Assembly: GCA_963807125.1 (NCBI GenBank)
Contig: CAWEAH010000006.1
Coordinates: 498,921-562,920, forward strand
DNA from: an uncultured Alphaproteobacteria bacterium
GTDB taxonomy: Bacteria; Pseudomonadota; Alphaproteobacteria; Rhizobiales; Xanthobacteraceae
Reading direction: 5' to 3'
Length of the DNA: 64,000 nt
Below are positions 1 to 64,000 of this stretch, one piece after another. A program made the translations under genes and the position numbers. The notes under the pieces were generated by a model. That model searched no databases and was not told where the DNA came from. It saw only the letters and a list, made by a program, of their open reading frames with translations. Numbering within the stretch: position 1 is the stretch's first letter; each line of letters starts with the position of its first letter.

Positions 1-564
1 ATAGGAGGCGGCGCCGATTCCCGGGACGGGAATGAACGTCATCAGCACCCAATAGCCAATGAGAAGGGCTGCCGTCGCGGCGATCAATCCGCGTAAGTTG
101 AAGTGCAGAAACATCAGGGACGTGAACAGGTAACAAATCGCGATCCGCTGCAAAATGCCGAGCAAACGCACGTCCGTCCAATGGGCGCTGATGCCGCCAT
201 AGGCGATAAGCCCCATCATATAAAGGAGGACCGAGCGCCGAACGATGCGGATATGCGCCTTCGCCAAGCCCTCGCGTTCGACCAGCCGCGGCAGCGACAG
301 CACGATGGAAACCCCGGTCAGGAAGATGAAAAGCGGAAAGATCAGATCGTAAAAGCGCAATCCTTCCCAGGGGACATGCCCAAATTGCGTGCCGAGGAAG
401 CCGCCGACGGCACCGATGGCCACGCCCTTGCCATCGGTCATTTGCGCCAGCGCTTCCATAGCGCCGTCGAACCCCATGATCCAAAACATGTTGAGGCCGC
501 GCAGCGCGTCGACTGAAACGACGCGAGGCGGTTGCAGGACGGATGGCAGCTCGACGTAGCGCAT
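1..564 (-). CDS. DUF5009 / heparan-alpha-glucosaminide N-acetyltransferase-like transmembrane acyltransferase, N-terminal part (gene runs off the left edge)
   Basis: Not in the ORF track because it is open to the window edge. My minus-strand translation from the ATG at 564-562 reads MRYVELPSVLQPPRVVSVDALRGLNMFWIMGFDG...LRFYDLIFPLFIFLTGVSIVLSLPR..., with the SxDALRG motif and multi-TM pattern of this family. Confidence 0.6.
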   Translation of the reverse strand, partial: MRYVELPSVLQPPRVVSVDALRGLNMFWIMGFDGAMEALAQMTDGKGVAIGAVGGFLGTQFGHVPWEGLRFYDLIFPLFIFLTGVSIVLSLPRLVEREGLAKAHIRIVRRSVLLYMMGLIAYGGISAHWTDVRLLGILQRIAICYLFTSLMFLHFNLRGLIAATAALLIGYWVLMTFIPVPGIGAASY

Positions 565-575
565 CGGTTCTGGTT

Positions 576-628
576 GCCAGAGCTTATCCCGATTGACGGT
601 GGCGGGATAAGCTCTGGCTCTTTTTCTT
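576..628 (+). repeat. Perfect 16-bp inverted repeat (GCCAGAGCTTATCCCG, 11-nt spacer, CGGGATAAGCTCTGGC) followed by TCTTTTTCTT. Terminator-like on the + strand, and located 12 nt upstream of the minus-strand ATG at 564.
   Basis: Read directly from the sequence. Function unknown. Confidence 0.5.
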
Positions 629-842
629 AGCATGTCCTGTTCGCAAAAGCCGGTCTCCACCCTTTGGATCAAGTCCGAGGGCAGGTACTTTGTTGCGGGA
701 GATGCTTAGGAAGCAAATCCGGTGCCGGAACCGCTCCTGCCGGCATGCGAGACCCGCTCAGGGAGACGGTAATCCTCAAGCGACGTCAAACTGGGGGTAT
801 CGCAAGGCCCGCTAACGCGCAGCGGACCGGGCGGCGGCGGCC

Positions 843-1826
843 TTAGGGCTTTGCGGCGACCACAGCCGGCGCGGCGACGCAGCGGCCATTCGGCTCGTCC
901 ACGCGATAATAATTGCGCCCGATGAACGACCGATCGTAGTGCTGCCACGCCGTGCTTTGGTCGAAGGCGATGACGCCGGCCAGCGTGACCGCAAATACCG
1001 CGCTCTCCATATCCCGCTCATGGGCATCGAGGTTTTCCGGCAGCTTCGAGCTGGCGTAGTCGACATAATAAGCCCGGCGCACGCAGCTCATGCCGGCGGC
1101 GGCGTCAAGCGCTGCTTTTCCGGTCATCAGATGGTCGGAGTGGTCGGCCGGATTGATGTGCTGGTCGGGGTCGGCGACGTTGAGCTGAATAAGTGGCGCG
1201 CGCCCCCGCTCGTAGCGAATGATGTCGTGCACGGTCGTCACCAGATCGCTCCAGCCGTGATAGACCGTCGAGCCGTCGACCGCCGATAGCGTGGCGATGT
1301 CGCCGTCGGCAAGCTTTTTGAGGGATTGATAGCCGGTGCCGGCAAAACCTTGGCCCAAGGCGTCGCCGTCCGGCAGCCGGAGAAAATAGCCGATCGTGTT
1401 GCGGTAGGCCGTCCGGTAGATGGGGTGACCATTGAACGTCACCGGACCGTCGGCCTCCGCGATCGGGGTACGATCGGCATCGGCCATGAAACGCATGGCG
1501 TTCACGGCGCCGTTTTCTCGCGCCAAATAGTACGGATATTTACGGCCGCCGGTGCCGGTGCCGAGACCGTCGTCTCCTGCGGTGACATAAACGAACACGG
1601 TCTTGGCGGCGCCGCCGAGCACATCCTCAAAGGCGGTGGGATCCATGAAGAGCTGCCAGTCGTCTTCATGCGCGGCAAAGTAAAATGAGACTTTGTCGGA
1701 CTTGAGCTCGCCAGCATGCGCCGCAAGCGGCGACAGCAAACTAAAAACCGCGCACGCGATCGGGAGCTGCGATCGCCTTAGCGACGCGATGACCTCGCGT
1801 ATTTTGATACGAGAAGACCCAGCCAT
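843..1826 (-). CDS. Secreted PIG-L (LmbE-like) family deacetylase
   Basis: ORF 843..2102. Motifs FYFAAHEDDWQLF, VFVYVTAGDDG and PADHSDH. The likely start is M93 (ATG at 1826), which gives the signal peptide ...LPIACAVFSLLSPLAAHA. Confidence 0.75.
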   Translation of the reverse strand: MAGSSRIKIREVIASLRRSQLPIACAVFSLLSPLAAHAGELKSDKVSFYFAAHEDDWQLFMDPTAFEDVLGGAAKTVFVYVTAGDDGLGTGTGGRKYPYYLARENGAVNAMRFMADADRTPIAEADGPVTFNGHPIYRTAYRNTIGYFLRLPDGDALGQGFAGTGYQSLKKLADGDIATLSAVDGSTVYHGWSDLVTTVHDIIRYERGRAPLIQLNVADPDQHINPADHSDHLMTGKAALDAAAGMSCVRRAYYVDYASSKLPENLDAHERDMESAVFAVTLAGVIAFDQSTAWQHYDRSFIGRNYYRVDEPNGRCVAAPAVVAAKP

Positions 1827-2222
1827 GACTTTTCCCAGCCTCGCGTATCTGGCCGATTTTGCCGAAAATGAAAAGCAGAATCGGCGCCTTGCGCGAATTT
1901 TCAGCATCGCTTTTTGCTGCCTGTCTAGTTTGCAGATTGCCGCAACCTTGCGGCGCACAATAATGTGCAATGCACAATCAAAGAATTGAAGCTCTGACAC
2001 CGTTGGTCCGATCGCTCTCAAAGCGATCCTTCGAAGCGGCAGGCAGGCTGCGCCGCGCGCGGCCTCGGTTCGCCGAAATAGCGTTGTCTCGGCGAGCATC
2101 ACGGCGGACGAGGGCTCACCGGGCTGGAGCGCCGAAGTTCAGCGCCGACGCTAATATCATTTGATGTAGATCAAGGTCGTCACACGGGCGTCATGCATTT
2201 TTGAGGCTCATGGAGGCAATAC

Positions 2223-2654
2223 GTGGCGCATCGTGGTTCACTGATATTGGCGGCGGTCGTCGGCGTCGGTTTTGGCGGCCTTGCAGCTTCGGCTGTTCGC
2301 TCCCAGCCCGGTCCGCCCGCTTATTTCGTGACGCTGTTTGATACAGCCTCCGAATCCGAGGTGACGAGCACGAATTATCCTTCGCTTGCGCCGGCAACTT
2401 TTCAGCCGTTTGGCGGTCATTACCTTATCCATAGCGGCAGAACCGTCAGCTTCGATGGTGAGCCGCCAAAGCAAATCGTCGTCATCGCCTTCGAAAATAT
2501 GGAGCATCTCCAGCAGTGGCGCGACTCGCAGGCTTTCAAACAACTTTACGACGTGCATAAGATTGCGAGGGTCAAAGCCTTCGCGGTCGAGGGCGTCGGC
2601 AATAATTCAGCCGGCGGCCTGCCGCAGAGCATCGTCAACAACACCGGCAAATGA
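2223..2654 (+). CDS. DUF1330 domain protein with N-terminal signal/TM segment
   Basis: ORF 2223..2654 with a GTG start and GGAGG 7 nt upstream. Sequence IVVIAFENMEHLQQWRDSQAFKQL is typical of DUF1330. Confidence 0.7.
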   Translation: MAHRGSLILAAVVGVGFGGLAASAVRSQPGPPAYFVTLFDTASESEVTSTNYPSLAPATFQPFGGHYLIHSGRTVSFDGEPPKQIVVIAFENMEHLQQWRDSQAFKQLYDVHKIARVKAFAVEGVGNNSAGGLPQSIVNNTGK

Positions 2655-2678
2655 GCCGGCAAGCGGACATGCAAACGG

Positions 2679-3413
2679 ATGCCGCCGGCACTCGAGCATA
2701 GCCACAGTCGCGAGGCGATCCACGACCGTCTCGCTCGCCCGCCGCGCTCCAGTTATCTGCGCGATTGGATTTATGGCGGCATCGACGGCACGGTTACGAC
2801 TTTTGCAATCGTGGCCGGCGTCGCCGGTGCGCACCTTTCGATATCCGTTCTGCTTATTCTCGGCTTGGCCAATCTTCTGGCCGACGGCTTTGCCATGGCG
2901 GCGAGCAATTACAGCGGCACCAAAGCCGAACGTGACGAATACGAGCGCGTGCTCGGCATCGAGCGTCGCCACATCGCGCTGGTGCCGGACGGCGAGCGGG
3001 AGGAAATCCGCCAGATTTTCCAGGCCAAGGGCTTTTCGGGCGATGATCTCGAGCGCGTGGTTGCGGTGATTACTGCGGACCGTGCGCTATGGGCCAAGAC
3101 CATGGCGACCGAGGAATACGGACTTTCGGCCACGCTACGCTCGCCGGTTCTCGCCGCGCTCAGCACTTTCGTCGCTTTTGTTTTTTGCGGTTGCGTACCG
3201 CTGGCGACCTACCTTTTGCCGGGCGGCCTGACCACCTGCATTGGCGCAACCGCCGCGACCTTTTTCGGCGTCGGGACCGTCAAAAGCTTCTGGTCATCGT
3301 CTCGATGGCTGCGGTCGGGACTGGAGGTCCTTCTGATCGGAATGTGCGCCGCCAGCCTGGCATTCGCGGTGGGCTACGGCTTGCGTGCGCTGTTCGATTT
3401 GTCTGCCATGTGA
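2679..3413 (+). CDS. VIT1/CCC1 family iron/manganese transporter
   Basis: Motifs YLRDWIYGGIDGTVTTFAIVAGVAGA and LANLLADGFAMAASNYSGTKAE, with C-terminal TM helices. Confidence 0.8.
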   Translation: MPPALEHSHSREAIHDRLARPPRSSYLRDWIYGGIDGTVTTFAIVAGVAGAHLSISVLLILGLANLLADGFAMAASNYSGTKAERDEYERVLGIERRHIALVPDGEREEIRQIFQAKGFSGDDLERVVAVITADRALWAKTMATEEYGLSATLRSPVLAALSTFVAFVFCGCVPLATYLLPGGLTTCIGATAATFFGVGTVKSFWSSSRWLRSGLEVLLIGMCAASLAFAVGYGLRALFDLSAM

Positions 3414-3572
3414 TGGCTTTACAAATTGCCAGAATTAAGCAGTCTTCAATCTTGATCTGGCGCGATGCAAGCGTCCGGCCGGTGGCGGATCAATTAGCAT
3501 ATCAAAGCGGAGACAAGCTTTGCAGCATCATGCCGCAGCGCTACGGAGCAGATCCTCTCACTTCCGCGCCGG

Positions 3573-3992
3573 TTAGGGCGATTGTTTCCCTGCGTATGAC
3601 TTCTCTTCGACAATCTCGGAGCCGTATCGGAGGTTGATACTCTGCTTGATGCGGGAGCGGCGGTCGTTGGTCAGATAGACGCTGCGCGCCAATGCGACGA
3701 AACGGTCGCCGAAATCATGGCGGACCTCAAGCTCGCGTATCTCGTCTTCGACGTCCCACAGCGCGGTGTTGACTTTTTTGAGCTCTTCGGCGAGCGCCTT
3801 CAGGTCCGGCGTATCGAGGCCCGCCGCGGACTTTATTTCGTTCAGAAGCTTCAGCTCGGCGCTGACATTGCCCAGCTTGGCGGGATCGGCGATCCGCTCG
3901 GTCTTGATCTCGAGGATCGAGATTTTGTCTATCAATTCGCCGACGGCGATCGGCGCTGTGATGCTGCGACGGGGTGCTTGCGGTTTTTCCAT
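3573..3992 (-). CDS. DUF6165-like small protein, commonly found beside TPR-sulfotransferase genes
   Basis: ORF 3573..3992, containing APIAVGELIDKISILEIKTERI...YLTNDRRSRIKQSIN. Confidence 0.5.
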   Translation of the reverse strand: MEKPQAPRRSITAPIAVGELIDKISILEIKTERIADPAKLGNVSAELKLLNEIKSAAGLDTPDLKALAEELKKVNTALWDVEDEIRELEVRHDFGDRFVALARSVYLTNDRRSRIKQSINLRYGSEIVEEKSYAGKQSP

Positions 3993-4138
3993 CGAACGGG
4001 ATCCAGCCGGTGGCTGACGGCTTATCGGCTTGGCGATGCAATCTAGTCGATCGACGGAACTCCAACAATGTCAATTCATCGTCTTCGCCTAGGCGCTGTA
4101 CCGAGACGCAGGCTCCAGGAACGCGAATTGCGTTGCAG

Positions 4139-6300
4139 CTAGGCGCGCTCCGCTGCGGACATGCCGAGCGCGCTCAACAGCGGTTCGAGTTGCCCCTCGT
4201 AAACGCGCCAGCGGCCGACGGCGCTCTTATAGATCGGCTGGCGGACTTGCGTGGCGCTTGCGGTTCGCACCGGCCGCTCGGTTTCGTGGAACGCCAGGCA
4301 GCGTTCGTCCCAGGGCAGGCCGCAATAGGCGATGATACGGCGCGCCTGCCCTTCGAGGTCGGCGACGACATCTTCATAGCGCACGTCGAGAATGCTGTGC
4401 GGCGGCAGCACGCGATGCCAATGCGCCATCAGCCGTTCGTAGCGCTTGTAATAGCGGCCGAGCTCGGCGAGATCGTAGGTATGGTTTTGTTCGGCGGTGA
4501 AAAGCTTCGAAAAACAGGAAATGCAGGTGTCGACCGGATTGCGGATCGAATGAATGATCTTCGCGTTCGGCAACGCCAGATGAATGAGCCCGGCAAAATA
4601 ATAGTTTGACGGCATCTTGTCGGTGACCCGCTCTCCGGTCGGCGCCAGCTTGCGGACTTCGGCGATGTAACGCGCGCCGATCTGCTGTAGCGCCTGTGCA
4701 TCGAGCGCGGGAACGAAATCCGGATAGGGCAAAGGCGTGCCGTCCGCTGCACGAATGGTGAGAAGGACGTCGTTGAAGGTCTTCAACTCGCCGGCGCCGT
4801 GCACCATCGGATGGCTGGCGATGATCTGCTCGACCAGTGTCGTTCCCGAGCGCGGCATGCCGATGACAAAGATCGGCATCGGCGAAGGGTCGCCGCCGCC
4901 GGATTTTTTCGCGATCAGCTCGCGCGTGAAAATGGCTTCGATGCGGTCGAACAGGCCAAAGACCGCCGTTTCGTCATAAGTGATGGTGGCGCGTTTTGCC
5001 GCATTGCCGGCGAGAAGACGTTCGAACGAGCGCCGATAATCCTTAAGATCGCTATAGGCTTTGCTGAGCGCGAAATCGAGCTGCATGCGGTCGGTCTTCG
5101 ACAAGCTTTCCGGTCTTTGCCGCCAGCGCCTCCATCTTTCGAGATGCGGATCGCCGGGCGCGAATTTCTTGGAGTCGGCGAGATTGACATAGACGCCGGC
5201 GATGTTCGGATCGAGCCGGATCGCTTGCAAATAGGCATCGTGCGCCTCCGCCAATTGGCCGAGCTCTTTGAGCACATTGCCCATGTTATTGTAGGCGTCG
5301 GCGAGATCGGGCTTGAGCGTGAGCGCGCGCCGGTAATGCGCCAGCGCGGCAGCCAGATCGCCGCGCTTCGAAGGCGATGCGGCCTGCCAGATTGACCGCG
5401 TCGTGGTTGTTGGCATTGAGCGCGAGCGCGCGCTCGGTCGCGGCGGCGGCCTCGTCGGTCTTGTGCTGGTCGAGCAGCACCGTGGCGTAATGCACGAACA
5501 GTTTCTCGTCGCGCGATTCGATGGTAATCGCGCGGCGCATCAGCTCGGCGGCTTCGTCGAGCCGGTCAAGGTCTTTGAGCGCCAGCGCCAGATTGTCGAG
5601 CGTGTCTGGATTGTTCGGGGCGAATTCGAGCGCTTTGCGGTAGACGTTTTCCGCCTCTTCCGGGCGTTTGAGCTCGCGCAGGCAGGTGCCGAGATTATTC
5701 CAGGCGTCGGCGAAACTCGGCTGCAATTCGATGGCGCGGCGATAGTCCCTTTCCGCTTCGGCGAAACGCTTGAGGCGCTGCAGCGCATTGCCGCGATTGC
5801 TGTGAGCTTGGGCGAAATTGCGCCTTCGAGCGCGATCGCGCGGTCGTAAAGCTCGAGCGCCTCCTCGAATTTGCCCTGGTCGAACAGCGCGATGCCGAGA
5901 TTGCTCAGCGCGCCGGGATAATTGGGGTTGATCTCGATCGCGCGGCGGCCGGCGGCGATCGCCTCGTCGATGCGGCCGGCCAGCCGGCACATCTCGCCGA
6001 GATTGGCATGGTAGAGCGCGACGTCGGGCTTTATCGCAATGGCGCGGCGCACATGCTCGATCGCTTCGGCCGTCTTGCCCGACTGGTGCGCGACGATGCC
6101 CAGCATATGCGACGGCCTCGGCATTGTCCGGTTCGGCGGCAATGGCGCGTCGCGCGAGCTCGTCGGCATCGGCCAGAAATCCGCGCCGGCGCTTCTGCTC
6201 GGCGAGAATCAGGGCCTGGCCGGGTGTCGCCGTTGCACCTGCGGCGAACGTGGCCGCGCGGCTTGCGCGGCCTCGGCCGCGATGATGGCCGCGGCCTCCG
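4139..6300 (-). pseudogene. TPR-repeat protein with C-terminal sulfotransferase domain, interrupted by at least 3-4 frameshifts. The 5' end is not resolved.
   Basis: The C-terminal ORF 4139..5416 has PRSGTTLVEQIIASHP and a sulfotransferase fold. TPR repeats continue upstream in other frames (ORFs 5286..5990 and 5540..6169), with frame switches near 5400, 5820, 6110 and 6245. I could not find a usable start codon. Confidence 0.6.
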
Positions 6301-6333
6301 CGGCGCGCCGTTCGCCTTCAGCCTTGAACGGCG

Positions 6334-7757
6334 TCAGCGGCGCGGCTCGTCGCCTTGCGCGACGGCTCGCAGATCATTCTCGATGCGCGCGATGACATCG
6401 GCCCAGTCCTCGCCCTTTTTCTGGCGGAACAGCCGCATGGTCGGGTACCAGGGATTATCCTCGCGCTCGAGCAGCCAGCGCCAATCGGTGACCCATGGCA
6501 GCAGCACCCAGACCGGTTTGCCCAGCGCTCCGGCGAGATGGGCCGTCGAGCGTATCGACGGTGATCACGAGATCGAGCGCTTCGATGGCGCCGCGCCGGA
6601 TTCGCGAAATCCCGAATCTGCCGGAGAGATCGTCGATCGCAGGATTGCCGCGCTTGAGTTTTTTGAGATCGGCAGCGCGCGACCGAATTGCAAGCTGACA
6701 AACGACTGCCGCGACGGAAAACAGCGGCGCAAGTGCGAAAGGTCGAGCGAGCGGCGGTAATCGTTGACATGTTCGGGGTTGCCGGCCCAGACGATGCCGA
6801 CCCGAGGCCGTTCATTTTGCCGAGCCGGCTCTTCCAGGCGATGCCGCCTCGGCCGGCGCGCGCAGATAAGGCACATCGGCCGGGATCGTTTCGAGCCGCG
6901 TCTTGAACAGGCGCGGCAGGCTCATCAGCACGGCATCGCATTGATAGGGCGCCGGATCGCCGCGGTCGCCGAGGACGGTCATGCCGCGTAGGTTGTCGCG
7001 CATCAGGGTCACGAGCTGCTGGTGGACGCGCAAGGTGACCTTGGCGCCGCGCGCGATAAGCATCGGCATGTAGCGCGCGAATTGCAGCGTATCGCCAAAA
7101 CCCTGCTCGGCCTGAACATAAATGTGCTTGCCGGCGAGGTTTTCGCCTTGCCAGGGCATTTCGGGAAATTTCGGTCCCTTGCGCTCGGTCGAGCGCAAGC
7201 CGCCATTCGTATTCATCCCATCCCTCGGCGAAATCGCCGCGCATCAACAGCAGAATGCCGAGCCCGGAGCGAGCGTTGGCATGATCCGGCGCCAGCGCGA
7301 TGGCGCGCCGCAACGCCGAAATGCCTTCTTCGAAAGCTGCCGCTGTGATGCAGCGTAGTGCCGAGATTGGCCCAGCCGTCGGCATAATTGGGGTTGATCT
7401 CGATGGCGCGGCGATAGGCCGCGATCGCCTCGTCGAAGCGGCGCGAGAGCGTGCAAGCGCATTGCCGAGATTGCTGTGCGCCTCGGCGAAATCGGGCTTG
7501 GCCGCGATCGCCTTGCGTTGCGCCGAGGCGGCGCTCCTCGTAGTTCTTCAGCTCATACAGCGCGACGCCGAGATTGCTCAGCGCCGCGGGCATGTTCGGC
7601 TCGATCTCGAGCGCGCGCGCGCGCCGCCTCGGCGGCGAGGTTCGGTCGGCCGGCGAGCCGCAGCATCTCGCCGAGATTGGCGTGAAACAACGCGACCTGC
7701 GGCGCGAGCTTCGTCGCACGCTTCACGTGCTCGATGGCCTCGCCGAGCTTGCCGTGT
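6334..7757 (-). pseudogene. TPR-repeat protein with C-terminal glycosyltransferase family 9-like domain, with many frameshifts and an apparently truncated 5' end
   Basis: Fragments in three frames: ...NLGVALYELKNYEE, EINPNYADGWANLGTTL, YVQAEQGFGDTLQFARYMPML, RVGIVWAGNPEHVNDYRRSL and PWVTDWRWLLEREDNPWYPTMRLFRQ. A stop codon lies directly upstream of HGKLGEAIEHV at 7757-7759. Confidence 0.6.
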
Positions 7758-7768
7758 TAGCCAAGTGC

Positions 7769-8368
7769 ATGAAAAACAGTATGAAATTAGCTGCATCTCT
7801 TGCGTTTATGCTGGCTATATCGGTGTCGGCGATAGCTCAAGGGCAACAGCGGCCCGCACCCCCGCCGGTCCGCCCGGTGCAGCCGCCGGCGCATCCGTCC
7901 GCAGCCGCGCCGAATGGCGATGCGCCGCAGCGAACCACCGCGACTTATGGCGACTGGGTGGTACAGTGCGTGGAGAACGGCTCGCCGCCGTCGGAGCGGG
8001 TCTGCGATATGGCCCAGGTGACGCAGCTCCAGGGCAAAAATCTGCCGTTCTCACGCGTCGCGGTAGCGCGTCCGGAGAAGGGTCAGCCGGTCAAGCTCAT
8101 CGTCCAGGTGCCGGTCAATGCCTCATTTGGCACCCAGGTTCACATTCAGACGAGCGATCAGGACGCCGGCGTGATCGCGCCGTTTGCCAACTGCAACCCG
8201 AACGGCTGTTTTGCCGAATTCGATCTGAAAGAAGACGTTCTCAAGAAACTGCGCGAGGCGACCGGCATGGGCAAATTTTCGTTTGCCGATGCCGGCGGTC
8301 ATGACGTTGCGGTGCCGATCTCGTTCAACGGCTTCGCTCTGGCGTTTGATGCGCTCGCCAAGCAGTAA
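7769..8368 (+). CDS. Invasion-associated locus B (IalB) family periplasmic protein
   Basis: Signal peptide MKNSMKLAASLAFMLAISVSAIA, then TATYGDWVVQCVE...CDMAQV...NCNPNGCFAEF. Confidence 0.8.
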   Translation: MKNSMKLAASLAFMLAISVSAIAQGQQRPAPPPVRPVQPPAHPSAAAPNGDAPQRTTATYGDWVVQCVENGSPPSERVCDMAQVTQLQGKNLPFSRVAVARPEKGQPVKLIVQVPVNASFGTQVHIQTSDQDAGVIAPFANCNPNGCFAEFDLKEDVLKKLREATGMGKFSFADAGGHDVAVPISFNGFALAFDALAKQ

Positions 8369-8456
8369 AACGGCGGCCGCGCATTCCTCGTCGTTCAATT
8401 CCGCGCAGTCGGAAATCGTTTAAGGGCACGTTATCGGCGGATCGGTCTATTTTGCA

Positions 8457-9421
8457 TCACAGCGATGAGCCCCAATCGCTGCGCCAAGCGCGCTTGAACG
8501 GTGCGCCGTCGCGACGCGAGAACAGCTTTTGGCCGACCGAACCGTCGGCACGGCAGAGTTTGAGCGTCACATGGCCGCCGGCCTTTCGCGGACGGGCGAT
8601 GATCCGCGCGGCGGCGCGACGATATCGGGCGTCCGCGAGACCGCAATATAGCTGAATTTCTCGTCCTCCCAAGAAAGCTCCGCAGTCTTCGCTTGCCGAT
8701 GCAGTCGCGAGCGGGCGACGCGCTGGGCGAAGTGGCACCAGTCCGGCGGCTGCAGCGGGCAAGCGGAGGCATGCGGGCAGGGCGCAATCACGTGCGCGCC
8801 GTGCGCGATCAGCTGGCGGCGTGCGTCGAGGATGCGCTGCCAGCCGGCTGACGTTCCGGGTTCGATGATGACGAGGATGTCCGCAGTCAACGCCCACAGC
8901 CGCTCCAACACGGCCTGGCGAACCTCGGTGGCAAGTTCGTTCAGCGTATAGGCCAGACAGACCAGATCGCGCGGCGCGCTATCGATTTCTTGCATGCCGA
9001 CGTCGGCGATGCGCCAGGTGATTTGCGGCCGGGGCGTCTCGCCCGCGAGCCGTTGTCCAAGCGCCGAAAAAATCGGGCTCGCCTCGACCAGCAATGCGCC
9101 GGCAAGATCCGGCCAAGTGTCGGCGGCGGCCCAGAGAGCGGTCCCCGGACCGGCGCCGACGTCGAGTACGGTCTTTGGCGCAAAATCCGGACGGGCCTCG
9201 CTAATCGCGGCAAAAACCGCGCGGACTGCCGCATAGGTCGCCGGAAATCGTACCGCCAGATAGGCGAGCGCATCCTCCTCGCTCGCAACGTAAAACCTTC
9301 GCTCGCGTCGCTCGTCACGGTAGCGCTGCGACAAATTCGCCGCCGCCGCGGCGAGGTCGGAAAGCGCCATGCCGCTGAGCTCTTGCTCGATGGCGTGACG
9401 CAATCGGGGAGGCAATTCCAT
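8457..9421 (-). pseudogene. Rsm22-like SAM-dependent methyltransferase (one frameshift near 8625 as sequenced)
   Basis: ORF 8567..9421 contains VLDVGAGPGTALWAA and PCPHASACPL. The C-terminus ARIIARPRKAGGHVTLKLCRADGS...WGSSL continues in the frame of ORF 8457..8897. Confidence 0.7.
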
Positions 9422-9515
9422 CGCTCACCTGTGGCCGCTGGCACAAGCCGCCCGGCGCGGCCGCGCATGATCGCTCGCCGTGTTCGGTAGTCAACTCAGG
9501 GGCTGCGACCTTTCG

Positions 9516-9541
9516 GGAACACAACGGGCCGCCAAAGCGTT
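9516..9541 (+). promoter_or_regulatory. EcfG/ECF15-type (general stress response) promoter motif GGAAC-N17-CGTT
   Basis: GGAAC at 9516-9520 and CGTT at 9538-9541, 105 nt upstream of the ABC permease ATG. Confidence 0.5.
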
Positions 9542-9645
9542 TCCGCGCCAGAGCGACATTCGTCCCGAATGAACCGCGGCTGGACGGATTGCGCTGACCT
9601 CAAGGCTTGCCGGAATAGCCAACGCGATGGAAGGACAGCCGATCG

Positions 9646-10779
9646 ATGGCGCTTGTAGCTACCCTTGCATCTCGAAATCTCCTCCAGGACCGGCTGCGTT
9701 TCTTCGCAACATTGATTGGCATCGTCTTTTCCGTGGTGCTGGTGATGGTGCAGATGGGCCTTTATCTCGGCTTCGGACGCATGGTGACGACGATGATCGA
9801 TCATGCGCCGGCGGATCTATGGATTGTTTCGCGCGGAACGAAGAGTTTTGAAGATTTGTCGCTGCTCGACACGCAAGCGCGAAACCGGGTGCTTGCCGTC
9901 GCCGGCGTTGCCGGCGTGACGCCGGTGGTTATCGGTTTTTCCGGTTGGCGGTTGCCGGGCGGCGGAATGACGCCGGTCTTTGTCGTCGGCTCGGATATCA
10001 ACTCGGAGGGTCTTACGCCTTGGAGCATCGTGGCTGGATCGGCGCCGGCCCTTTCGGCGTCCGACACCGTGGCAATCGATAAAACCTATTACGATCGCCT
10101 CGGCGTAACAGGCATCGGCGCGACGACCGAAATTCGCGGCCGTCCCGCCGAAGTCGTTGCGGTCACGGACGGCATTCGCTCCTTCACCACGACCCCGTAC
10201 GTGTTTGCCAATCTCGACAACGCCCGCGCCTATATCGGACTGCCGGCGACCAAGGTCAGCCATTTCCTGGTGCGGCTGAAGCCCGACGCTGAAATCCGGC
10301 AAGTTCAAAACAATATTCAATCGGCATTGCCCGACGTCGAAGCGCTCACGCCGGCGCAATTCCGCGCGCGCAGCCGGTCGTTCTGGCTGTTCGGCACCGG
10401 AGCGGGCGCGGCACTGTTCGCCGGGGCATTGCTCGGCGTCATTGTCGGCACCGTGATCGTCGCGCAAACGCTCTATTCGAGTACGAAGGATCATCTCTAC
10501 GAATTTGCGACCCTGCGTGCGATCGGCTGTTCCAAAAGCTACATCTATACCGTCATCATTCTCCAGGCCTTGATCAGCGCCGTCCTTGGCTTCGCCATCG
10601 CCGCGGTGATCGGATATGCCATTGTCGCTGCCACCGCCAAAACCTCATTGCCGATCGTGATCACGCCGGATTTGCTGGCGGCGCTGTTCCTGCTCACCGT
10701 GGCAATGTGCGTCGGTTCTGCGATTGCGGCAATCAGCCGTGTGGTCCGGCTCGATCCGGTGATGGTGATGGCCCGATGA
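9646..10779 (+). CDS. ABC transporter permease, FtsX/DevC-like
   Basis: Intact 377-aa ORF. N-terminal TM segment LRFFATLIGIVFSVVLVMVQ, a large periplasmic loop and a C-terminal FtsX-type 3-TM bundle. Confidence 0.8.
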   Translation: MALVATLASRNLLQDRLRFFATLIGIVFSVVLVMVQMGLYLGFGRMVTTMIDHAPADLWIVSRGTKSFEDLSLLDTQARNRVLAVAGVAGVTPVVIGFSGWRLPGGGMTPVFVVGSDINSEGLTPWSIVAGSAPALSASDTVAIDKTYYDRLGVTGIGATTEIRGRPAEVVAVTDGIRSFTTTPYVFANLDNARAYIGLPATKVSHFLVRLKPDAEIRQVQNNIQSALPDVEALTPAQFRARSRSFWLFGTGAGAALFAGALLGVIVGTVIVAQTLYSSTKDHLYEFATLRAIGCSKSYIYTVIILQALISAVLGFAIAAVIGYAIVAATAKTSLPIVITPDLLAALFLLTVAMCVGSAIAAISRVVRLDPVMVMAR

Positions 10780-11495
10780 CGCAGGCCATCATCGCCGCCA
10801 AGAATGTCAGCAAGACGCTGGGCAGCGGGGCCGCGCAGGTACGCGCGCTCAAGCAGGTGAATTTGTCGCTTGGCGGCGGCCTCACCATGCTGATGGGACC
10901 GTCCGGCAGCGGCAAGACCACCTTATTATCGATCCTCGGCGCCATGCTGACGCCGAGCGAAGGGACGGTGGAGATCTGCGGTCGTTCGACCCACGGCGCT
11001 GGCACGGAGATGCTTGCGGAAATCCGTCGCCGCCACATCGGTTTCGTGTTCCAGGCATTTCACCTGTTCCCGACACTGACCGCTGCGGAAAACGTCCAGC
11101 TCGCGCTCGACGTCCGCGGCGAGCGCGGCGCCATGGCGCGGGCCCGAACCCGGGAGGTCCTGACCAGGGTCGATCTGGCGCACAAGGCCGATGCCTTGCC
11201 GCGCGAGCTCAGCGGCGGCGAGCAGCAGCGTATAGCGATCGCTCGCGCTATCGTCGCCGAACCTGCGGCGATTCTTGCCGACGAGCCGACCGCGGCGCTC
11301 GATGGCGCCAACGGACAAGCGATCATGACGCTCCTTTCTGCGATTGCCCGCGAGCCAAATCGCGCTGTTCTCGTCGTCACCCACGACGCGCGGCTTACCG
11401 GATTCGCAGATGAGATCCTGCGCATGGAAGATGGCGCGCTGGTGCCGGAAGCGGCCTCTTCCTCGAATGTCTATCGGATGCGCGGCAGCGCTTGA
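10776..11495 (+). CDS. ABC transporter ATP-binding protein (DevA/MacB-type)
   Basis: Walker A GPSGSGKTT, signature LSGGEQQR and Walker B ILADEPT. The ATG at 10776 overlaps the permease stop (ATGA). Confidence 0.85.
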   Translation: MTQAIIAAKNVSKTLGSGAAQVRALKQVNLSLGGGLTMLMGPSGSGKTTLLSILGAMLTPSEGTVEICGRSTHGAGTEMLAEIRRRHIGFVFQAFHLFPTLTAAENVQLALDVRGERGAMARARTREVLTRVDLAHKADALPRELSGGEQQRIAIARAIVAEPAAILADEPTAALDGANGQAIMTLLSAIAREPNRAVLVVTHDARLTGFADEILRMEDGALVPEAASSSNVYRMRGSA

Positions 11496-11580
11496 TGGGT
11501 GGGATGCTATTCAAGCAAAGATGGGAAGGGGAATAATCCTTCCGAACCCCGATGTCATGATGCGATCGGAAGTCGCCGCG

Positions 11581-11759
11581 CTAAAGCGCATGCCGGCAGA
11601 TAAATCCTGCCAGCCAGATGGCGCCGGCGAGCGTCAAAGCGGTGACGTTCAGGACGGGTAGTTTTCACTGAGGTTGTAGAGGTAATCGGCAGCGGACCAC
11701 ATGACGAGTATCGCTGCAAAAAAGCTGGTGAGCCAGAAGAGCGCATTTCCCACCCGCAT
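11581..11759 (-). pseudogene. Candidate small 2-TM membrane protein of about 59 aa, split by one frameshift near 11650
   Basis: Below the ORF-track cutoff. GGAG lies 9 nt upstream of the ATG at 11759. Translation: MRVGNALFWLTSFFAAILVMWSAADYLYNLSENYP / VLNVTALTLAGAIWLAGFICRHAL. It is preceded by a perfect EcfG motif. Confidence 0.3.
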
Positions 11760-11794
11760 GTGCAAAACTCCACACCGAGGGTTGCTCCACGAAC

Positions 11795-11819
11795 AACGTC
11801 AGCCGATGGCCGCGGTTCC
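11795..11819 (-). promoter_or_regulatory. EcfG-type promoter motif GGAAC-N16-CGTT (minus strand)
   Basis: The + strand reads AACG (11795-98), N16, GTTCC (11815-19), 36 nt upstream of the small ORF's ATG. Confidence 0.45.
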
Positions 11820-11956
11820 GCACGCCCTCCCGGTTGCAGTGAGCCCCGTCGCCTGGGGGCGCCGGAGGCCATGATCCTGTGACCCGGATTGTGGAACTCG
11901 ACTGCGTGCGAGCTTGCCAAGCGTGACCTGCATGCGTGGCTTTCGACCGGCGAAAG

Positions 11957-13524
11957 CTACAGCTCACCCCGCGCAGCCATGGCCTTAATACGGTCAGCCA
12001 TGCGGCAGGCAATGGCCTGTATGGTCAGTGACGGGTTGACGCCGCCGACCGTCGGAAACACCGAACCATCGCAAATCCATAAATTCGGAATGTCCCAGGA
12101 TCGGCAGTCGGCATTGACCACGCTGGTGTCGGGGTCGTCCCCCATGCGCGCGGTGCCGTTGATGTGGCAGGTGTCGTCGGTTTCGTCCCAAATTTCGGTG
12201 GCGCCCGTCGCATCGAGGGCACGCCTCATGAAACCGAGCGCATGCGCGATCAATTTCTTATCGTTGTCGCAGTAGGAAAATGTAATCCGCGGGATCGGCA
12301 GGCCGTATTGATCCTTTTCGTCGGTCAGCGTCACCCGGTTGCGTTCTTGCGGCAGGCACTCGCCGACGATCTTGAGGCCGACTTGATGATTATATTTCTC
12401 CATCTCGTCGAGCAGACGCTGGCCCCACAGGCCGCGCTTGCCGGCTTGCGTGCCGGACCAGACGACCGGCAGCGGGCCTTGGCTCATATAGGCGTAACCG
12501 CCAAAGAAATCTTTCCCGTATCAGTGTAATTCCAGTGCTCCGTGATGGCGAGCGAAGGCGGTCCCTTATAGCTGCGGATGTCGCGCTCCATGACGCCCCA
12601 AACCGCCTGGTTCGACTGCACCATGAAATTCTTGCCGACGAGACCGGAGGAGTTGGCCAAACCGTCCGGGAACCGGCTCGATGCGGAATGCAGCAAAAGC
12701 CGCGGCGTCTCGATCGAATAACCGGCGACGACGACATTGCGGGCGCGCTGAAACCGCCAGACGCCTTCGCGCATATAATGGACGCCGGTTGCCCGGCCGT
12801 TGTCGTCGTGTTCGATGCGGCCCACCATGGCCAGATCGCGAATTTCAGCGCCGGCGGCGAGCGCGCGCGGCAGCCAGGTGACCAGCACGCTCTGCTTGGC
12901 GTTGGTCGAACAGCCGATGACGCACATGCCGCGATAGACGCAGGGCGGCGAATGGCCGCGCGGTGCCGAGACGGTCGCGAGCGGGGTCGGCGACCAGCCG
13001 ATGCCCAGCGCTTCGGCGCCTTCGCGCGAGAACCAGTGCCGCGGCATTCAGCTCGTGCGGTCGGTACGGATAACGCGGTCGACTGCGGGCCCCAGGGATA
13101 ATTCACCGGCCCGGAAATCTTCAGCGCGTCTTCGACCTCGGCGTAATATCTCCACATCTCGCGCCAATCGAGCGGCCAATCGGCGCCGTAGCCGAGCTTG
13201 CTCCGGCACTTGAACCATTCGGGCCGGAAGCGCAGCGACACCATGGCGAAATGCACCGTCGAGCCGCCGACCGATTTGCCGGAATTGTTGGAGCCCGAGC
13301 TGCACCGGATCGTCGCCGTCGGTGAGCCGCTCATCGGTCCAGTAGAGCTTGGCCTGGTGGTGTTCGTCGGACGCAAAGTCCTCCAGCGGCCGCCAATACG
13401 GGCCGGCATCGAGCGCCACGACTGAGAATCCATATTCAGCGAGCTTGCAGGCCAGCGTGCCGCCGCCCGCGCCAGTGCCGACAATGGCAAAGTCGACGGT
13501 TTCATCGTCGGAATATTGCCGCAT
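11957..13524 (-). pseudogene. GMC-family FAD oxidoreductase (gluconate 2-dehydrogenase flavoprotein-like), at least 4 frameshifts
   Basis: Fragments in three frames: DFAIVGTGAGGG, SNNSGKSVGGSTVHFAMVSLRF, RYPYRPHELNAA (a third frame spanning the apparent in-frame TGA at 13048), ...GIGWSPTP..., and CHINGTARMGDDPDTSVVN. Confidence 0.75.
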
Positions 13525-13594
13525 CGGCACCCAGCCGCCGGGAGAGAAAACATCCGGCGCACGGCCGCGGATGGCGCGCGGCGCCTCTTGCGCG

Positions 13595-14245
13595 TCATCC
13601 GACACGCGCATTCTCCCGCCGCGCGCGTTCCTCGCGGCCCGGGCGCGCTTCCGACGCTTCCCAGGGATCGCGCCGGTCGAAATTCATGCGCACATAGCCG
13701 CGCGGCGACGCCGGACCGCCGAAGCCGATCTCATTCCATGACGTGGGATGCGCGTAATAGGAGCTGACGATGTCGTGCAGGAGCTCGTTTGGTGAAAAAG
13801 CTCTTGGGCGGCAGATCGCGCCAGGCGCGATTTTCGACCGTGCCGTTCTGAACCGCCGTCAGAATTGCGTCCTGCGTCCAAGCGGGTCAAGCTCGTGAAA
13901 TCGTCGGCGGTGGCGATCTGGGATTCGGCGTCAAGCGCGGCAAGGCCGCGCCGCCAAGCGTCGCGCATCGGCGGCAGCTCCGCGTAGCGGTAGCCGTCGC
14001 CGGCGTTGCGGTACATTTTCTCGTCGACCATGGCGGCGAGCGGAACGGGGTGCGGGCGAGCGGTCGTTTGCGGCACGATGCGGTCGCAGATCGCGCGCAG
14101 CGTCGGCCATTCCTCGTCGGAGAAGAAAAGATGCCGGTCTGGATCGAGCGCCAGCCGTTCGATCGATCACCTTTCGGGTCTGATCGTTCCACGACATCGA
14201 ATTGCGCTTCTTGAGAACGTCGTAGCCGGGATAGCGCTCAGACAT
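13595..14245 (-). pseudogene. Gluconate 2-dehydrogenase subunit 3-like small subunit, about 3 frameshifts
   Basis: Pieces MSERYPGYDVLKKRNSMSWNDQTRKVID..., FFSDEEWPTLRAICDRIVPQ, YYAHPTSWNEIGFGGPASPRGY, recovered from different frames. Confidence 0.55.
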
Positions 14246-15296
14246 CGGTTTCCGCCTCCTCGATCAGAGTAAGCGCGGCAAGTCCGGCGAGCGCCAAGCC
14301 GGTAAAGCTCGGCGGCGCCGGCAAAGGCGGGCCGTTCAATACGTTTTGCGACCAGTTGCGCCAGCCGCCCATGTTGCGAGACACGCCGTAGGCGTGAAAT
14401 CCCACACCGGCGAAGCCAAGCAGCGCCGTCAGGCGCAGCCACCAGCGCGCCAGGCGATTGATCGTCCGGCCCGGGCGTAGTGCCGCCGCGCCAAGCGCCA
14501 CGGAAGCGAGCGGGGAAGCGTCACCGGCAGCACCATCGCCGGATCGTGGTAGGCGCCGCGAAAATGCAGGAGGCCGGCTTCAGCCGACGGTGCCTGCAAG
14601 TCCCGCGGCGGTGACAGCGGCCAGCATTCGGCCCGCCGGCAGGCCGAGCACCGTCGCCTCGTCGAGCGGCCGCGTATCGCGGACCCGCTCCGCGCCGCGT
14701 CCGATGCAGCCCTGCCAAAGCCAGCGCCATCGGCGCGCCAATCGGGCGCTGCATAGAACAGATTGAGCCATGACCATCCGCCAGGCCGCTTGAGGATATT
14801 GTAGAGATGAAAGCCCAGGCCTGTGAAGCCGGTGGCGGCTGCCGAGCCATAGACAACATCGCGCCCCATGTGCTTTCGCGCGCGCGCATCGCTAAAGCCA
14901 AAGAGACTCGCGCCGAGCGTCGCGGCGGCGGCAATCAGCGGCGTGTACATGGCGCGATTTTGGAACGAGCCGCGGTAGTGCTCGACGGCGCTATCGGTGA
15001 GGACGGAAAAGGCCAGCAGCGCCGCGCTGCCGTTAAGCTTGCGTCCGGTGGTGCGGGTTAACCGGGTCCGCTTTGCTCTCGCGGGCGGCGCATAACGCCG
15101 TGTCAGTCTGTGCAGCTCTCGCAGTTTCGCCAGCGGTGAGGGCGGCGGGGGCGCCGAGCCGTTTGACAAGGCCGCCCCTCAATAAGGGCGATGCTGCAAT
15201 TTTTGCGGCGTGGCGCGGACGCACGACAATCAAAGCCGCGGCGCCGGCCAGCGCCAGGTTTGCCAGCAAATCGAGGGCGGGCATCGGGCGCGTCAT
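14238..15296 (-). pseudogene. Multi-TM membrane protein of unknown function, at least 4 frameshifts
   Basis: Hydrophobic segments are recoverable only by frame hopping (ORFs 15033..15296, 14429..15169, 14521..14934, 14238..14501). Its start and stop overlap both neighbours. Confidence 0.45.
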
Positions 15297-16409
15297 GACG
15301 GAGCTCCGTTGACGCGATAGCGCTCGGCGTCCCGCGACTTGAAGGTCAGACCGTGCCCGGGCCGGCTCCAGTCGATTTCAATGGCGCCGTCGTGAGCGAC
15401 CGGGGCGCCATCGAACAGCATCTGCTCGATGCGCACATGATCGTGGAACCATTCGAGATGGCGCAGGCGCGGCACGGCACAGCCGACGTGACGATGAACC
15501 GACGGGGCGCAATGGGCCGACAGGTCGATATGGTGCGCCTCGCATAAAGCCCCGACCTGCAGAAAACCGGTGATGCCGCCGCAGCGCGTGGCGTCGGCCT
15601 GCAGAACGTCGACGGCATCGGCCTCGAGCATCCGGCGCGCATCGTCGAGCGTATAGGTGTATTCGCCGGCGGCAATGTCAATCTGGCCGGGTGCGCGCTG
15701 GCGCATCAGCCGCAAGCCCGGCAGATCGTCCGAGGTCACCGGTTCTTCAAACCAGCGGATGTCGGCATCCGCGCAAGCGTCGGCAAAGGTCAGCGCCTCC
15801 TTCACCGAGAAAGCGCCATTGGCATCGACGAACAATTCATGCTCGCCGATGGCGTCCTTGGCGTCCATGACGCGCTCCGGGTCGCGCTCGGGGTCGCTGC
15901 CGATTTTCATTTTGACGAAACGGCAACCGTCGCGTTCCACCCAGCCGGAGAGCTGGTCGCGAAGCTGCTGGCTCGAATAGCTGGTAAAGCCGCCGCTGCC
16001 ATAGATCGGCACGCTGTCCCGGCACCGGCCGAGCAACGCCGCCAGCGGCAGATCGAGCGCTTTCGCCTTGAGATCCCACAGCGCATGTATCGACCGCGGA
16101 GATCGCACAGGCGGCTAACCCGGAACGGCCGAGGTTGCGCACGCTGCGCTGCATCGCCATCCAGCATCCGGGAATGTCGAAGCTGTCGCGCCGTACGATA
16201 GCGTTGCCGAGAAATCTTTCGCCAGCGCGGCGACGGTGGCATCGGCATAAGTATAGCCGAGGCCTTCTTCGCCACCTGCCGTCGACGTGGACGACGATCA
16301 GCGTCGTCGAGTCCCAGCTGAGCGTGCCGTCGGCCTCCGGACTGTCCGTCGGGATCCGGTACGCCTGCGCTCGCACCTCGTCGATTGGCGGACCGCCGCT
16401 GTTCGACAC
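15293..16409 (-). pseudogene. Mandelate racemase/muconate lactonizing enzyme (enolase superfamily) protein, about 3 frameshifts
   Basis: N-terminus MSNSGGPPIDEVRAQAYRIPTDSPEADGTLSWDSTTLIVVHV. C-terminal ORF 15293..16108 contains ALWDLKAKALDLPLAALLG...FVKMKIG...FVDANGAF...RWFEEP. Confidence 0.7.
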
Positions 16410-16418
16410 TGTTGCTTC

Positions 16419-18203
16419 TCACTTCCCAGGCACAAGCGTAGCCAGGACCTGTCTTGCGGTTTCCCTGATCATGCCGCCTTCGTGCGGGTCGCCCTTGATC
16501 AGAGCCTCGGTCAGATGCTTGGCTTCGGCCAAGGTGATGTGCGGCGGCAGCGGCGGCACTTCGGGGTCGGTCTTGACCTCAAGCACCACCGGTCGGTCGG
16601 CCGCGAAGGCTTGATCCCACGCCGGCCCCAGCGCATCGGGGCGATCCACATAGATGCCCTTCAGTCCGATCAACTCGGCGAACTTGTGATACGGCACATT
16701 GGGAATCTGCTGCGAGGCATTGAATTTCGGATCGCCCTCCATCACCCGCTGTTCCCAGGTCACCTGGTTCAGGTCTTCGTTGTTGAAGACGCAGACGATC
16801 CAGCGGTGATCGGTCCATTGCCGCCAGTATTTTGCGACCGTGATCAGCTCGGCCATGTTGTTCATCTGCATCGCGCCGTCGCCGACCAGCGCGATCAACC
16901 GGCCGGTCGGGATGGGCGAATTTGGCGGCGATGGCGTAGGGCACCGCGGCGCCCATCGACGCCAGACCGCCGGACAGCGACGCCATCATGCCGCGCCGCA
17001 TTTTCAGGTCGCGCGCATACCAGTTGGCGCACGAGCCGGAATCGCTGGTGATGATGACGCCGTCGGGCAGGCGCGGCGACAGCTCCCAGGTCACGCGCTG
17101 CGGATTGACCGGCTTGGCCGGCTCCATGGCGCGGGCTTCGAGCACCTTCCACCACTCGGCGACGTTCTTCTCGATGCCTTCGCGCCATTTGCGGTCGGAC
17201 TTTTGCTTGAGCATCGGCAGCAGAGCGCGCAGGGTTTCGGCGGCATCGCCGACCAGATTGACTTCCATCGGATAGCGCAGCGACAGCATGTCGGGTGCGA
17301 TATCGATCTGCACGCCGCGCGCCTTGCCCTCCTTCGGCAGGAACTCCGAATAGGGGAAGCCGGAGCCGATCATCAGCAGCGTGTCGCATTCGGTCATCAG
17401 CTCGTAGCTCGGCTTGGTGCCGAGCATGCCGATCGAGCCGGTGACCCAGGGCAGGTCGTCGGGCAGCACCGCCTTGCCCAGCAGCGCCTTGGCCACGCCG
17501 GCGCCGAGCCTGTCGGCGATCGCGATCACTTCGTCGGTCGCATCGCAAGGCGCCGGCGCCGACCAGCATGGCGACCTTTTCGCCGCTGTTGAGCACATCG
17601 GCCGCGCGGCGCAGGTCGGCCTCGTAGGGAACGTCTTCGGCTTGGAAAAGCCGATGCCGGAATGCACGGTGCCGTGCATGCGCGGCGGTCGTGATAGGGC
17701 GCGTCCTGAAGATCGTTCGGCAGGATGATCGCGGTCACGCGCCGCTCGCCGAGCGCGATGCGGATGGCGCGATCGATCAGGTGGCGTACCTGCGCGGCCG
17801 TCGAGGCCTGTTGCACGAAAGCGCCGGCGACGTCCTTGTACAGCGACGCGAGATCGACTTCCTGCTGGTAGTGGCCGCCCATCGCGGTGCGCGCCTGCTG
17901 GCCGGCAATGGCCAGCACCGGCATATGATCGAGCCGGGCGTCGTAGAGCCCGGTGATCAGATGCGATGCGCCGGGACCCGAAGTCGCGATGCAGACGCCG
18001 AGCTCGCCGGTGAACTTGGCGTAGGCCGAGGCCATGAAGGCGGCCATTTCCTCGTGCCGCGCCTGGATGAATTCGATCTTGCCGTCGGCGCGGTTCAGCG
18101 CGCCGAACACGCCATTGATGCCGTCGCCCGGATAGCCGAAGATTTTCCGCACGCCCCAGGCATGGAGCCGTTCAACCAGGAAGTCGCCCACCGTCTTGGC
18201 CAT
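16419..18203 (-). pseudogene. Thiamine-pyrophosphate enzyme, pyruvate oxidase/dehydrogenase (PoxB)-like, about 3-4 frameshifts
   Basis: N-terminus MAKTVGDFLVERLHAWGVRKIFGYPGDGINGV. Middle section ...GSIGMLGTKPSYELM.... C-terminal TPP motif LVGDGAMQMNNMAELITV...NNEDLNQVTWEQR. The three ORF fragments are in different frames. Confidence 0.75.
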
Positions 18204-18286
18204 TATTGTCTTTGCTCCATGGTCTTTGCTCGAATGGGAACGCCGGGGGATGGCGTTCGAACGCAAATTCTTGAGGACTAGGGCTA

Positions 18287-18311
18287 AACGGCGGGGGGAC
18301 CGTGCGGTTCC
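18287..18311 (-). promoter_or_regulatory. EcfG-type promoter motif GGAAC-N16-CGTT (minus strand)
   Basis: The + strand reads AACG (18287-90), N16, GTTCC (18307-11), 84 nt upstream of the poxB-like ATG. Confidence 0.5.
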
Positions 18312-18391
18312 CTCTGCGACATGTCGTCAGGGTCTGCGAGCGCACACTTCCAAAGGAACTTCGCGTTCGCGCGCTGTGGCCCTCGACTCGG

Positions 18392-19284
18392 CTAAATCTC
18401 TTTCATGACCTGCGCATAGGCAATCAACGCGAAGAGAGCGGTGCCGCCGACAATGTTGCCGATGAGGGTGGGAACGACGAATTGTCCCAGCATTGCCAGC
18501 CAGCTCACCTCGCCATTAAGCACCAGCAGAAAGGCTTCGGCGCTGCCGGCGATGATGTGCATGAAGCTGCCGGCCGAGATCAGATAGGTCATGAGCACGA
18601 TCACGTAAAACTGCGCCGATTCGGCGCTCGGTATGAGCCAGACCATGGCGGCCATCAAAAAGCCCGCGGCGATACCGCGAAAAAACATCTCCGGCAGGCT
18701 GTGGCCGAGAATATGACGGCTGATGTCGATCATGCCGTTAAAAAGCTCCGGAGTGAGCACCGGCGTAAATCTGCAGAACAGCGCGGCAAACAGGGTACCG
18801 GCGAAATTCGCGATTAGCACCACGCTCCACAGCCGTGCAAGCTTGCCGAGACTGTTCCAGCTAAACGCCGCCATGACCGGCAAAACCGCCGTGATCGTGC
18901 TTTCCGTGAATAATTGCTGCCGCGACATCACCACCATGACGAAGCCGGCGGAATAGCCCAAATCGGCGATCAGCGGACGCCATGGCGCATCCGGCAGATG
19001 CGTCTGCAGGATGGCTTGCGCCAACAGTGAGAAGCTGATCGAAAGACCTGCGGCGACGCCCGACCACCACAATGAAACGATCGGGCGCACCATTTCTTCT
19101 TCGCCTTGGCGGCGGACGATTTCGTAAATGACGGGTGTGCGCGGAGACGACAGCTCCTCGATATCTTCGACCTCGCGCTCGGTGATCTTTTGTCCGTCGC
19201 CGGAATCGTCACCGAGCTTGTCGGAACGCTGTGACGGGCGGCGGTTTTGATCGAGTCTTGTGCGGCCTGGCGGTCATCGCTCAT
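18392..19284 (-). pseudogene. Formate/nitrite transporter (FNT) family channel (one frameshift near 19225)
   Basis: ORF 18392..19093 is a multi-TM FNT-like protein (…LFTESTITAVLP…, FMHIIAGSAEAF). The N-terminal leader MSDDRQAAQ... is in another frame, then ...ITEREVEDIEELSSPRTPVIYEIVRRQGEEE follows in frame with the channel. Confidence 0.65.
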
Positions 19285-19290
19285 ACGCAT

Positions 19291-19633
19291 TCAATAATAA
19301 CGCGACAAATAATCGTTGAAGGTGAGGCTGAACATGAAGATGAGCCAAAACAGACCGGCGCCGGCGATAAGGCGCACGATCACCGTGGCGTTTTGCAGAT
19401 CCATCAGGAACGTCACCAGCAGCACGATCATGACGGCGGCAATCAGCGAGATTGGCCGCGATATTGCCGTCGCCGAGCGGGAGATAGGCCGAGCCCAGGC
19501 TGATCGCGAATAGAACGATCAAAGCCAGCCAGACGAGCGCCGGGCCCTTCCACAGCCACCAGGCCTGCGCGCGGCGCTCGCTGCGCCGCTGCGCGTCAAG
19601 CTCGGGATGGGACGATGGCGCGTGGTCGGTCAT
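19291..19633 (-). pseudogene. Small cytochrome oxidase subunit IV-like membrane protein (one frameshift near 19445)
   Basis: MTDHAPSSHPELDAQ...WKGPALVWLALIVLFAISLGSAYLPLG then, in another frame, IAAVMIVLLVTFLMDLQNATVIVRLIAGAGLFWLIFMFSLTFNDYLSRYY. The ATG overlaps the subunit III stop. Confidence 0.5.
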
Positions 19634-20264
19634 GAGCGGCCCGCCAGATAGAGGAGGGGGTAAAGCACGAGCCAGACCGAATCGACGAAGTGCCAATAGA
19701 TGGCGACGCCTTCCATGGTCGAGCCCTGAACCGGAATGACGCGGCGTTTGAACAGGACGAGCACGACCAGCACGATGGCGATACCGCCGGTGAGATGAAC
19801 CGCGTGGATGCCGGTCATGATCCAATAGAAGCCCCAGAACATCTGGGTTGCCGGCGGCGACAGCGGAAAATGCGGCCCGGGAAAGAGGTGCTCCTTGAGA
19901 TCCTCGCGGTATTCGAGGCCTTTGCAGATCAGGAACGCGACCCCGAGCGCGGCGGTGACGGCAAGGCAAGACGAGCGTCAGATCGCGCATGTTCGCGGTC
20001 GCGGCGCGCAGCGCAACGGTCATGGTCAGGCTCGAGGTCAACAGCAACGCGGTGTTGATCGTGCCGTAGACGATTTCGGTATGTTCGCCGGCGATACGAA
20101 AGGCGTCTTCATTGAAGCTGCGATAGACGGCGTAGCTGACGAACAAGCCGCCGAAGAACAGAACTTCGCTGGCCAGGAACATCCACATGCCCAAGCCCGA
20201 CGCCTTCGCGTTGCAGGCGCAGGTTCGGCCAGGGATGCTGCAATGCGCCGGCGGCGTCGCTCAT
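19630..20264 (-). pseudogene. ctaE: Cytochrome c oxidase subunit III (two frameshifts, near 20191 and 19975)
   Basis: MSDAAGALQHPW..., then LGMWMFLASEVLFFGGLF...TSSLTMTVAL, then FWGFYWIMTGIHAVHLTGG...AIYWHFVDSVWLVLYPLLY. Confidence 0.75.
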
Positions 20265-21916
20265 GACGGCTCACCCTGCGGCCGGGCCTGGGCTTCGTCG
20301 CCGGTTTCCGCGGAGCGGCCGAACTCGTGATAGTCGTAGGGATCGACGTCGACGCGCGGCGGCCGCAGGAAATTCGTCTTCGGCGGCGGCGACGGCGTCT
20401 GCCATTCAAGTCCGGTCGCGTGCCACGGATTGTCGCCCGCCTTCTCGCCGTAGAACAGCGACCAAGTCAGATAAACGAGCGGCATCAAATAGGCGATGGC
20501 GAGAATGACGGCGCCGCCGCTCGAGAGCACGTGCCAGACCTGAAAGACCGCCGGATAATAATGATAGCGCCGCGGCATGCCGAGCCAGCCCATGACGAAC
20601 TGGGGCAGGAAGGTGACATTGAAGCCGAGGAACATGGTGATGGCGGCGAACTGCGCCCAGAATTCGTTGTAGAGCTTTCCGGTGATCTTCGGCCACCAAT
20701 AATGAATTCCGGCCATGAACGCCGAGACGCTGCCGCCGACCATGATGGTGTGGAAGTGCGCGATGACGAAATAACTGTCGGTCGTCGCGATATCGATCGG
20801 CACCGATGCCAGGAACAGCCCGGTCAGCCCGCCGATGGTGAACAGGCCGAGAAAGCCGAGCGCATAGATCATCGGCGCTTCGAAGCCGATATGGCCGCGA
20901 TACAGCGTGCCGGTCCAATTGAACACTTTGATGGCGGACGGCACCGCGACGATGAACGACAGGAACGAGAACACGAGGTTGGCAAGTGGCGACTGTCCGG
21001 CGACGAACATGTGATGGCCCCACACCATGAAGCCGATCACGCCGATCGTCATCATCGAATACACCATGAAGGCATAACCGAAGACGCGGCGCCGGGCGAA
21101 GCAGGCGAACACCTCGGAGACCACGCCCATCGCCGGCAGGATCATGATGTAGACGGCGGGATGGCTGTAGAACCAGAACAGGTGCTGGAACAGCAACGGA
21201 TCGCCGCCGGCGCTCGGGTCGAAGATCGGCAATCCGAAATAGCGCTCCGCCGAGATGAGCAAAAGCGACATCGCCAGCACCGGCGTTGCCAGCACCATCA
21301 CAAAGCTCACCACATACATGGACCAGGCAAACAGCGGCAGCCGGAACCAGGTCATGCCGGGGCAGCGCAGCATGTGGATGGTGGCGAGGAAATTGACGCC
21401 GGTCGCAATCGAGGAAAATCCGACCACGAACACGCCGGCGGCGGCGCCGATGACATTGGAATGCGAATATTCCGAAGAAAACGGCGGGTAAAACGTCCAG
21501 CCGGTATCGACGCCGCCGGAAAACAGCACATAGACCGTAAAGGCGGCGCCGCCGACATAAAGATACCAGGACAACAGATTAAGCCGCGGAAACGCCACGT
21601 CAGGCGCGCCGATCATCATCGGCAGAATGAAATTGCCCATGGTGGCCGGGATCGACGGCACCAGGAAGAACCACACCATGATGATGCCGTGCATGGTGAA
21701 CAGGCGATTGTATTCGTCCGAGGTGAGGAACAGGCCGGTCGGACTGATCAATTCCAGCCGCACCAGGCCGATAGCAACGCCGCCGATGAAAAAGAACACC
21801 GTGATCGACAGCGCATAGAGGATGGCGATGCGCTTGTGATCGGTCGTGGTCAGCCAGGACAGGAGGGTGTGGCCTTCGTCGAGATAGGATTCCCCGTAAC
21901 TGTCGAGCGGCGGCAC
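20261..21916 (-). CDS. ctaD: Cytochrome c oxidase subunit I (heme-copper oxidase)
   Basis: Intact 551-aa ORF from a GTG start, containing WFFLVPS, GHHMF and FVIAHFHTIMVGG. An ATG with a GGAGGA Shine-Dalgarno sequence lies at 21941 in another frame (MTDATLPF), which suggests a 1-nt indel near 21918. Confidence 0.9.
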   Translation of the reverse strand: MPPLDSYGESYLDEGHTLLSWLTTTDHKRIAILYALSITVFFFIGGVAIGLVRLELISPTGLFLTSDEYNRLFTMHGIIMVWFFLVPSIPATMGNFILPMMIGAPDVAFPRLNLLSWYLYVGGAAFTVYVLFSGGVDTGWTFYPPFSSEYSHSNVIGAAAGVFVVGFSSIATGVNFLATIHMLRCPGMTWFRLPLFAWSMYVVSFVMVLATPVLAMSLLLISAERYFGLPIFDPSAGGDPLLFQHLFWFYSHPAVYIMILPAMGVVSEVFACFARRRVFGYAFMVYSMMTIGVIGFMVWGHHMFVAGQSPLANLVFSFLSFIVAVPSAIKVFNWTGTLYRGHIGFEAPMIYALGFLGLFTIGGLTGLFLASVPIDIATTDSYFVIAHFHTIMVGGSVSAFMAGIHYWWPKITGKLYNEFWAQFAAITMFLGFNVTFLPQFVMGWLGMPRRYHYYPAVFQVWHVLSSGGAVILAIAYLMPLVYLTWSLFYGEKAGDNPWHATGLEWQTPSPPPKTNFLRPPRVDVDPYDYHEFGRSAETGDEAQARPQGEPS

Positions 21917-21943
21917 GAAAGGGCAATGTTGCGTCGGTCATTG

Positions 21944-22932
21944 CTATCCTCCCGAGGATTCCGAGGACGATTTCGGCGACGCGGTCGGCGTCCCCTGATC
22001 TTGATCGGCGGTCAGAGATTTGATGTAGGCGATGAGCGCAACGATCTGGCCTTCGCTGCACCGAGCCGGTGAAATTCGGCATGATCGGCGGATAGCCTTC
22101 GACGCGCGTGGAATCCGGCACCAGGATGCAGTCGCGCAAATAGGCCTCATCGGCGGTGCGCGTGCGGCCGCCGGTGAGGTGCACCACGTGACCGTACACG
22201 CCGTGCAGATCGGGCGCGTGCACCGTCGAGCCCGGCGTATGACAGCCCGAGCAGCCGAACGAATGAAACAGCGCCGCGCCTTGATGCGCCAGGTCGTCGG
22301 CTTCCGGCTGCGCCGCGGTCCAGCGCGCATAGTCCTGCGGCGTTACGATGTAGATCGTGCCGGCCATGATGGAGTGGTCGGTGCCGCAGAATTCCGCGCA
22401 GGTGAAATGGAAAACGCCGGTCTTGTCGGCGTTGAACCATTCATAGGTGTAGCGATCCGGCAAAATATCCTGCTTCAAGCGCAACGCCGGCAGATAGAGG
22501 TCATGGATCACGTCCTGCGATGTCATCGCCAGCCGTATGTTGGTGAAAGCGGGCACATGCAGTTCGTCGATTTCGCGCGCGCCGCTCGGATGCTGGAAGC
22601 GCCACATCCACTGCTTGGCGACGACATGAATTTCCAGCGCGTTTTTCGGCGGCGAGGCCTGCAGCAATTCTTCCGAAGCCGCCCACCAGAAGATGAATAG
22701 GAAGCTGAACAGCGTCGCCACCGTCCAGCCGATCTCGATCTCATGGCTTTTGCGCTCGGGCAATAGTGCCGCGCGGCGTGGACGAACCGCGGTAATACAG
22801 CGCGAAGAACACGACGATCGCGCCGCTGACCAAAAGGACGATAACGCCGGAAACGATCGACAGCAGATAAAACAGGTCGTCGACATGGGCGGCATATTGG
22901 GAGGCTTCGGTGGTGAATTGGGAGATGTTCAT
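21944..22932 (-). pseudogene. ctaC: Cytochrome c oxidase subunit II with fused C-terminal cytochrome c domain (caa3-type). Two frameshifts, near 22780 and 22065.
   Basis: N-terminus MNISQFTTEASQYAAHVDDLFYLLSIV. CuA site HFTCAEFCGTDHSIM. Heme site CSGCH. C-terminus SEGQIVALIAYIKSL in a third frame. Confidence 0.85.
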
Positions 22933-23732
22933 ATGGCCTCCCGCCGCCGTCCGCAGCATCACCATGGTGAAAATGCCGCCGGCAATGATCGCGAGCGTGG
23001 CAAGGCAGGCGAACGTCAGCAGCGTGGTGATGCGTTCGGTATAGATGCCGTGCGCCGGATCGAAGCCGTAACAGAGAAGATGAAGCTGGTCGGCAAAACC
23101 GCCGACTGCGCCGTGGCCGGCATCGACCAGCGCAAGGCGCAAATCTCCGCCGTCCAGCCCGATCGGCGACATCACCCGGCGCACGCGGCCGCCGGCATCG
23201 ACGATATAGGCTGCCGCCGGATGGGCGTATTGGTCGTGCTCGGGATCATAGGCGTAATGCAGCCCGACGGCTTGGGTCGCGGCGGCAATGGCTGGCTCGC
23301 CGCCGCTCAGAGAAGATGGCCGCGCGCTGCACCGGACTGTCCGGCCGCGATGTGCTGGGCGCGCATCGCGCGCGCGGTGTCGATGCCGTCGCGCGGATTG
23401 ATGCCGATGACCACCAGCCGATAATCTTTGCCGGGCTTCAATCCGGTCTTGCTGAGCCCGTCGGCGGTGAACTCGACGATCGGACCGCACAGCGTATGAC
23501 AGGTGTAATCGGCGAAAATCACGACCGCCGGCACGCCGCCGATGGCCTGGCTGATGAGCGTTGTTCGCCCGTTTTCGTCTTCGAAGGCGAGGCTGGGCGG
23601 CAACACGGCATGCGGCGGCGGTATGGCTGCGATTTGCGCAAGCTGAGCCGACGTGAAATTCGCGTGCGCACGGGTGACGAACGCCGCGCCATGAGCGCCA
23701 TCAGCAAAATTATTGTGTGCGGGCGGTCTCAT
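22933..23732 (-). pseudogene. SCO1/SenC family copper chaperone (one frameshift near 23310, no stop codon before the coxII start)
   Basis: Motifs VVIFADYTCHTLCGPI (CxxxC) and ...YAHPAAAYIVDAGGRV, with a C-terminal TM helix. Its frame runs directly into the MNISQ start of subunit II. Confidence 0.65.
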
Positions 23733-24217
23733 GGCTGGTGTCCCGGCTGGGAATTGCCGGAGGCAGGCGAGGGCGGACCGTGGGAAGGAGCCGGCGGGGG
23801 AGCGGTCACGGCGTTTTCCGCACCGGCGGTAGGCGAGCTTAGCGCCGGCTGTGCCGGTACAAGCGGCGCATAGGCGTCCTTGCCCTTCTGCGCGAGAAGC
23901 TTCATCGCGCGATCGATCGGGATTTGAACCAAAGTGTGCCGGTTGTCGGCCCAGCGCCAGGTTTGCAGACGCTTACTCTGCTGCTCGCGCAAGCGATGAA
24001 GTTCGGCCTGATCGGCTTGCGAGGTAACGACGCGCGGTTGTGGAAACCGAGCCGGCGCCGGAACCGATTTGATCGGCACGTTGTAATCGTAAACGGCGCC
24101 CAGGCCGCCGATGGCGCCGCCAAGCAACAGCAGCGCGGCAAGCCCGCACCACAGCACGATCGGAGTCTCCACGCCCGGCGATTCCGGGACATATTGAATA
24201 TGTTCCTCAGCGGGCAT
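23729..24217 (-). CDS. Membrane-anchored protein of unknown function at the ActG position of the ACIII operon
   Basis: 162-aa ORF with a single N-terminal TM helix (IVLWCGLAALLLLGGAIGGLGAV) and a Pro/Ala-rich tail. It overlaps actF (11 nt) and sco (ATGA). Confidence 0.4.
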   Translation of the reverse strand: MPAEEHIQYVPESPGVETPIVLWCGLAALLLLGGAIGGLGAVYDYNVPIKSVPAPARFPQPRVVTSQADQAELHRLREQQSKRLQTWRWADNRHTLVQIPIDRAMKLLAQKGKDAYAPLVPAQPALSSPTAGAENAVTAPPPAPSHGPPSPASGNSQPGHQP

Positions 24218-25272
24218 CGGCCGGCTCCCGCACGGGGATGAGAGTGGTGACGCCGCTCAGGTAAAGGCCGCACAAGGCGAGCCCGATCCCGACCACGGCG
24301 AGAAATGCGGTAAGCGCCGCGCGGCCGCCAGCCGGCGGCGCTATCAGATAAACGTCATAGCAAGCCAGCCCGAGCAGGACGCAAGCACCGACCGCTCGCA
24401 ACGGTCGGCGCGACCGTCTGACCTTGGCGAGAAGCAACGCGAGCACCGGCAACACCGATGCCAGCACGAAAGCCGCAGCGGCCAATGCCGACCACGGCCA
24501 ATGATCGCGTTCGACGAACCAGATCTCCTCGCGCGGCAGGTCGCCGTACCAGATCACCAGGACGGCCATGAAATCGATGTAGGTAATGCCGAGAATAGTC
24601 GCGAGAAAGAGTCCGCCGATGTCGCCGATCGCCGGATCGTTTTCGGGCAGCGGTGCCGTGAGCGCTATCCAGGCGAGTGCGCCGACCAAGCCGGATATGG
24701 CGACGCTGGCGCCGAACGATGACGACGTGAAGGGAGCTTCCAGCGAAAGATACCAATCGATGGAGACGCTGGAAATGATAAGGGCGTGAAAGACCAGTCC
24801 TTGGGCCGCCAAGCAAGGTGCCGGTCCGGCCGTTCACGCGCGGCAGCAGCAGCGCCAAGGCCGACCAACCGACCAGCGCGAGGAGCGCGCGGACGATGAA
24901 GGATGGTGCGTTGAGATAGTACGAGACGACGTCGGGCTTGATCGCTTCGCTATGGCCGAGCCAGGGATAGAGCACCGGAATGGCGATAAACAATGGAACA
25001 GCGAGCAGGATCAGCAACGGCACGGCCGCGGTCGCAGGCTCGACGATCGGAGCCGCGATCTCTCCCCAACGCCCGCCGGTGAGCCGATGGATCATGACCA
25101 GCGTCAGGCTGCCGACAAGAATTTGTCCCCAGAACGCAAACCCGACCAGCCAGCCGGCGGCGGCGGCGCGCGGCTCGAGCAGCGCGGCGACGATCAGAAG
25201 CACGGCCGCCCATGCGGCGCCGACAAACGCGGCGTTTCGCAGTTCTGCGCGGCGGTAATTCCACACTCTCAT
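24207..25272 (-). pseudogene. actF: Alternative complex III subunit ActF-like integral membrane protein (one frameshift near 24815)
   Basis: Two hydrophobic ORF halves (24355..25272 and 24207..24812) join into one multi-TM protein. Its position after actE supports the call. Confidence 0.6.
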
Positions 25273-25814
25273 TGGACGTGCTCCGCGGCGTCGGGCACGT
25301 CGGCGACGCTGGCATGGCGCGACAGCTGCAGCGCCCGGATATAGGCGGCGATCGCCCAGCGATCGTGCGGATCGACGCGGTCGGCATAGGAGAACATGAC
25401 GCCGTAGCCGTTGGTGATGACGTCGTAAAAATGCTGCGCCGGCGCGGCTTCAAGCCGATCGAGGTAATAGGACGGCGGCGCAGGAAAGCCGTGCGCGACA
25501 ATAATGCCGTCGCCGTCGCCGGCGAGGCCGTGACAGGGCGCGCAGAAAACGCCGAAGCGTTGTTGGCCGCGCGCTAAAAGTTCGGCGGTGACCGGCGGAG
25601 GTGTCTTGGCTTCGGCCGCGCGCGCGACGTCGCCTTGCGCCACCACATGGGCGGGCAGCGGCCGCGCCGACGACCCGTCCGGCCATAATGCGGTCGGCGC
25701 GTAGGTCGTCAGTTTGCGCTGCTGCGTCATCGACAGATCGCACGCCGACAGCGCAAGGCAGGCGGCGGCGAGGGCCGGCAACGCGATGGTCGACAAGGCG
25801 ATGCGATGCATCAT
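25269..25814 (-). CDS. actE: Alternative complex III subunit ActE, monoheme cytochrome c lipoprotein
   Basis: Lipobox LALSAC, one CAPCH heme site and GYGVMFSY. ATGA overlaps on both sides. Confidence 0.75.
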   Translation of the reverse strand: MMHRIALSTIALPALAAACLALSACDLSMTQQRKLTTYAPTALWPDGSSARPLPAHVVAQGDVARAAEAKTPPPVTAELLARGQQRFGVFCAPCHGLAGDGDGIIVAHGFPAPPSYYLDRLEAAPAQHFYDVITNGYGVMFSYADRVDPHDRWAIAAYIRALQLSRHASVADVPDAAEHVQ

Positions 25815-26335
25815 GTGTCGACCTCGCGGATCGCCACCGCCCCGGCGCCACGGAAGAAGTCGAGCGCCCGCTGCAATTCGTCGTCCTGCCCCGGCCGCTC
25901 CAGCGCCAGAATGAACTGGTCCTGGCTGGCATGCTCGAAACCTTCGACTGCGAATAGAGGGTAATGCAGCCGCGGCAGGCCGCACTCGAACAGAAATGTT
26001 GCAAAGCCGACGATCGCCGCCATCAGGATGCCGGTTGCGAACGGCACCAGCATGAACGCAGGCCAGGCATCGAGCGGTCGTCCGCCGCTGTTGTAGGGAT
26101 AGTCGATGACGGCCGAAAAATATTCGAGGCCATAAGCCGCCGCCGCCGTGGCGATACCGCCGATGAACATCGCGACCCGAATATGGCTGCGGCGCTGATC
26201 GAGCAGGTCGTGGACGGCTTCGACCGGAAACGGCGTATACGCATCGAGCAGCCGATAGTCCGCGCTCTTGGCGCGCCGCGCCGCTTCGACGAAGCGCACA
26301 GAGTCGGCGAATTGGGCGAGCAGGAGGGCGGCCAT
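25811..26335 (-). CDS. actD: Alternative complex III subunit ActD (DUF3341)
   Basis: MAALLLAQFADSVRFVEAARRAKSADYRLLDAYTPFPVEAV..., plus two TM helices. Its start overlaps the actC stop. Confidence 0.7.
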   Translation of the reverse strand: MAALLLAQFADSVRFVEAARRAKSADYRLLDAYTPFPVEAVHDLLDQRRSHIRVAMFIGGIATAAAAYGLEYFSAVIDYPYNSGGRPLDAWPAFMLVPFATGILMAAIVGFATFLFECGLPRLHYPLFAVEGFEHASQDQFILALERPGQDDELQRALDFFRGAGAVAIREVDT

Positions 26336-27717
26336 CACGAACCCTCCTCGTCGACCAGCTTGCGCACTTCGTGCATGGAAACCGCCGGAATGAGACGCAC
26401 GAAGACGAGAAACATCAGCACGAACAACCCGAGCGAACCGATCGTCGTGATCCAATCCCACACCGTAGGAAGAAAAAGCCGCCACATGCTCGGCAGGTAG
26501 CCGTGCGACAGCGTGTTCCAGACGATCAGGATGCGCTCCAGCCACATGCCGATATTGATCAGGACCGAGATGGCGAAGACGGCCACCACACTGCGCCGCA
26601 CCGCGGCGAGCCAGAAAGCTTGCGGGGCGATGACATTGCAGAACAGCAACGCCCAGAACATCGGCGCATAGCCGCCGGTGAACTCGAAGATCACCAAACT
26701 GCGATCGGGGCGATCGCCGCCATACCAGGCGTTGAACCATTCGGTGGCGTAGGACAGGCCCATGACGATCGAGGCCATCAGCATGACCTTCGCCATGACG
26801 TCGAAATGGGCGACGGTGATGAGACCTTGCAGCCGAAATCCCCAGCGAACCATTGCCGCCAGGCACACGACCATGGCGAAGCCGGAATACATCGCGCCGA
26901 CCACGAAGTAGGGCGGAAAGATCGTCTCTTGCCAGCCGGGCATCAGGCTCGCGGCGAAATCCATGCCGACGACGCTGTGCAGTGAAACGACCAGCGGTAC
27001 GCCAAGACAAGCAAGCGCCAGATGCAGCGTTTCATAGGCCTGCCAATGGCGCGCCGAGCCGCGCCAACCGAGGGCGAAAGCGCCATAGATCGTCGCCGCA
27101 AATTTGCTGCGCGCACGGTCGCGCATGGTGGCTAGATCGGGAATGAGCCCGACATACCAGAAGATGATCGAAAACAGGATGTAACTCAGGATGGCCCAAA
27201 AATCCCAAATCAACGCGCTGCGCCACTGCGGCCACACCGTCATCGTGTTCGGGTATGGCGTCAGCCAATAAAAATACATCGGCCGTCCGAGATGGATGAT
27301 TGGAAAAATGCCGGCGATGGTGGCGGCGAACAATGTCATCGCTTCGGCAAAACGATTGGTCGAGGCGCGCCACTTCTGCCGCATCAAGAGCAGCATCGAC
27401 GAGATCAAAGTGCCGGCATTGCCGATGCCGATCCACCACACGTAATCGGCAATGGCGAAGCCCCACACCGAGCTGGTGTTCAGGCCCCAGACGCCGACGC
27501 CTCGGGTGAGCACCACGTAGACTGCGATCAAAAAGCCAAGGGTCATGGCGCTGCTCACCGCGGCGGCGATCCACCAAGCTTTCCACGACCACAGCCCTCT
27601 TTCGTAGAGCGGCGCCGTGACGAGCTCGTTGATCGCTTCAAGGCTGCGGGCGTGCGGCAGCGTCCAGCGTTCTGCCTCCGGGGGCATCGGTTCGGTGCGG
27701 ATGACGGCAATGCTCAT
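26335..27717 (-). CDS. actC: Alternative complex III subunit ActC (NrfD/PsrC-like quinol-interacting membrane subunit)
   Basis: Intact polytopic protein of about 460 aa from [10 protein letters not shown]. Contains WGFAIADYVWWIGIGNAGTLIS. Confidence 0.85.
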   Translation of the reverse strand: MSIAVIRTEPMPPEAERWTLPHARSLEAINELVTAPLYERGLWSWKAWWIAAAVSSAMTLGFLIAVYVVLTRGVGVWGLNTSSVWGFAIADYVWWIGIGNAGTLISSMLLLMRQKWRASTNRFAEAMTLFAATIAGIFPIIHLGRPMYFYWLTPYPNTMTVWPQWRSALIWDFWAILSYILFSIIFWYVGLIPDLATMRDRARSKFAATIYGAFALGWRGSARHWQAYETLHLALACLGVPLVVSLHSVVGMDFAASLMPGWQETIFPPYFVVGAMYSGFAMVVCLAAMVRWGFRLQGLITVAHFDVMAKVMLMASIVMGLSYATEWFNAWYGGDRPDRSLVIFEFTGGYAPMFWALLFCNVIAPQAFWLAAVRRSVVAVFAISVLINIGMWLERILIVWNTLSHGYLPSMWRLFLPTVWDWITTIGSLGLFVLMFLVFVRLIPAVSMHEVRKLVDEEGS

Positions 27718-30563
27718 GACTGCGCCTTGCCGAAGTCGGGATTGGGATTTTCCAGGCGCGCCAGGTAGGTCGTGCGCGGTCGCGTGCCGAGGTCGCCAAG
27801 CAGCGCGTAGGCCTGCGGCTCGCCGCGCAACGCATTGACCCGCGATTTTGCGTCGGAGAGATCGCCGAACGCGATTGCGCGCGTCGGGCAGGCGGCTTGG
27901 CAAGCCGTGACGACCTCGCCCTCCCGGATCTTGCGATGCTCCTTTTCGGCGGCGCGCCGCGCCCCGCTGATGCGCTGAACGCAATAGGTGCACTTCTCCA
28001 TGACGCCGCGGCCGCGCACCGTGACGTCGGGATTGAACACCGCTTTGACGATGTCGTCGCCAAAGCTCTTGTATTCTTCGCCGTCGGCATAGCCGAAGAA
28101 ATTGAAACGGCGCACTTTATAAGGACAGTTCGATTGACAAAATCGCGTGCCGACGCAGCGATTGTAGACTTGCAAATTCAGTCCCTCGCTATCGTGGATC
28201 GAGGCCGCCACCGGGCACACCGGCTCGCAGGGCGCGTGCTCGCAATGCATGCACGGCACCGGCGAAAATCCCGGCTTGCCGTCGATCACGTAATCGTCGA
28301 TGCGGAGCCAATGCATGTCGCGGCCGACGGCGATCTGGTCCGGCCCGACGATCGGCACGTTGTTTTCGGCCTGGCAGGCGACGACGCAGGCGTTGCAGCC
28401 GATGCAGGCTGCGGTGTCGATCACCATCGCCCATTCGTAGGTGTCGTAGTCGTGCGGCGGATAAAGCGTCGCGGGATTGCCGCCGGGCTTGCTCAGGCCG
28501 AGATCGGGCTTCGTCAGGTCCGAAAGCGTAAAGCGCGGCTGCAAATCCTTGGCTTCGCCCTCGAGGTCGAAGAAATGTTGCGTCAACAGCAGGTTTTGGT
28601 GGCCATCGATCTTGGTGATGCTGATATTGGCGACCGCCCACGGCGAATCCGGCGGCCGCAGCCGGTACACATCAAAACCGATATCGCTGCCGAGGCTGCC
28701 AGCGTCGGTGCGCCCGTAGCCGAGGGTCGTGGCAACGGTGTGCGCGGCCTGTCCGGGACGCACCAGGACCGGTGCTTCGAGTACGGACTTGCCGGCAACA
28801 AGCCGCACCATGTCGCCGTCGACGACGCCTAGCGTTTGCGCATCGCTTTCGGCGAGGTAGAGCGCATTGCCCCAGACCTGTTTGGTGAAGGGTTTCGGGC
28901 ATTCCTGCAGCCAGGCATTGTTAGCCACGCTGCCATCGAACACCGACGCATCGAGCGCCAGTGTCAAGGTAAAGGTGTTGCCATCGGTTGCCGGCGCCAA
29001 TTGTGGCAGCCGCGGAGCGGAGAGTGCGATGGCCGCCGCCGCGGTGTCGGCGACGACACCGTCCTGCAGGGTCTGTCGCCACCAATCGTCGAAGTCACTG
29101 CCGGGGTTGCTGGCTTGCTGCCAATAGCCGCGAACCGTGTCGTAAGAGGTTGGTCCGGTGCCGTCACTTAACAGCCCGAGAATTTGGTGCGGCGTGCGGC
29201 TGTCGTAGAGCGGCCGGATCAGAGGTTGGATGACGCTCGCGGTGCCGTCATAGGCGCGGATGTCGGACCAGCTTTCCAGGACGTGGGTGAGCGGCAGATG
29301 CCAGGTGCAGCGCGCCGCCGTCTCGTCGCGATAGAGCCCGCTCTGCGCCGAAAACGGCACCGCTGCGACGGCGTCGCCAAGTCCGAGGTCGCCGGGTGCG
29401 TCATAGGCCGGATTGGCGCCGAGGATCATCAGGGTTTCAATGGCGCCGGCGCGGACATCGGCGGCAAAGGTCTTCAGCGACTCGGTGCTCCCGACATTGA
29501 GTGGATCGACCGGCGCGATGAAATCGACCGGTGCATTCAGTTCGTTATTGATCCAGTGGCACAGCGCATGAACTTCGGCTGGTTGCCTCGGTCCCGCCAG
29601 CACCAGTCCGCCGCCCTGCCGTGCCGTAAGATCGGCGGCCGCCGCCTTGGCAAATTGCTCGGCTTCGGGCGGCCCTTGGAGCTGCGGCACCGAGGCGCCG
29701 AGCGCGCGCGCAATCTCGATAGCGACGTTGCGGATGAGCTCCGGCCGCAGCGCAAGCCGATGATCGGCGAGCGCGCCGGTCAAGGTCCAGTCCGGTTCGA
29801 CGGCATAGATACGCAGCGATTGCTCCGGAACTGGCGACCGCCGCGCGGCCGTGATGTCCCGCGCAAAACGGATTTGCGTAGGGCCTGGACCGAGCGGATC
29901 GGCGTCGAGCGCCAACAGCACGCGGGCATCGGCAAAGCGCGGCAGCATGGCCGCGGGTTTGTTGAAGGCCAGGATCGCGCCGTTGCGAATGGCGTCGTCT
30001 TCGTTCGGCTCGTAGCGATACCATTTGGCTTGCGGCAGCGCCTTGGTCAGCGCGTCGATCTGCGCGACGAGCGTCGGCGAGGTGATACGGCCGGTGAGAA
30101 GCGCGAGACCTTCGCCCTGCCGCGAGCGCGCTTTGTCGAGGCGCGGCTGCAACGCGGCCTCGAACACACTCCAATCTTGGACGCGGCCGCTGCTGAAGGG
30201 TGCCTGCGACCTGTCCGGATCGTACAGCGACAGCACAGTCGCTTCGGCGAACACATCGGTCGAGCCGAGGCTCGCGGGATGTCGCGGATTGCCGTCGATC
30301 TTGATCGGCCGGCCCTCGACCGCGGTGACAATGACGCCCCGACCGTAGCCGGACAGCGGTAGCGCGCTGGCGAAACGCATGGGGACGCCGGGCGTCTCGC
30401 CCCGCGGTATCTCGACATAGGGCACGATCTGTTCCGCCGGCCGCCCACAGGACGCCAGCGCCAGCGCGGCGCCGCTGACGAACAGTTTCAAGGCCGCACG
30501 CCGGTCGAGGGCGCTTTGCGGCTGACGCGTGATGGCTTGATGGCGGTGCCGATAGTGGTTCAT
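27714..30563 (-). CDS. actB: Alternative complex III subunit ActB (fused molybdopterin-oxidoreductase-like and 4Fe-4S ferredoxin domains, Tat signal)
   Basis: Start [28 protein letters not shown] (twin-arginine). The C-terminal part has Cys clusters [25 protein letters not shown] and [14 protein letters not shown]. The frame is intact across about 2.85 kb. Confidence 0.85.
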
Positions 30564-31213
30564 CGATGGCAGACCGAGCAGTCGGTGAGATGTTTGTTGT
30601 CGAGGTTCTGGTGGGCGAGAATAATTCCGCGGCTGTCCTGATCGGGCGGCGCTTGCCAATCCGGATCGAACACTTCGGAAGCCGGGCGCAGATACGGCGC
30701 CGGGTCGCGATGGCAATTCAGACACCAGCCCATTGTCAGCGGCGCGGCTTGGCGCATCAGCGGCATGGTGGCGACAGGGCCGTGACAGGTGGTGCAGCCG
30801 ACGCCCTTGGCGATATGGATCGAATGATCGAAGTAGACATAGTCGGGCAGCCGGTTGACCTTATTCCAGTAAATCGGCCTGCCGTCGGCGAGGCTTTCGC
30901 GCACCGGCGCGAGCATTGCCGCTTGCGTGTAGAGTTGCGAATGGCAGGTCATGCAGGTGTGCGTCGGCGGTAGACTGGCGACCGGCGAAGTCTCGACCGC
31001 GGTATGGCAGTAGCGGCAATCCAGGCCGAGGCCGCCGACGTGATGCTCATGACTGAACGGTACCGGCTGATCGACCGTAAGCGTTTGCTCGGTCTCGTAT
31101 GGCGATGCGGAGAGCCAATAGCCGGCGCCGATAGCCAGAAAGGGGACGACCAGAATGGCGAGCAGGATGATGCGGGCGATGGTGTCGGCATAGGGACGGA
31201 ATAAGTGCGGCAT
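30560..31213 (-). CDS. actA: Alternative complex III subunit ActA, pentaheme cytochrome c
   Basis: N-terminal TM anchor and five CxxCH sites (CRYCH, CMTCH, CTTCH, CLNCH, CSVCH). Confidence 0.85.
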   Translation of the reverse strand: MPHLFRPYADTIARIILLAILVVPFLAIGAGYWLSASPYETEQTLTVDQPVPFSHEHHVGGLGLDCRYCHTAVETSPVASLPPTHTCMTCHSQLYTQAAMLAPVRESLADGRPIYWNKVNRLPDYVYFDHSIHIAKGVGCTTCHGPVATMPLMRQAAPLTMGWCLNCHRDPAPYLRPASEVFDPDWQAPPDQDSRGIILAHQNLDNKHLTDCSVCHR

Positions 31214-31304
31214 CTGCCGCTCTCCTCACCAACAGGTCGCCCAATCGCCCTACGACCAATTCCAAAGCGCGGGGATCGCTGGCCCCCCGCCAGTCCAATC
31301 GCCC

Positions 31305-31329
31305 AACGCCCGCTGTGAATTATGGTTCC
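31305..31329 (-). promoter_or_regulatory. EcfG-type promoter motif GGAAC-N16-CGTT (minus strand) upstream of actA
   Basis: The + strand reads AACG (31305-08), N16, GTTCC (31325-29), 92 nt upstream of the actA ATG. Confidence 0.45.
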
Positions 31330-31344
31330 TGAGAAGAACGCGAT

Positions 31345-31382
31345 GCCGCGGGCCTGCGTCGGGCTTCCGACGCAGCCGCGGC
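31345..31382 (-). terminator. GC-rich hairpin 16 nt after the DUF1236 stop, followed by a weak U-rich tract
   Basis: CTGCGTCGG, loop GCTT, CCGACGCAG, with outer arms GCCGCGG/CCGCGGC. On the minus strand it is followed by GUUCUUCU. Confidence 0.4.
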
Positions 31383-31397
31383 AAAGACGACGCGTCG

Positions 31398-32117
31398 TTA
31401 AGCGGCGATGATGTCGACGATCTCCAAAGAATCCGGATCGATGATCAGGATATTGTCGCCGACGATGATGTAATCGTAGCCGCGAAATTGAGGTACGATC
31501 TCGACCACTTCGGTCGGCAACACCTCGACGTGGACATCGCTCGGAATTTTAACGCCGACCGAGACGTCGAAATTGACGTGACTTACTCGTGCTGCGCTGC
31601 TTTTGCCGACGATCGTCTCGATCTTGGTGCGCTGCGTCTGCGACAGTTGCACTGAGCCGTGCTTGTCGGTTGCCTTCCCGGTGTTCTGCGCTGCGGACTT
31701 CGACCCGGATTTGGCGCTGTCTTGTCGCGCGCCGCGCTGCTCGGCGCCGCTGTTTTCTTCGCCAGTCTTTTGCGTCTTGGCAGCCGGCTTTTCCTCCTCG
31801 GCGTTGCCCGGCGTCGTCATTTGCTTGGGCTCGCCTTGGCCGAGCTTTTGGTCGGGTTTGGCGGCCGTCGCAGCGCCTTGTGCCGACTTCGCAGGCTCGG
31901 GACCGGTGTTTTGCGCGTGACCGCCCGGGACGTCACCTTTGATCGCGCCGCTCAATGCGCCTTTCGATTCCGCAGGCTTGGTGTTCTCCGACTTTGCCGC
32001 CGCACCGGCGCCGGCACCGGCACCGGCCGATGGATTTTGCATGGTCTGGGCCGGAGCGGAGCCGGCAAAGCCGACGAGCGCCGCCGCGGCGACCGTGGTC
32101 ACCAATAACATTCGCAT
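31398..32117 (-). CDS. DUF1236 domain secreted protein with a low-complexity Ala/Gly/Lys-rich linker
   Basis: Signal peptide MRMLLVTTVAAAALVGFAGSAPA. C-terminus VVEIVPQFRGYDYIIVGDNILIIDPDSLEIVDII. AGGAGA Shine-Dalgarno sequence before the ATG at 32117. Confidence 0.7.
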   Translation of the reverse strand: MRMLLVTTVAAAALVGFAGSAPAQTMQNPSAGAGAGAGAAAKSENTKPAESKGALSGAIKGDVPGGHAQNTGPEPAKSAQGAATAAKPDQKLGQGEPKQMTTPGNAEEEKPAAKTQKTGEENSGAEQRGARQDSAKSGSKSAAQNTGKATDKHGSVQLSQTQRTKIETIVGKSSAARVSHVNFDVSVGVKIPSDVHVEVLPTEVVEIVPQFRGYDYIIVGDNILIIDPDSLEIVDIIAA

Positions 32118-32260
32118 GAGTGTCTCCTGTTCGTCCGCGAAATCGGGCTGCGGCCTTTGACCGCATTTCCTCCGCCGCCAACTCAGCAGCGGCATTCGTG
32201 TTCCTAAAGTTGGGTTGTTTTAGTTGGGTCAAACCACCGCTGCTCCGAGGCAATCCGCCG

Positions 32261-32286
32261 GGAACTTTCGCGGGATCGCGCACGTT
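32261..32286 (+). promoter_or_regulatory. EcfG-type promoter motif GGAAC-N17-CGTT
   Basis: GGAAC at 32261-65 and CGTT at 32283-86, 51 nt upstream of the ATG at 32337. Confidence 0.5.
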
Positions 32287-32336
32287 GTTTCCTTCACGGC
32301 AATAAATAATTTGCACCTGGAATTAAGGAGACCACC

Positions 32337-32522
32337 ATGAGTTCTCCATTAGAGTCCGACCGTCATCCGCTCGAACCGCATCCCGTGGTGCGCACCGATC
32401 GCGCCCGCCAAGGCGTGACCGGGCATAATGTGCGGTACGTGCTCGGTTTCGGGATCGCCGGAATCGTTATTGTATTCGTGATTATCTGCTGGCCTACTTC
32501 GCGTAGCTCATCACGTCGCTAG
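32337..32522 (+). CDS. Small (61 aa) single-TM protein. The C-terminal tail may be frame-shifted.
   Basis: AAGGAGA Shine-Dalgarno sequence 5 nt upstream. Contains ARQGVTGHNVRYVLGFGIAGIVIVFVII. An alternative frame would end ...YLLAYFA. Confidence 0.45.
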   Translation: MSSPLESDRHPLEPHPVVRTDRARQGVTGHNVRYVLGFGIAGIVIVFVIICWPTSRSSSRR

Positions 32523-33806
32523 TCGCTGCGTTCGGCGAGCGCATTACGCTCCGTGCCGACGTCTCCGGTTCTCACGGCAGCGGCCGCGTTGCCCCAACTG
32601 TTCCGCACGTAAGTGAGCAACGCCGCGATCTGATCGTCATTGAGAACCCAAGCGAATGCCGGCATTTCCGGCGCGGTCGGCGCAGCTTTGGTGGCGACGC
32701 CAAGCCCGCCGCGCAGCACGACGTGAATGAGATTCTGTCGGATCGGTCTGCTGCACAAACGGCGTGCCATGCAGAGCCGGAAACAGCCCCGCAATTCCTT
32801 TGCCGTCCGGAGCATGGCAGCCGGAGCATTCATCCGCATAAATTTGCGCGCCGGCCTTCATGGCCGCCGTATCGGGCGGAAGGGGTTGCGGCTGCGGCTC
32901 GTCCTGCTGCTTGGCGGCGTCGCCGGGACGGTCTTTCAAATAGACTGCAATCGCTTTGACGTCGGCGTCGGTCATGTGGGAGGTCGAGAGATGGATGGTC
33001 TCCGCCATCAGGCCGTTGCCGACGATCATGCCGTTCTGACCGTTTTTGAGATAGGCGGCGATCTGATCGACCGACCATGAGCCGATGCCGCGACGGGGAT
33101 CGTTGGTGATATCCGGCGCGAACCAGCCTTGCAGCGCATAACCTTGCAGCGCTGCATTGGCCTCGTCGGCGCCGAGCGTATTCTTCGGCGTGTGGCACAG
33201 GCCGCAATGGCCGAGCCCTTCGGTGAGATACGCGCCGCGGTTCCATTGCGCGCTTTTATGCGGATCAGGCTTGAATTCGCCGGGCTTGAAGAACAGCTCG
33301 TCCCAGCCGGCCATGCTGATGCGCATATTAAGCGGAAACGGCAGTTGATCGGATTTCACCGGATTGTGGACGGCCGGCACGGTGTTGAGATAGGCCCGGA
33401 TGGCGAGCGCGTCTTGCCGCGTCATCTTTGTATAGTAAGTGTAAGGCATCGCCGGATAGAGCCGGTCGCCATGGCGTCCGGTGCCTTTGGTCAAAGCATT
33501 GACGAATTCATCGTCGCTCCAGGCGCCGATGCCGGTTAGCGGATCGGGCGTGATGTTCGGCGCGACGAGGTGTCCGAACGGTGTTTCGATAATGCGACCG
33601 CCGGCGAAGTCGTGGCCGCTGCCGGGCAGGGTGTGGCACGCGGCGCAGTCGCCGGCGACGGCCAGGTAGTGTCCGTCCTCGACTTGGTCGAAATCCTGGT
33701 TGTCGATGGCGCCGGCCGCGTAGGCGGCGAGCGGGCAGGCGCAGAGAGCCGCGCCGAGCAACAAGGCGGAAGTCAGCGATGAAAAATATCGGCTGTCGTC
33801 AGGCAT
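32519..33806 (-). pseudogene. Triheme cytochrome c subunit of a membrane-bound flavoprotein dehydrogenase (one frameshift near 32745)
   Basis: Signal peptide, then three heme sites CAACH, CGLCH and CSGCH. The C-terminus ...LIHVVLRGG...MPAFAWVLNDDQIAALLTYVRNSWGN is in the second frame. Confidence 0.75.
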
Positions 33807-35576
33807 GGACCAGCGGCCCCGGATTTTTGAGATATTGCGAGCGGATCGCGTCCGCCGCCCAGAACGCCAGCGCGCCGACGGTGTCGGTCGGGTTGTAGCC
33901 GGCATTCTGCGGAAACGCCGAAGCTCCGATTACGAACAGATTCGGCACGTCCCAGCTTTGCAGATAACGGTTCACCGCGCTGTTGCCGGGATTGTCGCCC
34001 ATGATTGCGCCACCGTTGAGGTGGGACGTCTGATACTCGGTGACGTCGTACGGGCCCCTGCGCGGCTTCTTGACGATCTGCTTGGCTCCCATCGCTTGCA
34101 GGATGCCGGCGTATTTGTCGGTCAGGAAGCTGCTCATCTTCAATTCGTTGTCGTGAAAATCGATGGTGATGCGCACCAGCGGCCGGCCGAACCGGTCCTT
34201 GTAGGTCGGATCGAGGCTCAAATAGACGTCGCGGTAGGAGTACATCGAGCCGTGGCAGGCGCCGCCGGAATTGATGGTCGACAAATAATTGTCCTTGATC
34301 GCCCGCTTCCATTTCGGGCCCCAAGCCGGCGTTCCGGGCGGCACGGCGGTGCTTTCGATCGGCCGACCGTTGGTCTGGACCTGGCCGATATAGCCGCCGC
34401 CGACGAAACCGACCGGCCCGTGATCGTAATTGTCGCCGTTGAACTCGTCGATGATCATGCCGATCGCGCCGGAGGCGACGAACGGATTGAAGTTGTATTT
34501 GTCCTTGTCGAAGAAACCCAGCGCAGACGACATCGTCTGGTGCGTGAAATTGCGTCCGATCTGGCCCTGGCCGGTGTTCGGATCGTAGGGCGTGCCGACC
34601 CCCGACAACAGAAGCAGTTGCACGTTGAACAGTGAGAACGCGCAGACCAATACAAGATCGGCCGGCTGCTCGTATTCTTCACCCGAGGAATTGACATAGG
34701 TCACGCCGGTCGCGCGCTTGCCGGTATTGTCGAGGTTGATGCGGGTGACTTCGCTATTCGTCCGGGCCTCGAAATTTGTTTTGCGAAGGAGCACCGGCAG
34801 GACCGTAGTCTGCGGGCTGGCTTTTGAATTGTTGGCGCAACCGAACCATTCGCAGTATCCGCAATAGGTGCAGGGTGCGAGGGTTACGCCGAGCGGATTG
34901 GTATAGGCCTGCGACAGGTTTCCCGAGGGCTGCGGAAACGGCTTGTAGCCGAGCTTCGCCGCGCCTTCGGCGAACAGCATGTGACCGTAGCCCTGCTTCT
35001 GCGGCGGCGTCGGATAGGGCCGCGAACGCGGTCCCTCGTAGGGATTGCCGCCGGCTTGAATCTTGCCGTCGAGATTGCCGGCCTGGCCGGAGGTGCCGCA
35101 TGATACTCGAACCTGTCGTAATACGGCTCGATGTCGTTCCAGGTAATGCCCCAATCCTGGATAGTCATATCGGTCGGCAAAAAGTTTGCGCCGTAGCGCT
35201 GCGTGAGATGGCTTTTGAGCGTGAAATCGGTCGGCTGAAACCGCCAGGTCTCCGCGTTCCAATGCACGCCCGCACCGCCGGCGCCGTTGCCGAGCATGAA
35301 GGCGCCCCAGGTGCGCACCGGCAGCGCCGTTTGACTGGTGTTGTTGCGGAACGTCACCGACATTTGCGAATTGCGCAGGAACAGCTCGTGGCGGATGCGG
35401 TAACGAAGCTCGTCTTGGGCGTAGGAGATCGCAAAATCGGTCCCGGTATCGCGCCAGGGACCGCGCTCGATCGCCACCACGTCGAGACCGGAGTCGGTCA
35501 GTTCATTGGCCAGGATCGAGCCGGTCCAACCCAGCCCGATGATGGCGACGTCTTTGTGCGGGAGTTTTCGCGGCAT
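33799..35576 (-). pseudogene. GMC-family flavoprotein dehydrogenase large subunit (gluconate 2-dehydrogenase alpha-like), one frameshift near 35100
   Basis: N-terminus MPRKLPHKDVAIIGLGWTGSILA (an alternative TTG start lies at 35600). The long C-terminal ORF 33799..35262 contains CTYCGYCEWFGC and HLNGGAIMGDNP. Confidence 0.8.
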
Positions 35577-35621
35577 GGGTGCTCTCGGCGACTGCGCCAA
35601 ATGGGAGGGGTGGTTAGAGCG

Positions 35622-36350
35622 TCATTGCGTCCAATTCGGATGATTGGCGATGCCGACCGCCGGCAGCGTCACGCGTTGATTGTGCTTGTCGATCCAGTCG
35701 CGGTAATCGTAATGCGTGCCGGGAAAGCCGATCATTTTCCACGACGCCATGTCTTTGTTGCCGCCGTAGATCGGATCCGCCAGGAAGCCGTTCTGGGTAT
35801 TTTTCAGAATGAGCGTGAAAAACTCCTGGCCGTCGGTGCCGTCGAGCTTGAATGACCCGTCTTCGAGACCGCCGATGGCCTCGTCCTTCTGATCGTCCGA
35901 CAATTCGGCGAAAACTTTGCCGCCGTATTTGGCGCGACAGGCTTGATCGAGGGCAGCTAGCGCCTTGCGATATTGCTGCGCCGGGGTTACCGGCGATTGC
36001 GGTCCTTGCTGCTTGGTGCCCTTCTGAAATGGCCCGGTCATGTAGTAGCCGCCGAAATGTCCGTAGGGGCCGGCGAGCTGGCTATCGATAAAGACGGCGC
36101 AGCCGCATTCTTTGCCGCCGGGAGACAGCTCGTCGGCCGGAATGAGGCGGTCGACCAAAGCCTCCACGGTTGCGACTTCCTGCGGCGTGAAATATTTCCA
36201 TGCCCCCGGCGTGACCTGCTCCGGCGGATCGCCCGCCCCGGGCTTCCAGGGGACGCCGCCACGGATGATCGCTGCGCGGGCGGCGCTCGAACTCAAGAGC
36301 AACCACACGGCACTGGAGCCGAGCAGCCGCCGTCGCGTCATCTGAAACAC
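35622..36350 (-). CDS. Gluconate 2-dehydrogenase subunit 3 (gamma)-family protein with Tat signal
   Basis: MFQMTRRRLLGSSAVWLLLSSSAARA, ...FFTLILKNTQNGFLADPIYGGNKDMASWKMIGFPG. Intact 242 aa. Confidence 0.75.
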   Translation of the reverse strand: MFQMTRRRLLGSSAVWLLLSSSAARAAIIRGGVPWKPGAGDPPEQVTPGAWKYFTPQEVATVEALVDRLIPADELSPGGKECGCAVFIDSQLAGPYGHFGGYYMTGPFQKGTKQQGPQSPVTPAQQYRKALAALDQACRAKYGGKVFAELSDDQKDEAIGGLEDGSFKLDGTDGQEFFTLILKNTQNGFLADPIYGGNKDMASWKMIGFPGTHYDYRDWIDKHNQRVTLPAVGIANHPNWTQ

Positions 36351-36389
36351 GGTTCAAGTCCCGGTCAGGGTGCCGCCGTCGCAACCGCG

Positions 36390-36414
36390 AACGCAGCACC
36401 AGCGAAAAAGTTCC
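36390..36414 (-). promoter_or_regulatory. EcfG-type promoter motif GGAAC-N16-CGTT (minus strand)
   Basis: The + strand reads AACG (36390-93), N16, GTTCC (36410-14), 40 nt upstream of the gamma-subunit ATG. Confidence 0.5.
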
Positions 36415-36432
36415 CTTCGTCGCCGTCGTCGC

Positions 36433-36597
36433 CTAGACCGTGCGTATCGTTCCCGCGATAGCGGCCACGACAAATAAGACAAGCGCGACCAGGAATACGA
36501 TCTTGGCGATGCCGACCGCGGCACCGGCAATACCGCCGAACCCGAGCACCGCGGCGATCAGCGCAATAATCAAAAGCGTGACAACGAGATTAAGCAT
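36433..36597 (-). CDS. DUF1328 (UPF0391) small membrane protein, 54 aa
   Basis: Below the ORF-track cutoff. GAGGAA Shine-Dalgarno sequence, then [54 protein letters not shown]. Confidence 0.7.
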
Positions 36598-36829
36598 GTC
36601 GCTTCCTCACACCCATTGGGCCAGTCGCAGCCGCGCCTGGCGGTTATCTCTTCAGTGCGAAGAGAAACGCGCAACGGGGGAAAAGTTCCATCAGCGCGTG
36701 GCGATGGAACTCCGACAGCCTTGAGCGGTTCACAAGGCGAACGCGGCAATTGGATGGCAGAATCCGCAAAACTGCGTCCTTTGAAAATTGCCGTTGTAGG
36801 CGTGAACAGCTTTTTCCGGGAGACAACAA

Positions 36830-37834
36830 ATGGACGACACGACGATTGTAGGCGAGAGCGTTGCCGTAGTGGGCTCACCTTCGGGCGGCTGGGGCGGCGC
36901 TTGGAACGGTATATCGTGGAGCGCGGTGATCGCCGGCGCCATCACGGCGATTGCGGTCTCCTTCATTGTGATCGCACTTGGCTCCGGCATCGGCATGGCG
37001 GTGGTATCGCCCTATTCCTATTCGTCGCCGTCGGCCACGACCATGACGGTGATCGGTGCTGTGTGGCTGGTGTTCGCCCAGGCCGTCGGTTATGCGGTCG
37101 GCGGCTATGTCGCCGGCCGGGCCCGCCGTGTGCCGACCGCCCTGCATACCGATGAGGTCAAGTTCCGCGACGGCGCCAACGGGCTCGTGGTGTGGGCGAT
37201 CGGAGTCTTCGTGACCGCGATCGTTCTGGTGGCCGGCGCCAATAAAATTGAAAACGCGGCCGGTAATGCCGCCCTCGGCACGCTCACTGTAGGCACCGCA
37301 GGCACCAGCGCCATGGGGCAAGGGCCGTCGGTCAATTATTTCACCGACACCTTGCTTCGCAGTAATCCGCAAAATCAGGCGAGTGCGGGTGCATCGGCAA
37401 CCGGCAATGCTGCCGGCGGCACCACGGCTCCGGCTGGCAACCCTTCGAGCGCGGCGGGCAGCGGGTCACCCGGTCAGACTTCTGGCGCGGCCAACAATCA
37501 GGAGCGGGGACAGATCAACCGTCTCCTCGTGATGTCACTCGGGCCGAACGGCATCTCCAACGACGATCGTACTTATCTGGCGCAACTCGTTGCGCAGCAG
37601 ACCGGTATGAGCCAGAACGATGCGCAGCAGCGCGTCAACACTGTTCTCGACCAGATGAAGCAGGACGCCACGCGAGCGGCTGACGCGGCGCGCAAGGCTG
37701 CGGCGTATGTGTCGTTCTGGACCTTCATGTCGCTCTTGTTTGGCGCCGTTTGCGCCACCCTCGGCGGCATTTTGGGCGGCGATCTGCGCGATGAATTCGC
37801 CAACCGAACGACCGCGACGGCGCCGGCCCGTTAG
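36830..37834 (+). CDS. Membrane protein of unknown function: N-terminal TM pair, Gly/Ala/Ser-rich linker, C-terminal helical region and a TM helix
   Basis: Intact 334-aa ORF followed by a clean intrinsic terminator. I recognise no family. Confidence 0.5.
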   Translation: MDDTTIVGESVAVVGSPSGGWGGAWNGISWSAVIAGAITAIAVSFIVIALGSGIGMAVVSPYSYSSPSATTMTVIGAVWLVFAQAVGYAVGGYVAGRARRVPTALHTDEVKFRDGANGLVVWAIGVFVTAIVLVAGANKIENAAGNAALGTLTVGTAGTSAMGQGPSVNYFTDTLLRSNPQNQASAGASATGNAAGGTTAPAGNPSSAAGSGSPGQTSGAANNQERGQINRLLVMSLGPNGISNDDRTYLAQLVAQQTGMSQNDAQQRVNTVLDQMKQDATRAADAARKAAAYVSFWTFMSLLFGAVCATLGGILGGDLRDEFANRTTATAPAR

Positions 37835-37868
37835 GCGGCGCCTATCAAACGGAGCCGAGACGAGAGTA

Positions 37869-37896
37869 GCCGGGGCGAGCACGCCCCGGCTTTTTT
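37869..37896 (+). terminator. Rho-independent terminator
   Basis: GCCGGGGCG, loop AGCA, CGCCCCGGC, then TTTTTT. Confidence 0.75.
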
Positions 37897-37975
37897 ATCG
37901 GCTCTGTTGGATGCATTAAAAGACGTAGCGAAGGGGAACCGGGATCCCGCGAACAGAAACGGTCTGTCGGTTCCA

Positions 37976-38000
37976 GGAACGACTGCTTACGCCATTCGTT
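37976..38000 (+). promoter_or_regulatory. EcfG-type promoter motif GGAAC-N16-CGTT
   Basis: GGAAC at 37976-80 and CGTT at 37997-38000, 118 nt upstream of the DUF892 ATG. Confidence 0.55.
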
Positions 38001-38117
38001 GCCGTCGGTAACCCGGTTGACGGGCAGGAACCATCGATCCGCTTTTTCCGAGCGTGAAGTCCGTCGATACGAGTAAGACAACCAGCTCACAGAGCAACAA
38101 AGAAGGAGCCGACAGCC

Positions 38118-38621
38118 ATGGGTCTGTTTACGAGGGATATTAAGACGATGGACGACCTGTTCGTGCATACGCTGCGCGACATTTATTATGCCGAAAAGCA
38201 GATTACCAAGGCGCTGCCCGACATGATCGAGAAGGCGAGCGACCCGCAGCTCAAGCAGGGGTTCCAGACGCACCTGCGCGAAACCGAAAATCACGTCAAA
38301 CGTCTGGAGCAGGTGTTCGAACTGATCGGCAAAAAAGCGCAAGGCGTCGATTGCCCCGCTATCGACGGCATCATCAAAGAGGCCAACGAAGTGGCCGGCG
38401 AAGTCGACAAGAAGCAGGTGATGGACGCGGCACTGATCGCCGCGGCGCAAGCGGTCGAGCACTATGAGATGACGCGCTACGGCACGCTGATCGCCTGGGC
38501 CAAGCAACTCGGCCGCAACGATGCCGTGACCTTGCTGAACCAGACACTGGAGGAAGAAAAGGCGACCGACAAGAAGCTGACCTCGATGGCGGAGTCGCAG
38601 GTCAATCGGAAGGCGGCATAA
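38118..38621 (+). CDS. YciE/YciF-like ferritin-like stress protein (DUF892)
   Basis: MDDLFVHTLRDIYYAEKQITKALPDMIEKASDPQLKQGFQTHLRETENHVKRLEQVF...EHYEMTRYGTLIAWA. Confidence 0.85.
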   Translation: MGLFTRDIKTMDDLFVHTLRDIYYAEKQITKALPDMIEKASDPQLKQGFQTHLRETENHVKRLEQVFELIGKKAQGVDCPAIDGIIKEANEVAGEVDKKQVMDAALIAAAQAVEHYEMTRYGTLIAWAKQLGRNDAVTLLNQTLEEEKATDKKLTSMAESQVNRKAA

Positions 38622-38647
38622 GCCTTTCCTATCGGGCCGGAAATGCG

Positions 38648-38679
38648 AGCGGCGCTGCGCCATGCAGCGCCGCTTTTTT
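38648..38679 (+). terminator. Rho-independent terminator
   Basis: AGCGGCGCTGC, loop GCCAT, GCAGCGCCGCT, then TTTTT. Confidence 0.75.
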
Positions 38680-38747
38680 GTGAAATTCGCAATCGCCTTG
38701 CTGCGGGCGCGATCGAATAAAGAGAAAAGCCGCGGCGAGATTGGAAG

Positions 38748-38839
38748 TGGCGGAAGGGGTGAGATTCGAACTCACGGGAGCCCTTGCGAGCCCCGCCGGT
38801 TTTCAAGACCGGTGCCTTAAACCACTCGGCCACCCTTCC
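38748..38839 (-). tRNA. tRNA-Ser (anticodon UGA), CCA encoded
   Basis: The reverse complement reads GGAAGGGTGGCCGAGTGG...CCGGTCTTGAAAACCGG (loop CU-UGA-AA), a long variable arm, the T-arm GTGAGTTCGAATCTCAC, and the acceptor CCCTTCC-G-CCA. Confidence 0.9.
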
Positions 38840-39195
38840 ACGTTAAGTAGATCAATGACTTAGCTGCCACGCACTCCAGCACAGACGAGAAATCTTCCAC
38901 CGGGATTGCCACCCCGAATAATCGAGGAGATCGTTCGCATTAGCACATCGCATAGCACGGGCTATAGCCGGGAGACGCCGCTAGGTATGCGATCCCGCCG
39001 GGGGATTACGCCCAGCCTGCTGTGCGCGGGAGCGGCCAAGTGGTTATCAATCCGTCCTGCGAGGACATGAAATTGTCGCCGGTCTGGTGCCTATTGCAAT
39101 TGGCCCCCCGACTAGCCTGTCGCTAACGCAAAATTCACCTCACTCGGTGATGAGCGTGCTTCGACTGGTGCCAAGGACACAACTCGCGACCAGCG

Positions 39196-40922
39196 ATGTT
39201 ATCTAGTGACACACAGTGGACACGTCCTTTGCGCATGACGGCACCTACGGCGTCTTTCGAAGAGAATAGCAAATTCCTCCATCGGGAATTCGCCGAGTCA
39301 TCCGCCGATCAAACCGCAGCCCTGCCGCTCAGTGCGTTGAACCATCTCAATCGGGCCGTTGCGGTGATCGGCACCGGGAGGACTGTACTTTACAAAAACC
39401 GAGCTTTTGACGAGCTATTTGGCGGTCATGAATGGCCCGCCGGACTGCGCGAGTTCCTAGAGCCTATCGCCCAAGGGATCGATCCTACCGGCTCGCGCGA
39501 GACGGCTTTTGAGGACGGCCGCACCTTCCACATTGAAACGGTCAACCTCCCGGAAGGCCTGCTCCTGACTGCCGAAGATATTTCCAAGGTGGTTGCCGAA
39601 CTGGCGCGATCGGCCGAGCAGGCGCGCACCGACCCGCTGACCCTCCTCGGCAACCGCCTCATGTTCCGCGAGCGCCTGCGGGAACTCATTGCGAACCTTG
39701 ACCATGCGAAGGAAACGGCGGCGGTGTTGAGCATCGATCTGGACCGGTTCAAGGCCATCAATGATGCGCTTGGTCACACCAGGTCGGCGATGCGTTGTTA
39801 AGAGCCGTAGGGGGGCGGCTCAGCTCGGTTGTGCGCCGCGGCGACATCGTGGCCCGCCTTGGTGGAGACGAATTCGGCATCGTCCAGACCGGCCAGTCGC
39901 AACCGCACTCGGCCGCAGTGCTGGCCAAGCGTATCGTCGATCTGCTCGGCCGATCTTACCTCGTCGATGGCAATCTTCTTAATATCGGCGCCAGCGTCGG
40001 CATCGCGCTGATCCCAGCTGACGGCAGCGACGACGACGAGGTCCTGAGGAACGCTGATCTGGCCCTTTACCGCTGCAAACAGGACGGGCGCAGGACCTAC
40101 CAATTCTTCGAAAACGCCATGGACGAACAGATGCAGGCGCGCCGCAGCCTGGAGCTTGATCTCCGCCGCGCATTGGCCATGCGCGAGCTCAAACTCGTTT
40201 ATCAACCGCAAAGGAATCTAAGCTCGAAACAGATTACCGGGTTCGAGGCGCTGATCCGCTGGAACAGCCCGAAACGGGGCCTCGTGTCTCCCGCCGATTT
40301 TATACCGCTTGCCGAGGAGATCGGAGTCATTGTGCAGATCGGAGAGTGGGTCATCCGCACCGCCTGCCGGGAAGCCGTTGGGTGGCCACAACCGCTTGAC
40401 GTGTCCGTCAACGTATCCGCCGTGCAGTTCGGCAGTCCGAGTCTGGTCCCCGCAATCCTATCGACGCTGGCTGAAACGGGGATCGAGCCGCGCCGGCTGG
40501 AGCTGGAAATCACCGAGAGCGTGCTGATGAAGGACCAAGTCACCGCGCTCGGCATGCTCCACAAGCTTCGCGCAGCAGGGGTTCGCATCTCGATGGACGA
40601 TTTCGGTACCGGTTATTCGTCGCTGTCCTATCTGCGGAGCTTTCCCTTCGACAAGATCAAGATCGACCAGTCTTTCGTCCGCGGCAATCCCGATGACCCG
40701 AGCAGCATGGCGATTGTCCGCGCCATTGCCGCATTGGGCAAGGCTCTGGGCATGACGACGACGGCAGAGGGTGTCGAAACCGAAGAGCAACTGGCCCGCG
40801 TCACGGCGGACGGCTGCACCGACATCCAGGGTTACCTAATCAGCAAGCCACTTGCTTCGGAGCTGATTGGCGAATTTCTGCTATCGCATATGGACCGAGC
40901 GGTCGCTTCGGCGGTGGCCTGA
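39196..40922 (+). pseudogene. Sensor-GGDEF-EAL c-di-GMP turnover protein (one frameshift at about 39775-39790, inside the GGDEF domain)
   Basis: N-terminal PAS-like region. DRFKAINDALGH then VGDALL in the next frame. RLGGDEFGIV. EAL motifs FEALIRW, ELEITES, DDFGTGYSSLSYL and KIDQSFV. Confidence 0.8.
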
Positions 40923-40956
40923 ACCTTCAAGCACAAGCAACGGGAAGGCGAACCCA

Positions 40957-41400
40957 ATGGCTTCTGATCTTTATCGCCTCGTCTATCACAGCCGGAATCT
41001 CATCTCGGGTAATCCGATCCAGATCGCGGCGGAGATCGCCAAAATATTGGAGGCGTCGCGGCGCAATAATTCCCGCGTCGCCGTCACCGGCGCACTCATT
41101 TTCAACGCCGGCATGTTCGCTCAAGTGCTGGAGGGCGCTCGCAAGGACATCGAGGCGACGTTCGAGCGAATTCAACGCGACGAGCGTCATGCCGACGTCG
41201 AAGTGCTCGCCTTCGAGGAAGGGCAGAGCCGCGGCTTTCCGTCCTGGTCGATGGCCTTTGTCGGCCGTTCGCGGGAGAATGAAAAACTGTTCGCTCACAT
41301 CGGCAGTGACAGTGGCTTCGAGGCGAAGCGCTTGGAAGGCGAACACATCTTCCGCGTCATGCACGATCTCGCCATCGACGAAGAAACGCGCGCCGCCTGA
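40957..41400 (+). CDS. BLUF-domain blue-light FAD photoreceptor (stand-alone, 147 aa)
   Basis: LYRLVYHSRN...ILEASRRNNSRVAVTGALIFNAGMFAQVLEG...DERHADVEVL...FPSWSMAF. Confidence 0.85.
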   Translation: MASDLYRLVYHSRNLISGNPIQIAAEIAKILEASRRNNSRVAVTGALIFNAGMFAQVLEGARKDIEATFERIQRDERHADVEVLAFEEGQSRGFPSWSMAFVGRSRENEKLFAHIGSDSGFEAKRLEGEHIFRVMHDLAIDEETRAA

Positions 41401-41603
41401 GGCGCCAGTTATGGGCAGCTACCGGCAAGGGGCCGGTGCTTGCGCCGGTCGATGGCCCAAACCGGACCGCGAAAATGCGCGCCGTCCAAAATGCATGCCG
41501 CGCCTGTGCAATGATCCGTTCACTATCGCGAGCCGCTTGCCAATTTTCGCCACAATCTGACCACGCTCAAATTCGATAAATTTCCCATCGGGACGCGGGG
41601 ACG

Positions 41604-42401
41604 ATGCGGGGTCGGGTTAGCGCGACAGTGCGGCGGCTTGCGCGTTTTGGCGCCTGTGCCGTGCTATGCCTCGTCGTCGCAAATTGCGCCAATAAGGGCA
41701 ATGTCGATGCGCGTTACGGGGTCTCCCCCAGCGCGCGCTTGGTCGACCCCGGCGAGCCGGTTCCCAAAGGCGGCGGCGTTTATCGGGTCGGCTCGCCCTA
41801 TGTGGTGGCCGGACGCGTCTATGTCCCGCAGGACGACCCCAATTATAACGCCGTGGGCTTGGCGTCGTGGTACGGCGACGATTTTCAAGGCCGCGCCACC
41901 GCCAACGGCGAGATTTTCGACGGCAACGCCATTACCGCCGCGCACCCGACCTTGCCTTTGCCCAGCTATGTCCGGGTGACCAATCTCAACAACGGCCGCT
42001 CGCTCATCGTACGCGTCAACGATCGCGGTCCCTATGCGCATAATCGCATTATCGATGTGTCGCGGGGGGCGGCGCATTTGCTTGGCTTCACCAATCGCGG
42101 CATCGCCTGGGTGCGCGTGCAATATGTCGGCCGCGCCCCGATCGAGGGTTCGGACGATCGGGTTCTTGCCTCGACGCTGCGCGAGAACGAACCGGCGCCT
42201 GTGCCCGGGGATATGCGGATGGCCGCAACGCAGCTCCTGCCGCACTTCCCGGCCCAGCCGCCGCCGGTCCGCCACGAAGAGCTTGCCTCATTAAGCGACG
42301 CCCTGGACGACCCCGGTCCGGCGCGGCCGATGTCTTACGCAAGCGCGTCTGACGGCGGGGACGGCACCGATCAATTCCTCAATGGACGCGGGCTTTACTA
42401 G
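41604..42401 (+). CDS. rlpA: Septal ring lytic transglycosylase RlpA-family lipoprotein
   Basis: Lipobox VVANC. Double-psi beta-barrel motif GLASWYGDDFQGRATANGEIFD...AAHPTLPLPSYVRVTNLNNGRSLIVRVNDRGPY. Confidence 0.8.
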   Translation: MRGRVSATVRRLARFGACAVLCLVVANCANKGNVDARYGVSPSARLVDPGEPVPKGGGVYRVGSPYVVAGRVYVPQDDPNYNAVGLASWYGDDFQGRATANGEIFDGNAITAAHPTLPLPSYVRVTNLNNGRSLIVRVNDRGPYAHNRIIDVSRGAAHLLGFTNRGIAWVRVQYVGRAPIEGSDDRVLASTLRENEPAPVPGDMRMAATQLLPHFPAQPPPVRHEELASLSDALDDPGPARPMSYASASDGGDGTDQFLNGRGLY

Positions 42402-42537
42402 CGTTACTTCAACTTTCCTTTGAGCATTGGCCGCGGCATTTACACTGCGTCTTAACGCAGGCTTGCGCGCGCGTTATTTGGCGGGAATAGAGTGGCCGGA
42501 TCGAGGAGCGGAGGCTGGTTTGCGCAGGTGCGATCGG

Positions 42538-43756
42538 ATGGGACGGCCGGGGAGGGGCTTGCTGGCGGTTGCGGCGTTCCTGGCGCTTCTCGGCCTTGGT
42601 CTCGCCTCGGCGCCGTTGGCGAGCGCCGCGCCGGTGGCGGCGAAGTCCGAAGGCGGCTTTCAGACCAGTGCCCAGACCGCGATTCTGCTCGATTTCGACA
42701 GCGACAGCATTCTGTACGAGAAAAACTCCGATCAGCCCGTCGAACCGGCGAGCCTCGCCAAGCTGATGACGCTTGAATATCTGTTCAACGAGATCAAGCA
42801 AGGCCGCGTCAAGCTCACCGATACGTTCACAGTGAGCGAAAATGCCTGGCGCAAGGGTGGCGCGCCGTCCCACGGCTCGACCATGTTCGCCGCCATTCAC
42901 AGCAAGGTCGACGTGTCGGACCTGATCCAGGGCATCATCGTCAATTCCGCCAACGACGCCTGCATTACCGTTGCCGAGGCGCTCGGCGGCAATGAGACCG
43001 CCTTCGGGCAGATGCTGACCAAGCGGGCGCGCGAAATCGGCCTGCAGAATTCCACCTTCTCCAATGCCACCGGACTGTCCGATCCGGGCACGCGCGTCAC
43101 CGCGCGCGACATGGCGGAGCTCGCCCGCCATATCATTCTCACTTATCCCGACCTCTATCCGATGTTCGCGCAGCGCGATTTCACCTGGGACAACATCCAT
43201 CAGGAAAATCGAAATCCGCTGCTCGGCATGGGTATCGGCGCCGACGGCCTGAAGACCGGCGAAACCAAGGAGGCGGGTTTCAGTCTGGTCGGCTCCGCCG
43301 TTTCGGACAATGTGCGTCTGATCGTGGTGGTCACCGGGGCGAAGACCGACAAAGATCGCGCCGACGAGGCGAACAAATTGCTGGATTATGGATTTCACGA
43401 TTTCACATCCCGGGTGCTGTTCGCGGAGGGGCAGACCATCGGGCGACGCAAAGGTCTTCGGCGGCGACTCGAGCTACGTTCCGCTGCTCGGCCCCGGCCT
43501 GATCAAGGTGATGGTGCCGCGCGACAACAGCGAGCCGCTCCGTGCCCGCATCGTCTATGACGGCCCGATACCGGCGCCGATCGTCAAGGGTCAGCCGGTC
43601 GCGACGCTGAAAGTGTGGCGAGGCGATAATCTGGCGCTCGAAGCGCCGCTGCAGGCGGCCGAAGATATCGGCAAGGGCAGCATGACGCAAAGGGCCATGG
43701 ACGGCGCGTCCGAGCTCATCATCGGGCTGTTGCGTGCCGGCGTTGCCAAACTGTAG
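42538..43756 (+). pseudogene. D-alanyl-D-alanine carboxypeptidase (PBP5/6 class), one frameshift near 43443
   Basis: Motifs SLAKLMT (SxxK), VNSAND (SxN) and LKTGET (KTG). The C-terminal domain ...VFGGDSSYVPLLGPG...KGQPVATLKVW is in the next frame. Confidence 0.8.
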
Positions 43757-43919
43757 GGGCGCGTGCGCCGCTTGGGAAAGGCTCCTATATTGCAGTCAGG
43801 GGGCCGGAGCCGTCTTCAACCGCGGTGTATATGAATCAACATAAATATCTGTATTAGCTATATTTTATTGCGTCCATCCCGGCTTAGATGACAGGCTGAC
43901 GACGCGGCAAGGGCTTCTG

Positions 43920-44603
43920 ATGCGAGGAAAGTTCATCACTTTCGAGGGCGGCGAGGGCACCGGAAAATCGACCCAAGCCGCCATGCTGGCGCTGCGGCTC
44001 GAAGCCTTGGCGCTTCGCGTTCATCTGACCCGCGAGCCCGGCGGCTCGCCGGGCGCCGAGATCATCCGCCATGTGCTTTTGTCAGGCGCCGCCAAGCCGT
44101 TCGGCCCCGATGTCGAGGCGATGCTATTCGCGGCCGCTCGCGACGATCACGTGCGATCTACGATCTTGCCGGCGCTCGATGCCGGCAAATGGGTGATTTG
44201 CGATCGGTTCGCCAATTCCACCCGCGTCTATCAGGGCATTCTCGGCAAGGTCGATGAACGGCTTCTGAAAAGTCTCGAGCGGGTGTCGGTGGGCGATCTC
44301 GTGCCCGACCTCACGTTCATCCTGGACGTGCCGGTCGAGGTTGGGCTCGAACGGGCCAAACTGCGCCGCGGCGAGGCTACGGCCGACCGCTTCGAGGCCG
44401 AGAATGTCGAGTTTCATCAAAAGTTGCGCGACGCCTATCTGGCGATCGCCGCCGAACAGCCGGAGCGCTGCGTCGTCATCGACGCCAGTGCGCCAAAGGA
44501 GATCGTGGCGCGCAAAATCTGGAGCGTGGTCGGCGCCAGGCTCGATCCGTTGACCTTTCCGGTCAACATTCCGGCCCGGCGGAGCGAAGTGGGCGCCTCA
44601 TGA
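43920..44603 (+). CDS. tmk: dTMP kinase
   Basis: MRGKFITFEGGEGTGKSTQ...TREPGGSPGAE. Confidence 0.9.
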   Translation: MRGKFITFEGGEGTGKSTQAAMLALRLEALALRVHLTREPGGSPGAEIIRHVLLSGAAKPFGPDVEAMLFAAARDDHVRSTILPALDAGKWVICDRFANSTRVYQGILGKVDERLLKSLERVSVGDLVPDLTFILDVPVEVGLERAKLRRGEATADRFEAENVEFHQKLRDAYLAIAAEQPERCVVIDASAPKEIVARKIWSVVGARLDPLTFPVNIPARRSEVGAS

Positions 44604-45642
44604 GCCCGCGCGCCAACGACGAGGACGGTGCCGGCGAAGTCCCGCATCCGCGCCTTACGCCGGCGCTGCTCGGCCATGGCCTGGCGGAGACGGCGCTGTT
44701 GTCGGCTTATCGTTCCGGCCGCGTGCCGCATGCGTTCCTGCTGGCGGGCCCCCAGGGCATCGGCAAAGCCACCTTGGCTTACCGCATGGCGCGCTTTGCG
44801 CTTGCGCATCCCGATCCGGCCGCGCCCGAGGTGCAACAGGCGACATCGCTTTTCGTCGATCCGAACCATCCGGTGGCACGGCGGATCGCCGCCCAGGCGC
44901 AGCCCGATCTCCTTGTCATCGAGCGCACCGTCAACGAGAAGGGCGTCTTGCACAAGCAGATCGCGGTTGAAGATATCCGCAAGACGGTCGGCTTCTTCGG
45001 CTCGACGGCGGGCGAGGGCGGCTGGCGCATCGCCATCGTCGATGCGGTCGACGAACTGAACCGCTCCGGCGCCAACGCGCTGTTGAAGATTCTGGAAGAA
45101 CCGCCGCAGCGCGCGCTTTGCTGTTGGTCAGCCATTCCGCCGCGCGGGTGCCGGCGACGCTGCGTTCGCGTTGCCGCATCGTCACGCTGCGGCCGCTGGC
45201 CGAGGCCGACGTCGCGGCGGCGGCCGCCGCGGCGATGCAATCGACGGCCGACGACCCCGACATCGCCGCGGCTGCGGCTGCAGCCGACGGCTCCGTCGCG
45301 CGTGCCTTGGCTTTGCTCGACGAGGGTGCGCTCGATTTGCGCCGCCAGGCGCTCGATCTCCTCGACAGGCTGCCGGCGACGGACGCCAAAGCGCTGCATG
45401 CGCTCGGCGAGGCGCTGGCGGGGACCGACGCGGCGCCGCTCGCCGCCTTCGTCGATACCATCAATGCCTGGTTGTCGCAGCGCCTGGCGCGGGAGCAGAA
45501 CGCCTTGGGGCGGATGGCCCGCCTCGCCGAGGCCAGCGAAAGCATCAATCGCGCCGCCCGTGACGCCGAGACCTACAATCTCGAGCGAAAGCCGCTGGTG
45601 TTCGGCGTTTTCGGCTTGCTTGCCGAGGCGACGCGCGGTTGA
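44600..45642 (+). pseudogene. holB: DNA polymerase III delta-prime subunit (one frameshift at the T-run at about 45117-45119, probably an assembly indel)
   Basis: HAFLLAGPQGIGKATLAYRMARF...NALLKILEEPPQRAL, then LLVSHSAARVPATLRSRCRIV in the next frame. The ATG overlaps the tmk stop. Confidence 0.8.
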
Positions 45643-45657
45643 TACCAAGCCCGTCCA

Positions 45658-47880
45658 ATGCCCGGCAAACCCTATTACATCACCACCGCGATCGCGTATC
45701 CGAACGGGCCGCCGCATATCGGCCACGCCTACGAGGCGATCGCCACCGACGCCATCGCGCGCTTTCAAAGGCTCGACGGCCGCGACGTGTTCTTTCTCAC
45801 CGGCACCGACGAGCACGGCATCAAAATGTTGCAGACGGCGAACAAGGAAAAACTGACGCCGCGGCAGCTTGTCGAGCGCAACGTGCCGCGCTTCCAGGCC
45901 ATGGTGAAAAAGTTCGAATGCTCGAACGACGATTTCATTCGCACCACCGAGCCGCGCCATCACCGCTCTTCCGAAGAGATCTGGCGGCGCATGGCGGCGG
46001 CCGGCGACATCTATCTCGACAAATATTCCGGCTGGTATTCGGTGCGCGACGAGGCCTATTACGACGAAAGCGAGACCCGCCTCGACGACAAGGGCCAGCG
46101 TCTCGGTCCGCACGGCACGCCGGTCGAATGGGTCGAGGAGGAAAGCTACTTTTTCCGGCTGTCGAAATATGCCGAGCCGCTGCTCAAGCTTTACGCCGAA
46201 GTTCCCGATTTTGTGCTGCCGAAGGAGCGCATGAACGAGGTCGCAAGCTTCGTGCGCGGCGGCTTGCAGGACCTGTCGCTGTCGCGCACGACGTTCGACT
46301 GGGGCATCAAGGTCCCGGACAATGCCAAGCACATCATGTATGTGTGGGTCGACGCGCTGACCAATTACATCACCGCGGTCGGCTTTCCGGACACCGAAAG
46401 CGAAAAATTCAAGAAATACTGGCCGGCCGACCTGCATGTGATCGGCAAGGATATCGTGCGATTTCATGCCGTGTATTGGCCGGCTTTCCTGATGTCGGCC
46501 GGGATCGCGGTGCCGCGGCGGATTTTCTCGCACGGCTTTCTGTTCAACCGCGGCGAGAAAATGTCGAAGTCGGTCGGCAATGTGATCGATCCGTTCGCGC
46601 TGGCCGACGCCTATGGCGTCGATCCATTGCGTTATTTTCTGCTGCGCGAAGTGCCGTTCGGCCAGGACGGCAATTACAGCCACGAAGCCATCGTCAACCG
46701 CATCAATGCCGATCTCGCAAACGATCTCGGCAATCTGGCGCAGCGCTCGCTGTCGATGGTGGCCCGCGGTTTGGGCGGCGTGCTGCCGAAGCCGGCGGTT
46801 TTTTCGACGAGCGACCAGGCGATGTTAGGCGCCGCCGATGCGCTCATCGGCAAGGCGCGCGACGCCATGGCGACCCAGCAGCTCCACCAGGTGCTCAACG
46901 CCGCATGGGCGGTGGTGGCCGAAGCCAATCGCTATTTTGCCGGCGAGGCACCGTGGGCGCTCGCCAAAACCGATCCGCCACGTCAGGGCACGGTGCTCTA
47001 CGTGACCGCGGAAGTTTTGCGCCAGGTCGCGATCCTGGCGCAGCCGTTCATGCCGGGTTCGGCGGCAAAGCTGCTCGATCTGTTGGCGGTCCCGCACGAG
47101 GAGCGCAGTTTTGCCTCCCTCGGCGGCGGCTATCGCATTGCAGCCGGGGTAAAATTGCCGGCACCGGCACCGGTCTTTCCGCGCTATATCGAGCCGGAAG
47201 CTGGAACACCCGACGTTTCATCATCCAAAAAGGCGCCGTCGGTAAAGGTATCCGCTAAAGAGGTCGAAGAGTTCTCCGGTCACTGCGTTTATCTCCGATC
47301 TGTCTATTCTTTCATGACGCGCATATGGAGAGACAGCGATCAGGCAGAGCGCAAAATAATGGAAGCCATCGCTCCTTTATTCTTTGAAGACATTGGAAAA
47401 GTGCTGGGGGAATTCCTCGTGAACGCTGCTTGCAGGATTACCGAGCCCGCAAGTGACCAACGTGGGAATCAAAATTTCACGGTGGAATTATTCGTGAACA
47501 GCTTTTCGTCGGAGCCGGAGACATTCAAAGAACTGGATTTGCTTCGGCAACGCATGATGAAACTGCGTAACAAAATCCTGGCAGCGAGGAACAAGCTGGG
47601 CGCCCACTCAGACCGCGCCGTTATTCTCAAAGGGGAGCCCCTTGGCGCGGCCAGCTGGAATGAGTGGGGCGAGTTCTGGTCTGCACTTCAGGATTTTGTG
47701 CGGGTAGTGAATGAGAAAGTAATCGGGACACCCTTCGAAATAGATGCCGCTGGCGTCTTAGGAGATGCGGAGACACTGTTGAAGGCACTCAGGGAAAGTC
47801 AACATTTTCGGACGTTGCTTAAGAGTGACGATCCGGGAGTCAAGAATGCGTGTGTTAGGCTGACGCTACCTAAAAGCTGA
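45658..47880 (+). CDS. metG: Methionyl-tRNA synthetase (short form, about 515 aa) that continues in frame into a C-terminal extension of about 220 aa
   Basis: [13 protein letters not shown] and an anticodon-binding helical domain ending ...[12 protein letters not shown] (about nt 47205). There is no stop codon until 47878-47880. Confidence 0.85.
47240..47880 (+). other. Low-GC insert encoding a HEPN-superfamily (R-x5-H) Abi-like module, in frame with metG as sequenced
   Basis: Motif [17 protein letters not shown]. Upstream helices [23 protein letters not shown] and [27 protein letters not shown]+C visibly drops. The first in-frame ATG is at 47314. Confidence 0.45.
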
Positions 47881-47916
47881 GTGCCTCTCCTTCGCTTACA
47901 AGGACGTCACATAAGA

Positions 47917-48747
47917 ATGCTCATCGACAGCCATTGCCATCTCGATTTCCCGGACTTTGCCTCCGAGCTCGACGCGGTGGTCGGGCGCGCCCGCGACGCC
48001 GGCATCGAACGCATGGTGACGATCTCGACGCGCGTTGCGCGCCAGGGCGATCTGCTGGCGATCGCCGGGCGTTTCCCCGACGTCTATTGCTCGGTCGGCA
48101 CGCACCCGCATTACGCCCACGAAGAGCCGGACGTGACCGCGGCCGATCTCGTCGCGCACGCGCGTTCGCCAAAGGTGGTCGCGATCGGCGAAGCGGGGCT
48201 CGACTACCATTACGACAATTCGCCGCGCGCGGCGCAGGAGCGGGGTTTTAGGACCCACATCGCGGCGGCGCGGGAAACCGGTCTGCCGCTCGTCATTCAT
48301 TCGCGCGAAGCCGACGACGACACCGCGCGCATTCTCGAAGAAGAGACCGGGAAGGGCGCCTTCCCGGCGGTGCTGCATTGTTTTACCGGCGGGCGGGAGC
48401 TCGCCCGGCGCGCGGTCGCGCTCGGCCATTTTGTCTCGTTCACGGGCATTCTTACTTTCAAGAATTCAGCCGGTCTGCGGAAAATCGCCGCCGAACTGCC
48501 GGCCGACCGCATTCTGGTCGAGACCGATGCGCCGTATCTGGCGCCGGGCAAATTTCGCGGTAAGCGCAACGAGCCGGCTTACGTGATCGAAACCGCCAAA
48601 GTCCTGGCCGAGGCGCGCGGCGTTTCCTTCGACGACATCGCCCGACAGACCACCGCCAACTTCTTTCGGCTGTTTCGCAAGGTGCCGCGATCTGCCGGCG
48701 CAGACAAATCTATGCAGTCTGCCCAATCAAAGTCCTCCGCGGCTTGA
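47917..48747 (+). CDS. tatD: TatD-family metal-dependent hydrolase/DNase
   Basis: MLIDSHCHLDF...AIGEAGLDYHY...VIHSREA...LHCFTG...VETDAPYL. Confidence 0.85.
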   Translation: MLIDSHCHLDFPDFASELDAVVGRARDAGIERMVTISTRVARQGDLLAIAGRFPDVYCSVGTHPHYAHEEPDVTAADLVAHARSPKVVAIGEAGLDYHYDNSPRAAQERGFRTHIAAARETGLPLVIHSREADDDTARILEEETGKGAFPAVLHCFTGGRELARRAVALGHFVSFTGILTFKNSAGLRKIAAELPADRILVETDAPYLAPGKFRGKRNEPAYVIETAKVLAEARGVSFDDIARQTTANFFRLFRKVPRSAGADKSMQSAQSKSSAA

Positions 48748-48760
48748 CCGGCATGAGACG

Positions 48761-49567
48761 ATGAGCCTCAAATTCACCATTCTCGGCTGCGGCTCTTCCG
48801 GCGGCGTGCCGCGCCCGGCGCTCGGCTGGGGCGATTGCGATCCGGCCAATCCCAAAAACCGCCGCCGGCGCACCTCGTTGTTGGTGGAACGGCGCGACAG
48901 CGAGCGCGTCACCCGCGTTCTGGTCGACACCTCGCCGGATTTGCGCGAACAGATGCTCGACGCCGAGGTCGATTGGCTCGACGCCGTGCTCTACACCCAC
49001 GAGCACGCCGATCACACCCATGGCATCGACGATCTGCGGGCGTTTTTTCTCAAGCGCCACCGCCGGATCGATGTTTATCTCGACGAGCTGACTTCGGCTT
49101 CGGTGCGGGCGAAATTCGGCTACTGCTTCGCCTCGCCGCCCGGCAGCGATTATCCGCCGATCGTGACCGAGCACCGGTTGATCGCCGGCGCCGCGGTGAC
49201 TGTCCAAGGGGAGGGTGGCTCGATTGCGGCTTTGCCCTTTCTCCAGGAGCACGGCGATATCCCCTCGCTGGGTTTTCGCTTCGGTAACGTCGCCTACTCG
49301 GCCGATGTGAGCGGCCTGCCGGCCGAGAGTATCGCCGCCCTGGGCGGCCTCGATGTGTGGATTGTCGATGCGCTGCGCTACCGGCCGCATCCAAGCCATT
49401 TCTCGCTCGACGACGCATTGTCCTGGATCGAGCGGCTGAAACCCCGCCGGGCCATCCTGACGAACCTTCACGCCGACCTCGATTACGAGGTCTTGCGCGG
49501 CAAGCTGCCGGTGCATGTGGTGCCGGCCTTCGACGGAATGACGTTTGCCGTTTCGGAAAGCCCGTAA
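48761..49567 (+). CDS. MBL-fold metallo-hydrolase (PhnP/GPMBL-like)
   Basis: FTILGCGSSGGVPR...LYTHEHADHTHGIDDLR. Confidence 0.8.
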   Translation: MSLKFTILGCGSSGGVPRPALGWGDCDPANPKNRRRRTSLLVERRDSERVTRVLVDTSPDLREQMLDAEVDWLDAVLYTHEHADHTHGIDDLRAFFLKRHRRIDVYLDELTSASVRAKFGYCFASPPGSDYPPIVTEHRLIAGAAVTVQGEGGSIAALPFLQEHGDIPSLGFRFGNVAYSADVSGLPAESIAALGGLDVWIVDALRYRPHPSHFSLDDALSWIERLKPRRAILTNLHADLDYEVLRGKLPVHVVPAFDGMTFAVSESP

Positions 49568-49662
49568 TTCCTAGCTTAGCAGTTTATATTCCATAATATG
49601 TCTTATGCGAATCATGGATTGAGGCGCGACATTTAAAGTTTGATCTAACTTATTCGTCCCCC

Positions 49663-50343
49663 TCACCAAATTCCCGGACAAAGCCGCCAGCGGACGCGCG
49701 CGGCATAGGCGCGATAGCCGGGAAGCTCGGCTTGCAAAATGCGATCCTCGGTGATCGCGCGATAGAGCAGAAACGGCAGGCTCATGGCGACCAGGAACGC
49801 GGTCGCCAGCCAGGAGCCGAGCGCGATGCCGCTTGCCGCGATAATCAGGATTCCGGCCAAATAACCCGGATGCCGGATTACGGCGTACGGACCGGTCGTA
49901 ATCACGAACTGGCCGCGGTCGGTCTGGATGCGCACGACCGACGAGAAAAACCGGTTCTCGCGCATCGCCCACAGGCACAAGGCATAAGCCGCGGCGATGG
50001 TGACCAGCCCCAGCGCCTGCAGCCATGGCGGAACGGTATCGCTCCAGTGGAAGCGGCCGCGATCGAGCCCGGCGAGGACCCAATGGATAAACAGCACGCC
50101 GGAGAAGACCTGCAAGCCGACGGGAGGCTTTCTTCCGCCGGGCCGCATTCGCTCGCGGACCAAATCGGGATCGATCAAGAGAAATGAGGCGATGAAGACG
50201 GCCGCAAAGATCGCCAAATAGATCCAGAAACCCGGCATGGCGAAGGTCCCGGCCGACATGAACAGCGCCAACGCGGCCAGCACGAAAAAGCCAATAGCTT
50301 GAAGATACGCCGAAATCGGCATCGCAGGCCTCATTGACGACAT
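49663..50343 (-). CDS. Isoprenylcysteine carboxyl methyltransferase (ICMT/PEMT)-family membrane methyltransferase
   Basis: Multi-TM protein with VITTGPYAVIRHPGYLAGILII...EDRILQAELPGYRAY. The start is chosen at an internal ATG (50343) of ORF 49663..50403. Confidence 0.65.
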   Translation of the reverse strand: MSSMRPAMPISAYLQAIGFFVLAALALFMSAGTFAMPGFWIYLAIFAAVFIASFLLIDPDLVRERMRPGGRKPPVGLQVFSGVLFIHWVLAGLDRGRFHWSDTVPPWLQALGLVTIAAAYALCLWAMRENRFFSSVVRIQTDRGQFVITTGPYAVIRHPGYLAGILIIAASGIALGSWLATAFLVAMSLPFLLYRAITEDRILQAELPGYRAYAARVRWRLCPGIW

Positions 50344-50344
50344 T

Positions 50345-50370
50345 GGAACCAAAATCGTGGCGAAGGCGTT
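50345..50370 (+). promoter_or_regulatory. EcfG-type promoter motif GGAAC-N17-CGTT upstream of dps
   Basis: GGAAC at 50345-49 and CGTT at 50367-70, 103 nt upstream of the dps GTG. Confidence 0.55.
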
Positions 50371-50389
50371 CTTCGGCAAGCCCGCCCCA

Positions 50390-50423
50390 TGGCTCTTCGG
50401 CAAATCTGGCTCTTCGGCAAATC
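50390..50423 (+). repeat. Perfect tandem duplication, 2 x 17 bp (TGGCTCTTCGGCAAATC), in the dps leader
   Basis: Read directly. A third degenerate copy (GCGTTCTTCGGCAAGCC) lies at about 50366-50382. Confidence 0.9.
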
Positions 50424-50472
50424 GAGCCGGGCGGCCAACCCGTTTCCCCCATCCATTCCGCGAGGTGATGCC

Positions 50473-51006
50473 GTGAATAACAAAATCCGAGCCCTCGACC
50501 CACGCCGTAAGCCCGCCCCCGCCCTGGATACGCCGACCGATTTATCCGAAGCCGCGATCCGCGATATATCCGCCAAGGTGAACGTGGTGCTCGCCGACGT
50601 TTTCGCGCTGTATCTCAAGACCAAGAATTTCCACTGGCATATGAGCGGTCCGCATTTCCGCGATTATCACCTGATGCTCGACGAGCAATCCGAGCAGATT
50701 TTTGCCACGACCGATGACCTTGCCGAGCGGGTGCGCAAGATCGGCGGCACCACGCTGCGCTCGATCGGCCAGATCGCCGAGCTGCAGACCATCAAGGACA
50801 ATGACGAGAAATTCGTGCCGGCCCACGATATGTTGCACGAATTGATGAACGACAATAAGTCGCTGGTTGCGTTGATGCGCGACGCGCACGAGGTCGCCGA
50901 CAAGCATGAGGACGTCGCCACCACGAGCCTGTTGGAGAATTTCATCGATCAGGCCGAACGGCGGACCTGGTTCCTGTTCGAAGCGACGCGCGGCGCGCAG
51001 CGATAG
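50473..51006 (+). CDS. dps: DNA starvation/stationary-phase protection protein Dps
   Basis: GTG start with a GAGGTG Shine-Dalgarno sequence. LADVFALYLKTKNFHWHMSGPHFRDYHLMLDEQ...DQAERRTWFL. Confidence 0.85.
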   Translation: MNNKIRALDPRRKPAPALDTPTDLSEAAIRDISAKVNVVLADVFALYLKTKNFHWHMSGPHFRDYHLMLDEQSEQIFATTDDLAERVRKIGGTTLRSIGQIAELQTIKDNDEKFVPAHDMLHELMNDNKSLVALMRDAHEVADKHEDVATTSLLENFIDQAERRTWFLFEATRGAQR

Positions 51007-51035
51007 TTCGTTTCGTCCGTTTACGAGGCGTCATG

Positions 51036-51071
51036 ACGAGGCGGCTTCCACCGGAGCCGCCTCGTTTCGTT
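51036..51071 (+). terminator. Rho-independent terminator after dps
   Basis: ACGAGGCGGCT, loop TCCACCGG, AGCCGCCTCGT, then TTCGTT. Confidence 0.6.
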
Positions 51072-51124
51072 GGCAACGGCGTTCGGTGCTATAGGGACCG
51101 GTCGATAAAGATCGGAACCTTGTC

Positions 51125-51961
51125 ATGACGCCTTCCCGCGACATCGGCCGCCTCGTTGAGATCATGGCGGCGTTACGCACGCCAGTCACAGGATGCCCGT
51201 GGGATCTGGCGCAGGATTTTTCGACCATTGCCCCCTACACGCTCGAGGAAGCCTACGAAGTCGCCGACGCGATTGCGCGCGGCGACATGACCGATCTGCG
51301 CGAGGAATTGGGCGATCTGCTGCTCCAAGTCGTCTTTCATGCGCGCATGGCGCAGGAGAATGGCGCGTTCGATTTCGGCGACGTGGTGCAAGCCATCACC
51401 GAAAAGCTGATCCGCCGCCATCCGCACGTATTCGGTCGAGACTCTTCCAGTCAACGCAAGGATACGCCACATGCCGTCGAAGGCTTGTGGGAGCGGATCA
51501 AGGCGCAGGAGAAAAAAGACAAAACAGAGCGACGGCAGAAAGCCGCCGGGGAGCCGGACCACGAAGGCGCGCTCGCCGGAGTGCCGGTGACGTTGCCTGC
51601 CCTCACCCGCGCGCTCAAATTACAGGCCAAGGCCGGCAAAGTCGGCTTCGATTGGAACGATCCGCGGGCGGTCTTGCGCAAGATCCGCGAGGAAGCCGAT
51701 GAGATCGAGGTCGAGCTTGATCGCGCCGCGCGCGATGAAGCGGCCACCGCCGCCGAGGTCGGCGATCTGTTGTTCGCGGTCGTCAACCTGGCGCGGCATT
51801 TGCGTGCCGATCCCGAAGCGGTGCTGCGGCAAACGAACCGCAAATTTGAACGCCGCTTCGCCGCAATCGAACGGGCTTTAGGCGACAAAGGCAAAACGCC
51901 CGCTGAGGCCACGCTCGCCGAAATGGAAGCGCTGTGGAACGAAGCGAAGAAGGCCGAGTAG
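51125..51961 (+). CDS. mazG: Nucleoside triphosphate pyrophosphohydrolase MazG
   Basis: GCPWDLAQDFSTIAPYTLEEAYEVADAI...ELGDLLLQVVFHA...RRHPHVFG, with a second MazG repeat. Confidence 0.85.
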   Translation: MTPSRDIGRLVEIMAALRTPVTGCPWDLAQDFSTIAPYTLEEAYEVADAIARGDMTDLREELGDLLLQVVFHARMAQENGAFDFGDVVQAITEKLIRRHPHVFGRDSSSQRKDTPHAVEGLWERIKAQEKKDKTERRQKAAGEPDHEGALAGVPVTLPALTRALKLQAKAGKVGFDWNDPRAVLRKIREEADEIEVELDRAARDEAATAAEVGDLLFAVVNLARHLRADPEAVLRQTNRKFERRFAAIERALGDKGKTPAEATLAEMEALWNEAKKAE

Positions 51962-51975
51962 AGGCTTCCTTCCCC

Positions 51976-53364
51976 TCACCCGCCTGGCGATCTAGGAATT
52001 GCAAACCGCGCCCGCACCGCCTGCGCTTTGTCCGGCGCGACGCGCACAGTCATGGCGGCGCGGCCTTTGGCGTCGAAGGTCTTGGCGATGACTTCGGTGT
52101 GACGATGCAGCCAGCTCACGCCGGCGCCGTCAGCCGGATCGAGCTCGAGCTCGATGAGGACGCGGCCGGCGGCAAGCCGCGCTTCGATGGCCGCGTTGAG
52201 CCTATCGATGCCTTCGCCGCTCAGTGCTGACACCAGGACCGGGCGCTCCGCCTCGTCGTGCCGCTCCGCAATGTTGGCGAGCCGCTCGCGCTCGGCGGTA
52301 TCGACGCGGTCGATCTTGTTCCAGACTTCGATCAGGCTCGGCTTGCCGGTGCGCTCCGGATCGACTCCGAGCTCGCGCAGGATTTTCTCGACGTCATGCA
52401 ATTGCGCCGCGGCGTCCTCGTGCGACACGTCGCGCACATGCAGGATCACGTCGGCTTCCACGACTTCTTCCAGCGTGGCGCGGAAGGCCGCGATCAGCAT
52501 GGTCGGCAAGTCGGAGATGAAGCCGACGGTGTCGGAGAGGATGATGCGCGCGCCATGCGGCAGCGCCACCGCGCGCAGCGTCGGATCGAGCGTTGCGAAC
52601 AGCATATCGGCGGACAGCACGCTGGCCGTCGTCATGCGGTTGAACAGCGTCGATTTGCCGGCATTGGTGTAGCCCACCAAGGCGACAATCGGATAAGGCA
52701 CCCGGCGGCGGCTCTCGCGATGCAGCGCGCGGGTACGCTTGACCTTGTCGAGTTCGCCTTCGATTTTGGCAAGGCGCTCCTCGATGATGCGACGATCGGC
52801 TTCGAGCTGCGTCTCACCAGGCCCGCCGAGGAAGCCGAAGCCGCCGCGCTGGCGCTCGAGATGGGTCCAGGTTCGCACCAGCCTGCCCTTCTGATAGGTC
52901 AGGTGCGCATGCTCGACCTGCAGCGCGCCTTCGCGCGTGCGCGCGCGCCGGCCGAAGATTTCGAGAATGAGACTGGTGCGGTCGAGCACCTTGGCGCTCC
53001 AGGCCTTTTCCAGATTGCGCTGCTGCACCGGCGTGAGCGCGCAGTCCATCACCACGATGCCGGCTTCGAAACTTTTGACGAGGCCGGCAATCTCCTCGAC
53101 CTTGCCCTTGCTGAGATAGGTTGCCGGATGCAGCGCGCGCAGCGGCACGATGCCGGATTGCTCGACGCTCAGATCGATGGCGCGCGCGAGCCCGATCGCC
53201 TCGTCGAGCTTGGCCTCTGCCGTTCGCTCGGCGCTGTCCGCGCGAGCGGCGGCGCGCCGCAGCGCCGGCTCAATAACCAGCGCGCGTCCGGTCGCTGCGC
53301 GGCCGTCCGCTGAGCCTTTCGAACTCAACCGGTCGGTGCGCGTGTCGCGAGGGCGCGGCTCCAA
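51976..53364 (-). CDS. hflX: GTPase HflX
   Basis: ALTPVQQRNLE..., GGPGETQLE, G1 motif LVGYTNAGKSTLFN and DTVGFI. Apparent TTG start. Confidence 0.9.
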   Translation of the reverse strand: MEPRPRDTRTDRLSSKGSADGRAATGRALVIEPALRRAAARADSAERTAEAKLDEAIGLARAIDLSVEQSGIVPLRALHPATYLSKGKVEEIAGLVKSFEAGIVVMDCALTPVQQRNLEKAWSAKVLDRTSLILEIFGRRARTREGALQVEHAHLTYQKGRLVRTWTHLERQRGGFGFLGGPGETQLEADRRIIEERLAKIEGELDKVKRTRALHRESRRRVPYPIVALVGYTNAGKSTLFNRMTTASVLSADMLFATLDPTLRAVALPHGARIILSDTVGFISDLPTMLIAAFRATLEEVVEADVILHVRDVSHEDAAAQLHDVEKILRELGVDPERTGKPSLIEVWNKIDRVDTAERERLANIAERHDEAERPVLVSALSGEGIDRLNAAIEARLAAGRVLIELELDPADGAGVSWLHRHTEVIAKTFDAKGRAAMTVRVAPDKAQAVRARFAIPRSPGG

Positions 53365-53370
53365 TAAACT

Positions 53371-53625
53371 CTAGTCCCCGGCCGGCGGTTCTTCGGCGCC
53401 TTCGAAGAGCTGGACCGGATGCCCCGGCATGATGGTCGAAATCGCGTGCTTATAGACGAGCTGCGAATGCCCGTCGCGACGCAACAGCACGCAGAAATTA
53501 TCGAACCAGGTGACCACGCCCTGCAGCTTGACGCCGTTCACCAGAAAGATGGTAAGCGGAATTTTGTTTTTGCGGACGTGATTGAGGAAGGTGTCTTGTA
53601 GATTTTGTGCGCGGTCGGCTGCCAT
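53371..53625 (-). CDS. hfq: RNA chaperone Hfq
   Basis: [60 protein letters not shown]. Confidence 0.95.
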
Positions 53626-53836
53626 GGCCGTTGTTCCGTTCTTTGTACCGCGGGCCCCTGCCCCGCGGGTCGTTTCTTAACGCCTTGTCTTGGCGCCTGT
53701 TTTCGCCCTGAACGCGCAATGGAGCCCCGTCACCCAGAGCCCGCCCAAGGTTCTGTCATTAGAGGGCGCGGCGGGGGCCGATGCAAGCCCAAGTTGGAGG
53801 TAAAACGCGAATCAAGGAGGATATGCCGCGACCCGT

Positions 53837-54694
53837 TCAGCCGGTTTCCGCGTAGCGGTGAAATGCTTGCCGCAGCGCTTTGGCGACCGGTCCCGGCTTG
53901 CCGTCGCCGATTGTATGGCCGTCGATGCTCACGACCGGCATCACGATCTGGGTGGCCGAGGTTTCGAACGCTTCGCGCGCAGCATAGGCCTCTTGCAGGG
54001 TGAACGCGCGCTCCTCTGCGGCCAGGCCCTGGGCTTTGACGGCCTCGAATGTGACGCTACGCGTAATGCCGCGCAAGATGGCGTGGTCGGCATGCCGCGT
54101 GACGAGCGCCCCACCGGGCGTGACGATCCAGGCATTGGCGGAGGCGGCCTCGGTGACCTTGCCATCTTTGTCGACGAACCAGGCGTCACGCGCGCCCTGG
54201 TCGAGCGCGGCCTGCCGCGCCAGCGCGTTGGGCAACAGCCCGACCGTCTTGATGTCGACGCGTCCCCAGCGATTGTCCGGCACGCTGATGACGGCAATAC
54301 CCTTCTCCGCCAGCGTCTCGTTGCGCGCCCTATTGAGCGGCCGCGCCGTTGCCACGACCGTCGGCGCGATTTGCGGCGAGGGAAACGCTAAATCACGCCG
54401 CGCCACGCCGCGGCTGATCTGCACATAGACCAGGCCGTAGTCGAGCCGGTTTCGCCGTATGAGTTCGCGCAGCACGATGCCGAGCGCGGAGAGCGTCATC
54501 GGCAACCGCAGGCGCAGCTCACTCAGCGAGCGTTCCAGTCGCGCCATATGGCGGCGCTCGTCGATGAGGCGGCCTCCCCTCACCTCGCAGACCTCGTAAG
54601 CCGCGTCGGCGAACTGAAAGCCGCGATCCTCGACGTGGACCTTGGCGTCGCGAAACGGAAGATAGCGGCCGTTGACGTAGGCGATGCGGGACAT
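53837..54694 (-). CDS. Class IV aminotransferase (D-amino-acid transaminase-like)
   Basis: AYVNGRYLPFRDAKVHVEDRGFQFADAAYEV...RHMARLERS.... Confidence 0.75.
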   Translation of the reverse strand: MSRIAYVNGRYLPFRDAKVHVEDRGFQFADAAYEVCEVRGGRLIDERRHMARLERSLSELRLRLPMTLSALGIVLRELIRRNRLDYGLVYVQISRGVARRDLAFPSPQIAPTVVATARPLNRARNETLAEKGIAVISVPDNRWGRVDIKTVGLLPNALARQAALDQGARDAWFVDKDGKVTEAASANAWIVTPGGALVTRHADHAILRGITRSVTFEAVKAQGLAAEERAFTLQEAYAAREAFETSATQIVMPVVSIDGHTIGDGKPGPVAKALRQAFHRYAETG

Positions 54695-54708
54695 CGGGTC
54701 TCAGGGGA

Positions 54709-56079
54709 TCAGTCGATCCCCAATGCTTTCAGCTTGCGATGCAGCGCCGAGCGTTCCATGCCGACGAATTCGGCGGTGCGCGAGATATTGTTGCCGAAGC
54801 GGTTGATCTGCGCCAACAGATATTCGCGCTCGAACACTTCGCGGGCTTCGCGCAGCGCCAAACTCATCAGGTGCTCGCCGCCATTGCCGTTCGGCATGTT
54901 CGGAATCATCGAACCGACGTCTTGCGGCAGCATGGAGGCGGTAATCACCGCCTCCGGATCGCCGCCGGCGAGAATCATGAGCCGCTCGACATTGTTGCGC
55001 AACTGCCGGACGTTACCGGGCCAATCATGCGATTGCAGCACGGCCAGCGCGTCGGCGCCGACGTTGCGCTTGGGCAGCCCGGTGGTCGCCGAAATCTGCG
55101 ACATGAAATATTCGACCAGTTCCGGAATGTCCTCGCGACGCTCGGCAAGGCCGGGGACGCGGATCGGCACCACCGAAAGCCGATGATAGAGATCCTCGCG
55201 GAACTTGCCCGCCGCGATGTCGGCTTCGATGTTGCGGCTGGTCGAGGAGACGATGCGGACGTCGACCGTAACCTTCGTCGCGCCGCCGACCCGCTGGAAC
55301 GTCTGATCGACGAGAACGCGCAGGATTTTATTTTGCGTCTCGCGCGGCATGTCGGCGATCTCGTCGATGAACAGCGTGCCGCCATGCGCCTCCTCGAGCG
55401 CGCCGACTTTGCGGCTCGACGTGCCGTTGCCGCCTTCGATGCCGAACAGCTCGGTTTCCATGTATTCGGGCGTGATCGCGGCGGCATTGATCACCACGAA
55501 CGGACCGTTGACGCGTCCGGAATGGCTGTGGATGGTGCGCGCCGCCAGTTCCTTGCCGCTGCCGGACGGTCCGACGATGAGCACGCGACTATTGGTCGGC
55601 GCCACTTTTTCGATCGTCTGCCGCAACTGGTTCACCGAGGGCGAGCGGCCGACCAGCATCGCGCCGAGCGGTGCAAGCTGCTTGAGTTGCCGCACTTCGC
55701 GCTTGAGCCTCGAATTCTCCAGCGCACGCTCGGCGACCAGCAGTAACCGGTCGGCCTTGAACGGCTTTTCGATAAAGTCATAGGCGCCGCGTTTGATGGC
55801 CGAGACGGCCGTCTCGATATTGCCGTGTCCGGAAATCATCACGATCGGCAGTTCGGCATGCTCGGCTTTGAGGCTGTCGAGCAACTGCAGGCCGTCGAGC
55901 CGGCTGCCTTGCAGCCAGATGTCGAGGAACACCAGATTGGGACGCCGCGCGACGACGGCGGCGAGCGCCTCGTCGCTGTCGCGCGCCGTGCGGGTGCCGT
56001 GGCCTTCGTCCTGCAGGATGCCTGCGACCAGTTCCCGGATATCGGTTTCGTCGTCGACAATGAGGATATCGGACGCCAT
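54709..56079 (-). CDS. ntrX: Sigma-54-dependent response regulator NtrX
   Basis: Receiver domain ILIVDDE...DIWL, AAA+ motifs GPSGSGKE and GAFTG-like, and a C-terminal HTH. Position after ntrY supports the call. Confidence 0.85.
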   Translation of the reverse strand: MASDILIVDDETDIRELVAGILQDEGHGTRTARDSDEALAAVVARRPNLVFLDIWLQGSRLDGLQLLDSLKAEHAELPIVMISGHGNIETAVSAIKRGAYDFIEKPFKADRLLLVAERALENSRLKREVRQLKQLAPLGAMLVGRSPSVNQLRQTIEKVAPTNSRVLIVGPSGSGKELAARTIHSHSGRVNGPFVVINAAAITPEYMETELFGIEGGNGTSSRKVGALEEAHGGTLFIDEIADMPRETQNKILRVLVDQTFQRVGGATKVTVDVRIVSSTSRNIEADIAAGKFREDLYHRLSVVPIRVPGLAERREDIPELVEYFMSQISATTGLPKRNVGADALAVLQSHDWPGNVRQLRNNVERLMILAGGDPEAVITASMLPQDVGSMIPNMPNGNGGEHLMSLALREAREVFEREYLLAQINRFGNNISRTAEFVGMERSALHRKLKALGID

Positions 56080-56081
56080 GG

Positions 56082-58367
56082 CTATACCGTTGGCTGATAA
56101 GCTGCGGCCGTCTGGGCGGAGGGTGCCAGCGGCTCGGCGCTAAAACGCAGTTGCATCCAGGCGCCGCGCGCGCCCGGGATCTTGTCGGAGGCGTCCCGCA
56201 ATTCGAGCTTGCCGCCATGCTCTTCGAGGATGCGGCCGACGATGGCGAGGCCTAGACCGGTCCCTTTTTCGCGGGTGGTCACGTACGGCTCGAGCAGCCG
56301 GGCGCGATTTTCCTTTGGCAGGCCGATGCCGTTATCGACCACGTCGATGACGATATCCTTGCCGTCGCGTTGCGCGCTGACGATGATGCGGCCGCGGTCG
56401 AGTTCTGCCGCCGGCACTGCGCCGATCGCCTCGGCGGCGTTCTTAATGATGTTGGTCAAGCCTTGCGATATCAGCCGGCGATCGAAGCGCGCCGACATGC
56501 TCTCCGCCGGCAACTGAACCTCGAAATCGATGTCAGGGTGCGCGACGCGCAACAGGAAAACCACCTGGCGCACCGTGTCGGCGATGTCTTCGTCGACGAT
56601 GACCGCCTTCGGCATGCGGGCAAAGCGCGAGAACTCGTCCACCATGCGCTTGATGTCGTCGACCTGACGCACGATCGTTTCCGTGCATTGCTCGAAAACG
56701 GCGGGATCCTCGGTGATCGATTTGCCGTATTTGCGCCGCAGCCGTTCGGCCGACAGTTGAATCGGCGTGAGCGGATTCTTGATCTCGTGGGCGATGCGGC
56801 GGGCGATGTCGGCCCAAGCCGAAGAGCGCTGCGCCTGCACTAGCTCGGTGATGTCGTCGACCGTGATGACATAGCCGTGCTCGGATTCGCTGGACTGTTC
56901 GCTGGTCACGCGTACCGAGTAGTTGCGTTCCTGACCTTCGCGCGTCAGCGTGATCTGCCGCTGGATGAGACGCTGATTGCCGCCGCGCGCGGTCGCAAAA
57001 ATATCGGCGAGTTCGGGCACGATCTCGGCCAACGGGCGGCCGAGCACATCGTTCTCGAGCCGGCCGATGAGCCGTTCCGCGGAACGATTGAGAATGGAGA
57101 TCCGGCCGTCCGCATTGACGCCGATGACGCCGGCGCTGGCTCCGGCCAGCACGGCTTCGGTAAACCGCCGGCGGCTGTCGATGACGTCGCGGGCGCGCAC
57201 AATGTCTTCGTGCTGGGTGCGCAGCTCATGGGTCATCTTATTGAAGGTCTCGCCGAGATGCGCGAGGTCGCCTTCCGAGGGGCGTACCGGAACCTGAATG
57301 TTGAGATTTCCGGTGGAGACCAAGTTGGCGGCGCCGATCAAGCGGCGGATCGGCGCCACCAGCCGATTGGCGAAATCCAAGCCGATCCATGCGGAAGACA
57401 ACAGCACGATCAGTGCGATGATCGCGAACATCAGCGCGAAGGCGATCTGGATGCCAAGCCGCCGCTCCTCGAGATTGGCGTATTCGCCGACGCTCTGCTG
57501 GGTATTGCGCAGTTGCTGCACGACCCGCGGATCGAGCAGCCGGGCAACATAGAGATACATGCCGTCGTAACCGTTGAGCTTGACCACTGACGCCACGTTG
57601 TCGCCTTCGGGAATGAACGCGACCTGCGGCTCGGTCTCGCTGGTCTCGGCAAGAAGCCGCGGCGACGGCAGCACGAATCTTTTGTCTATCTTCATGGCGG
57701 CCGGTTCGACAAGCGAGCCATCGGGCTTGAGGAGGAGCGCCACGGAGAGATTGCGTCCGCTGCTCTGTGCGGCGAGTAACTTGCGGAATTGATCGCGGTC
57801 GGAATCGAAGAGCGGCTTGGCGCGCCCAAGGTCGTAAGCCATCGCCAGGTCCTCGCTGCGGACGGAGGCGGCATGTTCGGTCACGTATGCATTGGCGACG
57901 ATCAGCGATTGCTCGATCATGGCGCGCGTGCGCGTTGAGAAGAAACGGTCGAGTCCGCGATCGAGCGTGGTCGAGGCGACGACCGAGACGAGAACCGTCG
58001 GCACCGCGGCTATGACCGCGAACAGACCGACGATTTGAATGTGAAGCCGCGAACCGGCGCGGCCGCGGCGGCGCGCCTGGATGACCACCCACACTTCGCG
58101 GCCGATGACGGTAAGCAACAACAGGCCGGTTACGGCATTGCCGAGAAGCAGCCGCACCACCACCTGGTGGACCGGCTCAATGGGGGTTAAGCCCGCGAGC
58201 ACCAGGAATGTGGCGGTCGCCGACAGGAGCGCGATGCCGACGGCAACCGCCCCGATCAGCCGTGAGGCGACAGGCATCGGCGCCGTTGCGCTCCCCGGAT
58301 CAACGGTGGCAGCGGGCATCTGGGTGGCCGCGGAATTGAGCGGCGCGACCTGGTCAATGGTCGTCAT
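56082..58367 (-). CDS. ntrY: Sensor histidine kinase NtrY
   Basis: N-terminal TM helices, HAMP and PAS domains, H-box [16 protein letters not shown], and an ATPase domain with VVDNGIGLP...GTGLGLAIV. Confidence 0.85.
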   Translation of the reverse strand: MTTIDQVAPLNSAATQMPAATVDPGSATAPMPVASRLIGAVAVGIALLSATATFLVLAGLTPIEPVHQVVVRLLLGNAVTGLLLLTVIGREVWVVIQARRRGRAGSRLHIQIVGLFAVIAAVPTVLVSVVASTTLDRGLDRFFSTRTRAMIEQSLIVANAYVTEHAASVRSEDLAMAYDLGRAKPLFDSDRDQFRKLLAAQSSGRNLSVALLLKPDGSLVEPAAMKIDKRFVLPSPRLLAETSETEPQVAFIPEGDNVASVVKLNGYDGMYLYVARLLDPRVVQQLRNTQQSVGEYANLEERRLGIQIAFALMFAIIALIVLLSSAWIGLDFANRLVAPIRRLIGAANLVSTGNLNIQVPVRPSEGDLAHLGETFNKMTHELRTQHEDIVRARDVIDSRRRFTEAVLAGASAGVIGVNADGRISILNRSAERLIGRLENDVLGRPLAEIVPELADIFATARGGNQRLIQRQITLTREGQERNYSVRVTSEQSSESEHGYVITVDDITELVQAQRSSAWADIARRIAHEIKNPLTPIQLSAERLRRKYGKSITEDPAVFEQCTETIVRQVDDIKRMVDEFSRFARMPKAVIVDEDIADTVRQVVFLLRVAHPDIDFEVQLPAESMSARFDRRLISQGLTNIIKNAAEAIGAVPAAELDRGRIIVSAQRDGKDIVIDVVDNGIGLPKENRARLLEPYVTTREKGTGLGLAIVGRILEEHGGKLELRDASDKIPGARGAWMQLRFSAEPLAPSAQTAAAYQPTV

Positions 58368-58516
58368 ATTGGCTCGGCCGGCGTTCCAAGCGTTGATTTA
58401 AAAGAAGAATCTGGACGGATGGACTACGGCCGCCCGCCCCAAGCGAAGCATCAAGTGATGCTAATTTACAACATTGTTGCCCAATTGCGACAATAACTAG
58501 GCGACCATAGCTACCG

Positions 58517-59962
58517 TCATCCACTGGTCCGGTAGACTTGGATGTCGAGGTCTCGGATTTTTTTTCGCAGCGTATTGCGGTTGACCCCGAGCAGGTCGGC
58601 AGCCCTGATTTGATTGCCGCGGGTTGCCGTTAATGCTGCGGATAGCAGCGGCCCTTCGACTTCGCGCAAAATCCGGTGGTAAAGGCCGGGTGGCGGCAGG
58701 CCATCGTCGAATCCGGAGAAATAGCGGGTGAGGTAGCGCTCCACCGCGCTCGAAAGATTCTCGTCGCCTCCTTTGGTCTCGCCTGGTGCGGCCAGCACCG
58801 GCTGCGACAGTTCGGCATCGACGACGGCGGCCGTGATCGTTTCCTGCGGATAAAGCGCCGCCAGCCGTCGCGCAAGGTTCTCCAATTCGCGCACATTGCC
58901 CGGCCAGCGATGACGCTTGAGTCGATCGAGCGCGGCTTGATCGATCTGCTTCGGCGGCAATCCTTCCCGCTCGACCACCGTGAAAAAGTGGCGGATCAGA
59001 TCGGGAATATCCTCTGTGCGCTCGCGCAACGGCGGGAGCCGCAATGGGACCACGTTGAGCCGGAAGAATAAGTCTTCGCGAAACAGTCCCTGCTGAATGA
59101 GCTGGCGCAGGTCCTTGTTGGTCGCCGCGATGATGCGCACGTCCGTCTTGATCGGGGTGCGGCCGCCGACCGTCGTGTATTCGCCCTGTTGCAGCACACG
59201 TAACAGCCGAGTTTGCGCTTCCATCGGCATGTCGCCGATCTCGTCGAGAAACAGCGTGCCGCCTTCGGCCTGCTCGAAGCGGCCGGAGCTGCGGGTATTG
59301 GCGCCGGTGAAGGCGCCTTTCTCGTGGCCGAATAGCTCCAACTCGATCAGGTCGCGCGGTATGGCGGCCATATTGATCGCCACGAATGGTCCGTTGCGGC
59401 GCTTGCCGTAGTCGTGCAGCGCTCGCGCCACGAGTTCCTTGCCGGTGCCCGATTCCCCCGAAATCATGACCGTCAGGTCGGTCTGCATCAGGCGCGCCAG
59501 GACGCGATAGATTTCCTGCATCGCCGGCGAGCGGCCGACCAGCGGGATGGATTCGAAATCCTCGATCTTGGCCGGCGGCCGCGCTTTTTCCTTTGGCTCC
59601 GACAGAGCACGACCGACAATCGCGGTGAGTTCCTTGAGGTCGAATGGTTTCGGCAGGTATTCATAAGCGCCGCGCTCCGACGCGCGAATGGCGGTCATGA
59701 ATGTATTCTGTGCGCTCATGACGATGATCGGCAGATCCGGCCGCGTCTTTTTGATCCGCGGCAACAGATCGAACGCGCTTTCGTCGGGCAACAACACGTC
59801 GGTGATGACGAGATCGCCGTCCCCCTGACTGATCCACCGCCACAATGTGGCGGCATTTCCGGTCGAGCGGACCTCGTAACCGGCGCGCGAGAGCGCCTGA
59901 TTGAGCACCGTCCAAATCGCCGCATCATCGTCGGCGACGAGAATGCTTCCCGCGGGCATCAA
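58517..59962 (-). CDS. ntrC: Nitrogen regulation response regulator NtrC (NR-I)
   Basis: ILVADDD receiver, [14 protein letters not shown], the [14 protein letters not shown] region, and a C-terminal FIS-type HTH. Confidence 0.9.
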
Positions 59963-61113
59963 TGATTCCCTTGTGCTTGAACGACTCCGTCCGGCTCGGC
60001 CCCCTCACCGCTTTGCGTGGCGGCGTATTTCGGCATGAGTATGCGAAAGATGGTGCGGCGCGGCTGCAACTCGCATTCGATAATCCCGCCGTGGTCGCCG
60101 ATGATCTTGGCGACCAGAGCCAAGCCGAGGCCCGATCCCGACGTCTTGGTGGTGACGAACGGATCGAACAAATGCGGCATCAGTTCTTCCGGCACTCCGG
60201 GACCGTTGTCGCGCACGCAGAATTCGAGCGGCAATGCAACGCGCGCGTTGGCGCCGGGCAGCGACAATCGCACCCCGGGACGAAACGCCGTGGTCAGGGC
60301 AATTTCGCCGCCGGTGGTGTTTTCGCCGATCGCTTCGGCTGCGTTTTTGATCAGGTTCAAAAACACCTGAATGAGCTGATCGCGGTTCCCCAGCACCGAA
60401 GGCAGCGACGGGTCGTAATCCTCGATGAATTTGATGTGCCGGGCAAAGCCGGATTGCGCCAGCCGTTTCACATGTTCAAGAACGACATGAATATTGATCG
60501 GTTCGCGTTCAATCGGACGCTCGTCGGTGAACACTTCCATGCGGTCGACCAGTTTGACGATGCGGTCGGCTTCATCGCAAATGAGCCGGGTCAGCGAGCG
60601 GTCGTCGTCGTTTACCGATTGCTCCAATAGCTGCGCCGCGCCGCGTATCCCGGACAGCGGATTCTTGATTTCATGGGCCAGCATGGCGGCGAGCGCGATG
60701 ACCGAACGAGCGGCGCCGCGATGGGTGAGCTGGCGGTCCATCTTGTCGGCGATGCTGCGCTCCTGGAGCATCACCACGACATAGTCGGCTTGCTCCGGCA
60801 GCGGCGCGACGTGCAAATCGACCAGGCGATCGCCCGGATTGCGCGGCGTGCCGAGATCGACCTTGTATTCGTTGACTGCGGCGCCGCGCTTGCGCACCTG
60901 CTCGATCAGCGTCAGCAAAGGACTGCCGAACGGTACCAGATCGCGCAGCAAATGGCGCCGCAACAGCAGCGCCGAAACCTCGAAAAAGGATTCCGCGGCC
61001 ACGTTGGCGTCGACTACTTTGCCGTCGGCGGCGACCACGATGACGGGATGAGGCAGCGCATTGAGCACCGCATCGGCGGTCCACGTCGGCGACAATGGCT
61101 CGACCGCGCTCAT
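59959..61113 (-). CDS. ntrB: Nitrogen regulation sensor histidine kinase NtrB (NR-II)
   Basis: PAS domain, H-box [20 protein letters not shown], and DNGPGVP...GSGLGLALV. The ATG at 61113 overlaps the dusB stop. Confidence 0.85.
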
Positions 61114-62178
61114 GCCGCGTCGCTCCACGCCGCCGCGGAATTGTCCAAGCAACTACCAAAAGTGTCGAACGCCTCGCCAAGAGCCTGCCGGACGATGACC
61201 GGATCGGTGCCGGTCAGGACGCGGCCGCGGTGCGCTTTGAGAAGGTGCGTCGGCGCGTTGACGGTCGCGGCCGCGGTCGTCAGCGCCCAACCCAGATGCT
61301 TGCGGGCGTGGCGCAGCCCGACGTCGACGCCATAATGGGCGAGTATGTCCTCATACAACGCGCCGATGAGGGCGTGCTGAACGACGAGCGGCGGCGTATC
61401 GGCGCGCTCTCCTGTCGCCAGATAGCGTGCGAGCTGGCCGGGAAACCACGGTCGGCCTTGAGCGCCGCGACCGACCATCACGGCATCGGCTCCGGACGCT
61501 GCAAGTGCGCACTCGGCATCCGCGAAACTGTCGATGTCGCCATTAACGACGACTGGGATTGAAACGCTGTCCTTAACCGCGCGCACCGCGGTCCAGTCGG
61601 CGCGTCCGGTGTAGAACTGGCAGCGCGTGCGGCCGTGCACGGTGACCAGCGTCACCCCGGCCAGTTCGGCGCGGCGCGCCAGTTCGGGCGCATTGCGGCT
61701 GCAGTCGTCCCAGCCTAGCCGCATTTTCAGAGTGACGGGAATTTTGATTGCCTTCACCGCGGCTTCGATCAAGGTGAGAGCGTGATCGAGATCGCGCATC
61801 AGAGCCGATCCGGATTGGCCGTTGGTGACGTGCTTCGCCGGGCAACCCATGTTGATGTCGACGATTGCGGCGCCGGCGTCCTCGGCGATCCGCGCACCCT
61901 CCGCCATCCATTGCGCCTCGCAACCGGCGATCTGAACGACATGAAGGCCTCGGCCTTGCGGCCGGATGCGCCTTGCTGCATTGCGTTTGCCTGTTGCGAG
62001 CGCTGCACAGGCGGTCATCTCGGAGATGACCAAACCGGCACCAAGCGACTGAACCTGACGTTCGGAACGGTGCGTCGGTAACCCCTGACATTGGTGCTAA
62101 AATAACCGGATTTGGAAGCTTTAGGCTGCCAACGGAGCATTCCCGGGCCAATCGTGATGGTTGAGTGACAGTGTTCAT
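61110..62178 (-). pseudogene. dusB: tRNA-dihydrouridine synthase DusB (NifR3), one frameshift near 62060
   Basis: N-terminus ...[21 protein letters not shown] in one frame, then VISEMTA...[12 protein letters not shown]...VTVHGRTR in ORF 61110..62033. Confidence 0.8.
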
Positions 62179-62397
62179 GTGCCCACTAAATAGGCGTAAA
62201 TAAACGCCTGCATATAGTTTAGCCAAAATATGGGGCGGCGCAAGTGCTGCACTGCAATATGCTGTGTGTGTCAACCGATTTGGCTAATGCTGGCAGTCAA
62301 GCCCGCACAGCCGTGTTATGTGCCCGCGCTCCGGTGCGAATTCGCCGATCGCCCGCACCTGCGCTAAAGCCTACCGCCAAACGGGAACAATCGATCT

Positions 62398-63580
62398 ATG
62401 ACCGGTAAAGTGGCCGCCATTGTCGTTGCAGCCGGCCGAGGCGAGCGCGCCGGCGGCGGAGTGGCGAAGCAATATCGGCCTATTGCCGGCGAGCCGATGA
62501 TTCGCCCGACGTTGCGCGCCTTCTTGAACCACGCCGGCGATCGAAACGGTGCAGCCGGTCATCGCCGGGGCGGACGAAGACCTCTACCGCGCGGCCACCG
62601 CGGGCTTGGAAAATTTGCAGGCGCCTGTTGCCGGCGGCGCGACGCGACAGGCCTCGGTCCGTGCCGGCCTCGAAGCGCTCGCGCCCATCGCACCGGGCCT
62701 CGTTCTCATTCACGACGCCGCGCGGCCGTTCTTGACCGGCGCCCTCATCGACCGCGCCATCGCTGCCGGAACCGCGACCGGCGCTGCGGTACCGGGCGTC
62801 ATGATTGCCGACACCGTCAAGACGATCGATGCCGCGGCGACTGTTGCCGAAACGCTGGACCGCAGCCGCTTGCGCATCGTACAGACGCCGCAAGCTTTCG
62901 CCTTCGATTTGATCGTCGATGCCCACCGCCGCGCTGCGGCTGTAGGGCTCGAAAGCTTCACCGACGATGCCGCGCTTGCCGAATGGGCCGGTCATCGCGT
63001 CAGCATTTTCGACGGCGAAGCAGGCAATGTGAAAGTGACCACCAACGAGGATTTTGCGCGCGCCGAAGTTCTGCATCTGGCAAACCTGTCCGATGTGCGC
63101 ACCGGCAACGGCTTTGATGTCCACGCCTTCGCCGACGGCGATCATGTCATGCTCGGCGGGGTGCGCATTCCGCATGCGCGCGGCGTGACCGGACATTCGG
63201 ACGCCGACGTGGCGCTGCATGCGCTGGTCGACGCCATTCTCGGCGCGCTCGCCGACGGCGATATCGGTTCGCATTTTCCGCCCAGCGATCCGCAATGGAA
63301 AGGCGTTTCCTCGGACCGTTTTCTGGCATTCGCCTGCGAGCGGGTCCGTGCGCGTCGCGGCATGATCGCGCATCTCGACGTGACCGTTGTCTGCGAAGCG
63401 CCGCGCATCTCGCCGCATCGCGACGCCATGCGCGAGCGCATCGCGGCGATCGCCGGCATTGCGGTTGACCGGGTCGGCGTCAAGGCCACCACCAGCGAGA
63501 AGATGGGCTTTACCGGCCGGGGCGAAGGCATCGTCGCCATGGCGACGGCGACGCTACGGTTGCCATGGAGTGCCGCATGA
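62398..63580 (+). pseudogene. ispDF: Bifunctional IspD/IspF (MEP cytidylyltransferase and MEcPP synthase), one frameshift near 62535
   Basis: [21 protein letters not shown], then VQPVIAG...LIHDAARPF...QTPQAF, and IspF motifs GNGFDVHAF...[12 protein letters not shown]. Confidence 0.85.
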
Positions 63581-64000
63581 GCGACGAGCCGTCGCGGCGG
63601 ATCGCTCGACGCGTCCTCGACCTCTGCCGGGCGCGCGGCTCCATATCGCCACTGCGGAATCCTGCACCGGCGGTCTCGTCGCGGCAGCCTTGACCGATAT
63701 TGCAGGATCCTCCGATGTGGTCGATTGCGGCCTTGTCACTTATTCCAACGAGGCCAAGCAAAAGCTGCTTGGCGTGCCGGCGGCGACGCTGGCGCGCCAT
63801 GGCGCGGTGAGCCGCGAGACCGCCGCCGCCATGGCCAAAGGCGCGCTGAAGAACTCGCAGGCCGATATTGCGGTGGCGATTACGGGTATCGCCGGACCCG
63901 GCGGCGGCTCGAAACGCAAGCCGGTCGGGCTCGTTTATTTTGCCGCGGCCAACCGCGACGGAAGCCGGCTCGCGCGGCGGCGGCGCTTCGGCAAGATCGG
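63577..64000 (+). pseudogene. CinA-family / PncC-like nicotinamide-nucleotide amidohydrolase, partial (runs off the right edge), one frameshift near 63645
   Basis: The ATG overlaps the ispDF stop. After the shift the translation reads IATAESCTGGLVAAALTDIAGSSDVVDCGLVTYSNEAKQKLLGV...ITGIAGPGGG. Confidence 0.7.

What the first reader, a model, noticed from the sequence alone, without database searches (positions are those of the whole stretch)
47200..47916. metG reads without a stop codon into a low-GC HEPN (Abi-like RNase) module inserted between metG and tatD
ORF 45658..47880 is 740 aa. Residues 1 to about 516 form a complete short-form MetRS with PHIGH and KMSKS, ending ...[12 protein letters not shown], which is roughly where alphaproteobacterial short-form MetRS normally stop. 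The frame then continues for about 220 more residues through DNA whose G+C visibly falls (about one half by eye, against about two thirds on either side). The extension contains [17 protein letters not shown]. This is an R-x5-H motif with Asn directly after the Arg, the catalytic signature of HEPN ribonucleases. Helical segments precede it ([23 protein letters not shown] and [26 protein letters not shown]), a layout that reminds me of AbiU2-type abortive-infection HEPN proteins. The insert sits exactly at the metG/tatD junction of the conserved tmk-holB-metG-tatD operon. I saw no integrase, transposase or flanking repeats. No start codon exists in frame between the MetRS core and 47314, and 47314 lies after the first conserved-looking helix. 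There are two readings. In the first, a defence/toxin-type HEPN gene was captured into a core translation operon and is now physically fused to a tRNA-binding enzyme, which would be very unusual. In the second, an indel in this error-prone sequence hides the metG stop: stops exist in the other two frames at 47243 and 47256.
Basis: partly seen in the sequence, partly recalled or inferred. Interest (0 to 1): 0.8.

Follow-up and report, generated by a model that had tools for sequence, protein, structure and literature searches.

The report
Methionyl-tRNA synthetase fused to HEPN RNase
The cell's essential methionine-charging enzyme really does carry, in one reading frame, a phage-defence-type RNase domain borrowed from mobile elements, and the same domain is also found fused to MetRS in three other soil bacteria and to a different tRNA synthetase (AspRS), an architecture I could not find described anywhere.

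Summary
ORF 45658..47880 encodes 740 aa (82.7 kDa). It consists of a complete short-form MetRS (aa 1-519), an 11-aa linker and a 210-aa AbiU2-type HEPN domain (Pfam PF18734, 52 bits against a cutoff of 26.8; R-N-x4-H kept). The module lies in a 716-bp low-GC segment (0.51 against 0.62-0.65) that sits exactly between host homology ending near 47200 and tatD's ATG at 47917.

The indel-artefact reading is rejected, even though the window does carry a probable homopolymer error in holB. Three independent metagenome contigs show the same in-frame MetRS-AbiU2(-tatD) arrangement at 65-74% module identity. The window has no in-frame start before 47314, and the codons upstream of it evolve under purifying selection in the metG frame.

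Close relatives lack the insert. Standalone homologues of about 271 aa sit in a prophage, integrative islands and next to restriction-type genes. They carry their own N-terminal segment, which the synthetase replaces in the fusions. Two protein fragments show the same HEPN core appended to the C-terminus of class II AspRS.

The best reading is a mobile abortive-infection RNase effector domesticated as a synthetase-tethered module, plausibly acting on tRNA. The function is inferred and was not shown. The number of fusion events is unresolved. No fold-level match to solved HEPN structures was found.

The parts
45658..47214 (+). metG: complete short-form methionyl-tRNA synthetase (aa 1-519), running to the position where non-fused relatives have their stop codon
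   Evidence: NF008900 scores 647.5 bits (cutoff 598). Pfam tRNA-synt_1g and Anticodon_3 match. HIGH is at 45715-45726 and KMSKS at 46558-46572. Native relatives end at ...PRYVEPEAxAAQ* (alignment A3). The part compared is 92% identical over 208 aa to insert-free L052.
47215..47247 (+). Linker [11 protein letters not shown] (aa 520-530). It is Ser/Lys/Pro-rich and resembles the linker that precedes the HEPN core in standalone homologues (for example ...ASKKAPPTP...).
   Evidence: Alignments A1 and A3 and upstream extensions of standalone loci. It contains no in-frame start codon.
47248..47877 (+). AbiU2-type HEPN domain (aa 531-740)
   Evidence: PF18734 scores 52.3 bits against a cutoff of 26.8. 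It is 52-77% identical to 125 AbiU2 proteins. All 10 family-invariant residues are kept. The AF2 model has pLDDT 81.6 and is all-helical. Against L001, pN is 0.158 and pS 0.76.
47386..47400 (+). E-D-I-G-K (aa 577-581): the conserved acidic Ex3K element in the predicted helix-2 of the HEPN core
   Evidence: D51 (domain numbering) is invariant in alignment A2. It lies in helix 48-66 of the model. The definition comes from PMC3710099.
47587..47607 (+). R-N-K-L-G-A-H (aa 644-650): the Rx5H catalytic motif with Asn directly after Arg
   Evidence: R117 and H123 are invariant in 81 homologues and in all fusions. They sit at the end of helix 93-122 and the start of the next loop in the model, as in the HEPN definition.
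47201..47916 (+). The DNA segment absent from insert-free relatives (716 bp, low G+C). It runs from the loss of host homology inside the last metG codons to tatD's start codon.
   Evidence: DNA alignments of the window, L001, L052 and L053. Composition profile.
47878..47880 (+). TGA stop codon of the fusion ORF
47917..48747 (+). tatD, the conserved downstream operon partner. It lies 36 nt after the fusion's stop, with an AAGGA about 12 nt before the ATG.
   Evidence: It is 88% identical to TatD of L001 and L052. The same gene order occurs in L001, L052, L053 and L055.

Best explanation
The housekeeping metG of this soil alphaproteobacterium (Xanthobacteraceae-like) is a genuine translational fusion. 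A complete MetRS is followed by an 11-residue flexible linker and then an AbiU2-family HEPN domain.

The domain was captured from single-gene abortive-infection or superinfection-exclusion-type genes carried by prophages and integrative islands. In the capture it lost the roughly 52-residue N-terminal segment of the standalone proteins, and the synthetase took that position.

The module keeps its predicted RNase active site and is maintained as coding sequence. The same core is fused to MetRS in at least three other lineages and to AspRS in another.

I therefore infer that the synthetase is not a random carrier. It supplies tRNA proximity and/or regulation to a metal-independent HEPN RNase. 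When triggered, for example by phage infection or translation stress, that RNase would cut RNA at the synthetase, most plausibly the bound tRNA, and shut down translation in the manner of an anticodon nuclease.

Shown: the fusion, its mobile origin, its recurrence, and conservation of the motif. Inferred: RNase activity, tRNA as substrate, the trigger, and the defence role.
For: Fusion is real:
- The ORF is continuous.
- There is no in-frame ATG, GTG or TTG before 47314, and no start is conserved among the three fusions with DNA.
- The 22 module codons upstream of 47314 show pS 0.78 against pN 0.107 versus L001, so they are translated in the metG frame.
- The independent contigs L001 (JGI 3300032805) and L055 (JGI 3300086613) have MetRS C-terminus plus AbiU2 in one frame, followed by tatD. 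P0018 (JGI 3300067032) shows the same at gene level.

HEPN/AbiU2 identity:
- PF18734 is above its cutoff in the window and in the P0092 fusion; precomputed Pfam lists it for P0006, P0018 and P0022.
- All 10 family-invariant residues, including R110, R117, H123 and D125, are kept in the four MetRS fusions.
- The model topology matches the published definition.

Mobile, defence-type origin:
- Standalone homologues lie in a P22-portal/terminase prophage next to a SieB-like gene, and in an integrase/DUF3987 island next to Mrr_N, HNH and helicase-MZB genes.
- Others lie in an ArdC/NikA region and next to an Mrr_cat nuclease.
- The insert-free relatives L052 and L053 keep the native stop codon.

Selection: module pN is 0.14-0.17 against pS 0.70-0.84.

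Non-random partner:
- P0092 and P0375 (87% identical to each other) join the extreme C-terminus of AspRS (PF00152, profile positions 267-308 of 308) to the same core at the same residue, KVSxKEVEEF.
- All fusions drop the N-terminal segment of the standalone proteins.
- Fusions share rare residues: N62 in 5/5 against 10% of standalone proteins, M107 in 4/5 against 3%, E69 in 4/5 against 6%.

HEPN RNases acting as tRNA anticodon nucleases: PrrC and RloC (PMC3710099) and Cas13a (PMC11042736).
Against: - No experiment exists for this protein. To my knowledge no AbiU2 protein has been shown biochemically to be an RNase.
- Foldseek against PDB and BFVD, and a profile search of PDB sequences, gave no significant match. 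The HEPN fold therefore rests on the Pfam profile, the motif and the secondary-structure topology.
- PADLOC and NCBIfam have no model that hits the module.
- Fusions are rare: about 6 of roughly 130 subfamily sequences, and none among 145 representatives of the wider family. They are patchy among close relatives (L052 lacks the module), which also fits a tolerated, transient accident.
- The purifying-selection signal may partly predate the fusion if captures were recent.
- The AspRS evidence is protein-only, from a protein-level soil assembly.
- No antitoxin or regulator is evident. It is unclear how a constitutively co-expressed RNase on an essential enzyme would be kept silent.
- Whether another metG exists elsewhere in the genome is unknown.
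Confidence: 0.5

Rival explanations
1. Passenger fusion. A mobile AbiU2 defence gene landed downstream of metG and lost its own N-terminus and start. It is now made only as a C-terminal tail of MetRS. It still works, if at all, as an ordinary AbiU2 effector, and the synthetase contributes only expression, with no tRNA delivery or sensing.
For: - The module is intact and conserved.
- Standalone relatives function as single genes without a conserved partner.
- Some standalone proteins have no N-terminal segment at all (18 sequences), so the core may be self-sufficient.
- Fusions are rare and patchy.
Against: - The same core is fused to two unrelated tRNA synthetases and to no other housekeeping protein among about 270 family sequences examined.
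- Expression alone would not require a translational fusion.
- Fusions share otherwise rare residues.
Confidence: 0.27
2. Exaptation as a non-catalytic appended domain. The HEPN helical bundle serves MetRS as an RNA-binding or dimerisation module, comparable to the Trbp111/EMAPII-like C-terminal domain of long-form MetRS, and no longer acts as a toxin.
For: - The module sits where long-form MetRS carries its tRNA-binding domain. The 648-position NF008900 model is matched only to position 527.
- HEPN domains fused to nucleotidyltransferases have been domesticated as binding or regulatory domains (PMC3710099).
- Fused modules show long branches and fusion-specific substitutions.
Against: - Domesticated, inactive HEPN domains typically lose the Rx4-6H motif (PMC3710099). 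Here R, the following N, H and D are kept in all six fusion sequences where that region is present.
- Close relatives do well without the module.
Confidence: 0.12
3. Neutral, decaying remnant. The module is a recent, non-functional read-through tail that has not yet accumulated disabling mutations.
For: - Low G+C, not ameliorated.
- Absent from the closest relative, L052.
Against: - Four MetRS fusions that differ from each other by 26-34% at the protein level are all uninterrupted and keep every invariant residue.
- pN is far below pS.
- The two AspRS fusion variants have diverged by about 6% in AspRS and about 17% in the module while keeping the same joint.
Confidence: 0.06
4. Sequencing or assembly artefact. 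A 1-nt indel in this error-prone sequence hides the true metG stop, and the HEPN gene is separate.
For: - holB in the same window needs one extra T in a T-run to stay in frame.
- An A5 run lies in the linker (47229-47233).
- Stops exist in the other two frames at 47243 and 47256.
Against: - Even with a shifted frame, no start codon is available upstream for a separate HEPN gene in any frame within the junction.
- The family's N-terminal segment is absent.
- Three independent assemblies with different linker sequences and lengths show the same continuous frame.
Confidence: 0.03

Closest known systems
AbiU2 family of HEPN proteins (Pfam PF18734; named after AbiU2 of the Lactococcus lactis AbiU abortive-infection locus; classified in Anantharaman et al. 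2013, PMC3710099)
   Same: The profile match is above the curated cutoff. It has the Rx5H motif with Asn after Arg, a conserved acidic residue in helix-2 and an all-helical model. Its closest relatives sit in a prophage, in integrative islands and next to restriction-type genes.
   Different: Known members are standalone proteins of about 200-270 aa, or carry small N-terminal HTH or other segments. Here the N-terminal partner is a complete, essential aminoacyl-tRNA synthetase encoded in a core operon. No such architecture is listed in that paper or was found in the literature searches.
PrrC and RloC anticodon nucleases
   Same: Each has a C-terminal HEPN RNase domain preceded by a large N-terminal regulatory module in the same polypeptide. 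They cut tRNA to abort phage infection. This is what the fusion may work like.
   Different: Their N-terminal module is an ABC/Rad50-like NTPase, not a synthetase. Their HEPN domains belong to other families. They are dedicated defence genes, not essential enzymes. tRNA cleavage by the present protein is untested.
C-terminal appended tRNA-binding domain (Trbp111/EMAPII-like) of long-form bacterial MetRS
   Same: It is an extra domain attached by a linker at the same place, after the anticodon-binding domain of MetRS. The NF008900 model extends to 648 positions, of which the window matches 4-527.
   Different: It has an unrelated fold (an OB-type fold there, a helical HEPN here) and no nuclease motif. 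It is vertically inherited, not recently mobile and not low-GC.
Cas13 HEPN nucleases acting as anticodon tRNases (PMC11042736)
   Same: A HEPN R...H active site that cleaves tRNA anticodon loops once activated, halting translation.
   Different: Cas13 has two HEPN domains in one protein, activated by crRNA-target pairing. There is no relation to synthetases.

Membership tests
HEPN_AbiU2 (PF18734) | Significant match to the family profile above Pfam's gathering score | tested here: met
   52.3 bits (E 6.7e-14) for the extension alone and 48.9 bits in the full protein, against a cutoff of 26.8. It covers profile positions 7-179 of 193.
HEPN_AbiU2 (PF18734) | Close homology to proteins annotated or profiled as AbiU2 | tested here: met
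   125 homologues at E down to 3.5e-105 and 52-77% identity. Nearly all carry PF18734 and some are named AbiU2 by their source. The exhaustive profile search found 1002 clusters, and 127 of the 145 scanned match PF18734.
HEPN superfamily | Rx4-6H motif with a polar residue (N, D or H) right after R | tested here: met
   R644-N-K-L-G-A-H650. R and H are invariant across 81 homologues and all fusions. The definition is from PMC3710099.
HEPN superfamily | [quoted passage not shown] | tested here: met
   In the AF2 model (pLDDT 81.6), R117 lies at the end of helix 93-122 and H123 in the following loop. E50-D-I-G-K54 lies in helix 48-66, and a non-core insert spans 67-92. This is based on secondary structure only, since coordinates were not inspected.
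HEPN superfamily | Three-dimensional similarity to solved HEPN structures | tested here: inconclusive
   Foldseek against PDB had a best E of 0.34, with no HEPN entry among the top 50 listed. BFVD had a best E of 0.7. The PDB sequence profile gave nothing better than E 0.13. No AbiU2-type structure appears to be solved.
HEPN superfamily | Metal-independent RNase activity dependent on R and H | not testable with these tools
   This needs purified protein and R644A/H650A mutants.
Abortive-infection / anti-phage defence gene | Located in mobile elements or defence islands | tested here: not met
   The window copy lies in the core tmk-holB-metG-tatD operon with no integrase or repeats. Only its standalone relatives lie in a prophage or in islands. 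PADLOC has no matching model.
Abortive-infection / anti-phage defence gene | Protects against phage | not testable with these tools
   This needs phage challenge of strains with and without the module.
Methionine--tRNA ligase (housekeeping MetRS) | Full-length match above the equivalog cutoff, HIGH and KMSKS motifs, conserved operon position | tested here: met
   NF008900 scores 647.5 bits against 598. HIGH is at aa 20-23 and KMSKS at aa 301-305. The gene order is tmk-holB-metG-tatD, as in L052 and L053.

The most novel reading that the evidence does not exclude
Aminoacyl-tRNA synthetases serve as built-in tRNA-selecting or infection-sensing modules for a HEPN anticodon-nuclease-like effector. 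This would be a defence or translation shut-off device embedded in the essential synthetase itself. It has arisen or been kept repeatedly (MetRS in four lineages, AspRS in another) by swapping the N-terminal adaptor of a mobile AbiU2 gene for the synthetase. The cognate tRNA (initiator or elongator tRNAMet, or tRNAAsp) would be the cleaved substrate.
Probability: 0.28. Interest if true: 0.88.

Novelty: new variant of a known kind. Interest (0 to 1): 0.72.

Why it matters
Defence and toxin RNases are normally kept on dispensable, mobile loci. Finding one covalently attached to an essential translation enzyme, in the core operon, in several lineages and on two unrelated synthetases, points to a direct functional link between a HEPN effector and the tRNA-charging machinery.

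If the synthetase delivers or gates the RNase, this would be a new way of wiring immunity, or stress-induced translation arrest, into housekeeping metabolism. It would also give the poorly understood AbiU2 family a testable substrate (tRNAMet or tRNAAsp). And it would add a new kind of appended domain to the aaRS repertoire.

It has a practical side for annotation too: these proteins would be labelled simply 'methionine--tRNA ligase', so the module stays invisible. Even if the coupling turns out to be incidental, the case documents how a mobile defence gene is domesticated by in-frame capture at the stop codon of a core gene.

Tried and rejected
1. Fold-level confirmation. The AF2 model of the module was searched with Foldseek against PDB and BFVD, and a profile was searched against PDB sequences. 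None gave a significant hit. I did not repeat this with a trimmed core, because Foldseek aligns locally and the model was already confident.
2. PADLOC and NCBIfam have no model for the module.
3. A junction-spanning query in the word-indexed protein search failed even to recover P0006. That index is not exhaustive, so the count of fusions is a lower bound.
4. The genome-collection scan found only four loci, none fused.
5. My first TatD query was translated one base out of frame (the true ATG is at 47917). The first TatD dN/dS value is invalid and was redone.
6. I first read the saturated synonymous divergence between fused modules (p4 0.56-0.71), against host genes (p4 0.30-0.47), as proof of independent captures. 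After allowing for the host's extreme codon bias (4-fold GC3 about 0.9, saturation near 0.59), the L001-L055 comparison is compatible with co-divergence, so I withdrew that claim.
7. NJ trees with bootstrap cannot resolve whether the fusions are monophyletic. Support was 2-48%.
8. P0426 looked like a third AspRS fusion by coverage, but it is only an AspRS with an unrelated tail.
9. There are no flanking repeats, no promoter or terminator and no Rfam family at the insert.
10. No other synthetase or housekeeping partner turned up among 145 representatives of the wider family or in the other fetched loci.
Full report
**1. What is in the sequence**

ORF 45658..47880 on the + strand is one uninterrupted frame of 740 codons, with a predicted mass of 82.7 kDa. 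Residues 1-519 are a complete short-form methionyl-tRNA synthetase:
- NCBIfam NF008900 scores 647.5 bits (cutoff 598) over residues 4-528.
- Pfam tRNA-synt_1g covers residues 6-364 and Anticodon_3 covers 379-482.
- HIGH is at residues 20-23 and KMSKS at 301-305.

The gene sits in the order tmk, holB, metG, tatD, MBL-fold gene, as in related contigs. G+C falls to 0.475-0.565 over 47200-47900 against about 0.65 on either side. By segment it is 0.511 for linker plus module, 0.62 for the metG core and 0.651 for tatD.

**2. What the extension is**

The last 225 residues match Pfam HEPN_AbiU2 (PF18734) at 52.3 bits, twice the gathering score. PADLOC and NCBIfam have nothing for it. A search of 5.8 billion proteins found 125 homologues at 52-77% identity, nearly all carrying PF18734 alone and mostly about 271 aa long. 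An exhaustive profile search of 1.84 billion representatives found 1002 clusters, overwhelmingly single-domain proteins of 180-300 aa.

R644-N-K-L-G-A-H650 (47587-47607) is an Rx5H motif with Asn after Arg, and R, H and the following D are invariant in the family. An AlphaFold2 model (pLDDT 81.6) is all-helical. It has these features:
- R is at the end of a long helix (93-122) and H is at the start of the next loop.
- An E-x3-K element lies two helices earlier.
- An insert lies between those two helices.

These are the features that Anantharaman et al. give for HEPN domains (PMC3710099). Fold searches against PDB and BFVD, and a profile search of PDB sequences, gave no significant match. Membership in AbiU2 is therefore established by sequence, while fold-level confirmation is inconclusive.

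**3. The fusion is real and not an indel artefact**

The window is not error-free. holB (44600..45642) needs one more T in a T-run near 45116-45119 to read ...QRALLLLVSHSAARVPATLRSRCRIV.... Four lines of evidence nevertheless exclude an artefact at the metG junction.

(a) Homology to the AbiU2 family begins at V531 (VSAKEVEEF...). That is only 11 residues after the point where non-fused MetRS proteins stop (...PRYVEPEAxAAQ*; alignment A3). No start codon is available in any frame in the junction.

(b) The standalone proteins' own N-terminal segment (MRTEQQI..AAAAAEKANGGKF..PLFYKPEHRAFW...) is absent from the window.

(c) The 22 module codons that precede the first in-frame ATG differ from L001 mainly at synonymous sites (pS 0.78, pN 0.107). 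They are therefore translated in the metG frame.

(d) Independent assemblies carry the same architecture:
- L001 (JGI 3300032805): MetRS C-terminus at 1-297 and AbiU2 at 316-945 in frame 1, then tatD at 968, then the MBL and ICMT genes.
- L055 (JGI 3300086613): MetRS at 1-231 and AbiU2 at 256-885 in frame 1, a stop at 889-891, then the tatD ATG at 930.
- P0018 (JGI 3300067032): a 267-aa edge-truncated product that begins with a MetRS C-terminus, with the next gene starting 10 nt after its stop.

The linkers of these fusions differ in sequence and length: [11 protein letters not shown] in the window, AAQS-like in L001 and a longer one in L055. The frame is preserved in each.

**4. Origin**

The close relatives L052 and L053 have the same neighbourhood but no module. 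In L053 tatD's ATG lies 2 nt after metG's TAA. In L052 a 100-nt palindromic REP-like spacer intervenes. At the DNA level host homology ends at 47191-47200 and resumes at 47917, so 716 bp are foreign, with no flanking repeats.

Standalone homologues lie in these contexts:
- a Bradyrhizobium prophage (portal, terminase, capsid) next to a SieB-like gene
- an integrase/DUF3987 island next to Mrr_N, HNH and helicase-MZB genes
- an ArdC/NikA region
- next to an Mrr_cat nuclease

The module therefore comes from a pool of mobile, defence-associated single genes. All three fused modules with DNA have GC 0.49-0.51 and 4-fold GC3 of 0.52-0.62. Their host genes have 4-fold GC3 of 0.88-0.90, and the closest standalone genes 0.71-0.78. 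The modules have not ameliorated.

**5. How many fusion events**

Host genes place insert-free L052 slightly closer to the window than insert-bearing L001: dN for the MetRS C-terminus is 0.034 against 0.096, for MBL 0.065 against 0.100, and for ICMT 0.099 against 0.111. The history therefore requires loss, repeated gain, or transfer of the allele.

The fused modules are no closer to one another (62-73% identity, pN 0.16) than to standalone proteins. NJ bootstraps are uninformative (2-48%). On the other hand, the fusions share residues that are rare elsewhere: N62 in 5/5 against 10%, M107 in 4/5 against 3%, and E69 in 4/5 against 6%. They also share a low GC3.

Synonymous divergence of the modules (p4 0.56-0.71) exceeds that of host genes (0.30-0.47). 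Given the host's codon bias, however, the L001-L055 pair is compatible with co-divergence. I leave the number of events open. Either answer, long maintenance of one fusion or repeated fixation, argues that the fusion is not a neutral accident.

**6. A second synthetase**

P0092 (266 aa) and P0375 (156 aa) are 87% identical to each other and both come from the Soil Reference Catalog. They consist of the extreme C-terminus of class II aspartyl-tRNA synthetase (PF00152, 55.6 bits, profile positions 267-308 of 308...LRELHIRINLP), a short linker (..TQAPK) and the same HEPN core starting at VSxKEVEEF, with RNNLGAH intact. Native AspRS ends at ...IRLNLPA*.

Their module is closest to a different standalone subgroup (P0374, 73%), so this is a separate capture. 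The caveat is that these are protein-level assemblies without DNA. Two diverged variants with one joint make a chimera unlikely.

In 145 representatives of the wider family the only recurrent partners are HTH domains (3 of them). No other synthetase or housekeeping enzyme appears.

**7. Mechanism**

Shown:
- an intact synthetase and an intact HEPN motif in one polypeptide joined by a Ser/Lys/Pro-rich linker
- replacement of the standalone N-terminal segment by the synthetase
- recurrence on two tRNA-binding enzymes
- purifying selection (pN 0.14-0.17 against pS 0.70-0.84)

Inferred: the module is an active metal-independent RNase. HEPN domains with the motif are predicted RNases, while domesticated inactive ones usually lose it (PMC3710099). 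I further infer that the synthetase brings it to tRNA or gates it, giving an anticodon-nuclease-like shut-off of translation, as in PrrC/RloC and Cas13a.

How the RNase is kept silent, what triggers it and which RNA is cut are all unknown. The main rival is that the synthetase is merely a carrier. Lesser rivals are non-catalytic exaptation (comparable to the Trbp111-like domain that long-form MetRS carries at the same position), neutral decay, and artefact.

**8. Comparison and novelty**

The module is a member of the AbiU2 HEPN family. The architecture, a complete essential aaRS plus HEPN in a core operon, is not in the HEPN survey. It was also not found in full-text searches for HEPN with synthetase terms. 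I rate it a new variant of a known kind, of real interest to both phage-defence and aaRS specialists, with the functional coupling still to be tested.

Noticed in passing
window 44600..45642 (shift near 45116-45119): holB (DNA polymerase III delta') is split between two frames. Adding one T to the run in 'gcgctttgctg' restores the conserved ...EEPPQRALLLLVSHSAARVPATLRSRCRIVTLRPL... This is probably a homopolymer sequencing error, so the window is indeed error-prone.
   Followed up: partly
L052 729-828 (metG-tatD spacer of an insert-free relative); window 47881-47916: The spacer in L052 is a long, near-perfect palindrome (GACGTCATTGCGAGGAGCGAAGCGACGAAGCAATCCAG...CTGGATTGCTTCGCTGCGCTCGCAATGACG), which looks like a REP/MITE-type element. 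The window's 36-nt spacer shares only AGGACGTCA with it. The metG-tatD junction seems to be a recurrent insertion spot.
   Followed up: partly
proteins P0001-P0120 and loci L002-L051: Standalone AbiU2 proteins come with at least three alternative N-termini. Type A (MRTEQQI..AAAAAEKANGGKF..PLFYKPEHRAFW) has 65 sequences, and type B (MATIFDTE..AAELNGAAG..EKWAIAR..TYWGWDE) is a second form. About 18 sequences have none at all. None of these segments has a Pfam match, and their role (adaptor, sensor or autoinhibitor) is unknown.
   Followed up: partly
L002 6001-7375 (Bradyrhizobium sp. SZCCHNS2015 prophage): The standalone AbiU2 gene overlaps by 35 nt a downstream gene with a weak SieB (superinfection exclusion) Pfam hit. 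The pair lies between phage capsid and portal modules, like a prophage 'moron' defence pair.
   Followed up: no
window 47248-47877; L001 316-945; L055 259-888: The fused modules have lower third-position G+C (4-fold GC3 0.52-0.62) than their closest mobile relatives (0.71-0.78), although they reside in genomes whose core genes have 4-fold GC3 of about 0.9. That is the opposite of amelioration. It could reflect recent or repeated replacement, or selection for rare codons in the tail.
   Followed up: partly
L053 2805-5971 (ENA contig_34068): metG, tatD and the MBL-fold gene are each broken into several called pieces. This is an error-rich long-read assembly, which explains the many MetRS 'proteins' of 100-160 aa on very long contigs.
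   Followed up: no
proteins P0242, P0372, P0329: Rare longer AbiU2 architectures exist. Two carry an XRE-type HTH (HTH_31/HTH_3) plus AbiU2. One has an unannotated N-terminal domain of about 215 aa (…YGSLIDDPGEEL…) plus AbiU2.
   Followed up: partly
window 49663..50403 (-): The ICMT/PEMT-family ORF is listed as 246 aa from a TTG start, but its orthologues in L001 and L052 are 219 aa and start at MP(M/I)SAY. The true start is probably the internal ATG.
   Followed up: no
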